Below, piece by piece: positions 1 through 64,000 of a stretch of 64,000 bases of DNA; the first letter of the stretch is position 1, and every line of letters starts with the position of its first letter. The notes beneath the pieces are model-generated. The model was given only the letters and a program-made list of their open reading frames with translations. It was not told where the DNA came from and did not search any database. Source of the DNA: a virus (Duplodnaviria; Caudoviricetes). The translations under genes and the position numbers were made by a program. The stretch covers positions 11,910 through 75,909 of the IMG/VR virus record IMGVR_UViG_3300024283_000010, one strand, 5' to 3'.

Positions 1-341
1 TTGGCCTGTTCAATGTTTACATTTATGAGTTCACACGAATAGACCCGCATTATTCAAAACTGTTTTATGACTATCTTACGATAGGAGCATTGTCATTTTT
101 TTTGATTGACTTGAAGTGTGGTTTTGTAAACTATCATCACAAGCAGTTTAACTTGTTGCTGATACTATGCGTAATAATGAACAACATCCTACGGCTGTTT
201 ACCCATTTAGGATACTTACAGGATCAAAAGCCACAGCAAATGTATTATGCTTTTAATATTTCAGTTTTTTCAATAACTTTAACTATATTTTTTTGTGAAA
301 TCCGATACAAAACATTCAAGTGATTCAATTGTACCTTTTAA

Positions 342-647
342 ATGAAACAAAAATTGGCAACTGCACCTTTACCTACCTTTGATTGGAACGAAAATATAAA
401 ATGGATTTCAGGATGCGTAACCTTCCTGCTGGGATACATTTATTATATTAATTACTACTTCAAGAACAAAGCCAAAGAGAAACAAGAGTTCATACAGGAC
501 ATTGTTAAGGCTACTTTGCGGACTACACTTGACCATGAATTGCAGACCATCAAGACAAACATAGACAAACTGTTTGAATTAAGGGAAGATGACAGGACGC
601 ATTCTGACGCGCAATTTAAGGAGTTGCTGAGAGAGATTAAGAAATGA
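342..647 (+). CDS. Membrane protein with one N-terminal TM and coiled coil (holin-like, uncertain)
   Basis: 101 aa; hydrophobic WISGCVTFLLGYIYYI followed by a charged helical tail. Confidence 0.5.
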   Translation: MKQKLATAPLPTFDWNENIKWISGCVTFLLGYIYYINYYFKNKAKEKQEFIQDIVKATLRTTLDHELQTIKTNIDKLFELREDDRTHSDAQFKELLREIKK

Positions 648-648
648 G

Positions 649-1047
649 ATGGCAAAGCGCATAGACCCGACTAAAAATGTGTTGCAGTTAGTCGCGGCGT
701 CTATTAAGCGTATTGATGATCTTCGCGAAGCTGATCGTAAACTTTCAGAGGCTAAGAACGAATTGATGCGAATTAGCTTCGAGTACGAAGATAAACTCAG
801 GCAAAAAGAATCAGACCGCTTAGACGCCAATTTAGAGGGCTTGAGAAACCTTATCAAATCCACACAAGATACAGCCACTTTACAGCTTGACAGGCTCACT
901 AACAGGGTATCAGCTTTAGAACTATCACAATCACAGAACGCAGGACGGTCTGGGATCAGCACACAGTTACTTATTGCTATTGCTATTGTAGTCGGTGGGA
1001 TAATTGGTGGAATTGTTATGGCATATTTTCATACTACTAATAAATAA
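649..1047 (+). CDS. Coiled-coil protein with C-terminal TM anchor
   Basis: 132 aa; heptad-like body, C-terminal LLIAIAIVVGGIIGGIVMAYF; directly follows previous ORF. Confidence 0.55.
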   Translation: MAKRIDPTKNVLQLVAASIKRIDDLREADRKLSEAKNELMRISFEYEDKLRQKESDRLDANLEGLRNLIKSTQDTATLQLDRLTNRVSALELSQSQNAGRSGISTQLLIAIAIVVGGIIGGIVMAYFHTTNK

Positions 1048-1153
1048 TTTTTGTATCTTAGCTATTGCTAAATAACCACGACTATTTAGTACTTTTGGGA
1101 AAAATTTAACAAAGGGTGATTGCTTGTCGTGGGTAGTTGCCCTTTTTATTTTT

Positions 1154-1366
1154 ATGAAATTTAAAATCATACGCGAATCAGGAAGCCATCTCACTAAACC
1201 CCTGAAATGGGCTAAAATGATGCCATTTGAGAAATGGGAAGTTAGAAGTTGCACAGAAGAACAGTTTGAACAACGTCATGCGCCAAAAGAAGGCAGTTGG
1301 CGTTCGGTAGGCACAAATCATACTACCACCCGAAATGGAAAATGGATAAAGAGGCAAATGGTATAA
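1154..1366 (+). CDS. Hypothetical protein
   Basis: ORF from ATG at 1154 after a T-rich spacer. Confidence 0.4.
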   Translation: MKFKIIRESGSHLTKPLKWAKMMPFEKWEVRSCTEEQFEQRHAPKEGSWRSVGTNHTTTRNGKWIKRQMV

Positions 1367-1521
1367 AAGATAAAAAGACTACACATGGTACAGTTACAAT
1401 GTATAGAAAATATAAATGCAGATGTGATTTATGTACAATTGCATATAAGGCATCGAGAGCTAAGGAGGCTGAACAAAGAAAGAAAAAGATCGTTGAATTA
1501 AAACTTTTGAAAGCAAGCTAA
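1297..1521 (+). CDS. Small Cys-rich putative Zn-binding protein (start probably later, e.g. 1342)
   Basis: HGTVTMYRKYKCRCDLC motif, a pattern common in small phage proteins. Confidence 0.5.
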   Translation: MAFGRHKSYYHPKWKMDKEANGIKDKKTTHGTVTMYRKYKCRCDLCTIAYKASRAKEAEQRKKKIVELKLLKAS

Positions 1522-1557
1522 TTTTTATTTATATTAGCTGTGCAAAACAGCCTCAGT

Positions 1558-3942
1558 ATGAGAAAATTAGTCCTAATTGCTTTAACTGTTCTTTTCCCAT
1601 TATTTTGTCTATCGCAAGCTATACCCGGCTGTGGGACTTTTACATCGAGTGGCCCGATAACGGCAACTAGTAATTCAACTATTTCGGGTAAATCAATTGA
1701 CCTTGCAAATGCAGCGACAATAGGCATAAACATTCCAAATGGGGTACATGATGTGCATATCACTAAGTGTATTATTAAAAATGGCACGACAGCGAATGGA
1801 CTGATTAAAATCGGGTCGGGCTGCTACAACATAACGATTGATACGTGTTTTTTAGAGGCTGGTTGGAGAGGTATTAATGCGGTAGGTGCAACTAATCAAA
1901 TCCATATTTGGTATAATTATTTTCATAACATTATTGACCCGAATGTGACAGCAACTTCAAGTGATGGTGGGGGGAGTTCGGTTCAACTTAATAATTGCAA
2001 TGGTGTAGGCATTCAAATACTAGATAACAAATCCTATCACGATGTCTCTAGCAGTGGTATAGGAGACCAATATTCAATCTTTCAATGCAATGGTACACCA
2101 GCATCTCCAATACGTTGTTGTCGCAACCAAGCGCTTAATGGAAGCACTAATCCGCCGGGGACGGGGTATGTAGCCGCAGTGGCCGGAGATGTCGGCGGGT
2201 CTTGGCAACGGTGCGATAGCAATGTATTCGTCAATACCGGTAGTGTGCTATGCCAAGTACAGGGCGGTACAAACATAGAGATGTCATACAATACAGGCTA
2301 TCTTGCTCAAACATCATACACATCAGTAGGTATGGCCTATGGTAATTATTCAGGTGCTCCATCTAATAATGTTACTATGGCGTTTAATAACGTTAGGTGT
2401 ATACAAGCATCGGGCGGTGTTTTTAATTACTGGTTTGATTCTTCGAATGTGACAGCTCCGGCAGGATGGGCAACCAATACTACTTCAACATCCCTGAACG
2501 CTTCAATACTTCCAAATCCATTATGGCCTCCATGTAACCCTGTAGTGTTACCACCTAATATCAGCTACACTGGTTCACCATTTACGTTCGTAGTTAGTAC
2601 GGCTATTTCAAGCCTTGTACCGTCAAATTCGGGAGGAAATGTAGTTTCATACTCCGTTAGTCCATCACTTCCTTCGGGCTTAGGAATATCGAGCGTGAAT
2701 GGTATCGTGAGCGGCGTTCCATCGGTTGCAACTGCGCAGGCTACGTACACGGTAAAAGCGGTTAATTCTGCGGGACAAAGCACTTTCCCATTAGTGATAA
2801 CGGTTAATCCTGCACTGGTCAATAAACCAGTTATAAGTTATTCACCAAATAGCGTAGTCGGAACTATTAATAGTGCTATACCGACACTAAATGCTTCCAA
2901 TACGGGGTCGCCAGTTGTTATGTGGGGTATCAGTCCTTCGTTACCCGCAAACTTAACATTCAATTCAGGCACAATTTCAGGCGTTCCTACGGCAGCGCAG
3001 GGCGCGACTACATATACGGTCAGCGCAACAAATTCGGGAGGCGTAGGGACAGCGAATGTGACAATACAAGTTAATCCGATAAAGCCAAGTATTTCCTACA
3101 GTGGCAGTCCTTATTTATTCACTCAAAATTCAGCGATAGTACCCCTTAATCCAACAAATACGGGTGGGCAAATTACATCGTTTTCAGTTAGCCCTGCTTT
3201 ACCAAGCGGCTTATCCCTAAATACTATATCGGGTCAAATAAGTGGCACACCTACGGCTACACAATCAGCGGCTACATATAATATAACAGCCGTAAATGCG
3301 GGTGGAAATTCTATCTTCCCGATTTCGATCCAAATTCAAGCACCTGCTGTTGCAGCACCGATAATTTCCTACTCTCCAAGTTCACAGACAGGGATTATAA
3401 ACGTGGCTATAAACAATATGAACCCTATTAACAGCGGCGGCGCTGCAACGGGGTTTACTATTAGCCCATCTTTACCCACAGGACTTAATTTTAACACGTC
3501 TAATGGCGTTATTAGTGGAACAGCGACAGTTATATCAGGTTCGACAAGTTATACGATTGTAGGGTCTAATACTGGCGGCAGTTCAACGACCCATGTCACA
3601 ATTCAAATTAATCCGATACCTGCACCAAACATAAGCTATACAGTATCATCGGTTTTGTATTTAACCAATCAGGCTATTACCCCCTTGTCGCCCTCAAATA
3701 CGGGCGGAGCAATTAGCGGATATACGACAGATGTATCATTACCTGCCGGACTTACGATAGACGCTACCTCAGGCATAATTTCAGGTGTACCAACGCAGGT
3801 TACAGCACCCATAACGGTTACAATAAAGGCCACAAATAGCACAGGATTTTCAACATTCCCAATTCAGTTTGCCGTTAACCCTCAACCTGTTACGCACTGG
3901 TACTTGATAAATCAAAGCTTTTTTGGCCCTGTAATATATTAA
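1558..3942 (+). CDS. Exported or surface protein: right-handed beta-helix (pectate-lyase-like) domain plus 5 putative Ig (He_PIG-like) repeats
   Basis: Signal-peptide-like MRKLVLIALTVLFPLFCLSQ; Asn/Ile-rich beta-helix-like N-half; five ~86-aa repeats P.ISY...SPSLP.GL....G.ISG.P.....Y...A.N.GG. Confidence 0.75.
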   Translation: MRKLVLIALTVLFPLFCLSQAIPGCGTFTSSGPITATSNSTISGKSIDLANAATIGINIPNGVHDVHITKCIIKNGTTANGLIKIGSGCYNITIDTCFLEAGWRGINAVGATNQIHIWYNYFHNIIDPNVTATSSDGGGSSVQLNNCNGVGIQILDNKSYHDVSSSGIGDQYSIFQCNGTPASPIRCCRNQALNGSTNPPGTGYVAAVAGDVGGSWQRCDSNVFVNTGSVLCQVQGGTNIEMSYNTGYLAQTSYTSVGMAYGNYSGAPSNNVTMAFNNVRCIQASGGVFNYWFDSSNVTAPAGWATNTTSTSLNASILPNPLWPPCNPVVLPPNISYTGSPFTFVVSTAISSLVPSNSGGNVVSYSVSPSLPSGLGISSVNGIVSGVPSVATAQATYTVKAVNSAGQSTFPLVITVNPALVNKPVISYSPNSVVGTINSAIPTLNASNTGSPVVMWGISPSLPANLTFNSGTISGVPTAAQGATTYTVSATNSGGVGTANVTIQVNPIKPSISYSGSPYLFTQNSAIVPLNPTNTGGQITSFSVSPALPSGLSLNTISGQISGTPTATQSAATYNITAVNAGGNSIFPISIQIQAPAVAAPIISYSPSSQTGIINVAINNMNPINSGGAATGFTISPSLPTGLNFNTSNGVISGTATVISGSTSYTIVGSNTGGSSTTHVTIQINPIPAPNISYTVSSVLYLTNQAITPLSPSNTGGAISGYTTDVSLPAGLTIDATSGIISGVPTQVTAPITVTIKATNSTGFSTFPIQFAVNPQPVTHWYLINQSFFGPVIY

Positions 3943-3965
3943 AAAAAGCCCCAATTAAGGGGCTT
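3941..3965 (-). terminator. Rho-independent terminator closing the repeat cassette (possibly bidirectional)
   Basis: AAGCCCC-AATTAA-GGGGCTT hairpin with an A7 run on the plus strand (U7 on the minus transcript). Confidence 0.85.
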
Positions 3966-3973
3966 AATTCTTT

Positions 3974-4331
3974 ACCACACCAAGCCCAACCTGACCTAAA
4001 ATTATATATGCCAAACCGGGTAACATATTACCTTACCGGAAGCCACCATAATTTACCTATGACCATATCAGACCCCACCACATCGTACCAAACCACTGAC
4101 CTCATCCCGCTTCATCAAATATTATCTAACCGCATCTTAATTCACCAAACCTCTGACCAAATCCTGCCTCAACGCGCCTAACCATATCTGACCGCATTAT
4201 ACCTAACCGCTGACCCTGCCACTCCATATACGAACATACCCAACCATAAACGACCAGTCCTTGCCACCGACCCTATCGCATCAGACCATTCCAATACTTA
4301 CCCCATCAGAACTTGCCCTACCTCTGACCCT
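3974..4331 (-). repeat. Non-coding pentamer-phased array (NN-GGY-like pentamers) in 57-nt units; putative guide RNA array
   Basis: Plus strand RCC/ATC-NN period 5; 2-nt phase jumps (TG/CG) at 4060, 4097, 4154, 4211, 4268, 4325; units start 4062 (37 nt), 4099, 4156, 4213, 4270 (57 nt each). Confidence 0.9.
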
Positions 4332-4773
4332 ACTTTCTACTTGATGAAAAGACTTGTTGCAAGTTACTTAATCTGGCAATCAAATCATTATTTTTGCCTA
4401 CTTGTTCAGTAGGAATAGCATTGGTTCTGACATTCAGCATAATATTACGTGCTGTTTTCAATTCCTTTTTAATAGCATCAATAGCTGAATTAAACCCAAA
4501 TTGCACTTGATCTTTTGGTGGCAATAAAGTATAACCATCGCCACGAATATTCCTTAGATAGTACATTTCTTTTTCAAGTAATTCATTTCGTAAATTATCA
4601 ACCATCTGCATGTACTTGAATTGAATGTTTTGATAGTCTTCGACGTATTTCGCTGTGTTATTATAATTACGTATCTGAGGGAATTTTATATTAAAAATAT
4701 CTCTCAGATAGTCGTGAGTGATGAGCTGTCCCGGCTCAAATTCACTCACTATTTTTGCAATAATTTCATCCAT
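4330..4773 (-). CDS. Accessory protein of the pentamer-array cassette (possible winged-helix plus helical C-terminus)
   Basis: 147 aa; LRNIRGDGY resembles a wHTH wing; stop codon abuts the array; start 2 nt after upstream stop. Confidence 0.7.
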   Translation of the reverse strand: MDEIIAKIVSEFEPGQLITHDYLRDIFNIKFPQIRNYNNTAKYVEDYQNIQFKYMQMVDNLRNELLEKEMYYLRNIRGDGYTLLPPKDQVQFGFNSAIDAIKKELKTARNIMLNVRTNAIPTEQVGKNNDLIARLSNLQQVFSSSRK

Positions 4774-4775
4774 GA

Positions 4776-5342
4776 TTAAACTTTTTCTACCGTGAATCTA
4801 CCATAACGTGGCCTGTAGTCGCAGACACCAATATACATTCCGGCATTCTTTACAATTGTGTCTACTTCGGTTTCATTCAGTTTGGCTTCATCCAAAAATA
4901 TAGTGCATGTAAATTCCCATGAATGAAAAATAGGACGACACCTCATCGTTTTTGCCTGACCAACTTTTACAGTTCTCATATCGCAATAACCGGGAACATC
5001 GAATAACTTAGGTGGTGGTACTTTTGAATGCTTAAACTCAAATATGGCATCGTCCGGTACGATTGCAGCTTGTTTCCATAATACCCCTTGTTTAAACTGT
5101 TTGGCAGACGCTAAAAACGTAGCATCAAGAACACTGGATGGCATAATGTATATCCCATCTTCATAATAACAAGACGCCTCAAATTCACAACGGGCGATAG
5201 CCTCTTGATCTTCATCTGTTTTCTGTCTCTTTTTAGTGAGTTCCTTTAATCTTTTAGTAAAAGGATGTAACGGATTAGCGGTTTTGTCGCTGTGCATCAA
5301 TAATGGGGCTGTGCCCTTGATACGATAACTTAAAGTTTTCAT
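4776..5342 (-). CDS. RAMP/Cas7-like single-RRM protein; putative effector of the pentamer guide array
   Basis: 188 aa; N-terminal IKGTAPLLMH strand, YIMPSSVLDATF (compare RAMP IPGSSLKG), C-terminal Gly-loop-like GMYIGVCDYRPRYGRFTV. Confidence 0.7.
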   Translation of the reverse strand: MKTLSYRIKGTAPLLMHSDKTANPLHPFTKRLKELTKKRQKTDEDQEAIARCEFEASCYYEDGIYIMPSSVLDATFLASAKQFKQGVLWKQAAIVPDDAIFEFKHSKVPPPKLFDVPGYCDMRTVKVGQAKTMRCRPIFHSWEFTCTIFLDEAKLNETEVDTIVKNAGMYIGVCDYRPRYGRFTVEKV

Positions 5343-5354
5343 TTTTTGAAAATA

Positions 5355-5450
5355 AAAAACCCGTATCAGCCGTTCGGGTCTTTCGCTACCTTACTAAGCC
5401 AACACGGGCTAAATCTTTTTAATCTGTTTGTTATCTCTTGGCGAAAGTCG
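5355..5450 (-). promoter_or_regulatory. Structured 5' leader (interleaved helices, pseudoknot-like) upstream of the RAMP-like gene
   Basis: Plus CCCGT (~5361) pairs with ACGGG (~5404); CTTTCGC (~5380) pairs with GCGAAAG (~5440); helices interleave. Confidence 0.55.
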
Positions 5451-5462
5451 GATAACACAATG

Positions 5463-5470
5463 CAAATATA
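5463..5470 (-). promoter_or_regulatory. Bacteroidota-type -7 promoter element for the cassette
   Basis: Minus strand TATATTTG matches TAnnTTTG consensus. Confidence 0.65.
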
Positions 5471-5606
5471 ATTATTGTATATTTAATATCAAAATACTAA
5501 CTTTAAATAGCCCCCAACAGCAAGCGCGATCTGCGCAGCTTAAAATAGGTTAGATAGGTAGAAAAGTCTTGCGCGATGTGAGACTTTTTTTATTATATTT
5601 GATTAT

Positions 5607-6131
5607 ATGAAAACAGTTAAATTCAGACCATTAAGAGTAATTAAAAAGTCAGGCAAAATAACGGTTGCTTCATATATGCAATGGAGAAGTATCAAGACTT
5701 CTGATTATAATAATTTCAATCTAATTATAGACGAAAGCTACAAGATGCTAAATGATGAAGATTTTGTCTATAACCACGAGGGGGAACAATTATTCTTTTA
5801 TGATTTTAAACCTTGTGATATTATTGTGAATCCCGATATTCCAAAATCAGACGGATTTCAACCAAGTTCAGAAAACACGTATGAATATCTAAATTTCAGA
5901 AATGAAAATCCATACATCTTACTTGATAAAGGCGATTACAAAACTTATTGGTGCAGAGGATTAGATTGTGACGGAGTGCCAACTTTAAGCCATTATACCG
6001 CAGATTATATTGTAAGTGACCATACACGTGATTTTACTTTATTTGAACCGCTTACAGTTGGAATGGTTAAAATGTGGTTTGGATGGTTCTTATGGCAATT
6101 AGAAAATTCTAGATTACAAATACTAAATTAG
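5607..6131 (+). CDS. Hypothetical protein
   Basis: 174-aa ORF preceded by TATATTTG promoter-like motif. Confidence 0.6.
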   Translation: MKTVKFRPLRVIKKSGKITVASYMQWRSIKTSDYNNFNLIIDESYKMLNDEDFVYNHEGEQLFFYDFKPCDIIVNPDIPKSDGFQPSSENTYEYLNFRNENPYILLDKGDYKTYWCRGLDCDGVPTLSHYTADYIVSDHTRDFTLFEPLTVGMVKMWFGWFLWQLENSRLQILN

Positions 6132-6134
6132 TAC

Positions 6135-6215
6135 ATGCGCGTCATCCTCACCATAATCGGCTGTGTGTTCCTATGGTTCTTATTTTTATGGATGGCTTAT
6201 TTGATAAACCAATGA
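6135..6215 (+). CDS. Small single-TM peptide (26 aa)
   Basis: MRVILTIIGCVFLWFLFLWMAYLINQ; ATGA overlap with next ORF. Confidence 0.4.
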   Translation: MRVILTIIGCVFLWFLFLWMAYLINQ

Positions 6216-6334
6216 AATACCTCCACTTCGGCTTACCACGTAACAGGATACTTTGGATAGGGGTTGTTATCTTCTTGGCACTCTATCTTTTGCACGTTTG
6301 GTTGTTGTTGGTTAGGGTGTATGGGGGAGAATAG
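6212..6334 (+). CDS. Small single-TM peptide (40 aa)
   Basis: MKYLHFGLPRNRILWIGVVIFLALYLLHVWLLLVRVYGGE. Confidence 0.4.
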   Translation: MKYLHFGLPRNRILWIGVVIFLALYLLHVWLLLVRVYGGE

Positions 6335-6396
6335 AAAAAGGGCGACCGAAGCCACCCTCATAAACCCCATTTGTCAACCACGATTAGTGGGGAATG

Positions 6397-6708
6397 TCAA
6401 TTATTGATGAGTATTTCCAAAGGTTGTGTTTCTTGTATTTGTTCAAAAGTCATTATTGACGCTTTTAGTTCTTCAATAGGTATAAACAATTCTGGGCTAA
6501 ACCATGAAGCACCATTACAATGCCCAACAACGCCAACATAAACAAACGGGCCTAATCCATTTGCCGGGTTGATTTTACTAACACATTCAGAAATTATGTA
6601 TGTAACACCATGCTTAAACCCTCTATTTTTATCTGAAAGATTGGGATTTAAAATAACTTTTTGGCCTGCGTAAAATGGGAGCATAATCGTGGTTGTTTTA
6701 TAACACAA
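6397..6708 (-). CDS. Hypothetical protein
   Basis: ORF track; likely start at MLPFY. Confidence 0.45.
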   Translation of the reverse strand: MCYKTTTIMLPFYAGQKVILNPNLSDKNRGFKHGVTYIISECVSKINPANGLGPFVYVGVVGHCNGASWFSPELFIPIEELKASIMTFEQIQETQPLEILINN

Positions 6709-6752
6709 AGATACACATTTGCAAATAACAAATCAAAACTTTATCTTTAAAT

Positions 6753-6932
6753 ATGCAATACCTGAAAATTACAACTGAACAATTCACAAGGTTATTTCGC
6801 GTAAAGGAATTTAAAGGCCAATGGGATTGCTACGGCACTTGGAATGGGCTTGATATGTATTGTTTAGGAGATACGCCTGAAAATGCCCGTATTGAAATGT
6901 GGCTAAGACTTAAAAAGAATAACTGGATTTAA
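6753..6932 (+). CDS. Hypothetical protein (59 aa)
   Basis: MQYLKITTEQF...KKNNWI, read manually. Confidence 0.45.
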   Translation: MQYLKITTEQFTRLFRVKEFKGQWDCYGTWNGLDMYCLGDTPENARIEMWLRLKKNNWI

Positions 6933-6933
6933 C

Positions 6934-7020
6934 ATGCTTTCAACCCTCCTCGTTTCTTTCAGCCTGATACTTGGCGTGACGGTGCTTATAATGGATTGGA
7001 GGGGGAATAGGGATTTGTAG
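6934..7020 (+). CDS. Small single-TM peptide (28 aa)
   Basis: MLSTLLVSFSLILGVTVLIMDWRGNRDL; tightly packed between neighbours. Confidence 0.4.
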   Translation: MLSTLLVSFSLILGVTVLIMDWRGNRDL

Positions 7021-7022
7021 TT

Positions 7023-7211
7023 ATGGGATGGATAACATTAAGTAATGGCGAAACAGTTCACACGCAAGTGTTGAATCAAAATCCGATTGTCGAAATAGAA
7101 ACGATGGAAACAAAAACCACAGGTGGAACAATCTATATTACACAAAATTATGTTTATGAAGACGGCACCAAGCAAACCGTTACTTTAAACTGGAAACCAT
7201 ATCTTTGTTAA
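7023..7211 (+). CDS. Hypothetical protein
   Basis: 62-aa ORF in operon upstream of endolysin. Confidence 0.45.
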   Translation: MGWITLSNGETVHTQVLNQNPIVEIETMETKTTGGTIYITQNYVYEDGTKQTVTLNWKPYLC

Positions 7212-7220
7212 AATTTATTC

Positions 7221-7760
7221 ATGAACCTACCTGACAAATACGCATGGCTCAATGACGAGCCGGGGCCAAAGATGCTGAAAGAGGCACTGGCACTGTACGG
7301 CACACTGGAAACACCGGGTGCCGAAAATAATCCCGTTATAATGGCATGGGCAAAAGAGGTTGGTGTTAACGGGTGGTATCCCGGTGACGCTACTCCGTGG
7401 TGCGGACTATTTCAGGGCGTCATAGCCAAACGTGCAGGATGGGATATAAGTAAAGACTTGTTAGCCGCCGCATCATGGGCATTATGGGGTACACGCGTTG
7501 AACCCGGAAATGAAATGCTCGGTGATGTATTGGTATTCTCACGAACCGGCGGGCATCACGTAGCTGAATATATTGGGGAGAGCAAGGATAATTTCCTTAT
7601 CTATGGCGGCAATCAAGGTGATAAAGTTGGCTTTGAATGGATTGGCAAAAACAGGTGCATAGCAAGGCGTAGAGCACCGTGGAGAGTGTCACAGCCTGCC
7701 AGTGTACGCAAGATATATTTAGATGATAACGGGGCTGTATTGGCTCATAATGAGGCTTAA
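7221..7760 (+). CDS. Endolysin, NlpC/P60-CHAP-like peptidase (TIGR02594-like)
   Basis: TPWCGLF catalytic Cys, GDVLVFSRTGGHHVA His, GGNQGDKV. Confidence 0.85.
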   Translation: MNLPDKYAWLNDEPGPKMLKEALALYGTLETPGAENNPVIMAWAKEVGVNGWYPGDATPWCGLFQGVIAKRAGWDISKDLLAAASWALWGTRVEPGNEMLGDVLVFSRTGGHHVAEYIGESKDNFLIYGGNQGDKVGFEWIGKNRCIARRRAPWRVSQPASVRKIYLDDNGAVLAHNEA

Positions 7761-7795
7761 TAATATTTAACTATATTTGATTAAACTTTAAAACA

Positions 7796-8110
7796 ATGGC
7801 AGAAACAACCTCACAACCTCAATCTTGGCTTCTTACCAATATTAAGCCAGTTTTAGCCCTCATGATCGTAGTATTAGGATTTGGCTACTTCTACATGTGT
7901 TCGATAAGAAACATTAAGCCTGACCCTCAAATACTCATTGCTATGGTTACTTCTGTATCATTGGCTATTGGTTATTACTTTGGTTCAAGTCAAGGGAGTT
8001 CAGCTAAGAACGATACCATTGCTGCCAACGCTGGAAATCCGTCAATTACAAACGCTGATACGGTGAATGTTGCTGCGCAGCCTGAAAATCCCATCAACAA
8101 GGACGAATAA
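7796..8110 (+). CDS. Holin-like protein (2 TM)
   Basis: Two hydrophobic segments and IGYYFGSS motif; adjacent to endolysin. Confidence 0.65.
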   Translation: MAETTSQPQSWLLTNIKPVLALMIVVLGFGYFYMCSIRNIKPDPQILIAMVTSVSLAIGYYFGSSQGSSAKNDTIAANAGNPSITNADTVNVAAQPENPINKDE

Positions 8111-8135
8111 AAAAAACCGGATGATTAGTCCGGTT
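8109..8135 (-). terminator. Terminator between convergent genes
   Basis: AACCGGA-TGATTAG-TCCGGTT hairpin with A8 run. Confidence 0.7.
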
Positions 8136-8190
8136 CTGAAAGGTTATAAAATTGCTGAATAAGTTCTAAGCCACCAGTCAATCTGCGGCT

Positions 8191-8709
8191 CTATACGTTT
8201 GGGTTTTGTGTCCCCTCTACGTGGGGCTTAATTATCAGATGATAAATATACTCCAAAGCCGCCTCAATCTTCTGCGCCTCGGTGCCTGGGCTGAACAATA
8301 GCGTCAATATCGTTACACCTGCTTTAGAAATGATACCCCAAACATTATGGTCATCCTCATGCTGTTTAAGATATGCCTGTAGTTTAGCAACGGCATCTTC
8401 CAAAGTAAGCGGTATTTCACCTTGTGCAAACTTTAGCTTATTAAGAAGAGTATCAATAAATCCGTGAACAACGTCGAGGCTTAAATCAGGAAATTTCAAT
8501 TTTAACAAGTCGATAATAACCTGAGGTGTTTGATCGATATTGTTGTTAACGATAGCGAAAAGCCCTGATGCCCATTGAGCGGCTTTCTTTTCATCTTCTG
8601 TCAGCATGTCGTAAATGTCTTCTCCACTTTTAATGATAGGCTTCATAAAGAGGCCTAGTTTGTTGAGTACGAATGATAGTACGCCCCAAATTGCAGTTAG
8701 TAATCCCAT
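8191..8709 (-). CDS. Hypothetical helical protein
   Basis: 172-aa ORF. Confidence 0.6.
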   Translation of the reverse strand: MGLLTAIWGVLSFVLNKLGLFMKPIIKSGEDIYDMLTEDEKKAAQWASGLFAIVNNNIDQTPQVIIDLLKLKFPDLSLDVVHGFIDTLLNKLKFAQGEIPLTLEDAVAKLQAYLKQHEDDHNVWGIISKAGVTILTLLFSPGTEAQKIEAALEYIYHLIIKPHVEGTQNPNV

Positions 8710-8742
8710 GATTTGATTGTTTAAATGTTTATGTAAAAGTAG

Positions 8743-9177
8743 TTAATTATTTTGTTTCAATTCAGTAAACCTAAATTCAGTCTGTAAGGCCAGCGGGATA
8801 AGAATATGAAGATTATGCATTAATGGCATCTCGTCAATCCCATCAAGTTTTAAAATAAATATCGCCTCTTCTTCACATGTTGATGCGTTCATGGCATAAT
8901 CATCAAACATTTTAAAGCAATAAACATTTGCCTGACCGCCCATAATGTCATCACCAAAACGCATAGTTGCAAAATGTGTCCAATCATCGGTATTTGTTTG
9001 AACCCCTGTTTCTTCGAAGAACTCTCTAACCATTGATTGCTGCGGATTTTCATCACCTTCCATTTTGCCCCCAACGCCGTTAAGCTTGTCTTTTTGCCAT
9101 TCTGGTTTTTGCTTTTCGATAAGCACGATATTTTCTTTGGCGAAATCGAATGCGAATCCAAGTACGTAATTTTTCAT
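8743..9177 (-). CDS. NUDIX hydrolase
   Basis: Nudix box GGKMEGDENPQQSMVREFFEETG. Confidence 0.9.
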   Translation of the reverse strand: MKNYVLGFAFDFAKENIVLIEKQKPEWQKDKLNGVGGKMEGDENPQQSMVREFFEETGVQTNTDDWTHFATMRFGDDIMGGQANVYCFKMFDDYAMNASTCEEEAIFILKLDGIDEMPLMHNLHILIPLALQTEFRFTELKQNN

Positions 9178-9470
9178 TGCTTGTTTTCTCCTTTCTTAGA
9201 TTGCTCCTTAACCGGATGCTTCTTAAGATACTGCACTTTAATTAGGCTGTCAATATGCATAACGGCCTTGTGAAGCTGATTGTATTGCGCTGTTGACACC
9301 TTATCGGAATTACCTGATACCTGATCAAGTTGGCTCATAAGGTTGTCGATGAGTATTGCATCTTGTTCGCTGAAGTGATACTTGTTTGTGTCGGGCTTGG
9401 TGGTTTGCGCTTTTAAAACCCCGGAAAACAGGGGAATTAAAATTAGGGCGGTAAGGATTGCTTTTTTCAT
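9174..9470 (-). CDS. Exported protein with signal peptide
   Basis: MKKAILTALILIPLFSGVLKAQ. Confidence 0.6.
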   Translation of the reverse strand: MKKAILTALILIPLFSGVLKAQTTKPDTNKYHFSEQDAILIDNLMSQLDQVSGNSDKVSTAQYNQLHKAVMHIDSLIKVQYLKKHPVKEQSKKGENKQ

Positions 9471-9796
9471 TTTGGTTGTTTAAATATAAAAGTTGAATCA
9501 TTAATAAACTTAACGTATTTGCGGTTGAATTTGACGGTTATGGTATCATTTTTAGGTGCGCTTATAGATAATATTTCGTCGGGTGTATTAAACCATATGA
9601 ACTTTGCCGGTTGCCAAGAAAGTGGGTGCACCGAAAAATCAATTAAACTTGTATCGGCAGTTGAAACAACCCTTCCAGATGTGAAGTTAGGCGTCATTGG
9701 AAATCTACCTACATGCAATGTTGTCGTATCTTGTTTCGTTTGCGCCCCCGCCGTCAGACAGGCGAGGAGGAGTAAGAGGGTGAATGAGTGTTTCAT
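9467..9796 (-). CDS. Exported protein with signal peptide
   Basis: MKHSFTLLLLLACLTAGAQ. Confidence 0.6.
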   Translation of the reverse strand: MKHSFTLLLLLACLTAGAQTKQDTTTLHVGRFPMTPNFTSGRVVSTADTSLIDFSVHPLSWQPAKFIWFNTPDEILSISAPKNDTITVKFNRKYVKFINDSTFIFKQPK

Positions 9797-9981
9797 AATC
9801 TATCGTTTAATAAATCATCAAAAGCCTTATATGAACGTGTAATTTCTTCCTGATCGTCCTTTATCCACTCTTTGTAAGTATTACACAGCCATTTTAAATG
9901 GTTTATGTACCATAATAGACAGGCAATTATCAGGATGTAAATTACGTGTATCATAATGATGCTTCTTTTATAAATACGCAA
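9793..9981 (-). CDS. Small N-anchored membrane protein
   Basis: IHVIYILIIACLLWYI followed by a helical tail. Confidence 0.45.
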   Translation of the reverse strand: MRIYKRSIIMIHVIYILIIACLLWYINHLKWLCNTYKEWIKDDQEEITRSYKAFDDLLNDRL

Positions 9982-10229
9982 CCTTTAATAAATTGAACTT
10001 CAACTACCTTGTATAAGTAAGGGATGAATTGTTTAATAATATCTTCGGTAGCTTCTATTCGCGTCACTTCTCGTTTTTCGCGATATTTAGAAGTTACTAT
10101 ATAAACAAATTCTCCGTTGAGGCTTTTGAGTGTTTCAACTTCGCCTATAATTGTAAATGGCCTATTGCCCGGTTTTCTATATTTCATAATATCGGTGTTG
10201 TTTTCATCTGTACAAATTATTTTTATCAA
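9951..10229 (-). CDS. Hypothetical protein
   Basis: 92-aa ORF in tight operon. Confidence 0.45.
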   Translation of the reverse strand: MIKIICTDENNTDIMKYRKPGNRPFTIIGEVETLKSLNGEFVYIVTSKYREKREVTRIEATEDIIKQFIPYLYKVVEVQFIKGCVFIKEASL

Positions 10230-10284
10230 TCGGTGTAAATATCCAAATTAGGATGAGGATGATGGCTAAGAGTTTTCTCATTTG

Positions 10285-10593
10285 TTACTTTTTAATGCGA
10301 ATCCATTGTCCGAATGTTAATGAACTATCTGAAGCTAGGTAATTTAAATACCTTTCCTTTGAGCGGTGATTCTTAGCTCTAAGTTTAGATACCGGTGTAA
10401 ATGTTTTCAAGTACTCTACTTTATAGGTAGGATGACAAGGCAATGACTCTTTCTTTTCGTCATCATGAAAGGTAACACCAATATAATTACCAATGTCTTT
10501 AGTTATGCTACCTTTTCTACCATTAACTATTACATCTCTGCCATAATCAGCAGGAACTTGGTAATATTGTTTTATATATTCGAAATCTTTCAT
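10285..10593 (-). CDS. Conserved-looking phage hypothetical protein
   Basis: EYIKQYYQVPA...G.I....GNYIGV.F...CHPT pattern recalled from prophage proteins. Confidence 0.55.
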   Translation of the reverse strand: MKDFEYIKQYYQVPADYGRDVIVNGRKGSITKDIGNYIGVTFHDDEKKESLPCHPTYKVEYLKTFTPVSKLRAKNHRSKERYLNYLASDSSLTFGQWIRIKK

Positions 10594-10597
10594 CTTT

Positions 10598-11227
10598 CTA
10601 CTTTTTAATGCTTTCTAACAACTCTTTGGCCGAATCTCGTTCCTCTTTGTATTCATCTTTGGTATAAACGTCATAAGTAGCTTCTAAACACTCGAGCAAC
10701 GCTTCCAGCGCCTTAGTCAACCTTTCTATGGTGGTGGATTGGGTGGAGGCGACAAAATCAGGATCATGAGCTATTCTAAACTTAGTGAACTCCACGCCAA
10801 GCCAAAATTTATCATAGTCGCCTATCACAGTTGTAAAGTGTCCATTAGGCTTATAATCTATGTTTTTCTCTTTCAAGAACCACCTGAAGCCATCTGAATT
10901 GTCGTGCACGTTTTGAAGTATTTCCTCTACCGTACCTGCTACTGGTGGGGATAAGGATTTTACACAGCTTATGATTTCATCCAATTCACAATCAACCAAA
11001 TCGGTTAGGCCATGTGTTTTTAATAGATCATATAGGGGCTGATAATTAGTTGCTTGATTTTCTGTTACTAGTGGGGACTCGCGGTCTTTAAATTGGCAAC
11101 CATACTCTTTAGCTATGGAAATAGCATCACTTTTTTGTATAGTGTAAATCTGGCGTCCCTTATCCCAAAAAGTTTCGGTTTGATTATCAAACATTTCTTC
11201 AGCGGTTTTTATTTGTTTCTTTTCCAT
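10598..11227 (-). CDS. Hypothetical (mosaic) phage protein
   Basis: 209-aa ORF. Confidence 0.55.
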   Translation of the reverse strand: MEKKQIKTAEEMFDNQTETFWDKGRQIYTIQKSDAISIAKEYGCQFKDRESPLVTENQATNYQPLYDLLKTHGLTDLVDCELDEIISCVKSLSPPVAGTVEEILQNVHDNSDGFRWFLKEKNIDYKPNGHFTTVIGDYDKFWLGVEFTKFRIAHDPDFVASTQSTTIERLTKALEALLECLEATYDVYTKDEYKEERDSAKELLESIKK

Positions 11228-11255
11228 GTTAGGGTAAACTTTATATAAACTTTCG

Positions 11256-12395
11256 TTAAAATAATTCTTGCTTCTTAGCCCCGGCTAATGCCGACAACTC
11301 CACAAGCTCACCGGCACGTTTCATGCCTGATTTCTTTATATTTATCGCTGCGTTGTGATCTCTTGATAAAGACAGCCCACATGCGCATTTATAATGTCTT
11401 TCTGATAATGGCATATCCTTTATGCCACCGCAATTAGAACAAGTCTTAGTACTTGCTTCAAATATGCCTATCTGAATAATATTCTTTCCTCTCCAATCAG
11501 CTTTATATTTAAGCATATTTACGAATGAACTCCAACTTGCTGAACTGATAGCCAATGCCAACTTATGGTTTTTAACCATTCCGCTAATGTTCAAATCTTC
11601 TAGGCAGATAGTATCATAATGATTGGTTATCTCATGCGATACAGTATGTAAGAAATGATAGCGGCTATTATTTATTTTTTCATACAATTTGGATAACTTA
11701 AGAATTGCGTTTTTTCTATTTTTACTGCCTTTTTTCTTTCTGCTCAATCTCCGATGAAGTACTTTTAATCGCTGTAACGATTGCTGAAGATGTTTAGGAT
11801 TTTCTATTTCTATACCATCGGAAAGTACGGCAAACGTTTTTAACCCTAGGTCTAAACCAATTGTAGTATCAATATTAACTGGCTTTTTTGCCACCGGTAA
11901 TGACGAATCGTCAACTATAAGCGAAGCAAAGTATTTATTAGTTTTGGATTTACTAACTACAACATGTCTAATGTCACCTGCTAAATTTCTGTGATTTACT
12001 ATCTTTATTCCCTCTCTGAATTTCTGTATAAAAAGAGTATTACCTTTTATGTTGCAGTTGTATCTTAAGCTAAATGATTGATTGGAATTCTTGTTTTTAA
12101 ATTTTGGGAACTTGCTTCTCCTGGCAAAAAAATTATTAAAGGCCAAATCGAGTGTTGACATAGACGCAGCCAGTGCATCATAACTTACCTCTTTTAACCA
12201 ATCGTGATCCTTTCTTAACTCTGTCATCTGTTTTTGCAGATCGTAGTTTGATAAATTAACGCGGTGGGTTTGGTATGCATATGATTTGGTTTCCAAAGCA
12301 AGATTATAGATAAACCTACAGCAATTCATATGTTTATCCATTAACGCCGTTTGGGCATCCGTAGGGTATAATCTGAATTTAAAAACTTTAATCAT
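11256..12395 (-). CDS. tnpB: IS200/IS605-family TnpB RNA-guided nuclease (solo, no tnpA)
   Basis: N-terminal FKFRLYPT HTH; RuvC GLDLG, CLEDL, RDHNAAINI intact; CSNC..CACG zinc finger. Confidence 0.93.
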   Translation of the reverse strand: MIKVFKFRLYPTDAQTALMDKHMNCCRFIYNLALETKSYAYQTHRVNLSNYDLQKQMTELRKDHDWLKEVSYDALAASMSTLDLAFNNFFARRSKFPKFKNKNSNQSFSLRYNCNIKGNTLFIQKFREGIKIVNHRNLAGDIRHVVVSKSKTNKYFASLIVDDSSLPVAKKPVNIDTTIGLDLGLKTFAVLSDGIEIENPKHLQQSLQRLKVLHRRLSRKKKGSKNRKNAILKLSKLYEKINNSRYHFLHTVSHEITNHYDTICLEDLNISGMVKNHKLALAISSASWSSFVNMLKYKADWRGKNIIQIGIFEASTKTCSNCGGIKDMPLSERHYKCACGLSLSRDHNAAINIKKSGMKRAGELVELSALAGAKKQELF

Positions 12396-12402
12396 TTTTC
12401 CT

Positions 12403-14998
12403 TTAAATGTTACTTTTTATTGGGTGGTTAAATAAATCAATTATTTGTTGTAGTCTTTTGATAGTAAGCCGGCCATCGTGGTCGAAATTATGAAGGCAAA
12501 CCAAATCTGTTACTTTATCGCCCTCTATAGCCTCTATAAATAGCACCTCATTTGGTGTACCGATACATCCTAAGCTAAGCAATCTATTTCTGCCAATATC
12601 CATAACATGGGAGTTCATAACAGTGAAATGAGGCATTTTAGAAAACCCCATCTTAATAGCGATTTCTTCTGTCACCCACTCTCCAAACTTCCCTTCCCCC
12701 TCTTTCTGCTTGACTATTGGTACCCAGATTTGGCGTTTTTTATACTTTGGATCAGTGCCGTCACTTACATTTACCCATTTCTTACTGAGTGGTAATTGCT
12801 CCTGCCATTGCAGATAAGCCATCACAGTTTCCCCTCGTTCGGTGTTGGCTATGGAGGGGCAGGGGTGCTCGGCTAAATTTTCCTTAGTATTCCAATCACG
12901 CCAATTCGTGTTAAAATAACCACCATCTATATATTGTTCATGTGGGTTGACGCGCTTTCCCATGTAGTTGCTTACTGTTATTGCTGTTGGTTGGTTCATG
13001 GCTTAATTATTTAAAAGTGAATATCCTTCGTTCCAACTGGCATCAAGTCTCCAACGCCAAAATTCATAAGGGGCACATCTAACGCCATCCTCAAGAACTA
13101 TTTTGCCGTTTTCCATAGTCATCCATTCCATGCTATCAAAATAACGATGGGTAACTTTTTGCCCGTCTTTCATGGCTTGTATTGCTTCTTCTTTGGTCAT
13201 GGGTTACTTACTTGCTGTTGGGGTTAATAATTCAATGAATTGATTAAACTTTTTATCGCTTAATGTGAAAAATGCAAGTTCGTCATCTATAAAGGCGTCA
13301 TATTGCCTTTTTGAGATGAACTTTTGTAATTTTGATGCAAACCCATAAAAGGGATGATCGATAATTCGTTTGCCTGAATCATCATATAACGTGTAACATA
13401 ATCCATTGCTACTTATTTCCAGCTTTTTCATAATTCTTTCTCCATTTTAACCCACCCGAACAAGAGCAGGTGATTAATCTTGTGCTTCTTTAGTACATTT
13501 TTCACAGACAGCATAACCGTCATCTTCAGAAACGGAATAAGCTGTATCGGGCAAAATATCACCACCACAGCTTTCACAAATTTGAATTTCTTCTTCTGTT
13601 TCCTTATCAACAACGGCCTGTAAGTCAAACGCGTCAGTCATATAGTCAACAACTGATAGGTTTTTAGCTTTTTCAATGGCTTCTTTAGCTGTTTCAGCAT
13701 CTACATCGTATGAGATGCGCTTTACTAACTCTACTGTGTACTTTTTCATTTCGCTTTAATTTTAACCCACCCAAAACCTATTAGGTCAGAGGGGGATAGG
13801 GTGATTGGTTTGTTGTCTTCGGATAGGTAGGTGAAGGGCGTAATAAAGCCGTTTAGCCGTAGATAATCAACAATACACAGCCGAACTTCTTTATAGTCAA
13901 AGGTGCTTAAATACCGCTTGTTTTCGCCTAATATTTCCTTCAATTCTTTGCCTTCAACCACATCCAAATGATCTTTTCTATATCCCCGCAAAACAGCTAT
14001 TTCAAGCAATTGTGTATCCGTTAGTTGATCTACTGACCTTAAATGAATTTGCAATCCATTGCACGTGATATTATGCCCATCTACAGGATAAATCTGTTTA
14101 TCCCAAAATGGATCAGCTTCCGAATCTTCGTACTTCAAAACTTCCTGTTTCCAATACAGTGCAAAGAATTGTGCTTTTAATTTATTGCTTGGTGTGTTCA
14201 TTGGGTTGGGGTTATTTAATGAATGATTCGATGTTTATTTTCTGTATCCTGTTAGCGTCTTCATATTCTAAGCCGTCCATACAGGCGTCACGAACCGCTT
14301 CACCCACTTGCCGGGCGTACCAGTTAGCATAATTCTGAATGTCACTTGCAAGTTTAACTTTGTCGCCTATCCAGTTAGTAGCGTTCTCGTGATACGATAT
14401 TGAAATCTTACGCGGTTCCTCACGTATTTTTGACATGGGTATTGGGGTGTAGTCGGGTTGGTTCATCTTTTTTGGTTTTATCCCCTGAGAGGGGGTTCTT
14501 CATCAGGGTTTGTAATAGTCAGCTTCACTTCAAGACCAGTTGATTGTTCAATCGCATTCTTAACGAGATTGGATGTATCAGCATTCACAATAAAGTGCTT
14601 CACATCGTCTTGTTTGACTACAATGGTGGCGCTTATGGATGGCCTGCTGAATAAACTATCTGGCAATACTAATCCCACGCCTATACACACTTCGTCAAAT
14701 TCTGTGTATTGTGGCCGCTTAGTGGCTTTTACTGTTCCTTTGCTGTTTACTGTTAGATAAAAATTTGTTTTCATTTTTCTCCCCCTTTTAATTATTGTTC
14801 ACTTTCGGTATCAGCCCAATCATAATGAGGCTCGCCGATAGTTTGTTCAAAGCCATCCCAATCACCTTTTGATTTCGGCTGATCGGTCCCCCTTTGTGAA
14901 ACCGCCTTATTCAAAGCATCTTCTTTTGACATTCCTGAATTATGCTCGTAAGCATAGGCGGCTCTTTGCTGTCCGCGTGTTGGATTTTTGTGTGACAT
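12403..14998 (-). CDS. Block of small early hypothetical genes (12403-12999, 13003-13200, 13204-13431, 13474-13749, 13746-14201, 14212-14466, 14478-14774, 14792-14998)
   Basis: Tightly packed, co-oriented ORFs typical of a phage early region. Confidence 0.6.
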
Positions 14999-15038
14999 AA
15001 TTGGTTTTTAATTATTGTTACCTATTGATAGGGTGTGG

Positions 15039-15521
15039 TTATTTGATCCGTTGACAATTTTCAGGCTGTTCACAGTACTCCAATTCCCAAAGTATATTTT
15101 CACTTGGAGAAAACTTTTCAATTAGATCGGGCCTATCAGTGGCGTATAAGCCAATAGTTGTATTGAGATTATACTGCATGTTACGGTAGTGCTTGCAAAC
15201 ATCTGTTAATGATGCTTTTTGCACCCAATAATCAACTTCTTCATATCTAAAAAACCCTTTAAAAAGACGTACATAACAGGCCGGTACCGAAACTTCATCA
15301 GCGTTAAATAATTCCATGGCTACCTGTAAGCCAACATCTTTGTAGATATATCGCTTCAGGTTATTGAACTGTATTAATACGCATTTAAGCGACTGGGAAT
15401 AACCTAACATCATTATATTAGTTGATTCGATTATTTTTAAATCATATGATGCCAAATTGCTATCGGCAAAATATAGTTCTCCATTTATTTGGATTAAAAT
15501 ATCATTCCATGTTGTCTTCAT
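15039..15521 (-). CDS. KTSC-domain protein
   Basis: STNIMMLGYSQSLKCVLIQFNNLKRYIYKDV matches KTSC pattern. Confidence 0.7.
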   Translation of the reverse strand: MKTTWNDILIQINGELYFADSNLASYDLKIIESTNIMMLGYSQSLKCVLIQFNNLKRYIYKDVGLQVAMELFNADEVSVPACYVRLFKGFFRYEEVDYWVQKASLTDVCKHYRNMQYNLNTTIGLYATDRPDLIEKFSPSENILWELEYCEQPENCQRIK

Positions 15522-15567
15522 ATCTTTGGTGTTTTACTGTTTTATATTGATTAGGGGGTTAAAAAAC

Positions 15568-15786
15568 TTATTGGAAAAGTACACTATGATGCTCTTTAAG
15601 AAGCTGGCACAAATTATTTGCTTGTTCGGAGTCAAATTCGATCTGATATGAATAATCTCCCGGTTTACCAATAGCAACAACCTTGTCTGATTCAATTATC
15701 AAACGCCCATTTTCTTTATTAATAACAGCAATGATTTTAGGCGAGTTTTCATTTACACTTTGCAGTAATCTTTTTATTGTTTTCAT
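15568..15786 (-). CDS. Hypothetical protein
   Basis: 72-aa ORF. Confidence 0.45.
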   Translation of the reverse strand: MKTIKRLLQSVNENSPKIIAVINKENGRLIIESDKVVAIGKPGDYSYQIEFDSEQANNLCQLLKEHHSVLFQ

Positions 15787-15864
15787 ACTTTTTAATTTAT
15801 TAAGTGATTAATCTTTTTCATAATCTTAAGTTTAGTTTCTATTAATACCCCGGCTGTAGTTCAG

Positions 15865-16230
15865 CTACCAGTAAATCTTTTTGTCAATACTATCCTGTCT
15901 CGCTGCGTACAACTTCCACAATTTTTGATACAATCGATAGCATTCGTTAGCCATACGCCTGTACTTTTCATCATCTGTTTTGTAGTACATGGCGGCATAG
16001 ATGTAGTATTGTTTGTCTACGCTATCAGCTTTCATTCCGATTGATATTCTTCGAATTGATAAATCAGTCCAAAGTTTTAAGGTATCAACATCCGGTATCC
16101 TGCTATGCTCAATGATAAACGTTGTTGTGTCTACATCACTTGCCTGCCGCTTACTTTTCTCACATCCAATCCCCAAAATTATCAAAATGGCGAGGAGGCA
16201 GGCGGTTTCTGCTTGTGAAAATTTTCTCAT
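15865..16230 (-). CDS. Putative lipoprotein
   Basis: Lipobox-like LAILIILGIGC. Confidence 0.5.
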   Translation of the reverse strand: MRKFSQAETACLLAILIILGIGCEKSKRQASDVDTTTFIIEHSRIPDVDTLKLWTDLSIRRISIGMKADSVDKQYYIYAAMYYKTDDEKYRRMANECYRLYQKLWKLYAARQDSIDKKIYW

Positions 16231-16430
16231 GGTTTACGTCTCCTTATTTTAGCCAATGCGTTTCTCAAATATTTATTTTTAATTTCTTTTGATAAAACAT
16301 CCATAAGATCGCGTAAATCACTTAACATTTCTTCGCCAATCCCAGATTCGTCACCGTCAGTATTTGACGAAACGAAATCGATAGCCTCACTAACTGCATG
16401 AATACCTTTAGACAGGTCTTTAATTTTCAT
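16227..16430 (-). CDS. Hypothetical protein
   Basis: 67-aa ORF overlapping neighbour by ATGA. Confidence 0.45.
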   Translation of the reverse strand: MKIKDLSKGIHAVSEAIDFVSSNTDGDESGIGEEMLSDLRDLMDVLSKEIKNKYLRNALAKIRRRKP

Positions 16431-16450
16431 TCTCTTTCCTTTTTTAATGG

Positions 16451-16678
16451 TTACGCGGAACGGGTTAAATCCTTAATTGGCTTGTTCAGGCGTTTTGATA
16501 TAAGCGTCAAAACATCTATGCCAATGAGACGAGGCTTGTTATCGCGCAGGTATCTATACATTGTACCCTCGGTTGTGTTCAGCAATTTTTGAATGTCAAT
16601 GAATAAATCCTTGTTATCTTTAATAGCCTCTATTGTTTCGTTTGATAATTCCATAATACAAATATCTTTTACTGCCAA
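16451..16678 (-). CDS. Cro-like HTH protein
   Basis: IQKLLNTTEGTMYRYLR helix-turn-helix pattern. Confidence 0.6.
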   Translation of the reverse strand: MAVKDICIMELSNETIEAIKDNKDLFIDIQKLLNTTEGTMYRYLRDNKPRLIGIDVLTLISKRLNKPIKDLTRSA

Positions 16679-16725
16679 AGCCCCATTTAAGGGGCCATAG
16701 ACAAGTGAGTGCAGAGCTTTCAGAA

Positions 16726-17604
16726 CTACACATCAATGCCTGTAATGTCTTTAAATATATCCTTGTCGAAGTTTGGAAGTTTCTGGAATGACTCTTTAGC
16801 TGCATCGCTCCAATTATTCCAAGCATTTTGAAACGCTTCTTTATATGGTAAATTTTTTATATAACCACCAGTCGTAACGTAGTATGGGTACATTACCTTT
16901 TCTTCATCTGACATTTTATAATCAGGAATAAAAATAGTAGTATCTATTTGTGATAAATACTTATAAGCATCTGAATTAATAAAATCTTCATAAGTCCAAT
17001 CAGAAGGCTTATTAAATAGCATGTAATTTGGTGTAACCAAATTATTAAAAGCCCCGGCGTTGTCGTTCCCGGCGTTGCTGTACCCGGCGTTTCTGTTCCC
17101 GGCGTTGTAGTTCCCGGCGTTGTAGTTCCCGGCGTTGCTGTACCCGGCGTTTCTGTTCCCGGCGTTGTCGTTCCCGGCGTTGCTGTACCCGGCGTTGTCG
17201 TTCCCGGCGTTGCTGTACCCGGCGTTTCTGTTCCCGGCGTTGTCGTTCCCGGCGTTGTAGTTCCCGGCGTTTCGAATGCCTGAATTACCTTTTCCTAAAT
17301 TGCATAATTCAAGAACTTCAAGCCATGATAATTCTCTTATTAATTCTATGGCATTGGTGCAAGATTTATTATCTTGCGTTACTGGCGTCCCGTGATCTAT
17401 AATTTCAAACACCCGATTTGAGGTATTAAAATCATAATAACTGAAACAGTCAACGCATTCTACACAGTAATGAAATCCTGAATTGCAAGGCGAAACAACG
17501 CCAGTGTGTTTAAATATTTTATTAAGTTCATATTGGTACGAACGACATTGCATGTTAGAATCGGTTACCTTGTAACCTTTAATTTGTACTTTTTCTTTTT
17601 TCAT
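16726..17604 (-). CDS. Phage pentapeptide-repeat (NAGxx) protein
   Basis: N-terminal GYKVTD..MQCR..YE...CNSGFHYC domain, 15 NAGxx repeats, C-terminal LPNFDKDIFKDITGI; start set at MKKEK. Confidence 0.8.
   Translation of the reverse strand: MKKEKVQIKGYKVTDSNMQCRSYQYELNKIFKHTGVVSPCNSGFHYCVECVDCFSYYDFNTSNRVFEIIDHGTPVTQDNKSCTNAIELIRELSWLEVLELCNLGKGNSGIRNAGNYNAGNDNAGNRNAGYSNAGNDNAGYSNAGNDNAGNRNAGYSNAGNYNAGNYNAGNRNAGYSNAGNDNAGAFNNLVTPNYMLFNKPSDWTYEDFINSDAYKYLSQIDTTIFIPDYKMSDEEKVMYPYYVTTGGYIKNLPYKEAFQNAWNNWSDAAKESFQKLPNFDKDIFKDITGIDV
17053..17271 (-). repeat. 15-nt coding tandem repeat, 15 copies of the core
   Basis: Invariant AACGCCGGG core plus 6-nt variants encoding NAGNY, NAGND, NAGNR, NAGYS. 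Confidence 0.95.
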
Positions 17605-17772
17605 GTTTTTGAAAGCTTTTAAATAAAATTGATATGCAATGTTACGAACTATATTTATTATATGCAAATTTATTTTGAGAAATATTTTCACTTTTATTTC
17701 CTAATATCAAAACTTATCCCCAACTTTGTTCCCACACCCCGAAAGATTGGAGGGGGGGGGGAAAGAAAAAAT

Positions 17773-17982
17773 ATGGCAAACAAATATTCAAAAACCCCAT
17801 GCAATATCAAAATGAAGCTAATGTCAAAAGATATTAATATTGAAAAGGTTTGTACTAACCTATGGGATGTTTACATTTTCGAAAGAGATATACCAACAAA
17901 GCACGGTTTGCAGTTTTCAGGTAAGCCTTATATAATAGGCAAAATATATTTGGATGCTATTGCTAATACTGGAGGATATTAA
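17773..17982 (+). CDS. Hypothetical protein
   Basis: ATG after A-rich leader; 5' extension in ORF track crosses a divergent promoter region. Confidence 0.4.
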   Translation: MANKYSKTPCNIKMKLMSKDINIEKVCTNLWDVYIFERDIPTKHGLQFSGKPYIIGKIYLDAIANTGGY

Positions 17983-18120
17983 ATCATGGATAGTATACAA
18001 TGCCCGACCTGTTTTGGAACTGGCTATATAAGAAAGTCATCCAATAGGGTAATTACATGTTATTCATGCAATGGAAGCAAAAGAGTTGTAGTTATTAATC
18101 GCCCTAAAAAATAAACAATT

Positions 18121-18333
18121 ATGAATAGATGCGAAGATTGCGGATGTGCTGTTTATAACGGACATTGCGTAAATTGTCACGAAGAAACATTTATTGCCGA
18201 ACAACATTTTGAATTAGGCACATGGAATGCTTGCAGCGAAGAATTTAAAAATAAGGTTGCTGAGCAATCCAACCATCCTACAAACATTGAATTGCCTAAA
18301 AGACAAGATGATTTATTTAATCCATTATCCTAA
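18121..18333 (+). CDS. Small Zn-finger protein
   Basis: CEDCG..NGHCVNC. Confidence 0.5.
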   Translation: MNRCEDCGCAVYNGHCVNCHEETFIAEQHFELGTWNACSEEFKNKVAEQSNHPTNIELPKRQDDLFNPLS

Positions 18334-18381
18334 CACCCCCTTTCACCCCCGGTCAGCAAGTGAGGGGAAAATTAAAGAGAT

Positions 18382-18654
18382 ATGACACATATACACATAA
18401 GCCGAATGGGCGAAAAAGAGTTGGTAAACGAGAAATGGGTAATGTATCTAAACGAAAAATTAATTGCCGTAATAGATTCTTATACTTATTTAACAAGACC
18501 TTCAAAGCGTCACGGTTGGAAAATTGAAAAACAGTATGAACGAATATTTGGCAGGAATAGCACTATTAAAATACACGATGTGCCTTTTGATGAAAATGTT
18601 ATATCGGAAGTTAAGGCTAAAATAATCGACTTAATTCAAATAAAAGCATCATGA
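18382..18654 (+). CDS. Hypothetical protein
   Basis: 90-aa ORF. Confidence 0.5.
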   Translation: MTHIHISRMGEKELVNEKWVMYLNEKLIAVIDSYTYLTRPSKRHGWKIEKQYERIFGRNSTIKIHDVPFDENVISEVKAKIIDLIQIKAS

Positions 18655-18703
18655 ACCTCCCCACCCTCCAACAACTTGAATCAGGCTTAAATCTGTAAGT
18701 AAT

Positions 18704-19450
18704 ATGAAAATTGATTATAATAAATATGTTAATTCTAAAATAGGGAACATTACAATACTTAGCGTTTATTATAAAGAATTTGCTAAAAATAAAGATAGCC
18801 TGACGCCCTATCTGGTTTGTGTATGTGATTGTGGTGTTCAATTTGAAAGATTAGCTTATGACTTCTTTGGAAAAAGGCAAAAGAAACGTGGATACAAATG
18901 CAAAAAATGCCAATTAGCAGATTTCCCAAAAATGCAACCTATTATTATTAATTATAAATCAGTAAAAGAAATGTTTTATTATGAAGATGGTCATTTATTT
19001 TGGACTGAAAAATATATTTCTTTTAAAAAAGACAAGAAAGCAAGTAGATTAAAGGCAGTTGGTAATGAAACGACAAAACGCAATTTTGTGATTATAAATA
19101 GAAATCATCATTTACAATCAAGGCTTATTTTCCTTTGGCATTATGGTTGGCTACCTAGAATGGTTGACCATGAGGATAGGGATGCTACAAATGATAGGAT
19201 TGAAAATCTAAGAGCGGCAACACCCGGTCAAAATAGTTATAACAAAGATGGCAAAAAAGGTAAAAGCTCTAAATTTAAAGGCGTTTCTAAAAGATCAAAA
19301 TACAATGATTTTGCAGCGGCAATTATGTTAAACAAGAAAAGTATTCATCTTGGTTATTTTAAAGATGAAGCAAAGGCTGCACTTGCCTATAATAAAGCAG
19401 CTGTTAGATTATTTGGAGAATTTGCTTTTTTAAATATTATAACAAGATGA
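18704..19450 (+). CDS. HNH homing endonuclease with C-terminal AP2 domain
   Basis: VDHEDRDATNDRIENLR (HNH); SSKFKGVS...AALAYNKAA...FGEFA (AP2). Confidence 0.88.
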   Translation: MKIDYNKYVNSKIGNITILSVYYKEFAKNKDSLTPYLVCVCDCGVQFERLAYDFFGKRQKKRGYKCKKCQLADFPKMQPIIINYKSVKEMFYYEDGHLFWTEKYISFKKDKKASRLKAVGNETTKRNFVIINRNHHLQSRLIFLWHYGWLPRMVDHEDRDATNDRIENLRAATPGQNSYNKDGKKGKSSKFKGVSKRSKYNDFAAAIMLNKKSIHLGYFKDEAKAALAYNKAAVRLFGEFAFLNIITR

Positions 19451-19626
19451 ACTTACTAAAATTATTGCATGAGTTAGAAATTGGTCATACCAGCGCTGCA
19501 CAGGCAGAGCAGCAAATAAGGGATAAGATTGAATACCTGAAAAGCATTGACAAGTATGATGATAGGTGGCGTAAGGCTATTGACCAACTTAAAATAGCTT
19601 TGGGATTGGCTGAAATTAAAAAATAA
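19447..19626 (+). CDS. Hypothetical helical protein (59 aa)
   Basis: MNLLKLLHELEIG..., ATGA overlap with HNH stop. Confidence 0.5.
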   Translation: MNLLKLLHELEIGHTSAAQAEQQIRDKIEYLKSIDKYDDRWRKAIDQLKIALGLAEIKK

Positions 19627-20254
19627 CAATCTGCCCTTTTTCACCCCACAGTTTAATTGCTCTCACATCCCAAACATAGCCATCATCCACGCCTGAACTA
19701 TCCATTAAGGCTTTGCAGAAGTTATCGACGTCCGGCCTTTGTTTATGAGGTTGATGCAGGTTAACCTCTATTTTATTTTTATTCCAGTATTTAGGCATGG
19801 GTACAATAAAGACCACACGAAGCGTTTCTGACAGTTTAAAGCCATTTTGCTGTGCTAACCATGTAAAGGTACGTTTAAAGGTAAAATAACGTGTTACAGC
19901 GGCTCTTTGACGCTTATTAGGGTCAATATGCTCCGGGTCAAGGAAGATAGCATCCCTACGGGTCATTCTTGGCGCAGGACAGGGGTTAATATCAAAGGAA
20001 TATTTAATCTTCACTAATTCACCATTCGGTAACTTAAACGATTCTTTAGTCTCCATAAAAATCATTCCTGTGTTGTTATAAACATCAAACATCTTTTGAG
20101 CATCCATACCCTGCTTGCCAAACATCATATCAGGTTCAATCTTTTCCACATCTTTAGGTTTAGCTACTAAAGAACTGGCTTTAACAAAGCCTTTATCTGT
20201 TTCTATTAAGCCTAACTTTTTGAGTTGTTCGGAAGAATATTGTACTCTGGACAT
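19616..20254 (-). CDS. rusA: RusA-like Holliday junction resolvase
   Basis: RPDVDNFCKALMDS..DDGYV catalytic Asp pattern. Confidence 0.8.
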   Translation of the reverse strand: MSRVQYSSEQLKKLGLIETDKGFVKASSLVAKPKDVEKIEPDMMFGKQGMDAQKMFDVYNNTGMIFMETKESFKLPNGELVKIKYSFDINPCPAPRMTRRDAIFLDPEHIDPNKRQRAAVTRYFTFKRTFTWLAQQNGFKLSETLRVVFIVPMPKYWNKNKIEVNLHQPHKQRPDVDNFCKALMDSSGVDDGYVWDVRAIKLWGEKGQIVIF

Positions 20255-20317
20255 AGTTTATCTATTTTAACTTTTAAATTAATCAATTAGGGAACATACA
20301 ATAGGGTTATTATAATA

Positions 20318-21232
20318 CTACCAATGAGGTGAATTATAGTAGTGACCCCTCGAAACTTTATAAAAAGGCTCAAAGTAAACACTATTTGCCCTTAAAAAAT
20401 AATAATCGCCTGTTTTCTTGTCGTAGCGTGCGTTATGCTTACCCTGTTGCTTATAGCTATTGTACTGATCGGGGCTTATACTCACCCTGTTTGATGTAAG
20501 GGTTAAACCAAAAGCTTTAAGCTGCTTTGCGAGTGTATAAGCATGGGAGATACTAATGCTGAGTAACCGGGCTATTTTACGGTACGAAAGTGTTACAAGT
20601 TCATTTATTTGTAAAGAGGATAAGTTAAGGCTGTCACAAGCACCACGCCCTTTATTCATGGTTGACAACTTATAACCTATGGCTCTCTTTTGTTGTTTGA
20701 TATTCTGTTTTAAAACGGCTAACTGGTAGAAAGGTGCAATATCACAAGCCTTTACCTCGGTGTAGTCACTGGCACGTTTTAAATGGTGTTCCTGTGACTT
20801 GCTGATTAACCGCAGGTGGTTGCCCTCGTAGAAGGCTAAATGGTACGATATAGCGCAGTTTAATAATTCTCTGAATCTTTTATCGGTGTAGCCGGAAAGT
20901 TGGCGTATAGCGTTCCTATTGGTTTTAAAATTAAGGATTATGGGATGGTGAACTAGTGAAGCTAACTTTTTGGCGAATAAGTACGCTTTGGCATAGTCAC
21001 TGCCGTAGCTGTGAACCTTGTTACAAACCTTTTCGCTTAAACTTACAAATCCTTTCATTATGGCACAATAAAAAACGCACCAAGCAGGCATATTGGGTAG
21101 CTGGCCTGAACTCGATGCGTAATGATTATTGTGTGTAAACTTAAGTTCCTGTTCGAAGCCGCTACCCCTAGCCACTTTTAACATCACAAAGGTAATATTA
21201 TTGATATGACTTTTCAAAATTTTATTCATCAT
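20318..21232 (-). CDS. Putative DNA-binding protein with HTH elements
   Basis: LSYRKIARLLSISISHAYTLAKQL HTH-like segment; 304 aa. Confidence 0.5.
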   Translation of the reverse strand: MMNKILKSHINNITFVMLKVARGSGFEQELKFTHNNHYASSSGQLPNMPAWCVFYCAIMKGFVSLSEKVCNKVHSYGSDYAKAYLFAKKLASLVHHPIILNFKTNRNAIRQLSGYTDKRFRELLNCAISYHLAFYEGNHLRLISKSQEHHLKRASDYTEVKACDIAPFYQLAVLKQNIKQQKRAIGYKLSTMNKGRGACDSLNLSSLQINELVTLSYRKIARLLSISISHAYTLAKQLKAFGLTLTSNRVSISPDQYNSYKQQGKHNARYDKKTGDYYFLRANSVYFEPFYKVSRGHYYNSPHW

Positions 21233-21615
21233 TCCATCGTCTGAAAGCCTGCTTAATATTTTTCTTATAGTTTATAGCTACTTTTTTAGTGCCTTTACGG
21301 TTACGCCAGTAGTTATTAGCCCACGTTTCAATAAAATCAGAATGTATCCACTTACCTGATTTAGTGTTCAGATACCACTTCGGACTTTTTTGCACTATGT
21401 GGTCTGGTAGTTCCACGATCTTTTCCTAATTTTTCAAAAACCCTGTTATAAGCTTCAAATCTTTTGTTCTTACTATAGTCAGGTACGCCTGCTAACTTTT
21501 GTAAAAAACTTATATCTATTGTCTCAGGTTCAGTATCCCGGTAGCTATAAGCTAACCAAAGGGCGTAGGTGTCGCTGTTATATTCTTTCAACGGACACGT
21601 TCTATTTGATTCCAT
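21222..21615 (-). CDS. Two small hypothetical ORFs (21222-21416, 21361-21615)
   Basis: ORF track, co-oriented. Confidence 0.4.
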
Positions 21616-22020
21616 TTAATACCCCTTCGCCAAAAATTAATCAGATGTTTAGGGTTGTCATCAAACTTTGGCGGGTTAAGGGTTAATTTCCCCTTCTCAC
21701 CATATCGGGTTGATTCCGTTACTTCCGGGGCAACGTATGCTTTCTTGAGTAAATTTGATTTCATAATTCCTTAATTTGAAATTCGTTTTTAATCATTTGC
21801 AGGCAATAATTATATGCTTCTACTTCGCCATCCAAATGATTTTTTTCTTCAATATCTTCGCGCCTGCACTTTTTACGTTCGCCTCGTCTCTTGCTTCCGT
21901 TATAAGGCGTTTAACTGCTTCTATATCGTTCATAATGTTTGTTTTTTAAAATAGTACCCGCTAAACTCGCTCTAACGGGTACTCCTACTAAACTACTGTT
22001 AACTACTTGAGAAATAGTTG

Positions 22021-22184
22021 TGGGAAGAGTCAGACTCGAACTGACAACCTCACGTTAAGGCTCTTTTTCGTTTATATGCGTGTGCAACGGTCGCCCCTTC
22101 TTCTATCACACACTCTTTAGGGGCTACGTTATCCCAACGGAAACATACAAACTAAGCGTCTACCTATTTTTTCGCCATCTTCCC
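22021..22184 (-). tRNA. tRNA-like RNA (type II, Leu-like body) with anticodon arm replaced by a long structured insert
   Basis: Acceptor GGGAAGA/TCTTCCC+A; D-arm GCG..GGTAGACGC; T-arm GTCAG-TTCGAGT-CTGAC; variable arm GCCT/AGGT; no 7-nt anticodon loop. Confidence 0.75.
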
Positions 22185-22276
22185 AATACCGGAGAGCGCA
22201 ACCTGAACCGGTGTTCCCTAAGAACAATTTTTCACACATTTTAAATTATGATTAATTGATACGCGCTCTTTTGTCT

Positions 22277-22807
22277 TCATTTCAGAGTAATTTTATACCC
22301 TGCTGTTTGTGTCTTAACTGGTGGATAAGCCGTGTACATTTCCCCCGTATCTGTGTCTACCAGTGTTGCTGATCCGTTAATTGCTTTTAAAAAGTTTTGC
22401 CTGTCTTTAACTGCCGCATTGGCTTTATCAGCTTCGGCTTGCAACCTGTCTAAAATCGAATCTTTACAAACTGAGAAATCATATTTCGTCCCAAGTGCCG
22501 CCGGTTCAATTTCAGCCCCGTAAATGGTATGCTTTTCGTATTGCTTGCCATAAACATAGTGCTTGCAGTTATTTTCAATGATGGTAAACAATTCTAAGCC
22601 TTTCTTGGCTAGTATTAAAAGCCTTAAAGCATCATCTGTCCCCTCTGCGACTCCTTGTATGGTTGCATGGGCTAAATCGCTTATATCGCTTTTATTTAGC
22701 TCTAATAGCTTTTGCGTATTAAATGGCATTAGCGATGTTGTCCCGGTGGCTTCTGTTTCCCGTTGTTCCTGTTGCATTTCCATGAATGCTTCTTTTACTT
22801 TGCCCAT
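22277..22807 (-). CDS. Phage hypothetical protein (recombination region)
   Basis: 176 aa next to SSB-like gene. Confidence 0.6.
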   Translation of the reverse strand: MGKVKEAFMEMQQEQRETEATGTTSLMPFNTQKLLELNKSDISDLAHATIQGVAEGTDDALRLLILAKKGLELFTIIENNCKHYVYGKQYEKHTIYGAEIEPAALGTKYDFSVCKDSILDRLQAEADKANAAVKDRQNFLKAINGSATLVDTDTGEMYTAYPPVKTQTAGYKITLK

Positions 22808-22818
22808 TGTTTTAGTGG

Positions 22819-23052
22819 TTATGATTTAATTTTTATGTTCGGATTATTCGTTTCAATTACTACCGGGAAGTTATAGGTTAACTGCTCTTTGTGGCCTGCT
22901 TTTTGAATTGCGCAAAAGTTACCTAAACTCTCATTGTAGTAAAAATCATTTAAGGCAATCGGTTTTTGTTCCAGTTTATAATAATACTCCGGTTCTCCTT
23001 CCGATTGCCTGAATGTGACCATTTTAAAAGGGAATATCGCTTTCCGGCTCAT
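22819..23052 (-). CDS. Hypothetical protein
   Basis: 77-aa ORF. Confidence 0.45.
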   Translation of the reverse strand: MSRKAIFPFKMVTFRQSEGEPEYYYKLEQKPIALNDFYYNESLGNFCAIQKAGHKEQLTYNFPVVIETNNPNIKIKS

Positions 23053-23605
23053 CTACTGCATCAAATTCATCCGGCAATCCATCAGCCCTATGTGATACTG
23101 GTGTACTGGGTGCTTTAAATGGATCGTCGTTTGTAAATAATGCCTGTAGGTTTATCGGAGTTGCCGCTAATAGTTCAGTTATTTTTGGATGTACTGGCTT
23201 TGGCGGCGAAGGCACAACGGTGTATTTTGTGTCTGCCTTAGTTGAACCTGTTTTAGTTACGGTAATGTCGTAGCCAAACGGGTCACCCCAATCCTCATTG
23301 CTTGCCAATGCTTTAATAGAGCCTTGCACGCCCAATTGCGTAATTTGAAGGATACTGATCTTTTTGGCTACGTAATCCCAAACTACCATAGCCCAAAAGT
23401 GTTTAATGTCCTGTTTCGGGTCAATTGGCGCGGAAGGCTTTTTATCCATAGTGAAGCGGATAGGTTTGCCGTCTTTCCAATCTTCCCACCCAATAATAGG
23501 TTTTGATAAGATACGAAACTTGTTTTCTCCGGTCTTGAATTTTAAGTAGCTACTGTCGCCTTTAGGTACGGTGTAATCCGCAGGCAGAAATGCATCTGTT
23601 GACAT
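23024..23605 (-). CDS. Phage single-stranded DNA-binding protein
   Basis: YLKFKTGENKFRIL...HFWAMVVWDY core and acidic tail ending ESDIPF. Confidence 0.7.
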   Translation of the reverse strand: MSTDAFLPADYTVPKGDSSYLKFKTGENKFRILSKPIIGWEDWKDGKPIRFTMDKKPSAPIDPKQDIKHFWAMVVWDYVAKKISILQITQLGVQGSIKALASNEDWGDPFGYDITVTKTGSTKADTKYTVVPSPPKPVHPKITELLAATPINLQALFTNDDPFKAPSTPVSHRADGLPDEFDAVDEPESDIPF

Positions 23606-23623
23606 GGTTTTTAAATTTAATTG

Positions 23624-24202
23624 TTAATGATTATTTATTTTTACATTCTTCCAAGTTCTTCCTTGTGATATTGTCGCTATCAATTGTTTTGAAATTCCGA
23701 ATATAGTTGCTATTCTTTTGTACGAATATTTTGCGTTAAGCATTAGTTTTATATGATAAACATCGTATTCATTTAGTTTACTGTTACCGTTATTAGAGCC
23801 TGATTGGTTTGGCATAAGACCCATACGCGAAGCATGTTCCATATTTTGTTTATGGGTAACCCATTCTAAATTCCAATCATTATTATTAGTTTTATCGCCA
23901 TCATTATGATTAACTTCAGGTAGATTTAATGGATTAGGAATAAAATGAGTAGCTACTAAAACATGCACGCGCAAGTGTTTTCCATTAATATTAACATATG
24001 GATACCCATCAAAACTAAGCCATCCTTTTAGGATTTTCTCATTATTATGAATTGGGACATGGCTCATAAATTTAATATTTCTGATAACCCTATTACCAAT
24101 ACAGCTTTTTACCCGGCCTTTATTACTTACTTGGTATGAATTATCGCCTTCGATAATATTATCCCACATCTCTAATGTGTCTAAATCTAACTTAGCTTGC
24201 AT
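23624..24202 (-). CDS. NUMOD4-HNH homing endonuclease
   Basis: YQVSNKGRVKS (NUMOD4); VHVLVATHFIPNP..LPEVNHNDGDKTNN..NLEW (HNH); start set at MQAKL. Confidence 0.88.
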   Translation of the reverse strand: MQAKLDLDTLEMWDNIIEGDNSYQVSNKGRVKSCIGNRVIRNIKFMSHVPIHNNEKILKGWLSFDGYPYVNINGKHLRVHVLVATHFIPNPLNLPEVNHNDGDKTNNNDWNLEWVTHKQNMEHASRMGLMPNQSGSNNGNSKLNEYDVYHIKLMLNAKYSYKRIATIFGISKQLIATISQGRTWKNVKINNH

Positions 24203-24209
24203 GGTTAAT

Positions 24210-24431
24210 TTACGGTGTAACGAGGGTACAATCATGCCCGCAGAAAGAGCAGTAGGTTTGAAAACCTTCTGAATAAGTATCAGAGCCGCAACAATCGCTC
24301 TTACTGTGTGCCTCACTGAAAGAGATGTTAAAGGCGTCTTCCTGTTTTAATCCTGCGCCAACTAATTGAGCGTGGGCAAATACTTTGGTGAGTTGATCGT
24401 TTAATAGTTGATTGTGGGTTAACGGTTTCAT
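24210..24431 (-). CDS. Small Cys-rich protein
   Basis: SDCCGS...CSFCGHDC. Confidence 0.5.
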   Translation of the reverse strand: MKPLTHNQLLNDQLTKVFAHAQLVGAGLKQEDAFNISFSEAHSKSDCCGSDTYSEGFQTYCSFCGHDCTLVTP

Positions 24432-24666
24432 GGTGGTTTTTGGTTTTAAATTTCGTTAAGATAATCGTACCCGTTTTCTAATTTTTCTAAAGCGTCTTCT
24501 AATTCAGTTTCCGCATCAGATAAAGCCGGATAATTATCATCTAAAGGATTCGTTGCGTTTACATGCTCTGAAATTTCATCTTTCAGGTTTTTAATCTTTC
24601 CTGTTAAAGTGTCTAATCGCTCATGATTTGGTGTACAGGTCGTGGTTTCATGTGGTTATGGTTTAA

Positions 24667-24882
24667 TTAATTTATAAAATCGTCTATAGGTCTACCGAGC
24701 CATTTACAAACCTTTACTAAATTATCTAATTCAGTCGGTTTAAAGTTTAGTATACGGGACAAAGTAGCTTTACTTAATCCCATTTGTTCAGCGAAATAAG
24801 TATCTGAAAACTTCTTTTTTTCTTCTGCCATAATGGTAAACATTTTATCTCTTATGGCCTGTACAATTAATTCCTTATTCAT
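24667..24882 (-). CDS. XRE-family HTH regulator
   Basis: FAEQMGLSKATLSRILN...LVKVCKWL; upstream TATATTTG on minus strand. Confidence 0.8.
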   Translation of the reverse strand: MNKELIVQAIRDKMFTIMAEEKKKFSDTYFAEQMGLSKATLSRILNFKPTELDNLVKVCKWLGRPIDDFIN

Positions 24883-25092
24883 ACAATCAAATATACAAAG
24901 TATTTTCAGTAAAACAAATATTTCACGTATTATTTTTCTTCACTCTTAAAACAGATCGACCGCTGCACTATAAACCTGTCATTTAATAATTCCTCTAAAC
25001 GGTTCGCAAACGCAAAAAGTTCAGTGAACTTCTGAGTATAGGTATTCCCTGTCATACTCATGTAGGTGATATAATGGGTCATGGCTGATATA

Positions 25093-25353
25093 TTAGATAA
25101 GTTTTAAATTAGGGTTTAACTTTAATAACCGTTCGGTTTCTTCTTCCCATTCTTTAAGATATTTAGCTAATTTTTCTTCTTTGCCTTTCTCGAACCATGA
25201 TCCCCCTAACCATGGAAATATTCTACGTTCATTATCATTCAGGCAACTAAATGTTTTGCCTACCATTCTGTTTTTTGTTTGGAGTTTTTGAACTCTTATT
25301 TGTCGGTGGTGTTTCATATTATCTAACTGGTTTGTAATCGCAGCTATCCCCAA
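25093..25353 (-). CDS. Hypothetical protein
   Basis: 86-aa ORF. Confidence 0.45.
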   Translation of the reverse strand: MGIAAITNQLDNMKHHRQIRVQKLQTKNRMVGKTFSCLNDNERRIFPWLGGSWFEKGKEEKLAKYLKEWEEETERLLKLNPNLKLI

Positions 25354-25505
25354 ACCGGGATTTAAGGATAGCTATGTTAGTGTTACTGTCTAATAGTTTG
25401 CCGGTGTATTTACTGATAGCGTTCCAGTAAAGTATTTTAGATGTTTTACGCTCCTTAAGTCCGACTATATGAGCGTAGGTATCCATTTTCGTCTTCACGG
25501 TATCT

Positions 25506-25904
25506 TTATTTATCAGTTAAACAGTAGTCCACATTTTTATGACCTTCCTTTACAACTACATCGGTCAGCTCATTTTTAGGGCTGTAAAAGAGAACACATT
25601 TTAGTGCCTTCAGTAAGCCTTTCTTTGTCTCGGTGATACAGACATATTCCACAGCATAAAATCCTTCATCCTGCGGCTCATCAGAGCCTTTAGAAACGAT
25701 TTGATAATACTTTGGTTGAGGTGCTTCTTTATCAATGGTAATTGTCTTGCTGTTTATGTCTACAGTACCACCTTCGTATTTAATAGTTTTACTGCTGATC
25801 GCTTCGCCTTTAAAGTGGCTTGTCTCGATCTTGACATATTGTTTAGTTTGTGCCTGTACTGTGGTTACAAGAAACAAGGCACTGATTAGGATTAATTTTT
25901 TCAT
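25506..25904 (-). CDS. Exported protein with signal peptide
   Basis: MKKLILISALFLVTTVQAQ. Confidence 0.6.
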   Translation of the reverse strand: MKKLILISALFLVTTVQAQTKQYVKIETSHFKGEAISSKTIKYEGGTVDINSKTITIDKEAPQPKYYQIVSKGSDEPQDEGFYAVEYVCITETKKGLLKALKCVLFYSPKNELTDVVVKEGHKNVDYCLTDK

Positions 25905-26025
25905 TGTGGTTATTTTTTTAGTGGTTAATTAAGCCAGTGATAAAACACTGTATTGTTAATGATAAAACATTGATATTGGTAGCGCACGCCAAATGCGTAG
26001 TGGCTGCGTGTTTGTGGTGCTGAGG

Positions 26026-26289
26026 TCATGATGCTATCTCCTTAGCTATAAAATTACGTGCTTTCGTAAGTTGGGTAATAGCATAATCTATATCAGTAAT
26101 ACATGAATCAAAATCACTTTCTTCTGGTCGGTACTTGCCATATAGATTATTATTAAAGGTGTTTACTATTATAGCACTTAACGGGTCAGTGTTAGCATCA
26201 AATTTATCTCTCAATACTTCATTGCATATTTTATCAATGGCAGTTTGGCCCATATCCTGAGTTTTTAAAATATTTTCTAACGTTATCAT
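26026..26289 (-). CDS. Hypothetical protein
   Basis: 87-aa ORF. Confidence 0.5.
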   Translation of the reverse strand: MITLENILKTQDMGQTAIDKICNEVLRDKFDANTDPLSAIIVNTFNNNLYGKYRPEESDFDSCITDIDYAITQLTKARNFIAKEIAS

Positions 26290-26542
26290 TTTACTCTTTC
26301 CTTTCCAAGTTTAAACAGGTTAAACATATCTTCTAATTCTTTAGACCAGTTCACTTTAGAACTGATAACGGCTAAACTCACTATGAGTATAAAGCCTAAA
26401 ATGTAATAAGATAAATACATGGTCATTAATTTTTAATTGAGAGACATTTCTCACCGCCTAATCCCCGAACCATGAATTAACATAGTGTCGGGGCTGGCGG
26501 TTGCTACTGGGGAATGACCAGTAACCCGGTAGTTAGTTCAGA

Positions 26543-26869
26543 TTAGTTCATAAATTCGAGCATCATTTTGTTTAGTGCCTTATAATCAAGCCTTGTGCCG
26601 TTGAATTTAATACCATCTGGTGTATTGGTATCTTCCAAGCCTGACCAGCGTATAAAACCCATATATGTTGGTCTTTTTGACTTGCTTAAATATTCAACAG
26701 CGCTCATATAAAGCCCTTCGTCATTGTTAATCCAAAGGGCTACATTCCAAGTTTGGTAGTTTTTCCATCCTTGATAAGTTTCACGGATTGGCTTAGTTTG
26801 AAACGGTACAGTGTTTAACACTTCGTTTGTTTCGTGGTTAATGGTTGTTGTTTTCATGTTTTTGGTCAT
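26543..26869 (-). CDS. Conserved-looking phage early protein
   Basis: YQGWKNYQTWNVALWINNDEGLY motif recalled from many phage proteins. Confidence 0.6.
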   Translation of the reverse strand: MTKNMKTTTINHETNEVLNTVPFQTKPIRETYQGWKNYQTWNVALWINNDEGLYMSAVEYLSKSKRPTYMGFIRWSGLEDTNTPDGIKFNGTRLDYKALNKMMLEFMN

Positions 26870-27032
26870 TATTAAAATAGGTGGTGAAATTGGGTTAGTT
26901 TAAATATACGGTAAAGCGTATTGAATGTGCAAAGTAGTATACCGTGTATGTTTCGGTACTATCTCCCCAATACTGAACTGTTGTTTTTGTTGAATTTTTC
27001 ATAACTGGTCATTATTTAATATTTGTTTTACG

Positions 27033-27251
27033 TTATTGGTTACTTAATTGTTTCAGTCTTTCTGTTAAGGCTTCGCACTGTTGCCAAAGGTCTAAATAGC
27101 TGATACCCTTTTGTCCCATTGCTTCTAAGTTGCGCTCTATGAAGTTCTTTACACTCCTGTCTTCCTTCAGTGCCATTGCGTTAATAGCTTTAACTCCTGA
27201 TTCTGTTATGTCTATGTTTTTTCTCATAATCTTATTGTCTTTTACCGGCAA
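27033..27251 (-). CDS. Ribbon-helix-helix DNA-binding protein
   Basis: KNIDITESGVKAINAMALKEDRSVKNFIERNL. Confidence 0.6.
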   Translation of the reverse strand: MPVKDNKIMRKNIDITESGVKAINAMALKEDRSVKNFIERNLEAMGQKGISYLDLWQQCEALTERLKQLSNQ

Positions 27252-27304
27252 ATCCGCATGCCTTGTGAGCTATGCGGTGCCGGACTGCTAAGACTTAGCA
27301 GAAC

Positions 27305-27589
27305 TTATACAGTTTCTTTTTGTGATTTAATATATTCAAATCCCTTGTTAAAAATAACATTAGCTATTTTATCAGAACAAAATATCTTACATTCTGGGCC
27401 ATAATAAAATGCACTTGATCCGATTGCGTATGATATTGTAAGAGGCATTTTATATATAACATCATTTTCAATAGATGAAAAAGCTAATTTAGCGCATTGT
27501 TCATTCGTTAATGATGATAGAAAGCTATCTACTATAATTTTAGCTTCCATTGCATTAGTTGCGGTGTTGTTTGAGATTAAAGTTTTCAT
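27305..27589 (-). CDS. Hypothetical protein, first gene of leftward early run
   Basis: 94-aa ORF. Confidence 0.5.
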   Translation of the reverse strand: MKTLISNNTATNAMEAKIIVDSFLSSLTNEQCAKLAFSSIENDVIYKMPLTISYAIGSSAFYYGPECKIFCSDKIANVIFNKGFEYIKSQKETV

Positions 27590-27986
27590 TTTTGCTAAGT
27601 TTTAATATTTGTACGTTTGATTATGTATATACAATAAGTGTGCCAAATAGGTATACGTTATGTATAGGCACTTTTACTACTCAACTGGGGAATTAAAGTG
27701 TGGAATAATATACACAAATTGGGTAAAATATATACCACACCCAAATGGCAATTTCCCCAAATCACTTACCAGGTAACATGCTTTATTGTAAAATACTTTA
27801 TAAATTAAATGATAATATAGTCCACTTTATCAATATATCGGTTATTTATGTAAGTGTTTAGTTATGTTTTATAACACACAAATAGAGTTTACATCATTAT
27901 TAGGGAGAGTTTTATTATGTAAGCGTTTATTTACCTTTTAATTCCCTTTAAGATATTATCACTGTTTACCGGTGTGGTTTACCCCT

Positions 27987-28328
27987 CTAAAGAAGCTCTA
28001 AAAGGGCTTTTTTACCTTTTGGAGTAATGGAGTAAACGGTGTAAACTCTGAACTTATTAATAGCTGTAACGAAGTAGGATTTACCATGTTCATAGATTAG
28101 ACCAAGCTCTAAAAGCCTATTAATACTCTTATTAATTGTAAGATCATTAGTGCAATAAATTTTCTTTAAGGAGAACTTGGTATTGGCAGGATATACATTG
28201 ATAACAACTAAAAGCCTGAAGGCTATAAAGGGCCTTACAAGTTTATTATCAGGGATATATTTTCTTATGCTATTAGTGGGAGTATTGAAGAAGTCAGTTA
28301 TTACCTGTGACTTATGGTCAACTGTCAT
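27987..28328 (-). CDS. Winged-helix protein
   Basis: SINRLLELGLIYE...YSITPKGKKAL. Confidence 0.55.
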   Translation of the reverse strand: MTVDHKSQVITDFFNTPTNSIRKYIPDNKLVRPFIAFRLLVVINVYPANTKFSLKKIYCTNDLTINKSINRLLELGLIYEHGKSYFVTAINKFRVYTVYSITPKGKKALLELL

Positions 28329-28721
28329 AATAAAATAGCTTTGTTACCAACAATAGTAAAGAAAAAACTTTAAACTTTTATCACAGTACCTTTTTAAATT
28401 TATTTGAGGGTACCCGGTTATAGTGATTGCACTTTTGTACCGCGAAGCGGGGAGGGGTGTTTGTGGGTGCTAACCCATACTAATAACAGTATGAAACTTT
28501 TAATAATAAGCAGGTATACCCCTTACTAATAACAATGTAACTTGTTATAAACTAAGTAACACTTGTAATAAATTTAATGGTGTTATACCGAGTTAAAATG
28601 TTACTGATAAAAGGCGTAATAGAATGGTAAATACATGCCCCTGAAACCTATTAGGGTAAAATACTTTAAAAAAGTGGGTTTAAAGTGACGCTAAGGCTTA
28701 TTATTGATTTTTTCAGGGTAC

Positions 28722-28780
28722 AGACGTTCCACTTATTATGGAAAGACGTTCCATGTTATTAGTAATTATTTTTACATTTG
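28722..28780 (+). promoter_or_regulatory. Direct repeat pair and -7 promoter upstream of RepL-like gene
   Basis: AGACGTTCCA at 28722 and 28744 (22-bp spacing); TACATTTG at 28773. Confidence 0.55.
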
Positions 28781-28809
28781 TTTGGTAGTTTAAATTACAT
28801 TATTTAGAT

Positions 28810-29322
28810 TTGTATATGCCAATAGAGACTAAAGATTTTAAACTGATTAAGTATAGGTCAGGGATAATGCATAAGGGGTATTTGGATGGGATTGACTATG
28901 TAGAATATGAGTATGAATATATTAAAGCCAGTGTAAAGTGCACAAAGCGGTATAATAATGCTTTGTGTTTATTGATGGGTATAAATGGGTGTCCGCATCA
29001 CCTGATAGAGTGGCTTAGTGAGAATATGACTGATGGAGGGTATGTAAATAATAATAAGATTACAAGACGTGCCTTTATCGGGTTCCATGCTAAGTGGAAG
29101 AAAGAGGGGAATAAAGAGTACTCGGAACATGCTGTAATAAAGGCTTTTAAGAAGCTGACTGAGGAGGGCTTTTTAATATCGATAGATAAAGGCACTTATC
29201 AGATAAACCCACTCATGTACTTCGCAAATAGCGAGGAAGATAGGATTAGGTCAATTAAGTATATGATGGAGTTTAAAGCGGGTGTGGAAACTAAGGTTAC
29301 AGTTGAAATAAACAGGAAATGA
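28810..29322 (+). CDS. RepL-like winged-helix DNA-binding protein
   Basis: AFKKLTEEGFLISIDKGTYQINPLMYF resembles RepL-type G.Y.INP motif. Confidence 0.55.
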   Translation: MYMPIETKDFKLIKYRSGIMHKGYLDGIDYVEYEYEYIKASVKCTKRYNNALCLLMGINGCPHHLIEWLSENMTDGGYVNNNKITRRAFIGFHAKWKKEGNKEYSEHAVIKAFKKLTEEGFLISIDKGTYQINPLMYFANSEEDRIRSIKYMMEFKAGVETKVTVEINRK

Positions 29323-29329
29323 GCAGGAA

Positions 29330-30081
29330 ATGAGCAGGATAATTATAGACAACCAAAGTGACAGAGATGACTGGTTTGCCTTGCAATTGGTCAGAAATGT
29401 ACTTAAATTGGGTAAAATAAGTAATGATGGCACTCAACACTGTTATTTGTCAACGTTTATAGCTGATGATAAGTGTTATATTGTTGCCACTATGCTTAAT
29501 CGAAAATCAGAAAAATTTATAGTTTATAACGATTTAACCACCACAAACAAGTAAGTAGATGAAAGAAGTAAAAGTTGAATTAATTAGTCCTCCGAGTCTA
29601 TTTTGGAAAATAATAACAACTGAACAATGGCAAAAAATGTCTGATAAAGATAGAAATGTACTTGTGAGTGCTGCTAAAATATTACATCATTTTTATGATT
29701 ATTCAAAAGTATTTACCGTATGACCCACCACGAAAAGATAGTCAATAACCGCAAGTCATTTGTACATCATCGGGTGTTCAGTGCTTGGTTGGTGTGGAAG
29801 TGTCCCTGTTACTTTAAATCATTGAGAACGATATGAAAAGACCAAATTACAAAGAGTGGGTTAAGCTACAATGTGAACTAAGAGGACTTAAATACTCAAT
29901 AACCAACGCTGAGTTTAATACACCATTTTCACCAGATTGTATTAAGGTTTATATTGGATTTAAAGGCAGTTCAACTGAGGATATACAAATTAGAGGAAGT
30001 ATTCTTTACATGTACACTACCGACAGGGTATTTTATAGGATAGCTAAGTTTCTAAATGAACACGAAATCGTTATGATATGA
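29330..30081 (+). CDS. Small hypothetical ORFs (29330-29554, 29833-30081 and shorter ones between)
   Basis: Co-oriented small ORFs. Confidence 0.45.
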
Positions 30082-30203
30082 AAAAATGGTTCAAAGAGCA
30101 GTGGCCTGCTATAGTGGCCTCACTGGGCTTCGGTGCTTTAGCTGCTATAGCCCTGATACTGGTAGTTAACCATTGGGAGTATATTAAACATACCTTTTGA
30201 TTT

Positions 30204-30653
30204 ATGGGACGAGAAATTAAGCTTAGGGCTTGGAATGGTGAAGAAATGATTTATCAATCCAAAAATAAAGAGTACGATGATTACTATATGTTAACATTGG
30301 AAGGTAGGTTTTATGGTCATACAAGAACTGGTGATGAGTATTTTGATTTTTATGAAGATGAATTAAATAAGAAAAATTATATTCTCATGCAGTACACTGG
30401 CCTTAAAACAAAAGACGGTGCAGAAATTTATGAAGGCGATATACTTGGCGGTTATCCTCATGGTACGTCTAAAATAGTATGGGATGACAAATACGCTTGT
30501 TGGTCAGCGCATTGGATTGAACAGCAAATTGACGAAGATGGAGGTGAATTTGATGTAGATTGTTCCTCAATGTTACATTACGAATTAGATAACTGCAAAG
30601 ATACATGGACTGTTTTAGGCAACATTTACTCAAACCCCGAACTACTAAAATGA
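30204..30653 (+). CDS. YopX family protein
   Basis: MGREIKLRAW...LMQYTGLKTKDGAEIYEGDI...VLGNIYSNPELL. Confidence 0.9.
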   Translation: MGREIKLRAWNGEEMIYQSKNKEYDDYYMLTLEGRFYGHTRTGDEYFDFYEDELNKKNYILMQYTGLKTKDGAEIYEGDILGGYPHGTSKIVWDDKYACWSAHWIEQQIDEDGGEFDVDCSSMLHYELDNCKDTWTVLGNIYSNPELLK

Positions 30654-30811
30654 GAGGTATGAAACCAAGAAAACCACCACTTGAAGTGGATACAGGTGGC
30701 CCATATTTCAACACCGCTAAAGACCGTGACCTATGGATAGAACGCTTTACTAAGGGTGGTAAAGTTAAAGTATATAACTCATTAAGTGACTTCAAAAATA
30801 GAAAATCATGA
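30605..30811 (+). CDS. Hypothetical protein (start probably near 30650)
   Basis: Overlaps yopX stop and next start. Confidence 0.4.
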   Translation: MDCFRQHLLKPRTTKMRGMKPRKPPLEVDTGGPYFNTAKDRDLWIERFTKGGKVKVYNSLSDFKNRKS

Positions 30812-31176
30812 CTGAAAAATCAAGCGAAGAATTATTAAATGATTTAATTAAATCAATCAAGTGCGACACTAATCTTATCTCAGATGGCTACCACACTTTT
30901 GGCGAACTATACGAGCATAGGATAGTTATTTACATCGCTTTATGCCGATTTTACTACGAAGCAGGCGGTAATGTATGGAAATCTAAAAAACACTCTGATG
31001 GCTCTGAATGGGATAGTTGGTTTTTACTTGGTATAAACAGAAAGACAGGCACTCAAATTACTTACCATTTACCAATATCAAAATGGGATGAATGTAAATT
31101 TCAGGAGTTTGAACAAGCCCCTAAATACGATGGGCATACAAGTGCTGATGTTTTAAAAAGAATAAGTGAATTATAA
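30808..31176 (+). CDS. WDGH-like domain phage protein
   Basis: SDGYHTFGELYEHR...QITYHLP...YDGHTSADV. Confidence 0.7.
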   Translation: MTEKSSEELLNDLIKSIKCDTNLISDGYHTFGELYEHRIVIYIALCRFYYEAGGNVWKSKKHSDGSEWDSWFLLGINRKTGTQITYHLPISKWDECKFQEFEQAPKYDGHTSADVLKRISEL

Positions 31177-31181
31177 CCACG

Positions 31182-31607
31182 ATGCAAACCTATAACCTAA
31201 CCAAAGAGGGAGACGTTTTAAAAGGCAACAGGGCTTTATATGAGGCACTAAAATCTTTACCCGATGGTAAATGGGTCGTAACTATTGCTAAAGCTAAGAA
31301 GAAGCGTAGTAACAACCAGAACGCATATTACCACGGAATTATTATCAACGAAGTGAGGCAAGGGCTAATAGGTATGGGCTTTGAACAGCACCTACTTGAC
31401 CATGATACCATTCACGAGATGTTAAAGGCGAAGTTTCTTCGGAAAGATATTTACAATGAACACGGTGAGTTTGTGGAGATCGTGCAGTCAACTGCAAGTC
31501 TTAGCACAACCGAATTTATGGATTTTATAGCGGATATACAACGCTGGGCGGCAGAATTTTTGGGGATTATAATTTTAGACCCAAATGAACAGGCAGAAAT
31601 GTTTTAA
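31182..31607 (+). CDS. NinB-like protein
   Basis: KRSNNQNAYYHG...STASLSTTEFMDFIADIQRWAAE. Confidence 0.75.
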   Translation: MQTYNLTKEGDVLKGNRALYEALKSLPDGKWVVTIAKAKKKRSNNQNAYYHGIIINEVRQGLIGMGFEQHLLDHDTIHEMLKAKFLRKDIYNEHGEFVEIVQSTASLSTTEFMDFIADIQRWAAEFLGIIILDPNEQAEMF

Positions 31608-31658
31608 ATATTTATCAACATACTTGTACAGTGTCCAATTTATACTTATATTTGATTA

Positions 31659-31829
31659 ATGAACGAGTCACAATTACCACCATTAAAGGTTGATAGGACG
31701 AAACTTATCACCCAAGCAGAATACGCAAGGCGAAACAACCTGATACGTCAGCGCGTAAACGACCTTGTTAAAGCAAAAAAAGTTAATACAGTTGAAATTT
31801 TAGGCGGTGTGTTAATTTTATTGGATTAA
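31659..31829 (+). CDS. Small HTH-like protein (56 aa)
   Basis: LITQAEYARRNNLIRQRVNDLVK; preceded by TATATTTG. Confidence 0.55.
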   Translation: MNESQLPPLKVDRTKLITQAEYARRNNLIRQRVNDLVKAKKVNTVEILGGVLILLD

Positions 31830-31885
31830 CCCGTGTTTTGTCGGCTTTAAACTTTGTTATAATGTCCAAACTAATTTATTAAAAT

Positions 31886-32383
31886 ATGACAACCAAAACA
31901 ACTTATCAAGACAAATTAAAAGACCCTCGTTGGCAAAAGAAAAGACTTAAAATTTTAGAGCGTGACAATTTTGCTTGTCAAAGATGTAGCGACACTACTT
32001 CGTTTTTGCACATACATCATTTAAAATACGGAAAAGAACCATGGGATGTATCCGATGATGATCTTGTTACTCTTTGTGAATGTTGTCATTTCATGGTTGA
32101 AAAACTACAAAATGAAGGTAATGAGATTGAAAAGATAATAAGGGTTGAATATCCAAATGATAACGCCGTTGCTTATAATGTCTATAGGTTTAATGAAAAT
32201 GGAGATATAATTCATTGTTTTGTTAAGTTTAAGGATGAAAATATCAGACATGAGTATTCTATTAGGCGAATTACAATGGAAACACATATTAAAAATTTTC
32301 AATCTATAGACAATGAGCGACAAGAATGGATGGGTTCTTCTTTACAGGCAAATCCAAGATCATTGGATTTGGAAGGATGCTAA
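31886..32383 (+). CDS. HNH-family nuclease
   Basis: DPRWQKKRLKILERDNFACQRC...HIHH...TLCECCH. Confidence 0.8.
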   Translation: MTTKTTYQDKLKDPRWQKKRLKILERDNFACQRCSDTTSFLHIHHLKYGKEPWDVSDDDLVTLCECCHFMVEKLQNEGNEIEKIIRVEYPNDNAVAYNVYRFNENGDIIHCFVKFKDENIRHEYSIRRITMETHIKNFQSIDNERQEWMGSSLQANPRSLDLEGC

Positions 32384-33047
32384 TAAATTTAAATGGTGGA
32401 TAGATATGATACTTACAGTGAATAACACGCCTAATAAAGTTACCATTGGTAATGAGATTTTTGAGTGTGGTAGGGGTGAAAGTTTACTTAGTATTCAGTC
32501 TTGGGCTAATAGATGGGGAGTATCAAAAGATACCGCACGAAACTTCTTTACATTACTTGAAAAGGATAAAATGATTACCCGTGTAAATATTGGGAAAAGC
32601 ACACGGTTAACTATTTGTAACTATGATAGTTATCAGACACCTTTACACGTAAATCGTACGACTGCCGTACGGACACACGACACTAACAAAGAAGATAAGA
32701 ATGAAAATAATAGAGTTAATAAATTAACTCTTGGCGAGAAGGAGCTTTTTTTCATAAAATTATTTAACGAACTAACTGGTAGAAATTTTAAAACACTTGA
32801 CCAAAAAACAATAAAACAATTCAATGATATTTTAAAAGACAACTATAAAAGTTCTGATTTTAAAAAAGCTATTTCAATTGCTCTTGTTGAAATGACTGAA
32901 AGAGGTAGGCAAGGATATTTAACGCCTGAATTTATAACACGACCTATAGAATTTGCTAAGTACGTAAACATGCAACAAAACTCTTATTCCTCTCCCGTAA
33001 ATGTGGCGCGGAAAGTTATTGACCATAGAAACCTACCTACATCATGA
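32313..33047 (+). CDS. Replication initiator / replisome organiser
   Basis: GWVLLYRQIQDHWIW...GRGE...LANRWG-like wHTH...ICNYDSYQ; C-terminal YLTPEFITR domain; upstream of dnaB. Confidence 0.8.
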   Translation: MSDKNGWVLLYRQIQDHWIWKDANKFKWWIDMILTVNNTPNKVTIGNEIFECGRGESLLSIQSWANRWGVSKDTARNFFTLLEKDKMITRVNIGKSTRLTICNYDSYQTPLHVNRTTAVRTHDTNKEDKNENNRVNKLTLGEKELFFIKLFNELTGRNFKTLDQKTIKQFNDILKDNYKSSDFKKAISIALVEMTERGRQGYLTPEFITRPIEFAKYVNMQQNSYSSPVNVARKVIDHRNLPTS

Positions 33048-34510
33048 TATTAGAAAACGACAGCCCATACAACAAGCCAGTTACGAACGAAAGAAGAAGT
33101 CGTATAACTAATCCTACGCCTTACGGTGGCTTGGGCAAACTTCCTCCGCAGGCTGTAGATTTAGAAGAAGCTGTGCTTGGTGCGGTAATGCTTGAAAAAA
33201 ATTCAATATTCGAAGTGATGACGATATTGAAGACCGAATGTTTTTATAAAGACAACCACCAAAAAATATTCAACTCCATAAAACTGCTTTATGAAGCGAA
33301 GTCGCCAATTGATATTTTAACCGTAACGGCACAGTTGAGAAAACAGGGTGAACTGGATATGATAGGAGGTGCGTACTATATTACCGAATTAACAAGCAGG
33401 GTTAGTTCGGCTGCGAATGTGAAGTATCATTCCATGATTATTTATCAGAAGTTTTTACAGCGTGAATTAATACGCATAGGAACGGAGACTATCAATGATG
33501 CTTATGAAGACACCACCGATGTTTTTGAATTGATAGAGAAAAACCAAAACTCAACTTACTCACTAATGGCAAACATGAATGGTAAGGATATAAAGAATAT
33601 TGGCGACTTAGGAAGAAGCAGGTTGTTAGATTATAAAAAGGTATCGATAAATGGTTTGACAGGTCTTGGCTCAGGGTTTAAATCAATAGATAGTATCACC
33701 GGGGGTTGGCAGAAGAAAGACTTGATAATCATAGCTGCCCGTCCGGCAATGGGTAAAACAGCGTTCGCCTTACAGGTGGCAAAAAACGCGGCTATACAGC
33801 ATGGTTGCGCAGTTGGGGTGTTCTCATTGGAGATGAGTGAAAATCAGTTAACAGACAGGCTTATTTCAAGTGAGACAGGTATTTATCAGGATAAATTACT
33901 CAAGAGGCAATTGAATCAGTATGATTTTAACCAATTGGAGAATAGTACGGTTAACTTATTTAATTCAAAAATATTTATTGACGATACCGCTTCGCTTTCC
34001 TTAAATATACTTAGGAGTAAAGCGGTCAGGCTTAAACAACTTCACAATATAGGGTTGATCGTAATTGACTATTTGCAGTTGATGGATGGCGCTAAGGACA
34101 ATAAAAACGGCAATAGGGAACAAGAGATAAGCAAGATAAGTAGGGGACTTAAAGGATTGGCAAAGGATTTAGATATTCCGGTAATAGCCCTTTCACAATT
34201 GAGTCGTGAAGTAGAAAAGAGAGCAGGAAATTCAAAACGTCCGATGCTTTCAGATTTGAGGGAGTCAGGTTCGATAGAGCAGGATGCTGATAGTGTCTTA
34301 TTCCTGTACAGGCCGGAGTATTACGGTATAAGTGAAACTGAAACAGGAGAAAGCACTTTAGGTATGTGCGAAATCATTTTTGCAAAGAACAGGAGTGGTA
34401 TTTGCGACACGGCGAACCTTATTTTTAATGGTTCGGTTATGAAATTTTTTGATCGTAATATAAACGAGATACCAACTAACGATAACTTTTTTGTTCAATC
34501 AGAACGATAA
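33044..34510 (+). CDS. dnaB: Replicative DNA helicase DnaB
   Basis: PPQAVDLEEAVLGA; AARPAMGKT Walker A; IDYLQL; LSQLSR; DLRESGSIEQDAD. Confidence 0.97.
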   Translation: MILENDSPYNKPVTNERRSRITNPTPYGGLGKLPPQAVDLEEAVLGAVMLEKNSIFEVMTILKTECFYKDNHQKIFNSIKLLYEAKSPIDILTVTAQLRKQGELDMIGGAYYITELTSRVSSAANVKYHSMIIYQKFLQRELIRIGTETINDAYEDTTDVFELIEKNQNSTYSLMANMNGKDIKNIGDLGRSRLLDYKKVSINGLTGLGSGFKSIDSITGGWQKKDLIIIAARPAMGKTAFALQVAKNAAIQHGCAVGVFSLEMSENQLTDRLISSETGIYQDKLLKRQLNQYDFNQLENSTVNLFNSKIFIDDTASLSLNILRSKAVRLKQLHNIGLIVIDYLQLMDGAKDNKNGNREQEISKISRGLKGLAKDLDIPVIALSQLSREVEKRAGNSKRPMLSDLRESGSIEQDADSVLFLYRPEYYGISETETGESTLGMCEIIFAKNRSGICDTANLIFNGSVMKFFDRNINEIPTNDNFFVQSER

Positions 34511-34821
34511 TGAGCCACTATGTTTACCTAATTAGCGATTATTCGCATAAACACATTCACGCAGGTTATTGCGATGATGTGGTGAAAATGATAGAGTTTT
34601 ATCAGTTTTTTTCGGATACCTCTTTACATTACCCAATCGATAAATATCTTAACAGATTAGTTTATTGTGAAAAAGTATGGACTGAGGGACAAGCAATAGA
34701 CAGGGTCACCTATTTTACGTTTATGCCATTGAAAGTTAGGATAGAACAAATATTAGCGGCAAACCCTGATTGGGATGATTTATCAAATGACGAAGGATTA
34801 TTATCCTTTTTAACCAATTAA
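34510..34821 (+). CDS. Degenerate small GIY-YIG (UPF0213-like) protein
   Basis: YVYLIS...RLVYCE...AIDR...NPDWDDL skeleton; usual Arg and Glu positions look substituted. Confidence 0.55.
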   Translation: MSHYVYLISDYSHKHIHAGYCDDVVKMIEFYQFFSDTSLHYPIDKYLNRLVYCEKVWTEGQAIDRVTYFTFMPLKVRIEQILAANPDWDDLSNDEGLLSFLTN

Positions 34822-34855
34822 CCAAAGAGAAGAAGCACAACCACCTTTTTAAAAA

Positions 34856-35044
34856 ATGACAACAACAGAAACAATAGCTAAACTAAAGAGCATAGAACCC
34901 GGTAAATGGTTCAGCGTAGTAAACAGGGATGGGGATGACTTAACTCAGCTGATTAAAGATTTGATAGATGATTATCATCACTTCGAATTTAGCGATGACT
35001 GGACACGGTTTAAACTTATAGAAGTACCCCAATCGTGGCGATAG
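34856..35044 (+). CDS. Hypothetical protein
   Basis: 62-aa ORF. Confidence 0.45.
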   Translation: MTTTETIAKLKSIEPGKWFSVVNRDGDDLTQLIKDLIDDYHHFEFSDDWTRFKLIEVPQSWR

Positions 35045-35310
35045 ACCTATCTAATTTGGGTTGTGAGCGATTATTTTGTAAAAATAGTATCTATGTATGG
35101 TTGGAAATAAAAGTTTATTGTATGGTCTAAAAATAGCGTCAAAATAATATTTGATAATTAGTAAATAGTTTTTTACTTTTACAGAAGCGAAACTATAGTT
35201 AAAAACAACATGAAGAAAACAATATTTAAAATTTCGGGTGGGCAATTCATGTTAGGCTATAGCTTCGCTGCATTTCTTTTCATGGCCTGCCCGTTAATTT
35301 TTTTGAAATC

Positions 35311-35505
35311 ATGAATATGTTTGACCAAAATAGTGATGATAAATGGGTTAAAGCTATGTTTAAGAAATTCAATAGTCAACCTTTTAAAATCAGGCCATCT
35401 AAATTTGAATGCGTTAAGATTGCTGCTACTTTACCAAATAAAAACTTAACTGAACTAATGGATAACACTAATAAAATTATGAAGTGGTTGGAGGAGGAAA
35501 TATAA
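35311..35505 (+). CDS. Hypothetical protein
   Basis: 64-aa ORF; TAATG coupling to GT2. Confidence 0.45.
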   Translation: MNMFDQNSDDKWVKAMFKKFNSQPFKIRPSKFECVKIAATLPNKNLTELMDNTNKIMKWLEEEI

Positions 35506-36278
35506 TGGCTTTGATTGTGATGGCTGTGTTCGATACAGAAGAAAATGGACGGTCTGAATATACTGAAAGAACTATTCGCTCACTGGCAAATACAGTTGAT
35601 TTTAGCAAACACAGGCTGATTGTGGTAGATAATGCTTCATGTAACAGGACAAAAGAGTTTTTACACGAATGCATGTCATGGGGTTATATATCGCTGATTA
35701 CCAGCCCAGAAAATTTAGGAACAGCTAAAGCCATTAATCAAGGTTTAAAGCTAAGGCAACCAAACGAGTACTGCGTGAAAATTGATAATGACGTAGTTAT
35801 CCATCAGTCAGGATGGGTTGATGAAATGGAAGAAGTGATCGAACGCAATAATTTAATTGGCATAGTCGGATTAAAGCGTAAGGACATAAATTTTGATGCC
35901 AATAATGCCGATCCATCATACCGAAGCGAATTAGTTCAACTGTCACATCAGCCGGGACAAACGTGGATAACAGTTGAAAAAGGGCCTTCGATAATGGGGA
36001 CTTGTACGATGTTTAATTGGCGGTTGTTAGATAAAATAGGGGGCATGAAGCAATTGGGCTTGTATGGTTTTGATGATTCACTGTTTAGCCTGCGTTCTAA
36101 TTTAGCCGGTTTCTGGAACTGTTATCTCCCGCACATTGTCATAGAGCATTTAGATGACGGGAGTAACGGGTATACACAAGTTAAGCAGAAACAGGCAGGT
36201 GAAGTTTGGGATAAATATCATCAAATGCACGCAGAATATATCAGTGGACAACGGCCACTTTGGGAGGATTTTGAATGA
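35505..36278 (+). CDS. GT2-family glycosyltransferase
   Basis: LIVVDNAS, NLGTAKAINQG, KIDNDV (DxD-like), YGFDD. Confidence 0.85.
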   Translation: MALIVMAVFDTEENGRSEYTERTIRSLANTVDFSKHRLIVVDNASCNRTKEFLHECMSWGYISLITSPENLGTAKAINQGLKLRQPNEYCVKIDNDVVIHQSGWVDEMEEVIERNNLIGIVGLKRKDINFDANNADPSYRSELVQLSHQPGQTWITVEKGPSIMGTCTMFNWRLLDKIGGMKQLGLYGFDDSLFSLRSNLAGFWNCYLPHIVIEHLDDGSNGYTQVKQKQAGEVWDKYHQMHAEYISGQRPLWEDFE

Positions 36279-37042
36279 GCGAAAACACTGTGATTTATGG
36301 GCCAAAGTTTCCAACCATATTTGATATTAGGGGTACAAATGACTTTTTAATGGTTATGAATTCTACTCAAATATTTAGAGGTGTTTATAGAATAGTTAAT
36401 CCTAAAAATAGGGTGTATATAGGTCAAAGTACTAACATAAGAAAAAGGTGGAATTGTTACAAAAGATTAAAATGTGAAGGTCAGAAACTTCTTTTTAAAT
36501 CTTTAAAAAAATATGGTGTGGAAAACCATCTATTTCAAATAGTCACAATTTCTTCTTTATCGTGCTTGGATGACGCAGAAGAAATGTGGGGTATCGCACA
36601 TGATAGTTTAAATCCTGAAAAGGGACTTAATTCATCTCTTAGGAAAACGAGACAAATATTTTCAGAAGAAACAAGAAAGAAGATAAGTGATAAGAGGAAA
36701 TTACAGATTTTGCCGCAACATACTTTGGATGCTTTGAAAGAAGCGAGTAGAAGGCAAGTATATACTCCTGAAAGAAATAAAAAAATCTCAATAGGTAATA
36801 AAGGAAAGAAGTCATGGTGTAAAGGCTTAAAATTATCAGATTCTCAAATGGATGCGAGATTTAAAAATCAATATAAATCAGTTAATCAGTATTCTAAAGA
36901 TGGAACTTTTATAAAAAATTGGAAAAGTATAGTTGAAGCAAGTAGGGCTTTAGGTATAAAAAATAGGGGGAATATTTCGGCAGCATGTAATGGAATCATA
37001 AGTAAAACTGCAAGGGGTTATATTTGGAAATATGCGAATTAA
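36275..37042 (+). CDS. GIY-YIG homing endonuclease with NUMOD3/NUMOD1-like C-terminus
   Basis: GVYRIVN...VYIGQS.NIRKRW; SEETRKKIS; VNQYSKDG.FIK.W.SI.EA. Confidence 0.88.
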   Translation: MSENTVIYGPKFPTIFDIRGTNDFLMVMNSTQIFRGVYRIVNPKNRVYIGQSTNIRKRWNCYKRLKCEGQKLLFKSLKKYGVENHLFQIVTISSLSCLDDAEEMWGIAHDSLNPEKGLNSSLRKTRQIFSEETRKKISDKRKLQILPQHTLDALKEASRRQVYTPERNKKISIGNKGKKSWCKGLKLSDSQMDARFKNQYKSVNQYSKDGTFIKNWKSIVEASRALGIKNRGNISAACNGIISKTARGYIWKYAN

Positions 37043-37673
37043 GTTAATAACAACAGCTTCTGATTTAAGTCATCCGGGATGGCTTAATTTAAAAAAATCA
37101 TTAGATAAATTTGGGTGGGACTACGAGGTTTTAAACACTGATTATGTTGCATTTGGAACCAAAATGGTTAATGCATATCATTTTGCAAAAAATAATAATT
37201 ATACTCATTTATTTATTATTGACGCATATGATGTAATTGCTTTGGGTACAATGGAAGAAGCATTAAGTAGAATTAAAAATCATAATTGTTTATTGTGGAA
37301 TTCGGAGCGAAATGCATGGCCATATGAACAGTGGGCTATGTTATACCCGGATGCTCGAAGTAGCTTTAAATATCTCAACGGTGGTATGGCTTTCGTTGAA
37401 GTAGAACGCTTTTGCCGAATGTTTGAAGAAAATCCAATCACTGTACACGATAATGACCAAGTGGTATTGGGAAAGACGTTTTTAACTCGTGGCGCAGAGT
37501 ATGACATGAAGTTAGATACACGATGTTCAATATTCCAAACATTGTGTTCAACTAATTGGGATGAGTTTGAATTTTTGGGTGAATTGGTTAGAAATAAAGA
37601 AACGAATACTGTGCCTGTGTTATTTCATGGGAACGGCCTGCACCCAATGGATAAATTAATTGAACTTATATGA
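37032..37673 (+). CDS. PLOD/LH3-type glycosyltransferase domain protein
   Basis: FIIDAYDV, NSERNAWP, KYLNGG, DNDQ, LDTRCSIFQTL, PVLFHGNG. Confidence 0.8.
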   Translation: MRIKLITTASDLSHPGWLNLKKSLDKFGWDYEVLNTDYVAFGTKMVNAYHFAKNNNYTHLFIIDAYDVIALGTMEEALSRIKNHNCLLWNSERNAWPYEQWAMLYPDARSSFKYLNGGMAFVEVERFCRMFEENPITVHDNDQVVLGKTFLTRGAEYDMKLDTRCSIFQTLCSTNWDEFEFLGELVRNKETNTVPVLFHGNGLHPMDKLIELI

Positions 37674-38359
37674 CAATACCCGAACTTAAATCACAATTTC
37701 AAGATACTGAAGAATATCATAAACACATTAACGACTTATTTTGCCAGTTGGTAGACAATGATAATACGCTTAAACAGCATAGGGATTTTGTTGAAAATGG
37801 CTACGGATTTGGCGAACGTGCATTTTGGTGGCTTTGGAAGTTGATATGTGATGAACAGAAACAGGGTTTTAGTTTCTTGGAATTAGGTGTTTACAAATCG
37901 GCCACACTTAGTCTTATAAAACTTTTACGACCCGATGCAACGGTACACGGAGTTAGCCCATTATCGAGCGAAGGGGGTTATCCTGACTGTAATTACTGGC
38001 AATGTATACAGGATTTACACGGTCATTTTAACCTTGACATGCCTGCTATAATAAAAGGGTTAAGCAACGAAAACTGGATAGTTGAAAGAGTTAAGGAAAT
38101 GGGTAAATGGGATGTCATATATGTTGACGGATCACATAAATATTCTGATGTTCTGTTTGATTTAAGTACTTACGCACCTTTGGTAAAGTCGGGTGGTTAT
38201 TTGGTGATGGATGATGCTAATGTTGACTTAAATTTGTGGTGGGGAGCATTCAGAGGGCATCAGGAAGTCACAGATGCTAAGTTAAAATGGTTAGAAACAC
38301 AGACTGATTTTGAATTTGTATGCTCAGTAGTGCATATTTCGGTTTTTAAGAAAAAATAA
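37670..38359 (+). CDS. Class I SAM-dependent methyltransferase (Methyltransf_24-like)
   Basis: FLELGVYKSAT; DVIYVDGSHKY..V..DL; GGYLVMDD. Confidence 0.85.
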   Translation: MTIPELKSQFQDTEEYHKHINDLFCQLVDNDNTLKQHRDFVENGYGFGERAFWWLWKLICDEQKQGFSFLELGVYKSATLSLIKLLRPDATVHGVSPLSSEGGYPDCNYWQCIQDLHGHFNLDMPAIIKGLSNENWIVERVKEMGKWDVIYVDGSHKYSDVLFDLSTYAPLVKSGGYLVMDDANVDLNLWWGAFRGHQEVTDAKLKWLETQTDFEFVCSVVHISVFKKK

Positions 38360-38388
38360 ACCTCCCCGCCAACCGCAGGGAGGAATAA

Positions 38389-38613
38389 TTAGGCCAATGG
38401 AGCGTTAGCAGCAGCTTTAATAGTTGAAGCCTGCTCGTTACAATACAATACAGGTAGTACAGGGTTGTTGGTAAATACTACAGACCTGTTAAAAGGATAA
38501 GTAGTAGCAGCCCAGTCCTGAACGTCAAGTATTGAATAAACGCTTAAATTGTGTGCCTTTGAAGGCGGTGTTGTTCCTAACTGTTGAGCCGAAACGGTGA
38601 TAATGTTTGCCAT
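38389..38613 (-). CDS. Small hypothetical protein, antisense within late region
   Basis: 74 aa; convergent hairpin CCTCCC/GGGAGG at 38361-38383. Confidence 0.5.
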   Translation of the reverse strand: MANIITVSAQQLGTTPPSKAHNLSVYSILDVQDWAATTYPFNRSVVFTNNPVLPVLYCNEQASTIKAAANAPLA

Positions 38614-38662
38614 AATGAAATGAAATTAAATGAATATTGAAGTAAATATATAAATTATTTGG

Positions 38663-39610
38663 ATGCAAGTATTATATTATTCCCCTACAACTTGGAGCAA
38701 TACTGATTTTTACCGCACTACGGGTGTACTCCCTTTCATTAATCACCCTGACATTATAACCAGAGATGTATCGCATTATGGTGGAATTAACCAATACGAT
38801 ATTGAAGGTGCAGACGTCCTTATCATACAAAGGCCGGGAACGCCAAATGGCTTGCAAATGATAAGGAATGCTAAGTTGGCAGGGTTGAAGGTAATTACAG
38901 ATTTTGACGACAACGTGATTAGTGTAAATTTCCTGAACCCGACTTATCCGCAGTACCAGCAACAACGAGACATAATTTTAAAATGTATTGAACTATCGGA
39001 TGAGGTTTGGGTAAGCACACAATCAATAAAAGAAAGTTTCGGAAGGGGAGTTGTGATACCCAACGCTTTGAATGAGGATATTATGGGTAAGTGTGCTAAA
39101 TTTAACAAGGGTTCAAATAAAATAGTATGGAGAGGCGGGTCTTCACATGAAGGCGATTTATACGAAAATGCCGATAATATTGTTGAGATGGTTAATACTC
39201 ATACTGAATTAGACTTTTATTTCATAGGGCATAGATTTACTTATTTTGAGCAACGGTGTGGAGATAACTACAATTCGGTTGAGGGAATGCCAATAATGTC
39301 GTATTTCAGCTACTTGAAGCAATTAAAACCACTTGCAATAATATTTCCACTTTCAGATCATCTATTAAACAGAGGTAAAAGCAACATTTCATATTTGGAG
39401 GCTACTTTGGTAGGTGCCTCTTATTTTGGTAACACGACATTGCCGGAGTTTGATAAAATTGAAGTGCTACCATTGGGTCTATTTGATGATTACATCAGCA
39501 ATGAGGATGTATTATCAAAAACACATGCTGCCGCTATAGGTGATGTTCAGAAAAATTTCTTACTTTCGGATATAAACAAGTTAAGAATAGAGTCACTTTT
39601 GAACATATGA
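38663..39610 (+). CDS. GT-B-fold glycosyltransferase-like protein
   Basis: ADVLIIQR...VITDFDDN...SDEVWVST...VIPNAL...IVWRGG.SH...KSNISYLE. Confidence 0.75.
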   Translation: MQVLYYSPTTWSNTDFYRTTGVLPFINHPDIITRDVSHYGGINQYDIEGADVLIIQRPGTPNGLQMIRNAKLAGLKVITDFDDNVISVNFLNPTYPQYQQQRDIILKCIELSDEVWVSTQSIKESFGRGVVIPNALNEDIMGKCAKFNKGSNKIVWRGGSSHEGDLYENADNIVEMVNTHTELDFYFIGHRFTYFEQRCGDNYNSVEGMPIMSYFSYLKQLKPLAIIFPLSDHLLNRGKSNISYLEATLVGASYFGNTTLPEFDKIEVLPLGLFDDYISNEDVLSKTHAAAIGDVQKNFLLSDINKLRIESLLNI

Positions 39611-40413
39611 TTGACACCATTGACCTAAAAACCGCTGTTATACAGTTTAACTACGTGCTTATAAAAGCAGACCATAGGTATGATTACCATGAAATACCAA
39701 CACCTGACGGAAAAGTAAGCCTTCAATTAGCCTATTTCAACCAAGATAACTCAAAATACCTGTCTATAAGCGGGAAAGTGCTGTTACTACCTCAATCAAA
39801 GTGGTTTTTTGCCAATAAAGACGATGGGCATGGTGATGAATTTAACGCTATGGTTCGAAACTCACTGGAATTTGACGCCAACTTTGATGTCAGGGTTGGC
39901 GATAGGGTATTTTTTGACTATCGGGAGCAAATTGACGCTGAATCAGAGATAAGATTGGTAAGAACGGCTGATTATGGGCTATGTGTGTTAGTCAGACAGG
40001 ATAGAATCTACGGGGTGCATGAAAATGGCGACTTACGACCTGTAAATGGATACGTTTTCTTTTACCGAGACCAGTTACCTGACGAACTAGAGTTAAGCAG
40101 TGGTATTTTACTCACAAGAAAGCAAAATAAGTACGGTTTAAACACCGCGACAGTACTAAACGCTGATGAACCTTGTAAATCTCACTTAGAACACGAGGAT
40201 GAGCCTGGTATTGAACTTCAATCGGGTGACAGGATATTGCTGATGAAAAACCGGGGCTTTAGAATAAGTTATGAGGTGGGTAATGAAGACTTGAGAAATA
40301 TTGAAGTATGCCAACGGAAAGATATTTGGGATAAATGGGACAATATTTTAGGTTGTATACGGGAGTACGAACACAGGAAAGCAATCAGGGAATTTGAAGG
40401 AGTGCCGATATGA
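39607..40413 (+). CDS. Tandem GroES-like domain protein
   Basis: Two GroES-like units: YVLIK...SGKVL...VRVGDRVFF and LRPVNGYVF...LSSGILL...LQSGDRIL. Confidence 0.65.
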   Translation: MIDTIDLKTAVIQFNYVLIKADHRYDYHEIPTPDGKVSLQLAYFNQDNSKYLSISGKVLLLPQSKWFFANKDDGHGDEFNAMVRNSLEFDANFDVRVGDRVFFDYREQIDAESEIRLVRTADYGLCVLVRQDRIYGVHENGDLRPVNGYVFFYRDQLPDELELSSGILLTRKQNKYGLNTATVLNADEPCKSHLEHEDEPGIELQSGDRILLMKNRGFRISYEVGNEDLRNIEVCQRKDIWDKWDNILGCIREYEHRKAIREFEGVPI

Positions 40414-40940
40414 GATACGACGCCACCATAAAAGAAAAATTGACTGATAAATACCCGTCATTACGGGGTATAACCGATGATGATAAGCTATTACGGGTGG
40501 TTTTATTCATGATAGACGAGGAAAGCCCATACTTACAGGCAGACAGGGATAATTACGAGGGAAGACTGAATAAAATACTCAAAGATTTAAAGGCCGAATA
40601 CCCCGATATTGTTTCAGGTGAAAACACCGAGTATAACCGTATAGCCACGGTAATTTTCAGCATGATGGATAATTTGGCTTACGTTATGTGGCAGTCTAAA
40701 CTCATCAACTTCCACCAACTTAATATGTTCCTGCGCCAACCTATGAAGGTGGATGACATAGAGAAAACGGTAAAGGACAGGCTGAGTATAGAAAAGCAGT
40801 TACCTGATATTCACAAGTCATTGGTGGACTACGAAAAGCAAATATTCCCCGATGCTGAAACAAGGAAAGTAGTACGTCAGGAAACAGCAAGGTTATTACA
40901 ATATGCTGAAAAAAACGCGGTAAATAAAACAACGATTTGA
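40410..40940 (+). CDS. Hypothetical protein upstream of TerL (candidate small terminase or packaging accessory)
   Basis: Position and coupling only. Confidence 0.45.
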   Translation: MRYDATIKEKLTDKYPSLRGITDDDKLLRVVLFMIDEESPYLQADRDNYEGRLNKILKDLKAEYPDIVSGENTEYNRIATVIFSMMDNLAYVMWQSKLINFHQLNMFLRQPMKVDDIEKTVKDRLSIEKQLPDIHKSLVDYEKQIFPDAETRKVVRQETARLLQYAEKNAVNKTTI

Positions 40941-43054
40941 AAAAGTATACAGCGGATTGGTCGGTAGTGAGCGGGTACACAGAGTTTGGCGGGTACAAAA
41001 TACCACTACCAAGTATGCCACCACTAAAAGATATGGTCAACTATGGCTTGCCTGAGAAAGACCAAAAATTTAGACACACTGAAATACCTAAATCATTATT
41101 ACATCGTAAGAACCGTGTCACTAAGGAAGAAGAAGAATGGATACAGAACGAGTGGCACAAGCGAAAGAACGGTATATGGATAATCATCAAAGGGAAACCA
41201 CTCTATTTTACAGGCCCTTACTACTTCTTTCTTAACTACTGGTGGACAATAAAAAATATCCATCCCGGTTTTCGTTATTTTCAGTGCTGTGTATTCCAGT
41301 TATGGAACATGGTGGTGCGTAACGTAGATTGCTACGGGCTATTCCTTATCGGTCCTCGTCGAGGCGGTAAGACGGAGTTTACATTAGGGGAAGAATACGA
41401 GTTCTGTAGCCGCGTCAGGAACGTTCAGGGACACAATCAGTCCAAGAACGATGAGGAAGCCTACAAAAACTTTAAGCGCATTACACGGGCTAATAAGAAG
41501 ATGATTTGGTTCATGAAGCCGGTTCATAAAGGCAGTGATGACCCGGAAGATCGTTTGGAGTTCTTCTACCCATCCGAGCGTATGACCGATGCCAAGATGA
41601 AAGGCATGGCTGAAAAGGATGCTGATATTGACGAGGTAAAGTATAGCGAGGAAGAATTAGCGTCAAAGATCGATTTTGAACCGGGGAAGGCAAGTGCCTA
41701 TGATGGTCAGGAAACAAACAGGGGCATCCTGAACGAAGCGGGCAAGCTGGAAACAATGTCACTGATAAAGTGGTGGGAAGTATTCAAGCCTACCCTTCAT
41801 TATTTTGATGGGGCGCAGATTGTTGGGAAGTGTTGGGTAGAAAGTTCAATTGAGGAGATAGATGACAATCAGATTGAGGAAGTAAACACTTTTTGGAGGG
41901 ATAGCAATCAGGATGAACTAAACGAAAATGGGCGTACCACTACAGGATTGTGGCGGGTATTTATAACTGTGGAAGATGTGGCTGAACCCGATGATTGGGG
42001 CTTCCCTAAGCGTGAAGAAGCTAAAATGCGTTTAGAGCGTGAGATAGCTAACTTACGGGCGAGAGGTAAAGAAAAAGCGATAGGCTCATTACTAAGGAAA
42101 TCGCCTCGTACTATTGAAGAAGCGTTAACACCAAGCGGGGAAAAAGGCTCTTTTAACAGGGAACGCCTGATAGACATATTACAGCGCTTAGATCACCCTG
42201 AGTCTTACGGACTACCAAATAAGGAATGGACAGTAAGGGGTAACTTTGAATGGGTTAATGGGCAAAGGGACTCTAAGGTAATATTCAGACCGTGTGAAGA
42301 CGGGAAATGGGAAGTATCGCAGTTGCTGAAAGACGGTAAGGATAACCTGAGTACGATTATGGGTGGTATCCGTTATCCCGGTAATATACGAAATTTCAGA
42401 GGTGGATGTGACCCGTTTGAGCATGATATAGCAGAAATAGTTGACGCTAACCGGGCATCTAAAGGGGCAGGAATGATATTCAGGATGTATGATGATATGG
42501 TTGATGGGGCAAAGAAGCATGATGACGGGACGCCTATAGATTTTGGTTTTGAATGGGAAAGCAATCAGGTGGTAGCAGACTACCTGTTCAGGGAAGAAGA
42601 CCCAAATGTATTCTTTGAAGATATGATTATGATGCACGTTTACTATGGTACGCAGATGAACGTGGAAAATAACAAACGGTCTATCAAAGGCTATTTCCGG
42701 GCAAGAGGTTATGCCGAATACCTAATGGACAGGCCAGAAAGCACTTTCGACAGCAAATCATACGAGGCTAAGAATATTAAACAGGTAGGTACTCCGGCTA
42801 CAGAGGATACGATAGACCAGTACTTTATGGCTATATCTCACTACGTCATGAACTTTAGCAACGCTATCAAACACAGGCGTATTGTGATAGATCTTTTGAG
42901 TTTGAATAAAAGCAAAAAGTCAAGAACTTCGCATGATTGCGGCGTGGCATTTGGCTGGACACTTTTAGCAAAGGAAAAAATGTACAATCGTTTTCCGGGT
43001 GAGGACTTGGAAGAAGTGGAAGGTAATACGTGGTTTACCTTCGTAAAGGCATAA
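40937..43054 (+). CDS. terL: Terminase large subunit (TTG start)
   Basis: Walker A IGPRRGGKT; Walker B GILNEAGK; RNase H-like GGCDPF, VENN, HDCGVA. Confidence 0.92.
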   Translation: MKKYTADWSVVSGYTEFGGYKIPLPSMPPLKDMVNYGLPEKDQKFRHTEIPKSLLHRKNRVTKEEEEWIQNEWHKRKNGIWIIIKGKPLYFTGPYYFFLNYWWTIKNIHPGFRYFQCCVFQLWNMVVRNVDCYGLFLIGPRRGGKTEFTLGEEYEFCSRVRNVQGHNQSKNDEEAYKNFKRITRANKKMIWFMKPVHKGSDDPEDRLEFFYPSERMTDAKMKGMAEKDADIDEVKYSEEELASKIDFEPGKASAYDGQETNRGILNEAGKLETMSLIKWWEVFKPTLHYFDGAQIVGKCWVESSIEEIDDNQIEEVNTFWRDSNQDELNENGRTTTGLWRVFITVEDVAEPDDWGFPKREEAKMRLEREIANLRARGKEKAIGSLLRKSPRTIEEALTPSGEKGSFNRERLIDILQRLDHPESYGLPNKEWTVRGNFEWVNGQRDSKVIFRPCEDGKWEVSQLLKDGKDNLSTIMGGIRYPGNIRNFRGGCDPFEHDIAEIVDANRASKGAGMIFRMYDDMVDGAKKHDDGTPIDFGFEWESNQVVADYLFREEDPNVFFEDMIMMHVYYGTQMNVENNKRSIKGYFRARGYAEYLMDRPESTFDSKSYEAKNIKQVGTPATEDTIDQYFMAISHYVMNFSNAIKHRRIVIDLLSLNKSKKSRTSHDCGVAFGWTLLAKEKMYNRFPGEDLEEVEGNTWFTFVKA

Positions 43055-43119
43055 AAATTGAATTATTATTGTAATTTAAAAATACTATATTTATCACCCA
43101 TTAAGCACATAGCTAAAAA

Positions 43120-45456
43120 ATGGATAAAGTAAAATACGCCTCGGTATATGTATCGGAACAAAAATACCCCTTTCCTGACGAGGCAAATCCAGTAAAAGAC
43201 GAGGGATATTTCTTGGCTGCCTGTAACGCTATGTGTTCAAAATACTTTATGAACCGTTGTGCGTTACCTTACGATGGGTGGGGAGTGCGCAGGTCAATAG
43301 CTGAACTAAGGGCGTACCGTCACGGCAGGAACAACATCAACAAGTATAAGAACTGGATGATAGGAATGCCTGACCAATCAGGCGAACGAAAAACAACACT
43401 AAACATTTCATGGGATATGACACAGGTATTGCCGCAAAAGTGTGATGCAGTGCTTGGTTTCCTGATGAAAAATAAATACGACATCAACGTTCAGGCAAGT
43501 GATTACGAGGCGTTGATGGATAAAAAGACAAAAGTTGCCATTGCTAAGATCGTAACCGATATTCGATTGGGCAACCTGCTCCAAAACGTAAATGCTAATC
43601 ATACCGTAAACCTTGCCGCACCAAAACCACCTGTAGCTAATAACTCCGTACCCATAAACTCACCAGAAGATGTTGATTTGGCTCAATCGATAGGACTGTT
43701 TATGTTGGAAGAAGAAGCGGCTTTAGAGAACTTGATTGATACTACCCGTTATATTTCTAAAACAGAAGGGATAGAGGATTTAATTAATGATGACCTGATT
43801 ACTTGTGGTTATTCAGCAAGGCGCGTGTTTACCAATCCTAATACCAACGAGGTAGAGGAAGGCTATGTTGATGTTGAAAGGGCAGTATTCCCCAACAGCC
43901 AGTACAGAGACTACAGGGATGCCTCTTGGGGTGGCTGGTGGGAGAGTATCAGTATAGCTGAACTGCGAAGAACAAGTAACTTAAAAGACAGGCAAATAGT
44001 TGAGATAGCCAGTAAGTACAGGGATAATAACATCGCTAACTTTTACACATCCCTACAAACCAATAACAATCAGTTTGACTTCAGGATGATCGACCAGATA
44101 CAGGTCGATGTGTTCAGGGGCTATTGGATAGGCAGTAAGTCAAAAGTAATAACCAGTGTAACTAATAAAAAAACAGGTACATTGGTAGTGAATGAAGTTG
44201 CAGCCGATTATACTTTAGATAAGCAAGGGATAAAGGATGGGAAAACGGTAGACGCTTTTTCAAACATGACGGTGTATAAAGCAAGTATGGTGCTTGGGAG
44301 TGCTTATATATTTGACTACGGAGAGGATACCGATATTAACTACAAGACCGAAGGCGGTAAAAAATGGCCGTTATTCCCTCTAAAATTTACCCGTACAGGC
44401 TCTACAAGCATCGTAGAACGCTCTATCCCTTTTGTAGATGATGCACAACTCATCATGCTAAAACTGCGTGTAGCGAGGGCTAAAATGCCTGCACCACCTA
44501 ACTTAGCTATTGATAAAGGCGCATTGGAGGGCATGAAGATTGACGGAGTATCATACAAACCACAGCAACTGCTTAAAATCCTTCAAGACGAGGGTTACTT
44601 ACTGATGGACACTAAAAATCAGTGGGGGCAAAATCAGGGTGCAGGCAGACCCGTAGTACCAATTGGAACAGACCTGATGCAGATAATCAGTGCATGGTGG
44701 GAAGATATGGGTAGGGTTATTGGCATGATTGAAAAAGTTACTGGGGTCAATGATATTTTCGCAGCACAGACACCGCATGAGCAGACAGGGTTGGGGGTGA
44801 GTAAACTTCTTTTAGAAGGGGCGCAAAATTCATTGACGCCACTTATAAACGCAGTAGTGCAGATGACACAGGCAACCTACGAAGTAGTGTCAAGTAAATG
44901 GCAATGTGTGGCTAAGTATGCTACACCTGAACAGAAGAAAAAGTTAAGCATATCCCGTTCATTAGAAATTGTTGCTGTAAGTGAAAAGATATTTGACTAC
45001 GATTTTGATACACAAATAGTTCCCGGAATTGGGGAAGCTGAGCGTCAGCAGATGCTACAAGACCTTATGCAAATGCGTGCCGCGGCCAGAGCCGGAGGAA
45101 TACAATCTATGAATGAGCAAGATTATCTCATAATTGAAAACATGCTCAGATCAGGCAAAACCAAACAAGCTCAGATATATACGGCCTTTGCCATAGCTAA
45201 ACGCCAGCAACAAGCCAAAGACGAGCAGATGCAGGCTATACAGGCAAACGGCCAGCAACAACAAATGTCACAGCAAGCTAAAGGACAAACCGATGCCCAG
45301 TTACAACAGCAAGAAACACAGAATGAAGCAGCATTACAGGCTCAAAAGGGTCAACAGCAAATGCAGCAACTGATTCAGAAAGAAATCATTCAAGGGCAAA
45401 ACAGGATAGCTGAAATAAGGGCTAAGGCTTTGTACGAACCCCGTAAAATAGCATAA
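43120..45456 (+). CDS. Portal protein
   Basis: 778 aa after TerL; helical body with Gln-rich C-terminal barrel typical of podoviral portals. Confidence 0.85.
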   Translation: MDKVKYASVYVSEQKYPFPDEANPVKDEGYFLAACNAMCSKYFMNRCALPYDGWGVRRSIAELRAYRHGRNNINKYKNWMIGMPDQSGERKTTLNISWDMTQVLPQKCDAVLGFLMKNKYDINVQASDYEALMDKKTKVAIAKIVTDIRLGNLLQNVNANHTVNLAAPKPPVANNSVPINSPEDVDLAQSIGLFMLEEEAALENLIDTTRYISKTEGIEDLINDDLITCGYSARRVFTNPNTNEVEEGYVDVERAVFPNSQYRDYRDASWGGWWESISIAELRRTSNLKDRQIVEIASKYRDNNIANFYTSLQTNNNQFDFRMIDQIQVDVFRGYWIGSKSKVITSVTNKKTGTLVVNEVAADYTLDKQGIKDGKTVDAFSNMTVYKASMVLGSAYIFDYGEDTDINYKTEGGKKWPLFPLKFTRTGSTSIVERSIPFVDDAQLIMLKLRVARAKMPAPPNLAIDKGALEGMKIDGVSYKPQQLLKILQDEGYLLMDTKNQWGQNQGAGRPVVPIGTDLMQIISAWWEDMGRVIGMIEKVTGVNDIFAAQTPHEQTGLGVSKLLLEGAQNSLTPLINAVVQMTQATYEVVSSKWQCVAKYATPEQKKKLSISRSLEIVAVSEKIFDYDFDTQIVPGIGEAERQQMLQDLMQMRAAARAGGIQSMNEQDYLIIENMLRSGKTKQAQIYTAFAIAKRQQQAKDEQMQAIQANGQQQQMSQQAKGQTDAQLQQQETQNEAALQAQKGQQQMQQLIQKEIIQGQNRIAEIRAKALYEPRKIA

Positions 45457-45743
45457 AACAACTTACTGACTATGTTGTTAATATCTCATGAACATTACAG
45501 AGATATGGATTGTGATTTCAACGATTGTTTTCACTCTCGCAGCATTCAGCTATCCTAACACAGCTCCCTATTATTGGGGATTTCGTGGATTTGCTATAAT
45601 ATTGGCAATCATTGGATGGTTTCTTGTATTCAAGAACTTTATTCATTAAAAAACCCAACCGGATGGAGTATCGCATGTTGGGTCAATTATAAACCTGATC
45701 TGATGAGAACCTAAATCTAATTACAATTTTCTGCAATTGCAAC

Positions 45744-46736
45744 TTACCTTAATAGGTATTTAAACCACTGTGTCACTGAATGATTATGGTAATGATCTAA
45801 GTCCCTGATATTATCTTCAACTAAGTGCGCCCTGTGTGAAATAACGTATTCAATAACGTTGGCTATATGTCCCTCGCTATTGGGATCGGCTTTTTTACAG
45901 TGCAACCATTCTATTGCCTCACTAACCACTACAGGCACATGCATCCAAATACAATCCGCTGTAACAATATTAAATGTTTCAGTAAACGAAACCTGCATAC
46001 AGGCATCCATTGTGCCTATAAGTTTTAAAAAGTCATGGTGTTCAAGCCAGTCAACTTCTACTAACCTGTGGCGCGTTCCTTCAAATAAGGCACGTATATT
46101 TTTCAGTATATTCTCTCCGCGCTGTTCTACCCTTGATGCGTTGATGTAGAAATGTACAACCGCGTTACGTCTTTCAGCAAATAAAATAGCTGCCATTGCC
46201 TGACTTAGCTGATTTTTAAAAGGACGTATAGCACCGAAGCAACCAATCTTATACATATGTTTATTAGGCAACTCGCCTACACCGCGCCATTTTAAAGTTG
46301 GGTAGATATTTGGTAGATAAACATTACGAATACCTATTTCATTAAAGTCTTCACTTGTTTGAGCATGGTTGAAGGAAACTACGGATACTTTCTCATATTC
46401 CCTTATCCACTCAACAGCGTTTCCTTCATGCGCTAAGAACGGTGTACGGCTGTGTACACGGGTTACAAATCTTACATTAGGGTGAAGCCGTATTAATTCT
46501 TTTAACTTTGCAGGACGCACCCAAATAGCCTCAATTATGCATATATGTGGCTTAAACTTGTATAAAAACTTGTCGCAGTCATTATCATCCCTGCAAAACT
46601 GCATCTCAGCACACACGTCAGGGAATTTATTGATTTCTTCAACTACGAAACGTGCCGAATTGCGAAGCCCTGATTTGGAGGGTTGGCACTGTTCTCCATA
46701 CTCTTGGGTAGTTTTGACCAGAAATAAAACTTTCAT
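45744..46736 (-). CDS. GT-B glycosyltransferase-like protein
   Basis: IGCFGAIRPFKNQ...QVSFTETFNIVTADC..VPVVVS (GT4-like E-x7 region). Confidence 0.75.
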   Translation of the reverse strand: MKVLFLVKTTQEYGEQCQPSKSGLRNSARFVVEEINKFPDVCAEMQFCRDDNDCDKFLYKFKPHICIIEAIWVRPAKLKELIRLHPNVRFVTRVHSRTPFLAHEGNAVEWIREYEKVSVVSFNHAQTSEDFNEIGIRNVYLPNIYPTLKWRGVGELPNKHMYKIGCFGAIRPFKNQLSQAMAAILFAERRNAVVHFYINASRVEQRGENILKNIRALFEGTRHRLVEVDWLEHHDFLKLIGTMDACMQVSFTETFNIVTADCIWMHVPVVVSEAIEWLHCKKADPNSEGHIANVIEYVISHRAHLVEDNIRDLDHYHNHSVTQWFKYLLR

Positions 46737-46752
46737 CCTATAAAGTTAAAAT

Positions 46753-46783
46753 AAAAAAGCCTCACTTTATAGTTAAGGCTTTT
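46753..46783 (-). terminator. Hairpin terminator
   Basis: AAAAGCCT...AGGCTTTT with A6 run. Confidence 0.55.
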
Positions 46784-46805
46784 ATTAAGTTATTGTTAAT
46801 TCTTA

Positions 46806-47012
46806 TTATCTCGGCCACTCTATCTGGCCTTTGATATACTGTTCCCTATCAGTTGTACAACACGTTACAGGAGTTGTAGGCAATACGGTTGTCGTGTAGT
46901 TTATCAGACTGTCCTTTGTAGATGCTGATTCATTGCCAAAATATTTTAGTTCTGTGGGTGGGGTTGCGGCTCCCGGTGCGGGAGGATACGAAACGGTGAT
47001 ATTACTTGCCAT
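46806..47012 (-). CDS. Small hypothetical protein
   Basis: 68 aa, Thr/Pro-rich. Confidence 0.5.
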   Translation of the reverse strand: MASNITVSYPPAPGAATPPTELKYFGNESASTKDSLINYTTTVLPTTPVTCCTTDREQYIKGQIEWPR

Positions 47013-47038
47013 GATTGTTTTTTATTTAAAGGTAGGAA

Positions 47039-47278
47039 TTATAATATAAAACGAACATCTAATGGACTAATTAAATGACAACCCTCTATTTCGACACTTG
47101 CCAGTTTATTATACAATACAGTTTTTCCCTGCCAACTTGAGTCTGCCTGTGTTCCTATTGCAACAATTCGGCCTGTATTTGGTTTTTGAACTGCACTGTC
47201 AGGAAGGAATAAACCCGAAGATAATTGGGTAATAGGTTCAGTTGGTTGTATAAGGATACGGTTGCCGAGTATTTTCAT
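47039..47278 (-). CDS. groES: Co-chaperonin GroES (Cpn10)
   Basis: ILGNRILIQP....LSSGLFLPDSAVQKPNTGRIVAIG. Confidence 0.88.
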   Translation of the reverse strand: MKILGNRILIQPTEPITQLSSGLFLPDSAVQKPNTGRIVAIGTQADSSWQGKTVLYNKLASVEIEGCHLISPLDVRFIL

Positions 47279-47397
47279 TTAGCATCCTCCCATCGACCTG
47301 AAACAAGGCGTTGTACTTTTCCACAGTGGGAACATTTGCGAGTTTTGTAGGCATGAAGCCACGTATGTGACAGGAAGAAACAGAATAGGTTTTTCAT
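47275..47397 (-). CDS. Small Cys/His protein (DUF1660-like)
   Basis: MKNLFCFFLSHTW...KCSHCGK, read manually. Confidence 0.45.
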   Translation of the reverse strand: MKNLFCFFLSHTWLHAYKTRKCSHCGKVQRLVSGRWEDAK

Positions 47398-47597
47398 AAT
47401 GAAAATTTTATGTCTAATACTTTTTGAAGTTGTTGCAATGTATATGTGGTTACGCTTTTAATAGTGCCACGTTCGATACCTGAAATAGTAAAAGTAGAAA
47501 TCCCGCAAAGTTCCTTTAGTTCAGATTGAGTAAGTCCACTTTTTTTTCGGGCTGTCTTTAACTGAATACTTAGTGATAATTGTTCTTCCACGTTCAA
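47394..47597 (-). CDS. XRE-family HTH regulator
   Basis: LKTARKKSGLTQSELKELCGISTFTISGIERG. Confidence 0.85.
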   Translation of the reverse strand: MNVEEQLSLSIQLKTARKKSGLTQSELKELCGISTFTISGIERGTIKSVTTYTLQQLQKVLDIKFSL

Positions 47598-47691
47598 ATA
47601 TAATAATAGTGATTGATAAATTATAGGAAAACCACATTTTTTTTATAGGTACACCTATAGCTATCTTTATACCAAACATAAAGATATATTT

Positions 47692-48807
47692 ATGCCCAAT
47701 GACACCTTAGACTTGTTAGAGCAAGCTGGCGTAATACAGAAACAACCAGACGCATCACAAACAGAAACAGTAAATACCCCTATACCCCCGGCAGAACCGT
47801 CAGCAGCGAGTGCTGAACCTGCCAAAGAAGCAGAACAGGCGCAAGCCCCACAATTTGACTTTGACGGAGAGTTGGTAAAGATTACCGATGGCAGAGTTAA
47901 GTCAAAAGAGGAACTTGCGGGCGTTTTAGAAAAGTACAGCCAGTTTGACGACTTTGAAAGCCGTTTACAGGCACTCGACAGCGAGAATACCGAACTAAAA
48001 GCCAAAGTAGCAACTGACCCGTTCGCAAATGATTTATCAAAAAAATTCAACGACCTGCTCAAAGGCGGCGCAAAACCCGAACAGGTAGATGCATTTCTGA
48101 AACTGAACAAGCATGACAGTTTTGAAAGTATGTCGGCTTATGATGTGAAGCTAATGGCACTACAAGTTAAAGAGGGACTGACAGAGAAAGAGGCTAAGGT
48201 TTACCTTGAGTCTTCTTATAAACTGAACCCCGACGAGCATGACGAAGATACTATTGCAAGAGAGCAAATCCGTCTTAAAGTAGATGCGAGAGGCGACCGG
48301 GAGTTCCTGACAGCCCATAAGGCACAGGTATCGCAAGCCCCCGCATCGGAATACGAACAACAGCAACAGATACAGGCACAAAAGCAGACAGAGCATATCG
48401 ACAGGTTAGCACCGTTAGCCAAGAACGCTTTACAATCAATCTCTTTCTCGAACATCAATATCAACGGGAAATCAGATGACAAAGCAATCACAGCCGACTT
48501 TACGCCGTCACAGGAAAGCATGTCTACATTACCTGATAAAGTAGCGCAGTTCATCAAATCTGAATGGGCAAATATACCCGCGAACGAAGATGGCGCAAAG
48601 CGCATATCAGATTTTGCTAAAAGTATACTGATACTCGAAAATCATCAGGCATGGCAGCAACACGCTGTTAACGTGGCTGAAAAGAAGATACGCGAGGAAT
48701 ACCACAACCCATCAGCCATACAAAGAGGCCAGGATAACACAGAACACGCAGGTAAATCAGACAGGGATAGTAGGGCAGCCGCTGTTAAGGAATATTACAA
48801 ACTTTAA
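47692..48807 (+). CDS. Capsid scaffolding protein (probable)
   Basis: Acidic, helical, disordered N-terminus; directly upstream of MCP. Confidence 0.7.
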   Translation: MPNDTLDLLEQAGVIQKQPDASQTETVNTPIPPAEPSAASAEPAKEAEQAQAPQFDFDGELVKITDGRVKSKEELAGVLEKYSQFDDFESRLQALDSENTELKAKVATDPFANDLSKKFNDLLKGGAKPEQVDAFLKLNKHDSFESMSAYDVKLMALQVKEGLTEKEAKVYLESSYKLNPDEHDEDTIAREQIRLKVDARGDREFLTAHKAQVSQAPASEYEQQQQIQAQKQTEHIDRLAPLAKNALQSISFSNININGKSDDKAITADFTPSQESMSTLPDKVAQFIKSEWANIPANEDGAKRISDFAKSILILENHQAWQQHAVNVAEKKIREEYHNPSAIQRGQDNTEHAGKSDRDSRAAAVKEYYKL

Positions 48808-48819
48808 CAACTTAAAAAA

Positions 48820-50283
48820 ATGCCAGTAGCACCTTATAATTACTCAAATCAACCATCCACCGTGATGGGAACAACCTCGGAAGGTTTCGTAACCGGACTT
48901 GGTTTACTTGCCGACATTCCGCAGGTACGTAAAGACCTCTTATCGAGGCATGGAATGGATAAAAATTGGTATACCATGCTCAAAGAAATGGGCTTGGGGC
49001 AACCACTTGAAGGCCCCGTGTATGCACACTGGGAAAAAGATTGGATCATCAATAACTTTTTGGTAGGTTCGGTTATTACCCCCTCTACAGGTGCGGGAAC
49101 ATCCGTAGTCGTAGCGATTGATACCGCTTCGATGTATACTACCACTGTTACAGGTTATGGCACTCAGTCATTTTCTTATCCTGCACAATGGGATATTATT
49201 AAATTAGTGGACAACAGCGAGGCGCAGATCATCCTTAAAGATGAAACAGTTACTCCTCACCGTTTGACCATTAAACCACGCCTTTCAACAAACGATCTTT
49301 CAGGAAAACTTGTTGCAGGTGCCCGTTATTGGATTACCTCGAATGCTTTCGCAGAAGGTACATTAGGCGCAGACCCGAAAGAGCCACGCCTGTACCGTCA
49401 ACAGAATAACACGCAGATTATCAAATCAGCGTATGGTATCACAGGGTCAGCCATGACAGACCGTATGCCTATCAAGGCTATAGGCGGTCAGGAAGGCAAC
49501 TACATGATGATCGTAGGTTCTGAAGACACCGAAAAGCAGCAGATGGATAAAATATCCAAAGCGCTATGGTTCTCTGTACAGGGTGATAATAACGTTACTC
49601 AGAACATGGCAGCAGCACAAAACCGTGTAGCGCCAGTAAGAACCACTCAGGGCTTGGATGACTATATCACTAACTCAGGCGGTAACCTATTGTCATACAG
49701 CTTCGGTAACTTCTCTATGACCGACTTTGACAATATTGGTACTATCCTTCAGCGCGAACGTGCCGGAACCAAGACCTTCTTGGCGCCAATGGCATACGGA
49801 CTGCGCACTCAGGCTGACAATACGCTGAAAACGTACATGAACAACACCTGTTTCCAGTACGCGGCACAAAGCGGAAAGATCAAGTCTGATATGTTCAGCT
49901 CATTCTCTGACCCTCAGGACTTCTTCCTGTGGCTGTCATTTGACGGTGTACACAAAGGTGGCTACAACTACCTGTTACGCACTCAGGAAGAACTGAACGA
50001 GCAGATGGGTGCCGGTACAGAAGGGTACAACTGGGCAGGCGTAGGCTATGTTCTTCCAATCGACTTTGTACAAAGCAAATTCGACAAGGACGCCACTGCT
50101 TCAGTAGGGTATCGTTACAAATCATTAGGCGGTTACAACCGTGAAATGGAACAGCACTATACAGGTGGTGCAGGTATTGACCCTGCTACATCTTCAATAG
50201 ATGCTAAGTTCCTTGACATCCGTTCTGAAATCGGTGCGGAAATGGCTTTAGCTAACTTAATGGTTAAACTAATAGGAATCTAA
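48820..50283 (+). CDS. Major capsid protein
   Basis: 487 aa; NNTQIIKSAYGITGSA and TQGLDDYI segments typical of crAss-like HK97-fold MCPs; biased codons; terminator downstream. Confidence 0.85.
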   Translation: MPVAPYNYSNQPSTVMGTTSEGFVTGLGLLADIPQVRKDLLSRHGMDKNWYTMLKEMGLGQPLEGPVYAHWEKDWIINNFLVGSVITPSTGAGTSVVVAIDTASMYTTTVTGYGTQSFSYPAQWDIIKLVDNSEAQIILKDETVTPHRLTIKPRLSTNDLSGKLVAGARYWITSNAFAEGTLGADPKEPRLYRQQNNTQIIKSAYGITGSAMTDRMPIKAIGGQEGNYMMIVGSEDTEKQQMDKISKALWFSVQGDNNVTQNMAAAQNRVAPVRTTQGLDDYITNSGGNLLSYSFGNFSMTDFDNIGTILQRERAGTKTFLAPMAYGLRTQADNTLKTYMNNTCFQYAAQSGKIKSDMFSSFSDPQDFFLWLSFDGVHKGGYNYLLRTQEELNEQMGAGTEGYNWAGVGYVLPIDFVQSKFDKDATASVGYRYKSLGGYNREMEQHYTGGAGIDPATSSIDAKFLDIRSEIGAEMALANLMVKLIGI

Positions 50284-50287
50284 AATT

Positions 50288-50314
50288 ATAGGGGGTGTAA
50301 AAGCCCCCTTATTT
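50288..50314 (+). terminator. Terminator after MCP
   Basis: AGGGGGT-GTAAAA-GCCCCCT then TATTT. Confidence 0.7.
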
Positions 50315-50333
50315 AAACACTTAAACACATAGC

Positions 50334-51440
50334 ATGGCTCTTTACATTGATAATGAGGTAGTTAATAAAACAAAACTTTTTGAACTGCTTAACGTACCCA
50401 AAAATTCAATCCCTTCACCGAGGGAAAAACGCTTTCAGTTTCCTTCACGGACAGACCAAGACGGTAACAGGCGTCACTTAGGTCGTCTTTTGTGTAATGA
50501 ATACGCTGTATATGTACCTTCCTTAAACCGGGATGTACGTGTAAGATGGGCAAACTCACAAAAGAAAGATAAAGACGGAAACTTTGAATATTTCCCTTCG
50601 GATAACGAGATAAAAGCAGGGGAAGGTGGCGAAGTAGTAGTGAATGACGATATGGCCTATCTTTTCTGGTATATCAACCCGATGAACAGACAAAGCCCGT
50701 TCAGGAAGCCGCAAGCACCCGTTATCTATGAGTTCCTTGACAACGATCACTTGGCTAAGGTGTCTAACGATAAGGACGAAACACGCATTATAGCGATGTC
50801 TATCGTGTTAGGTAACAACGCATGGCCTATAGAACGCCTGCGTACCTTAGCAAAGGGGATGGGTATCGGTGGTGTAGACCAGATGACAGCAGAAGTGGTT
50901 AAGAACCAGTTAAAAGAACGTGCTTACAAAGACCCTGTTACCTTTATCAATCAGGCAGAAAGCAGGGAAGTAGCCTTTGCAGGCAAGATACAGGAAGCTA
51001 TAGACCGTCATATTATCCAACTACGCACCGTAAACGGTATGCAGCGTTGGTATTTGAATAACAACGAAATTATCCCCGTTCAATATGGTATTGATGCCCG
51101 TAAGATACTTGACGACCATTTATCAGCTAAGTGGTATATGTATTCAGACGAGATCAATCAGACACTGGAAGGCACTTCAATAGCTACCAATTTGGCACAT
51201 GCTGAAAATGACGAGCATTTTGAAGAAGCCCCCGTTGTAGAAACGATGTCAGAAGTAGACCCGGACGTGTTGCACGAATACAAGAAGCTAAAGGAAAATG
51301 AGTACAAGTTCGAAAAGGTAAAGAAATACGCGGAGATGGACTTGAACGACCCTAAACTGCATGTGCTTTCAAAAAAGGCAGCAGAGGGATTGATGGACGA
51401 AATCAACCTGTACAGGCAGGTAAATAATATCAAAATATAA
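50334..51440 (+). CDS. Putative structural or assembly protein following MCP
   Basis: 368 aa; synteny with crAss-like late modules. Confidence 0.55.
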   Translation: MALYIDNEVVNKTKLFELLNVPKNSIPSPREKRFQFPSRTDQDGNRRHLGRLLCNEYAVYVPSLNRDVRVRWANSQKKDKDGNFEYFPSDNEIKAGEGGEVVVNDDMAYLFWYINPMNRQSPFRKPQAPVIYEFLDNDHLAKVSNDKDETRIIAMSIVLGNNAWPIERLRTLAKGMGIGGVDQMTAEVVKNQLKERAYKDPVTFINQAESREVAFAGKIQEAIDRHIIQLRTVNGMQRWYLNNNEIIPVQYGIDARKILDDHLSAKWYMYSDEINQTLEGTSIATNLAHAENDEHFEEAPVVETMSEVDPDVLHEYKKLKENEYKFEKVKKYAEMDLNDPKLHVLSKKAAEGLMDEINLYRQVNNIKI

Positions 51441-51465
51441 ATTGGGTTTAGTTTTCATGTGGTTT

Positions 51466-51497
51466 AAATGGAGGTTTGGTTAGCCTCCATTTTTTTT
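51466..51497 (+). terminator. Rho-independent terminator
   Basis: ATGGAGG...CCTCCAT followed by T7. Confidence 0.8.
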
Positions 51498-51535
51498 ATA
51501 TAATATATTCTTTATTTCATATATTTGGTAACAGG

Positions 51536-52231
51536 ATGATAGCTGTAAAATTCTTATGGGACAGGACTTCGGCATACATAGCCAAATACCAAAGTGGTAC
51601 AGATATTGTCGCCTACTTTAATTCTGCTTTATCCGAAGTGCAAAGTGAGATTTTTAACGACTTCAGTCCAATATATGATGAGAGTGAAAAAGTTAAGTCG
51701 CTACTTGATTTTTGGGTTCGCCCACAGACAGGTACATCTAATGCAGACGGCACGGTAGGAATAGGCACAGCGCCAGAAGTAGTAGCACGTCCTTTAGGAG
51801 TAGGTTATGCCACAAGTCCAAGTTTAATCGAATTTGGCATACCATCGGTAGCTGAAAATGAACTGATGGCCATAGCAAGAATACCACAGCGCGCACCTAA
51901 CGTAGCTAAGAAGAATGTTTACTACAGGTTTAATTCACCTTCTACAGCAAACTTTTATCCGGCACAGGCAATTCCTTATTCAATGTTTTATCTCATCTAT
52001 CCTTCACCTGCTTATATAGCATTTACATTCAGTGAAACGGATGACGAGGATATAATGACTTACGATGCAGCTAACAGTGTCGATTTGGCATGGCCTGCCG
52101 CTGCCACCAACTTAATTTTATATAAATTATTAGAAAAAATTGGCGTGAATATCAGGGAGCAGTTGCTTCAAGAATACGCTAAGTATGGTATAATTCAATC
52201 GGCGCAAGCCGGGGAGGGTAAACGTGACTAA
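51536..52231 (+). CDS. Tail ring / adaptor protein (probable)
   Basis: Start at MIAVKF after TATATTTG; position between capsid and tail stabilisation genes. Confidence 0.6.
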   Translation: MIAVKFLWDRTSAYIAKYQSGTDIVAYFNSALSEVQSEIFNDFSPIYDESEKVKSLLDFWVRPQTGTSNADGTVGIGTAPEVVARPLGVGYATSPSLIEFGIPSVAENELMAIARIPQRAPNVAKKNVYYRFNSPSTANFYPAQAIPYSMFYLIYPSPAYIAFTFSETDDEDIMTYDAANSVDLAWPAAATNLILYKLLEKIGVNIREQLLQEYAKYGIIQSAQAGEGKRD

Positions 52232-52832
52232 GGCCGAAATCATATCACAGGCGTTAATCAAGATCGAAGGTGGGCATCCCACTACAGATACAGCAGTTCG
52301 TTGGGGGGAGTGTGAAACATACCTTGCTATGGCTGTCAATTATGTTATGGTAGGCCAGTATTGGGCTGAAAACAGGTCTGAGGGTGGTCATAACATCAAC
52401 CCACTATTATACACCGTTTTTGAGAACATAGTGATACAGCAGGATAGTACCACTCAACGATATTATTTTACCCTGCCAAAGAAGTTAATCACACTGCCAA
52501 AAGCAAGGGCTTTAGAGGTAAATACCATGTGTGGTAAAAAGTGTTTCCCACTTACTCAGGGAGATGATGCTTTGGAGCAATACTACGGTAAATTAAAGAC
52601 CTGCATAAGCTATTACCCCGAAGGACAAACCAAAGTTTGGCTATATAATAAACCCGCTTTGGTAAAGGATGTAAGGACTAAACAATGGGTTCATGTAGGT
52701 GATATGTTAGATACCGATGAAGTAATATTACCGTCAGACGGAGATACTAAGGTGGTAGACCTTATGGTCAGTTTCCTTCTTGGCGAAAGACAGTTACCAC
52801 AGGATTATACACAGGACACTAAGGACAACTGA
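52224..52832 (+). CDS. Tail ring protein (probable)
   Basis: N-terminal MTKAEIISQAL helix like tail tubular proteins; synteny. Confidence 0.6.
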   Translation: MTKAEIISQALIKIEGGHPTTDTAVRWGECETYLAMAVNYVMVGQYWAENRSEGGHNINPLLYTVFENIVIQQDSTTQRYYFTLPKKLITLPKARALEVNTMCGKKCFPLTQGDDALEQYYGKLKTCISYYPEGQTKVWLYNKPALVKDVRTKQWVHVGDMLDTDEVILPSDGDTKVVDLMVSFLLGERQLPQDYTQDTKDN

Positions 52833-52929
52833 CATGGGGAATAAAGTAACTTTAAAGAACCATGTTAGCTATAAGATACATTCTATAAAATGTTGGATTT
52901 ACGTTACAGTTGATTATTATTTAAATTAA

Positions 52930-53706
52930 ATGGGAGTTGTCGCGACAGAGCAGATAATGCTTGAATTATGTAAAGAAACCGGAGAACCGGGATTTACCAA
53001 TAATTCCACTATTTGGGGTTGTATTTTTGACGCAATTCGCGATTTGTCGCTTCATGCAATGCCTTGTTGGGGCGTTACTGAGGGTTTAATACCCGATTTA
53101 AGAAACGCTATTTGTTGGCCTTCTGCCTGTGTTAAACCGTTAATGACTTTTGTAACTCGCACTCATACTGATAATCAGGGAACTTTACATAAAAGGTCAT
53201 TTGCTTTGGCAGTTGATGATTCTTTACTTGGCACAATCAATAAAACTTCTCTTTCAGATACGTCATGCGACCAACAGTTATGGGAGTTTTTCAGAACAGA
53301 CCTATTTTATGCAGTTGCGCCTTATACGTCGTGGAACTTTGGCTTAGGTGAGGTTTACGGACTACCAAGCGGATATTGGAAGGACGGAGTTGTAACCTAC
53401 GACCAACCACGCAGACAGAGTTTTATAAACGGGTGCAGGGTTGAAAGCAGTGACACGTATGGCATGTTTTTCTCAAGCGATGGATTGTCGGAAATTCCTG
53501 AATGGGTGCCATCTCAATGTAAAGAGGCTATTGAGTTTTTTGCATTAGCTAAATACTATCGTACCCGTAACCCACAATTAGGTGAACTTAACAGGAAGAA
53601 CTATAAGGAAGAATTTCACAGGCTGAGTTCTTTTGAGTCGGATGAGGGGTTAACAGTTTGGATTGATGCCATGAGGTCAAATGTTATGTCAGCGCCAAAA
53701 ATGTAA
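52930..53706 (+). CDS. Tail ring protein (probable)
   Basis: Synteny; C-terminal CKEAIEFFALAKY helix. Confidence 0.55.
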   Translation: MGVVATEQIMLELCKETGEPGFTNNSTIWGCIFDAIRDLSLHAMPCWGVTEGLIPDLRNAICWPSACVKPLMTFVTRTHTDNQGTLHKRSFALAVDDSLLGTINKTSLSDTSCDQQLWEFFRTDLFYAVAPYTSWNFGLGEVYGLPSGYWKDGVVTYDQPRRQSFINGCRVESSDTYGMFFSSDGLSEIPEWVPSQCKEAIEFFALAKYYRTRNPQLGELNRKNYKEEFHRLSSFESDEGLTVWIDAMRSNVMSAPKM

Positions 53707-53709
53707 GTC

Positions 53710-56700
53710 ATGGCTGAGAAAAAGATAACCACAAACGTTTTCACAGAGGCAGTTGATGTTGATACCGCAGATCAATATCTAAAACCTACTGCATTAAGGC
53801 GCATGGTTAATATGCGCGTATATGGCTCAGGGAGACGCGGAGTGGCTACTTCTGTTCTCGGTAATACCCAAGTATTGAACACACTACCATCAGGAACTAA
53901 CAAGTGCTTGGGATGGGCAGCCAACGAAGAACTCGGACGTCTTTTTTTCTTCAACTACAACTCTAACGGCAATCACGGTATTTACTTTTACGATATTCAG
54001 TCCAACACCATTACGCAGGTATTATTAAATCTGACTGATACCAATGGTGTAGATATTCTCAAATTCGATCCCAATTATCCTATATATCACGCAGACGTTA
54101 TACAGGACGACTTATTATACTGGTGTGATGGCTTAAATAAAGCTCGTAAAACGAATACAAATCGTTGTATAGATAAAACCTCGACCGGCTATGGAACGGT
54201 GATTACAGAGGATTTTATTACGGCATACAAGCAAGCTCCGGTATATTCACCTACGTGGAAATTCGTAACCGATCTGACCAAAAGTTCAAACTACCTGTAT
54301 GGCATTCAGTTTAAGATGTGTTATCGCTTTTATTATTTCGATAACGAACAATCTGATTGCAGTCCTTACAGTGATGTGCCATTGCCGCCTAATGAAAGTT
54401 ATCTTGGTATAGGTGATGTTTCCTTCAATAACAACGCTATTGAGTGGAGCATGGAGACAGGCAGCAGGGATGTGAGCAAGATAGAGTTACTGGTAAAGAT
54501 CAATCAGGATGATTGGGCAAGCGTAGTAGTACTCAATAAAGCAGATTCGGGCATTCCCGATTATTCTGTTTTTGTTTATACGTTTTATAATGACGGGCCA
54601 CTTATCACAGTAGACCAGTTAAAGGTAGCACGTCCGTACTCTTATCTTCCCTATAAGCCCAAATGTCAATCGTTCTTAAACAGGGCGATGTCCTATTCAA
54701 ACTTTTTGGAAGGTTTCCCTGTAGTTCATGTTGATGCGACTATTGCGGTGACGTTTAAACCTTTTTATCTTCCATCAGGCACGGTATCACAGCTAAACAG
54801 TCCATCGTTCACCACTACACTGATAAGCAATACAGAGCATGGCGGTGTATTTAACTCATGGTGGACAACAACTACCCATTTTATCATCGGAAGTGATGTA
54901 AAGAAAGGCAACGTATTCTTTATACAGTCTTATGGCGGTAACGGGGGAAAGAACTTCTCTTACACAGCTACCAACGCAGATACGGAAAGTACCGTTGCAG
55001 CACGTATCAAACAATGGTTAAGGACGATTGATGCCGTAGGGACAGGCACAGTGAGTAATGAAAGCGCAGCAGGTGGTAATGCGTCATGGGATTTTACCAT
55101 TGAGGCGCATGAGGGCAAAAACTCAATCACCTTTTCTACCTCCGTAACGCCTGTTAACTATTCAACCTTACTGGATAATGGGTTATCCATAAATACTATA
55201 AAAATGGGCGCGTCCCGTAAGTATGGCATTATCTTCTATAATGATGATGGCGTGACAAGTGACGTTTACACCACTAATTCTCTTTTGGTGCGCACGCCTT
55301 TTCAAACCGAACCATCGGCAGACGGGGTTACGCCAATAGGCTTACAACAACCTATACACACGATTACGATCACTTCCTTACCCCCAAGTTGGGCGACCTA
55401 TTACTCATTGGTAAGGACAAACGATACAGCAACCTTTATTCAATTACTCATTCAACAGGTAAACACGGTAGAAGTAGCTAATGAGGATACTTATTTAGAT
55501 ATGATAGTGGGTAGTTTATTTACCTATCAACTGATACACCCTGATACGATACTTAAATATGAGTTTAAAAGAGGGGACAGGCTAAGGCTAATATCTAACG
55601 AAGCATCTGCGCCACCTACTCCCTATACCCCTTTCTACGAAACAGAGGTGTTAAGTTATTCAGACAGGGTAGTCGAAGTTGTCAATTCAGATATAGCGGT
55701 TCAGGTTCCTGCCAGTAACAGCGTTACGCCAAGCGTTACACCCGATTTACAGCATATAGGGAAATATATAGTAATTAATGATGTACAACGGCTAATCACA
55801 GGGGTGTCGGGTGGTGATTATATTTTGGACGAACCTATTCAGCCTAACGTAACTTATGCAAGCGGTACGAACACGACTACTATTTACCCCAATTTCTCTT
55901 ATGTAGATACAAGGGGTATCATAAGGATAAAAAAACCGCCAACGGGCTATTCTTTTGGAAGTGGCGCACAACCGCTTATAGAGATTTATAGACCTGATAA
56001 CAACATCAATAATTTAGAGTTCCTTAATTTTTCTGATTTTCAGCAGAAATACCCTATTATCAATGGTGGGTTCGTAGGAAATATTGCTAACGCTTCTGGT
56101 TCGCCTAATCAAGACCCAAGCGACCCTGTAAACTTCCCTGCTATCATTCAAGTATCACAAGGAGATGCTTATGTGCGTAACAGGGCTATGCCGACCAATA
56201 GCGATAAGATAAATCCTCAGTTAATTATTGACCAGATATGCGACCCTAACTTTTCAGACTTTTACCAGTCTAATCTTTATGGTACAGGCAGGATATACCC
56301 GCAAGATCAGGGTTTCGGTCAGATACAATTTACGCAAAGGATACGTTTTAGCAATAACTACATTCAGGGAACAAGGATAAACGGGCTGAACGACTTCGAT
56401 AACGTAGACAGGAAAGACTACAACGACCAATACGGGGCTATTATATTAACCCGTATGCGCGGGGATTATGTGTACTTCTTTAAGTCATTAAAAACTACGT
56501 GGAGTCCGGTATCTAAAAGACTGATACAGGATAACAGTGGTAATAATTTGCTTACCACGTCTTCCGAATTATTGAACGACCTTCAGTACTCATCATGGGA
56601 AGGTGGCATAGGTAACAACCCTGAAAGCTGGCTGGATGACGGTAGTTATCAGAAATACGCATCTGCTAATTCAGGTGTATTTATCCGTATCGCACAAGAC

Positions 56701-57801
56701 GGGTCGATACCTATATCGGAACTGTACTTGTTTGATAAAAAAGCAAGGGCTATCCTATCACAAATATCTAAGAACGATGTAAAGATAACAGGAGTACATG
56801 ATAGGTTTAGTGGTGAGGATTTATGGGCAATACCGTCCTATATCGACTATATTTTCAATGGTAACTTTTATACAAACGACTGGAAAACGGCTTTAGACCT
56901 TTATTCTGATGGCACTACGTGGGCAATTATAGCACAACCCGCTAACAGCACCGCTACAGTGACAGGAAATCAGATAGAAATAACCGGAACAAGCACGTTA
57001 GGTGATGACTTTTTTACCTTTCAGGGAACGCTACCTGATACCAGTTTAACACCGGTTATAAAGTTCTGCTTTACGGTAATAACAGACCCTAATCCAACGT
57101 ATAACTGGATTGTTGATGGAAGTACTAACTACTGTAACGCGCCAAACGGGGCTAATGACGGTCAGGAAGGATGGAAGGTATTAGACGAGCAGAATGTTGG
57201 TACAGCAGTATTAACAGGGCGTATCATGCCGAATGTTCAAAACATATCACCTGATGCCATAGTGCCCAATACGGCTACTATAACTTACAACCCTAATTCA
57301 GATATTACCCCTTCAGGTGGTTCAGACGGGGATGTTTGGTATAATGGTTTATCGGACACGTTATATAAGAGAGTATCGGGGACATGGGTATTGCTAACTA
57401 ACAGGGTGGTGAATACGAACTACGTTCCAACGGTAGAGAATTTAGGGAGTTGCCCAATACCACCACCTGTAGGTAATTTCTCAGCATATGCGCAATATGG
57501 AGGATCAATAACAAGTGTGATAGATGGTACAGGAACCGGCACACCAGCCGGATTTAATCCTTGTAACTTATCTCCGGGACAGTCATTATCAGCTGTGTAT
57601 ACTACTTTAACAGCAGGGACATATGATATGGCTGTTACGGGAGTATCAACTATTCCGGGAAGAATATATGTAGCTATGATAGTTAATGGTGTAAATGTTG
57701 ATACTCCGCAGTTGTTTAATCATGCCGGAACTTATACATTTACATTAGCGGCACCGGCTAATGACCCGGATACGGTATCGTTTACGTTTATATATCAATA
57801 G
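53710..57801 (+). CDS. Tail stabilisation / nozzle protein, N-terminal part, with appended Ig-like domains
   Basis: 1363 aa; beta-propeller-like N-terminus, FKMCYRFYYFDNEQSDCSP, RIRFSNNYI.GT.INGLNDF motifs of crAss-like stabilisation proteins. Confidence 0.75.
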   Translation: MAEKKITTNVFTEAVDVDTADQYLKPTALRRMVNMRVYGSGRRGVATSVLGNTQVLNTLPSGTNKCLGWAANEELGRLFFFNYNSNGNHGIYFYDIQSNTITQVLLNLTDTNGVDILKFDPNYPIYHADVIQDDLLYWCDGLNKARKTNTNRCIDKTSTGYGTVITEDFITAYKQAPVYSPTWKFVTDLTKSSNYLYGIQFKMCYRFYYFDNEQSDCSPYSDVPLPPNESYLGIGDVSFNNNAIEWSMETGSRDVSKIELLVKINQDDWASVVVLNKADSGIPDYSVFVYTFYNDGPLITVDQLKVARPYSYLPYKPKCQSFLNRAMSYSNFLEGFPVVHVDATIAVTFKPFYLPSGTVSQLNSPSFTTTLISNTEHGGVFNSWWTTTTHFIIGSDVKKGNVFFIQSYGGNGGKNFSYTATNADTESTVAARIKQWLRTIDAVGTGTVSNESAAGGNASWDFTIEAHEGKNSITFSTSVTPVNYSTLLDNGLSINTIKMGASRKYGIIFYNDDGVTSDVYTTNSLLVRTPFQTEPSADGVTPIGLQQPIHTITITSLPPSWATYYSLVRTNDTATFIQLLIQQVNTVEVANEDTYLDMIVGSLFTYQLIHPDTILKYEFKRGDRLRLISNEASAPPTPYTPFYETEVLSYSDRVVEVVNSDIAVQVPASNSVTPSVTPDLQHIGKYIVINDVQRLITGVSGGDYILDEPIQPNVTYASGTNTTTIYPNFSYVDTRGIIRIKKPPTGYSFGSGAQPLIEIYRPDNNINNLEFLNFSDFQQKYPIINGGFVGNIANASGSPNQDPSDPVNFPAIIQVSQGDAYVRNRAMPTNSDKINPQLIIDQICDPNFSDFYQSNLYGTGRIYPQDQGFGQIQFTQRIRFSNNYIQGTRINGLNDFDNVDRKDYNDQYGAIILTRMRGDYVYFFKSLKTTWSPVSKRLIQDNSGNNLLTTSSELLNDLQYSSWEGGIGNNPESWLDDGSYQKYASANSGVFIRIAQDGSIPISELYLFDKKARAILSQISKNDVKITGVHDRFSGEDLWAIPSYIDYIFNGNFYTNDWKTALDLYSDGTTWAIIAQPANSTATVTGNQIEITGTSTLGDDFFTFQGTLPDTSLTPVIKFCFTVITDPNPTYNWIVDGSTNYCNAPNGANDGQEGWKVLDEQNVGTAVLTGRIMPNVQNISPDAIVPNTATITYNPNSDITPSGGSDGDVWYNGLSDTLYKRVSGTWVLLTNRVVNTNYVPTVENLGSCPIPPPVGNFSAYAQYGGSITSVIDGTGTGTPAGFNPCNLSPGQSLSAVYTTLTAGTYDMAVTGVSTIPGRIYVAMIVNGVNVDTPQLFNHAGTYTFTLAAPANDPDTVSFTFIYQ

Positions 57802-57803
57802 AA

Positions 57804-58727
57804 ATGGCACTACAGATCATCCAAAATACAGACGGCTTCATTAATGCCCCCATCGCTGCAACTGCGACCGGATGGTCAGTCGATGGTCAATATGCTCAGC
57901 ACGTTTCTTGTAACTCAGGCAAAATTATAGCCTTAACTGATTTTGGGTTAGTTGTAGGGCGTGACTATGTATTCACTTACACCGTAGACAATTATGTATC
58001 AGGACAAGTATGGGTTAATGCGGGAACGCAAGATGGAATAAATAGGACAGCTAACGGAACTTATACAGAAACAATCACCCAAACAGGTAATACCTCATTA
58101 TCATTTTATTCAGACGGTACGCTACGTATCAGTATGCTTAAATTTTATGATTTACTACTTGGCCCGCAATCGGCACAAGTTATTTCTTTCTTCGACAAGG
58201 CTAACAAATGGACAGCCGACTACGAATACGAAAATGATACGATGGCTAAATTTATCGACAGTTTCGTATCATGGAAGAATGGGAACTTATGGGTTCACAA
58301 TACCAATCCTGTACAGAATAACTTCTACGGAGATCAATTCAGTTCAAAACTGACTATAATCGTTAATACAGAGTATCAAAGAGAGAAGTTGTTTTATAAT
58401 TTCAGGTTAGATGCTGTAGGAAGATGGTATATGCCTGCAATTAGCACACCGGATAGTAACCAATTCCCAAATGGGATGCTCAGTCAGCTAAAGAAGAATA
58501 ACTTTAAGCTGATTGACAACAAACTTTGGGCTGATTTGCTAAACGACGTTAACGACCCGAACTTTGCAGGTATAAGCGACCCAACACAGCGAAGGTTAGC
58601 CGCTTTATTTGGAGGCAGAAAGATGCAAGGAGGGTGGCTGATTGTTGACTTACAGTGTGATGATACAGATTATCATGAAATTAGTTCAGTGTCCACGTAT
58701 TTTATCGAAACGGAACGTAGCATATAA
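57804..58727 (+). CDS. Tail stabilisation protein C-terminal part fused to a jelly-roll-like N-domain
   Basis: SFFDKANKWT...SWKNGNLWVHN...NNFYG...GRKMQG resembles the C-terminus of stabilisation proteins. Confidence 0.6.
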   Translation: MALQIIQNTDGFINAPIAATATGWSVDGQYAQHVSCNSGKIIALTDFGLVVGRDYVFTYTVDNYVSGQVWVNAGTQDGINRTANGTYTETITQTGNTSLSFYSDGTLRISMLKFYDLLLGPQSAQVISFFDKANKWTADYEYENDTMAKFIDSFVSWKNGNLWVHNTNPVQNNFYGDQFSSKLTIIVNTEYQREKLFYNFRLDAVGRWYMPAISTPDSNQFPNGMLSQLKKNNFKLIDNKLWADLLNDVNDPNFAGISDPTQRRLAALFGGRKMQGGWLIVDLQCDDTDYHEISSVSTYFIETERSI

Positions 58728-58738
58728 ATTGGGTATTT

Positions 58739-59263
58739 TCATTTTGGTGAAATGGCTATAATATTAAGGTTGGCAAATTCTCCATGTAATTTAACAGCCA
58801 TTTTGTTGTAAGCCAAAGCTGCCTCCTCTTCCGATATAAAATAACCGATGTGGTGTGATGTTTTATTATATTCTTTAATTCCAGACTTCCACTTTGAGTA
58901 TCTTGAATACCATGAAACGCCTAAGTATATAGATGTTGAGCCTTTGGCTGATCTTCTATTTTTACAGTTTTCGCTATTATTTGCCTCTCGTAGATTTTCA
59001 ATATGGTTATCTAACCTATTTCTATTAGCGTGGTCAACTATTTTAGGTAAGTATCCTGTATGCCAAAGGAATATAATTCTACTTATTGGGTGTTGCTTAC
59101 CATTTACTCCTACGTAATAACTGTATTCAGTTTTTTCGGTATTCGCTCTTATATATCCAGCCAACTGCCCTTTTTTAACAGAATTAGATTTCGGAGATTT
59201 CCAATAAAGTTTACCATTTTTATAATCAAATAATTCCTTTACAAGCTCCTGACTAATTTCCAT
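58739..59263 (-). CDS. HNH-AP2 homing endonuclease, inverted in late operon
   Basis: ISQELVKELFDYKNGKLYW; VDHANRNRLDNHIENLRE; AALAYNKMA...HGEFA. Confidence 0.9.
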   Translation of the reverse strand: MEISQELVKELFDYKNGKLYWKSPKSNSVKKGQLAGYIRANTEKTEYSYYVGVNGKQHPISRIIFLWHTGYLPKIVDHANRNRLDNHIENLREANNSENCKNRRSAKGSTSIYLGVSWYSRYSKWKSGIKEYNKTSHHIGYFISEEEAALAYNKMAVKLHGEFANLNIIAISPK

Positions 59264-59269
59264 ATAAAT

Positions 59270-59350
59270 AAAAAAACCACTAACGAGTTCAAGAGTGCGG
59301 TCTATCCCCCGTTAATGGTTAAATATCTTTACTAATCCGACCCGCACGTC
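59270..59350 (-). promoter_or_regulatory. Structured leader with the same architecture as 5355-5450
   Basis: AACCACTAACG/CGTTAATGGTT helix interleaved with GTGCGGTC/GACCCGCAC; shared TAAAT(A)TCTTT linker. Confidence 0.55.
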
Positions 59351-59406
59351 GATTAAATAATCGATATAAATATAATAAAATATTTTATCTTTATAAAACT
59401 ATTTAG

Positions 59407-59886
59407 ATGAACACACCTCAGATTTCAGCCGCTACGGCAATAGGAAAGCCGCCACTAACAATTCAAGAGCGCGAAATGTGGAATAATTTCCTTGAGTATT
59501 TAAAGAAAAAAGGAATACAGGGTAGTGCAGCGTTAGATAATCGCGATACCAATATGGGTCAGCAATTGATGGAAGAATACCGGAAACAAGACCCGCATTT
59601 CACATTAACGTATGACCGTGTGCCAGATGTTCAAAATGATTTACAAACCTACAGGCAACAGTTAGTGAATAAATACAAAGCAGACCCAACAATAATAAAT
59701 GGTATAAAGAGTGTTGATGAGATTATGCCAAATTTAAGTGCAGTAGACGGATGGCTAGGCAGTAAAACATCTCAACAAAGGTATCCGGGGGCTGCATTGA
59801 CTCAATCAGATGGCACTAAAATAGATTATGGGGTTAATCAAGCTGCATATGATGCCGCTATAGCCAATATGAAGAAAGCAAGATGA
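59407..59886 (+). CDS. Hypothetical protein in ejection gene region
   Basis: 159-aa ORF. Confidence 0.55.
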   Translation: MNTPQISAATAIGKPPLTIQEREMWNNFLEYLKKKGIQGSAALDNRDTNMGQQLMEEYRKQDPHFTLTYDRVPDVQNDLQTYRQQLVNKYKADPTIINGIKSVDEIMPNLSAVDGWLGSKTSQQRYPGAALTQSDGTKIDYGVNQAAYDAAIANMKKAR

Positions 59887-60329
59887 CAGAAACAACGGAA
59901 GAAATAGTTGTAAGTAAGCAGGAGAGATTCTTAGAATTTCTTGGCGAAGCTGAAAAGCTAATGGCGGTAAACCCATTACGTGATTTGCCAATAGGTCACG
60001 ATTTCACTGAAAAGATGTATATCCGTTCGGTGTTTATCCCGGCAGGCGCGTTCTTGACAAGTTACATTCATTTAACTGAACATCCCTATGAAATGTCGAT
60101 GGGTAAAATAGTTATCGGGACAGAAGATGGCTTAGTAACTATAGATGCACCGTATCGCGGAGTGACTAAAAAAGGAACAATTAGGTGCGGTTATGCTATC
60201 ACGGATTGTCTTTGGAGTACTTATCATTACAACGAAGATAATTGTCGTGATGTAGAAACGATTGAAAAGCGTATATTTAGTGATTATAATCCAGATAGAA
60301 AATGGCAGGAATTATCGCAGCCGGAGTAG
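59883..60329 (+). CDS. Cupin-fold protein preceding internal virion genes
   Basis: HDFTEKMYIRSVFIPAG...IHLTEH...G.I...TDCLWSTYH. Confidence 0.7.
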   Translation: MTETTEEIVVSKQERFLEFLGEAEKLMAVNPLRDLPIGHDFTEKMYIRSVFIPAGAFLTSYIHLTEHPYEMSMGKIVIGTEDGLVTIDAPYRGVTKKGTIRCGYAITDCLWSTYHYNEDNCRDVETIEKRIFSDYNPDRKWQELSQPE

Positions 60330-61000
60330 TAAGTGCCGGATTAGGGGCTTACAAAGCCATTGACGGGGCTAATCAGAAGGCAAAAGCTAACAGGTTGGCA
60401 GAAAGTAATATCTTCTCACCGGAAGAAATGCCTTATCAGGTGGGATTAGCTACTGACTTAGCGGCACGAAACTACACGAACGGTATGCCGGGAGAAGGGC
60501 AAGCAAGAAACGATATTAATCGTAATGCTGCATCTTCCTTTTACCGAGGTTCACAGGGTGCTACAAGTGGTGGAGATATACTTGATTTAGCTACCCGTAT
60601 TGGGTTAGGCACGAACAATGCAACGAACCAATTAGCACAACAGGGAGCGCAGTATAAAGCTAACGCATTAGGGGAGTATCAAAACGCATTAGGCAATCAG
60701 GCTAACTGGCAGGATAAACTTTATAAGAATAACACCTTACAGCCTTATTTGCGTACCGCTAACTTAGCAAGTTCCATGTATGGTGCAGGGGAGCAGAACC
60801 TTTATTCGGGGTTAGATGATATTGGAAGTTCAGTAGTTGGAGCGGCTACAGCGTTCGGTGGTGGGAATACCGGAACCAGTAATGCACAGCCACAAGGCCA
60901 ACCTGTTTTTAATTCACCTTACGCAACACCTATAACAACTAATAAAACACCTTATACACCTTATAAGATGCCTGATTATACAGGCTGGCAACAATTTTAA
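60302..61000 (+). CDS. Internal virion / ejection protein
   Basis: Hydrophobic Gly/Ala N-terminus and Gln/Asn/Ala-rich body. Confidence 0.7.
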   Translation: MAGIIAAGVVSAGLGAYKAIDGANQKAKANRLAESNIFSPEEMPYQVGLATDLAARNYTNGMPGEGQARNDINRNAASSFYRGSQGATSGGDILDLATRIGLGTNNATNQLAQQGAQYKANALGEYQNALGNQANWQDKLYKNNTLQPYLRTANLASSMYGAGEQNLYSGLDDIGSSVVGAATAFGGGNTGTSNAQPQGQPVFNSPYATPITTNKTPYTPYKMPDYTGWQQF

Positions 61001-61003
61001 CAA

Positions 61004-62623
61004 ATGGCAGATGCAACAGACTTAGGTGGTTTTGAAGGAACTGATACCGGAATGGGTCAGGGATTAGCCTATGTGCTGCCTCAAAGCAGGACAGTTGGAT
61101 ATTTTATGCAGTTGGCTAATGAAAAGGCACAGGAACGCCGTCAGCAGGCCGCAGCCTTAGCTAAAGCGCAACAGGATGCCAACGACCAGTACGCACAACA
61201 TCTGTATCAATTTAAAACCCCTGAAATAGCTAACGAATATACCAAATGGTTGCAGCCTAAGTTTGACGATTTATTAGGTCAGGCAGCGGACTATCATGCC
61301 AAGACGGGGCAAGACCCGTTTACTAATCCTGATTTTGTAAGGCAGACCAATGATTTAAATACAGTAGCTAAATCTACCCATCAGGCTAATGTAAGAGCGG
61401 TGGCATTAGGAACAGCATTGGCTGATAAGAGCAAGAACTATACACCTGAAAGTAAACAAGCGGCTACTGATTGGCTGCAACAATATTATAAAGACCCTGT
61501 AAAGGCACTATATACCGCACCACCGCCTTTACAGGAACGCAACTTGGATTTAAACGATGCGATTAAGCTAGGACACGCTAAAGGCAATGAACAGACTATA
61601 AACGGGTATAATGTAACAGTCCCTAACAGGCATGGGCATATTGTTCAGGCCCAAACCATATTAAGTCAACCTGAATTTGCACCCTATCTTGCGCAGAATG
61701 GTATTAATCCAACGGTAGGGGACGCTTTCGGACAGCCTAACGGAACAGGAGGTACTATTTATCCAACGGACGCACCCTCAGTAAATGCAACAGCCGACCA
61801 TATTATACAGAATGCAGCACAACCACACTTTGCAGCAACTTTGCAGGCAGCAGGAATTGACCCTGCCGACCCGCATGCTAAAGATAAGTTAGTTGAATTG
61901 ATTGCAAGGCAAAACGCAGGGTATGGCAAAGTATACAGCCAGTTTGCTGATGCTTTAGACGCTCAGGTTGAACCTAAGAAAATAGCCAATTACGGAGAAG
62001 ACAGGTTGGCCTTATCCGAAGCTAACTTAGATTTGGCACGTCAACGTTTGGAACTTGCAAAAGAAAAAGCAGCAAAGAAAGCACCAAGTCCTAACGCTAT
62101 TGAGCCACAAGATGTAGCACAAATACCATATTCAACAGCAGGCGAACAAGGTGGGTTTAACCTTAATGTTCATAACTACGTACCTGTAAAAAGCGGTAGT
62201 GTGGCATTTAGTGCATCACCTGATATTGATGCTACTACTGGTGGTAAACCCGAAGGGCTATCTCCTTTGAGTTCATTCAAGATAGCAGGCGTTGGTGATA
62301 TTCCTTTATATAAAAACTCAGGTGGTAATATTAAAGCAGGAACGCCAATAAGCCCTAAATATGAAGGGCAACCGGGAATGACTAAGTACAAACGTATGGT
62401 TATATTAGAAGGCCCTGACCCTAACGACCATACACAGACACGTAACTATTTGATGGATTATAATAAAATACCCGCTAATGTAAAGAACCAAAAGTCTTTT
62501 AAAGAGGCTATTTCTCAGTTTGAGCAAACGCCTGTTTATGGAAACGAGGAACAGCAAACTACACCATCAGGAACAAGTAAGGTAAACAAACACAAAAAAG
62601 CGGCTACTGATTACGGATTATAA
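61004..62623 (+). CDS. Internal virion / ejection protein
   Basis: 539 aa helical, Ala/Gln-rich. Confidence 0.65.
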   Translation: MADATDLGGFEGTDTGMGQGLAYVLPQSRTVGYFMQLANEKAQERRQQAAALAKAQQDANDQYAQHLYQFKTPEIANEYTKWLQPKFDDLLGQAADYHAKTGQDPFTNPDFVRQTNDLNTVAKSTHQANVRAVALGTALADKSKNYTPESKQAATDWLQQYYKDPVKALYTAPPPLQERNLDLNDAIKLGHAKGNEQTINGYNVTVPNRHGHIVQAQTILSQPEFAPYLAQNGINPTVGDAFGQPNGTGGTIYPTDAPSVNATADHIIQNAAQPHFAATLQAAGIDPADPHAKDKLVELIARQNAGYGKVYSQFADALDAQVEPKKIANYGEDRLALSEANLDLARQRLELAKEKAAKKAPSPNAIEPQDVAQIPYSTAGEQGGFNLNVHNYVPVKSGSVAFSASPDIDATTGGKPEGLSPLSSFKIAGVGDIPLYKNSGGNIKAGTPISPKYEGQPGMTKYKRMVILEGPDPNDHTQTRNYLMDYNKIPANVKNQKSFKEAISQFEQTPVYGNEEQQTTPSGTSKVNKHKKAATDYGL

Positions 62624-64000
62624 TGGCAGAAGAACTACAACAAGCACCAATACAGGAACAACCTATTCAGCAAGAAGGAGGCGGACAACCCGCTTATGTT
62701 GATAGGGTTTACTCTGCCCTGAAAGATAATCTGCAAGGCTTTAATAAAACACCTGAACAGTTTAAAGCATCTATGCAAGACCCTGCTTATGCAGCAAAGG
62801 CATATAGTGCTTTAAAGGACAACTTAGATGGGTTTAATAAGACGCCTGATGAGTTTTATCAGCAGGTAGGAATTAAAAAAAAAAGTGGTCAGACAGGTGG
62901 CGCGCCTACCTCACAGCCATTGCCAAATGGCTTAGGAACTATCCCCACTTTCCAGCAGCCTACTGAGCAGTCTAACGTTCAGCCTTATACCCCTGTAATT
63001 GACCCGCATCTTAAACAACAGTTACAAGCCCCTGATGTGCAACGCCAGCAATCGTTAAATAATGCAGTACAAGCCTACGGAGCAACGCATGGCGGTGAAA
63101 TACCCGTAGCCACACCAAGTATAGATGCTGTAAAAGCCTATAAAGCACCAACAGCTTTGCAACGTGTTGAAGGCGTAATAGGCAGTTTAAATAAAGGCGT
63201 AGAAGAAACTGTAGCCGCACCGTTATCTTATGCTATGAATAAAATCGGGGCATTAAGCGATGAGGATTATAAAAAATCATTAGACGCTGTAGCTAATAGC
63301 ACTGAAGCTACTTTTGGTATGCACCCTAACTACTTAAAAGAAGGTATGGGTGGCGTACAGAATGCGGTTAATGGCTTTGCCAACATGGCCCCTGCTTTAA
63401 TCGTAGCACCTTCAAGTGGCGGTACAAGTTTCGGCTTACAGCAGTTGGGTAATGCCGCGGTAGCAGTGAATAAAATGAAGGAGAATGGAGTTAAGTTTGA
63501 TAACCACTCTGATGATCTTTTCATTTTAGGAAGTGGCGTTATTGGTACAGCGTTGGGACGTGGGAGTATGGGGAGTGTGTTTAACTCACTTGGAAGTGAC
63601 GTTAAAAGTAATATCGTATCAGGCTTGACCGCAGATGTTATTAAGGACTTAGGCGAAAAGGGAACACAAGCTACAGCAGATGATATTACTAAAGCCTTTT
63701 TGAGCAAGGCTAACACACTTAGTGAAAAAGTACAGCAAACGGGATTAAAAGCCATTACTCAATATGCTAAGGTAGGAACAGAACTATCGGCAGCTAATGC
63801 AGCCACTTTTGGCACTAAGAAACTGGCTAACGCAGTAAGCGGCAATGAGCCATTTAAAGACACTACAGGACAAGATTTTGTTCAGGGAGTAGCAGAACCT
63901 TTCGGGCTGGATAAATATGCTCAGGGAAGCCCATTGACGGCATTAGGCAATATAGCCACCTCACCAGCAGCTATATTCGGTGCTATTGGTGGTGAGGTGG
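62623..64000 (+). CDS. Large ejection protein (partial, runs off window)
   Basis: ATG at 62623 coupled by TAATG; two N-terminal YSALKDNL.GFNKTP repeats; appears open to window end. Confidence 0.7.
   Translation, partial: MAEELQQAPIQEQPIQQEGGGQPAYVDRVYSALKDNLQGFNKTPEQFKASMQDPAYAAKAYSALKDNLDGFNKTPDEFYQQVGIKKKSGQTGGAPTSQPLPNGLGTIPTFQQPTEQSNVQPYTPVIDPHLKQQLQAPDVQRQQSLNNAVQAYGATHGGEIPVATPSIDAVKAYKAPTALQRVEGVIGSLNKGVEETVAAPLSYAMNKIGALSDEDYKKSLDAVANSTEATFGMHPNYLKEGMGGVQNAVNGFANMAPALIVAPSSGGTSFGLQQLGNAAVAVNKMKENGVKFDNHSDDLFILGSGVIGTALGRGSMGSVFNSLGSDVKSNIVSGLTADVIKDLGEKGTQATADDITKAFLSKANTLSEKVQQTGLKAITQYAKVGTELSAANAATFGTKKLANAVSGNEPFKDTTGQDFVQGVAEPFGLDKYAQGSPLTALGNIATSPAAIFGAIGGEV

Follow-up and report, generated by a model that had tools for sequence, protein, structure and literature searches.

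The segment between positions 3974 and 4329 of the minus strand of the 64,000-nucleotide stretch of phage DNA analysed here (hereafter the window) is very probably the vrRNA array of a phage-encoded VIPR system, in which the guides carry no tail and one of them, that of unit 2, would be aimed at the catalytic-core motif of IS1-family transposases. VIPR (Viral Interference Programmable Repeat) is an RNA-guided DNA silencing system encoded by phages and first described in 2026 (10.64898/2026.04.26.720920, 10.64898/2026.04.26.720927, 10.64898/2026.10.15.759431). According to these preprints, the RAMP-like Vipr protein forms a polymer along vrRNAs of 9–16 GGY/NN pentamers, holding each GGY and exposing the NN bases, which pair with double-stranded DNA with every third target base skipped, leading to transcriptional silencing (10.64898/2026.04.26.720920 and companions). 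The same preprints report that Vipr forms helical filaments with one protomer per repeat and that disturbing the GGY triplets of SUSP1 abolished silencing, all VIPR experiments so far having been carried out on tail-bearing type II arrays from Proteobacteria phages. VIPR itself is a known system, to which this phage adds a new member whose array layout has been little studied and whose predicted target belongs to a new class. The assignment is carried by the membership of the neighbouring protein in the Vipr family, by the grammar of the array and its distribution in one clade, by the better conservation of dinucleotides over triplets and by one codon-phased natural target.

The record from which the window was taken is a 75.9-kb virus contig of 39% GC that encodes a DnaB-like helicase, a large terminase and a portal protein. 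Immediately upstream of the array, two genes are encoded on the same strand:

4776–5342, minus strand: vipr gene, encoding a 188-amino-acid RAMP-like protein predicted to bind GGY triplets (phrog_4652, E 9e-55)
4330–4773, minus strand: vap1-like accessory gene, encoding a 147-amino-acid protein (phrog_5926, E 1.4e-19)

A BLASTP comparison of the window Vipr with gp096 of Felixounavirus wV8 gave 37% sequence identity (E 8e-45), and the family profile, built on 40 homologues, matched the PDB entry 36pp, "SUSP1 Vipr protein", over residues 1–188 (E 3.6e-60). The residues contacting G1, G2, Y3 and the skipped base, the GGY contacts being known from the P. fulva Vipr (10.64898/2026.04.26.720927), are all kept, namely H17, R136, V173, D175, Y176 and R177 in the P. 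fulva numbering and K33 in that of SUSP1. Among the 40 Vipr homologues, H17, K33 and R136 are invariant, while D175 and R177 are conserved in at least 90%. A gap of 2 nt separates the vap1-like gene from vipr, and the array adjoins the TAG stop codon of the former. The vap1-like product has homologues encoded by the gene after vipr in wV8 (E 6e-9) and in Pseudomonas phage Medea1 (E 2e-18), the pair of genes being also present in Felixounaviruses, Pseudomonas phages and others, and GGT-NN runs adjoin this pair in wV8 and Medea1.

Read on the minus strand, the array is a succession of pentamers made of two variable bases (NN) and a GGY-like triplet, organised as four units of 57 nt followed by a unit of 37 nt and by degenerate units:

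4324–4329, minus strand: first junction motif, GGTCAG, directly 3′ of the upstream stop codon (read from the sequence)
4270–4326, minus strand: unit 1, CA and 11 pentamers, 57 nt (parse)
4213–4269, minus strand: unit 2, CG and 11 pentamers, 57 nt, predicted guide against IS1-family transposases (parse and target match)
4156–4212, minus strand: unit 3, CA and 11 pentamers, 57 nt (parse)
4099–4155, minus strand: unit 4, CA and 11 pentamers, 57 nt (parse)
4062–4098, minus strand: unit 5, CA and 7 pentamers, 37 nt (parse)
4005–4061, minus strand: unit 6, degenerate, CA and 11 pentamers, 6 of them with GGY (parse; added here to the units delimited in the first-pass annotation)
3974–3996, minus strand: short closing run of 5 GGY triplets spaced 2 nt apart (run caller and direct reading; likewise added)
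3946–3965, minus strand: intrinsic terminator hairpin followed by a T run (also seen in the fold of the array)

The first-pass annotation of this DNA had proposed a two-level period, with 5-nt pentamers grouped into 57-nt units, and the minus-strand parse reproduced every one of its figures, including the 37-nt unit at 4062 with its seven pentamers and all the dinucleotides that it listed. The array is framed by the TAG stop (4332–4330) of the upstream gene and by the terminator hairpin. Each of the full units, at 4270, 4213, 4156 and 4099, holds 11 GGY-like triplets, a number inside the published range of 9–16. Their triplets are GGY in 22 of 44 cases and GAT in 9 of 44; that only half of them are canonical counts against the VIPR reading, given the GGY dependence of SUSP1. 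As a minus-strand RNA, the stretch is G/U-rich and C-poor, the plus-strand GC skew falling to -0.71. Autocorrelation, evaluated against 2000 first-order Markov shuffles, was significant at both periods, with a value of 0.485 at lag 57 (z = 7.1; z = 5.3 at lag 114) and z-scores of 3.3 to 3.8 at lags 5, 10, 15 and 20. Lag 55 was depleted (z = -2.8), as a +2 phase slip between units would produce, and the array region gave the strongest lag-5 signal of the 64-kb window. Tandem Repeats Finder did not report the array because its units are too divergent. No Rfam family matched it, its RNA fold had no significant secondary structure (z = -0.44), and at the junctions neither Rfam nor the fold revealed any hairpin, ribozyme or other structured handle. 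A search of the INPHARED phages retrieved no DNA similarity to the array or to 20 kb of the phage. The candidate of a coding or recoded minus-strand ORF was rejected, as all frames contain stops.

Eleven triplets separated by 2-nt spacers also recall the TRAP binding site of the Bacillus trp leader, and a TRAP-like ring-binding RNA was our first idea for this locus, that is, a regulatory RNA whose 11 triplets in each unit would be wrapped on an 11-subunit ring protein. It was dropped given the Vipr homology and the variable unit sizes. Pfam detected no TRAP-like (MtrB) protein among the neighbouring proteins, the neighbouring gene product is a Vipr, a protein that assembles into helical filaments rather than rings, and the number of triplets per unit varies from 10 to 16 in related arrays, which excludes a fixed ring size. 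We thus assign a negligible probability to a TRAP-like function and retain the VIPR reading.

On the other strand, a gene (window 1540–3942, plus strand) encodes an 800-amino-acid protein that has a signal-like segment at its N-terminus and five He_PIG Ig-like repeats. The gene runs towards the array and shares with it the terminator at 3946–3965, which is bidirectional. A similar gene is found at the same place in the relatives L165 and L170.

To place the layout of the array among VIPR systems, GGY runs were called in about 165 Vipr loci collected from IMG/VR, GTDB genomes and assemblies. In 109 Vipr loci, the gaps between repeat tracts are mostly 50–75 nt, corresponding to the published tail-bearing vrRNAs. 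Among the roughly 165 loci, a gap of 4 nt, always in the form GGY-CA-G-N-GGY, was only encountered in the window and in L004/L005, L006, L086 (a Bacteroides MAG), L088 (Parabacteroides) and L168–L170, looser but related forms of the junction being present in L085, L171 and L172. A quick maximum-likelihood tree groups 12 of the 14 loci without tails into a single Bacteroidota-linked Vipr clade (aLRT 85, nested in a clade supported at 96), and the same quick search placed it as sister to a tail-bearing Pseudomonadota clade with the wV8, Medea1 and P. fulva-like proteins. The closest relatives of the window, L004 and L168–L170, have Vipr proteins 76–81% identical to that of the window and no vap gene, their arrays (L004:3561–3960; L168:3083–3340; L169:758–1170; L170:2226–2520) starting directly at the vipr stop codon. 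As in the window, the arrays of L004, L168 and L170 open with a stop codon followed by GGTCAG.

Throughout the clade, the unit length is always 5n+2 nt, with n = 11 in four units (window only), 12 in six, 13 in eight, 14 in one and 15 in two. The units of the relatives thus measure 62, 67, 72 or 77 nt, versus the 57 nt particular to this phage. Since n varies while the remainder does not, the rule is the phase slip of 2 nt and not the length of 57 nt. Of the claims made from the window alone, the slip of exactly 2 nt therefore extends to the whole clade and the role of the junction as the boundary of units is supported by the conservation of GGY-CAG-N in L004, L006, L086, L088 and L168–L170, whereas the exact 57-nt unit stands for the four units of the window and fails as a general rule. 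The base following CA is always G at the clade junctions (GA 14, GT 4, GC 2 and GG 2), so the first "dinucleotide" of a unit is partly junction. The CG of unit 2 is the only non-CA among the 22 clade junctions. At the triplet positions of the clade, the first base is G in 82% of cases, the second G in 77% and the third a pyrimidine (T+C) in 94%, while the NN positions are near-uniform.

Two further loci present particular arrangements. In L147:3088–4036, from a Solirubrobacterales MAG, an Actinomycetota VIPR array uses almost exclusively GGC triplets, in units of 10–13 pentamers that are 16–17 nt apart (ATGGGTTG...), a layout intermediate between the tail-less and the tail-bearing ones. In L085:3554–3678, from a Bacteroidales MAG, two adjacent vrRNA-like units have nearly the same series of dinucleotides (CAT/CTC/CGC pattern), which suggests a recent guide duplication.

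Comparisons between units bear on whether the dinucleotides carry the guide information. Between the units of the window, NN identity is 0.10–0.35, that is at chance level, and triplet identity 0.55–0.73. The order is inverted in the orthologous units of related phages, where NN identity reaches 0.88–1.0 versus 0.61–0.86 for the triplets. These values come from two orthologous guides common to the four phages L004 and L168–L170, none of which shares a guide with the window, so guide turnover is complete at that distance. Three independent samples of this phage carry the same array and the same Vipr protein without any difference, and accordingly give no information on guide turnover. The proposal that the variable dinucleotides act as the guide is thus favoured by the related arrays, where trinucleotides and dinucleotides do not vary equally but with the dinucleotides better kept, and also by the 22/22 target of unit 2 described below.

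Candidate targets were sought by scanning IMG/VR with the central eight dinucleotides of units 1–4, allowing one wildcard base between them, and then scoring the full guides. Unit 2 gave 22 seed matches, of which three extended to 22/22 (L227, L229 and L234) and one to 21/22 (L237). L227 and L229 are the same sequence and L234 is distinct, so that there are two distinct 22/22 sequences, and at the site these two differ only in the skipped bases. The sites are found, in antisense orientation, in ORFs that carry a DDE_Tnp_IS1 domain, on the motif LTMRMQMRRLT just after the region of the catalytic glutamate (LTMRM(Q/H)MRR(F/L)T in its metagenome form), and every base skipped by unit 2 is the third position of a codon. 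Outside the motif, the three target variants have no blastn alignment. The gapped search suggested in the first-pass annotation thus recovered sites for one guide, and its supposition that one base is skipped per dinucleotide, on wobble positions, coincides with the published 1-nt-skip code of VIPR, to which the unit 2 sites conform.

The full 32-nt pattern of unit 2 was also recovered without mismatch from JGI metagenome contigs, more than 120 times among the matches listed, these sites representing at least 104 distinct 32-mers on contigs of 33–64% GC. All of the listed sites are antisense to DDE_Tnp_IS1 ORFs at this motif, and the skipped bases again fall on third codon positions. For the low-GC target copy L289 (site at L289:2580–2611), the nearest named homologues are in Chitinophagaceae and Cytophagales, whose phylum is also that of the nearest cellular Vipr relatives of the phage. 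Many of the target copies listed are located on high-GC contigs, which could not share a host with a phage of 39% GC. Allowing up to 2 mismatches, the pattern was found in none of 401 sampled Bacteroidia genomes, nor was it present in the three genomes carrying related VIPR loci. On the basis of these matches, we predict that the unit 2 guide is aimed at the catalytic-core motif of IS1-family transposases of soil Bacteroidota and other phyla.

We considered whether this match could be coincidental, the real targets of all the units then being competing phages. Only one unit has a match, the IS1 matches are all homologous and hence amount to one event, and the unit 2 guide is internally repetitive. 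Moreover, the other guides of the window do not converge on IS1-bearing contigs, no target of units 1, 3, 4, 5, 6 or of the terminal run having been found in 120 of them. Against a coincidence, a 22-base gapped match in IMG/VR would be expected by chance only about 0.006 times per guide, as estimated from the 8–49 matches obtained per 16-base seed, and the target is codon-phased and occupies the best-conserved motif of a gene carried by mobile elements. In addition, an unrelated VIPR locus, L134, from an Armatimonadota MAG, has a guide of 15 dinucleotides that agrees at 26 of 30 positions with another conserved motif of this transposase family, a proportion that long guides did not reach in a reversed-database control, where they did not exceed about 0.83. 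The region of this guide is L134:100–180 (plus strand; contig WVXJ01000116.1). We therefore regard a coincidence as improbable and favour a transposase-directed guide.

The same match also bears on whether the array is still in use, as it could be read as the decaying, non-functional remnant of a VIPR system. The low proportion of GGY (22/44) and the short or degenerate units 5, 6 and terminal run would fit such a decay. Nevertheless, the array and the Vipr protein are identical in the three independent samples, vipr and vap are intact, and unit 2 has a perfect match to a natural target with only 6 GGY among its 11 triplets. Furthermore, the orthologous units of the relatives keep their dinucleotides while the triplets drift. 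Taken together, these observations make decay a very improbable explanation, and we consider the array as that of a probably functional system.

Searches with the remaining guides were negative. Units 1, 3 and 4 gave 69 seed matches in IMG/VR, none of which rose above 20/22, corresponding to a chance-level extension. Four of the five well-formed units have no identifiable target, which we counted against the best explanation. No target of the window guides was found in 172 Vipr loci under the 1-nt-skip rule. As for the two guides of L004 and L168–L170, a target search returned no match for one and eight homologous matches for the other, at only 18–20 of 26 positions, and one guide of L086 had no target in the 121 genomes of its family. 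The absence of a self-match, initially judged by eye, was confirmed against the whole 75.9-kb genome of the phage, where the best 1-nt-skip match of the guides (14–17 of 20–22 positions) equalled that of shuffled guides. With 0, 1 or 2 skipped bases no self-target was detected, and with 3 skipped bases only the array itself. Published VIPR guides likewise do not target their own genome (10.64898/2026.04.26.720920 and companions).

If this system works like those of SUSP1 and P. fulva, a single minus-strand transcript would cover vipr, vap and the array and end at the hairpin at 3946–3965. Each Vipr protomer would then bind one GGY-like triplet and display the two bases between triplets; the displayed dinucleotides would pair with double-stranded DNA, one target base in three being left out, and transcription would be silenced by the bound complex. 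At the junction, the spacer has 4 nt (CA and G-N) where 2 nt are expected, which shifts the pentamer register by 2 nt. We infer that this shift would interrupt the protein filament and hence delimit one guide of about 11 dinucleotides per unit. The units may be cut apart at the exposed linker, perhaps by cellular RNases.

A different view of the junction is suggested by the sites of unit 2, where the match extends 4 nt in the 5′ direction across the junction, in the 3-nt register. Among the matches listed, the CG of the junction agrees with 92 of 122 sites and the last dinucleotide of unit 1 (AG) with 85 of 122, while the 3′ junction agrees with none of the 122. The extension may be due to chance (about 1/256, noticed post hoc, the sites being homologous). 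Alternatively, the guide of unit 2 may start before the junction, in agreement with "overlapping" vrRNAs, and the junction would perhaps be no strict guide boundary. The system would still be a VIPR but with an uncut array, either one long RNA bearing several filaments as beads on a string or overlapping guides whose pairing crosses the junction. Apart from the extended match itself, the unstructured junctions, with neither handle nor ribozyme nor hairpin, and the exceptional CG of unit 2 speak for it, as does the mention, in the discovery preprint, of staggered arrays with overlapping vrRNAs (10.64898/2026.04.26.720920). On the other side, the four additional matching bases could be fortuitous and, on homologous targets, count as one observation; the match does not continue at the 3′ junction in any of the sites listed; and the +2 slip should break the contacts between protomers, to judge from the structure with one protomer per repeat. 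An uncut array is in our opinion rather unlikely, albeit a serious contender, and we keep the separate guides as the working scheme.

The closest layout in the literature is found in Fig. S18 of the discovery preprint, whose legend describes "staggered vrRNA arrays" as tail-less, with adjacent vrRNAs abutting or overlapping by 1 nt (10.64898/2026.04.26.720920). Judging by this legend, the array of the window, whose units likewise abut without tails, is probably one of these staggered arrays. According to that preprint, small-RNA sequencing confirmed only the ribozyme-interspersed and single-vrRNA architectures, not the staggered one. With the type II VIPR systems of SUSP1 and P. fulva, the window shares a homologous Vipr with the same GGY-contact residues, a vap1-like gene after vipr, a vrRNA of GGY/NN pentamers with about 11–12 per guide, 1-nt-skip targets phased on codon wobble positions, its location on a phage and the absence of self-targeting. 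It differs from them by its 4-nt GGY-CAG-N junction, in place of a structured 3′ tail of about 40 nt per guide (a pseudoknot in the SUSP1 clade), by its more degenerate triplets and by its Bacteroidota-linked lineage, unlike the hosts of SUSP1 and P. fulva. Its predicted target, an IS1-family transposase, also contrasts with the published ones, which are a satellite recombinase, a prophage regulator and another VIPR. Transposases and insertion sequences are not named as targets in the published VIPR papers (10.64898/2026.04.26.720920 and companions). The crRNA and Cas7 backbone of Class 1 CRISPR systems offers a more distant parallel, with a RAMP-fold protein that polymerises on a guide RNA, bases flipped periodically and several guides in one transcript. 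The window nonetheless has no repeat-spacer units, cas genes or adaptation module, and its guide is non-contiguous, with two of five RNA bases pairing and a period of 5 nt versus 6 in Class 1 CRISPR.

The window also contains a 379-amino-acid ORF (11256–12395, minus strand) belonging to the PHROG transposase family phrog_506 (E 4e-111), and the possession of such a transposon-type gene by the phage itself is in keeping with insertion sequences posing a real threat to phages of this kind.

We tentatively propose, as an interpretation that we hold with less than even confidence, that the guides of this clade are delimited solely by the register-breaking 4-nt GGY-CAG-N junction and that VIPR is used against IS1-family elements, an anti-transposon role for which at least two separate origins, here and in L134, would have to be assumed. 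The window provides a clean natural example of a tail-less array, with comparative support at the level of a clade for a second array grammar, and raises the question of how guide length and guide ends are set without a capping pseudoknot. If our proposal is true, the junction would represent a new way to punctuate or mature a multi-guide RNA, and pairing may even cross it. The IS1-family prediction would extend the range of VIPR targets from satellites, prophages and rival VIPRs to insertion sequences, for which a wobble-tolerant code is well suited, as a single guide could cover a whole divergent IS family.
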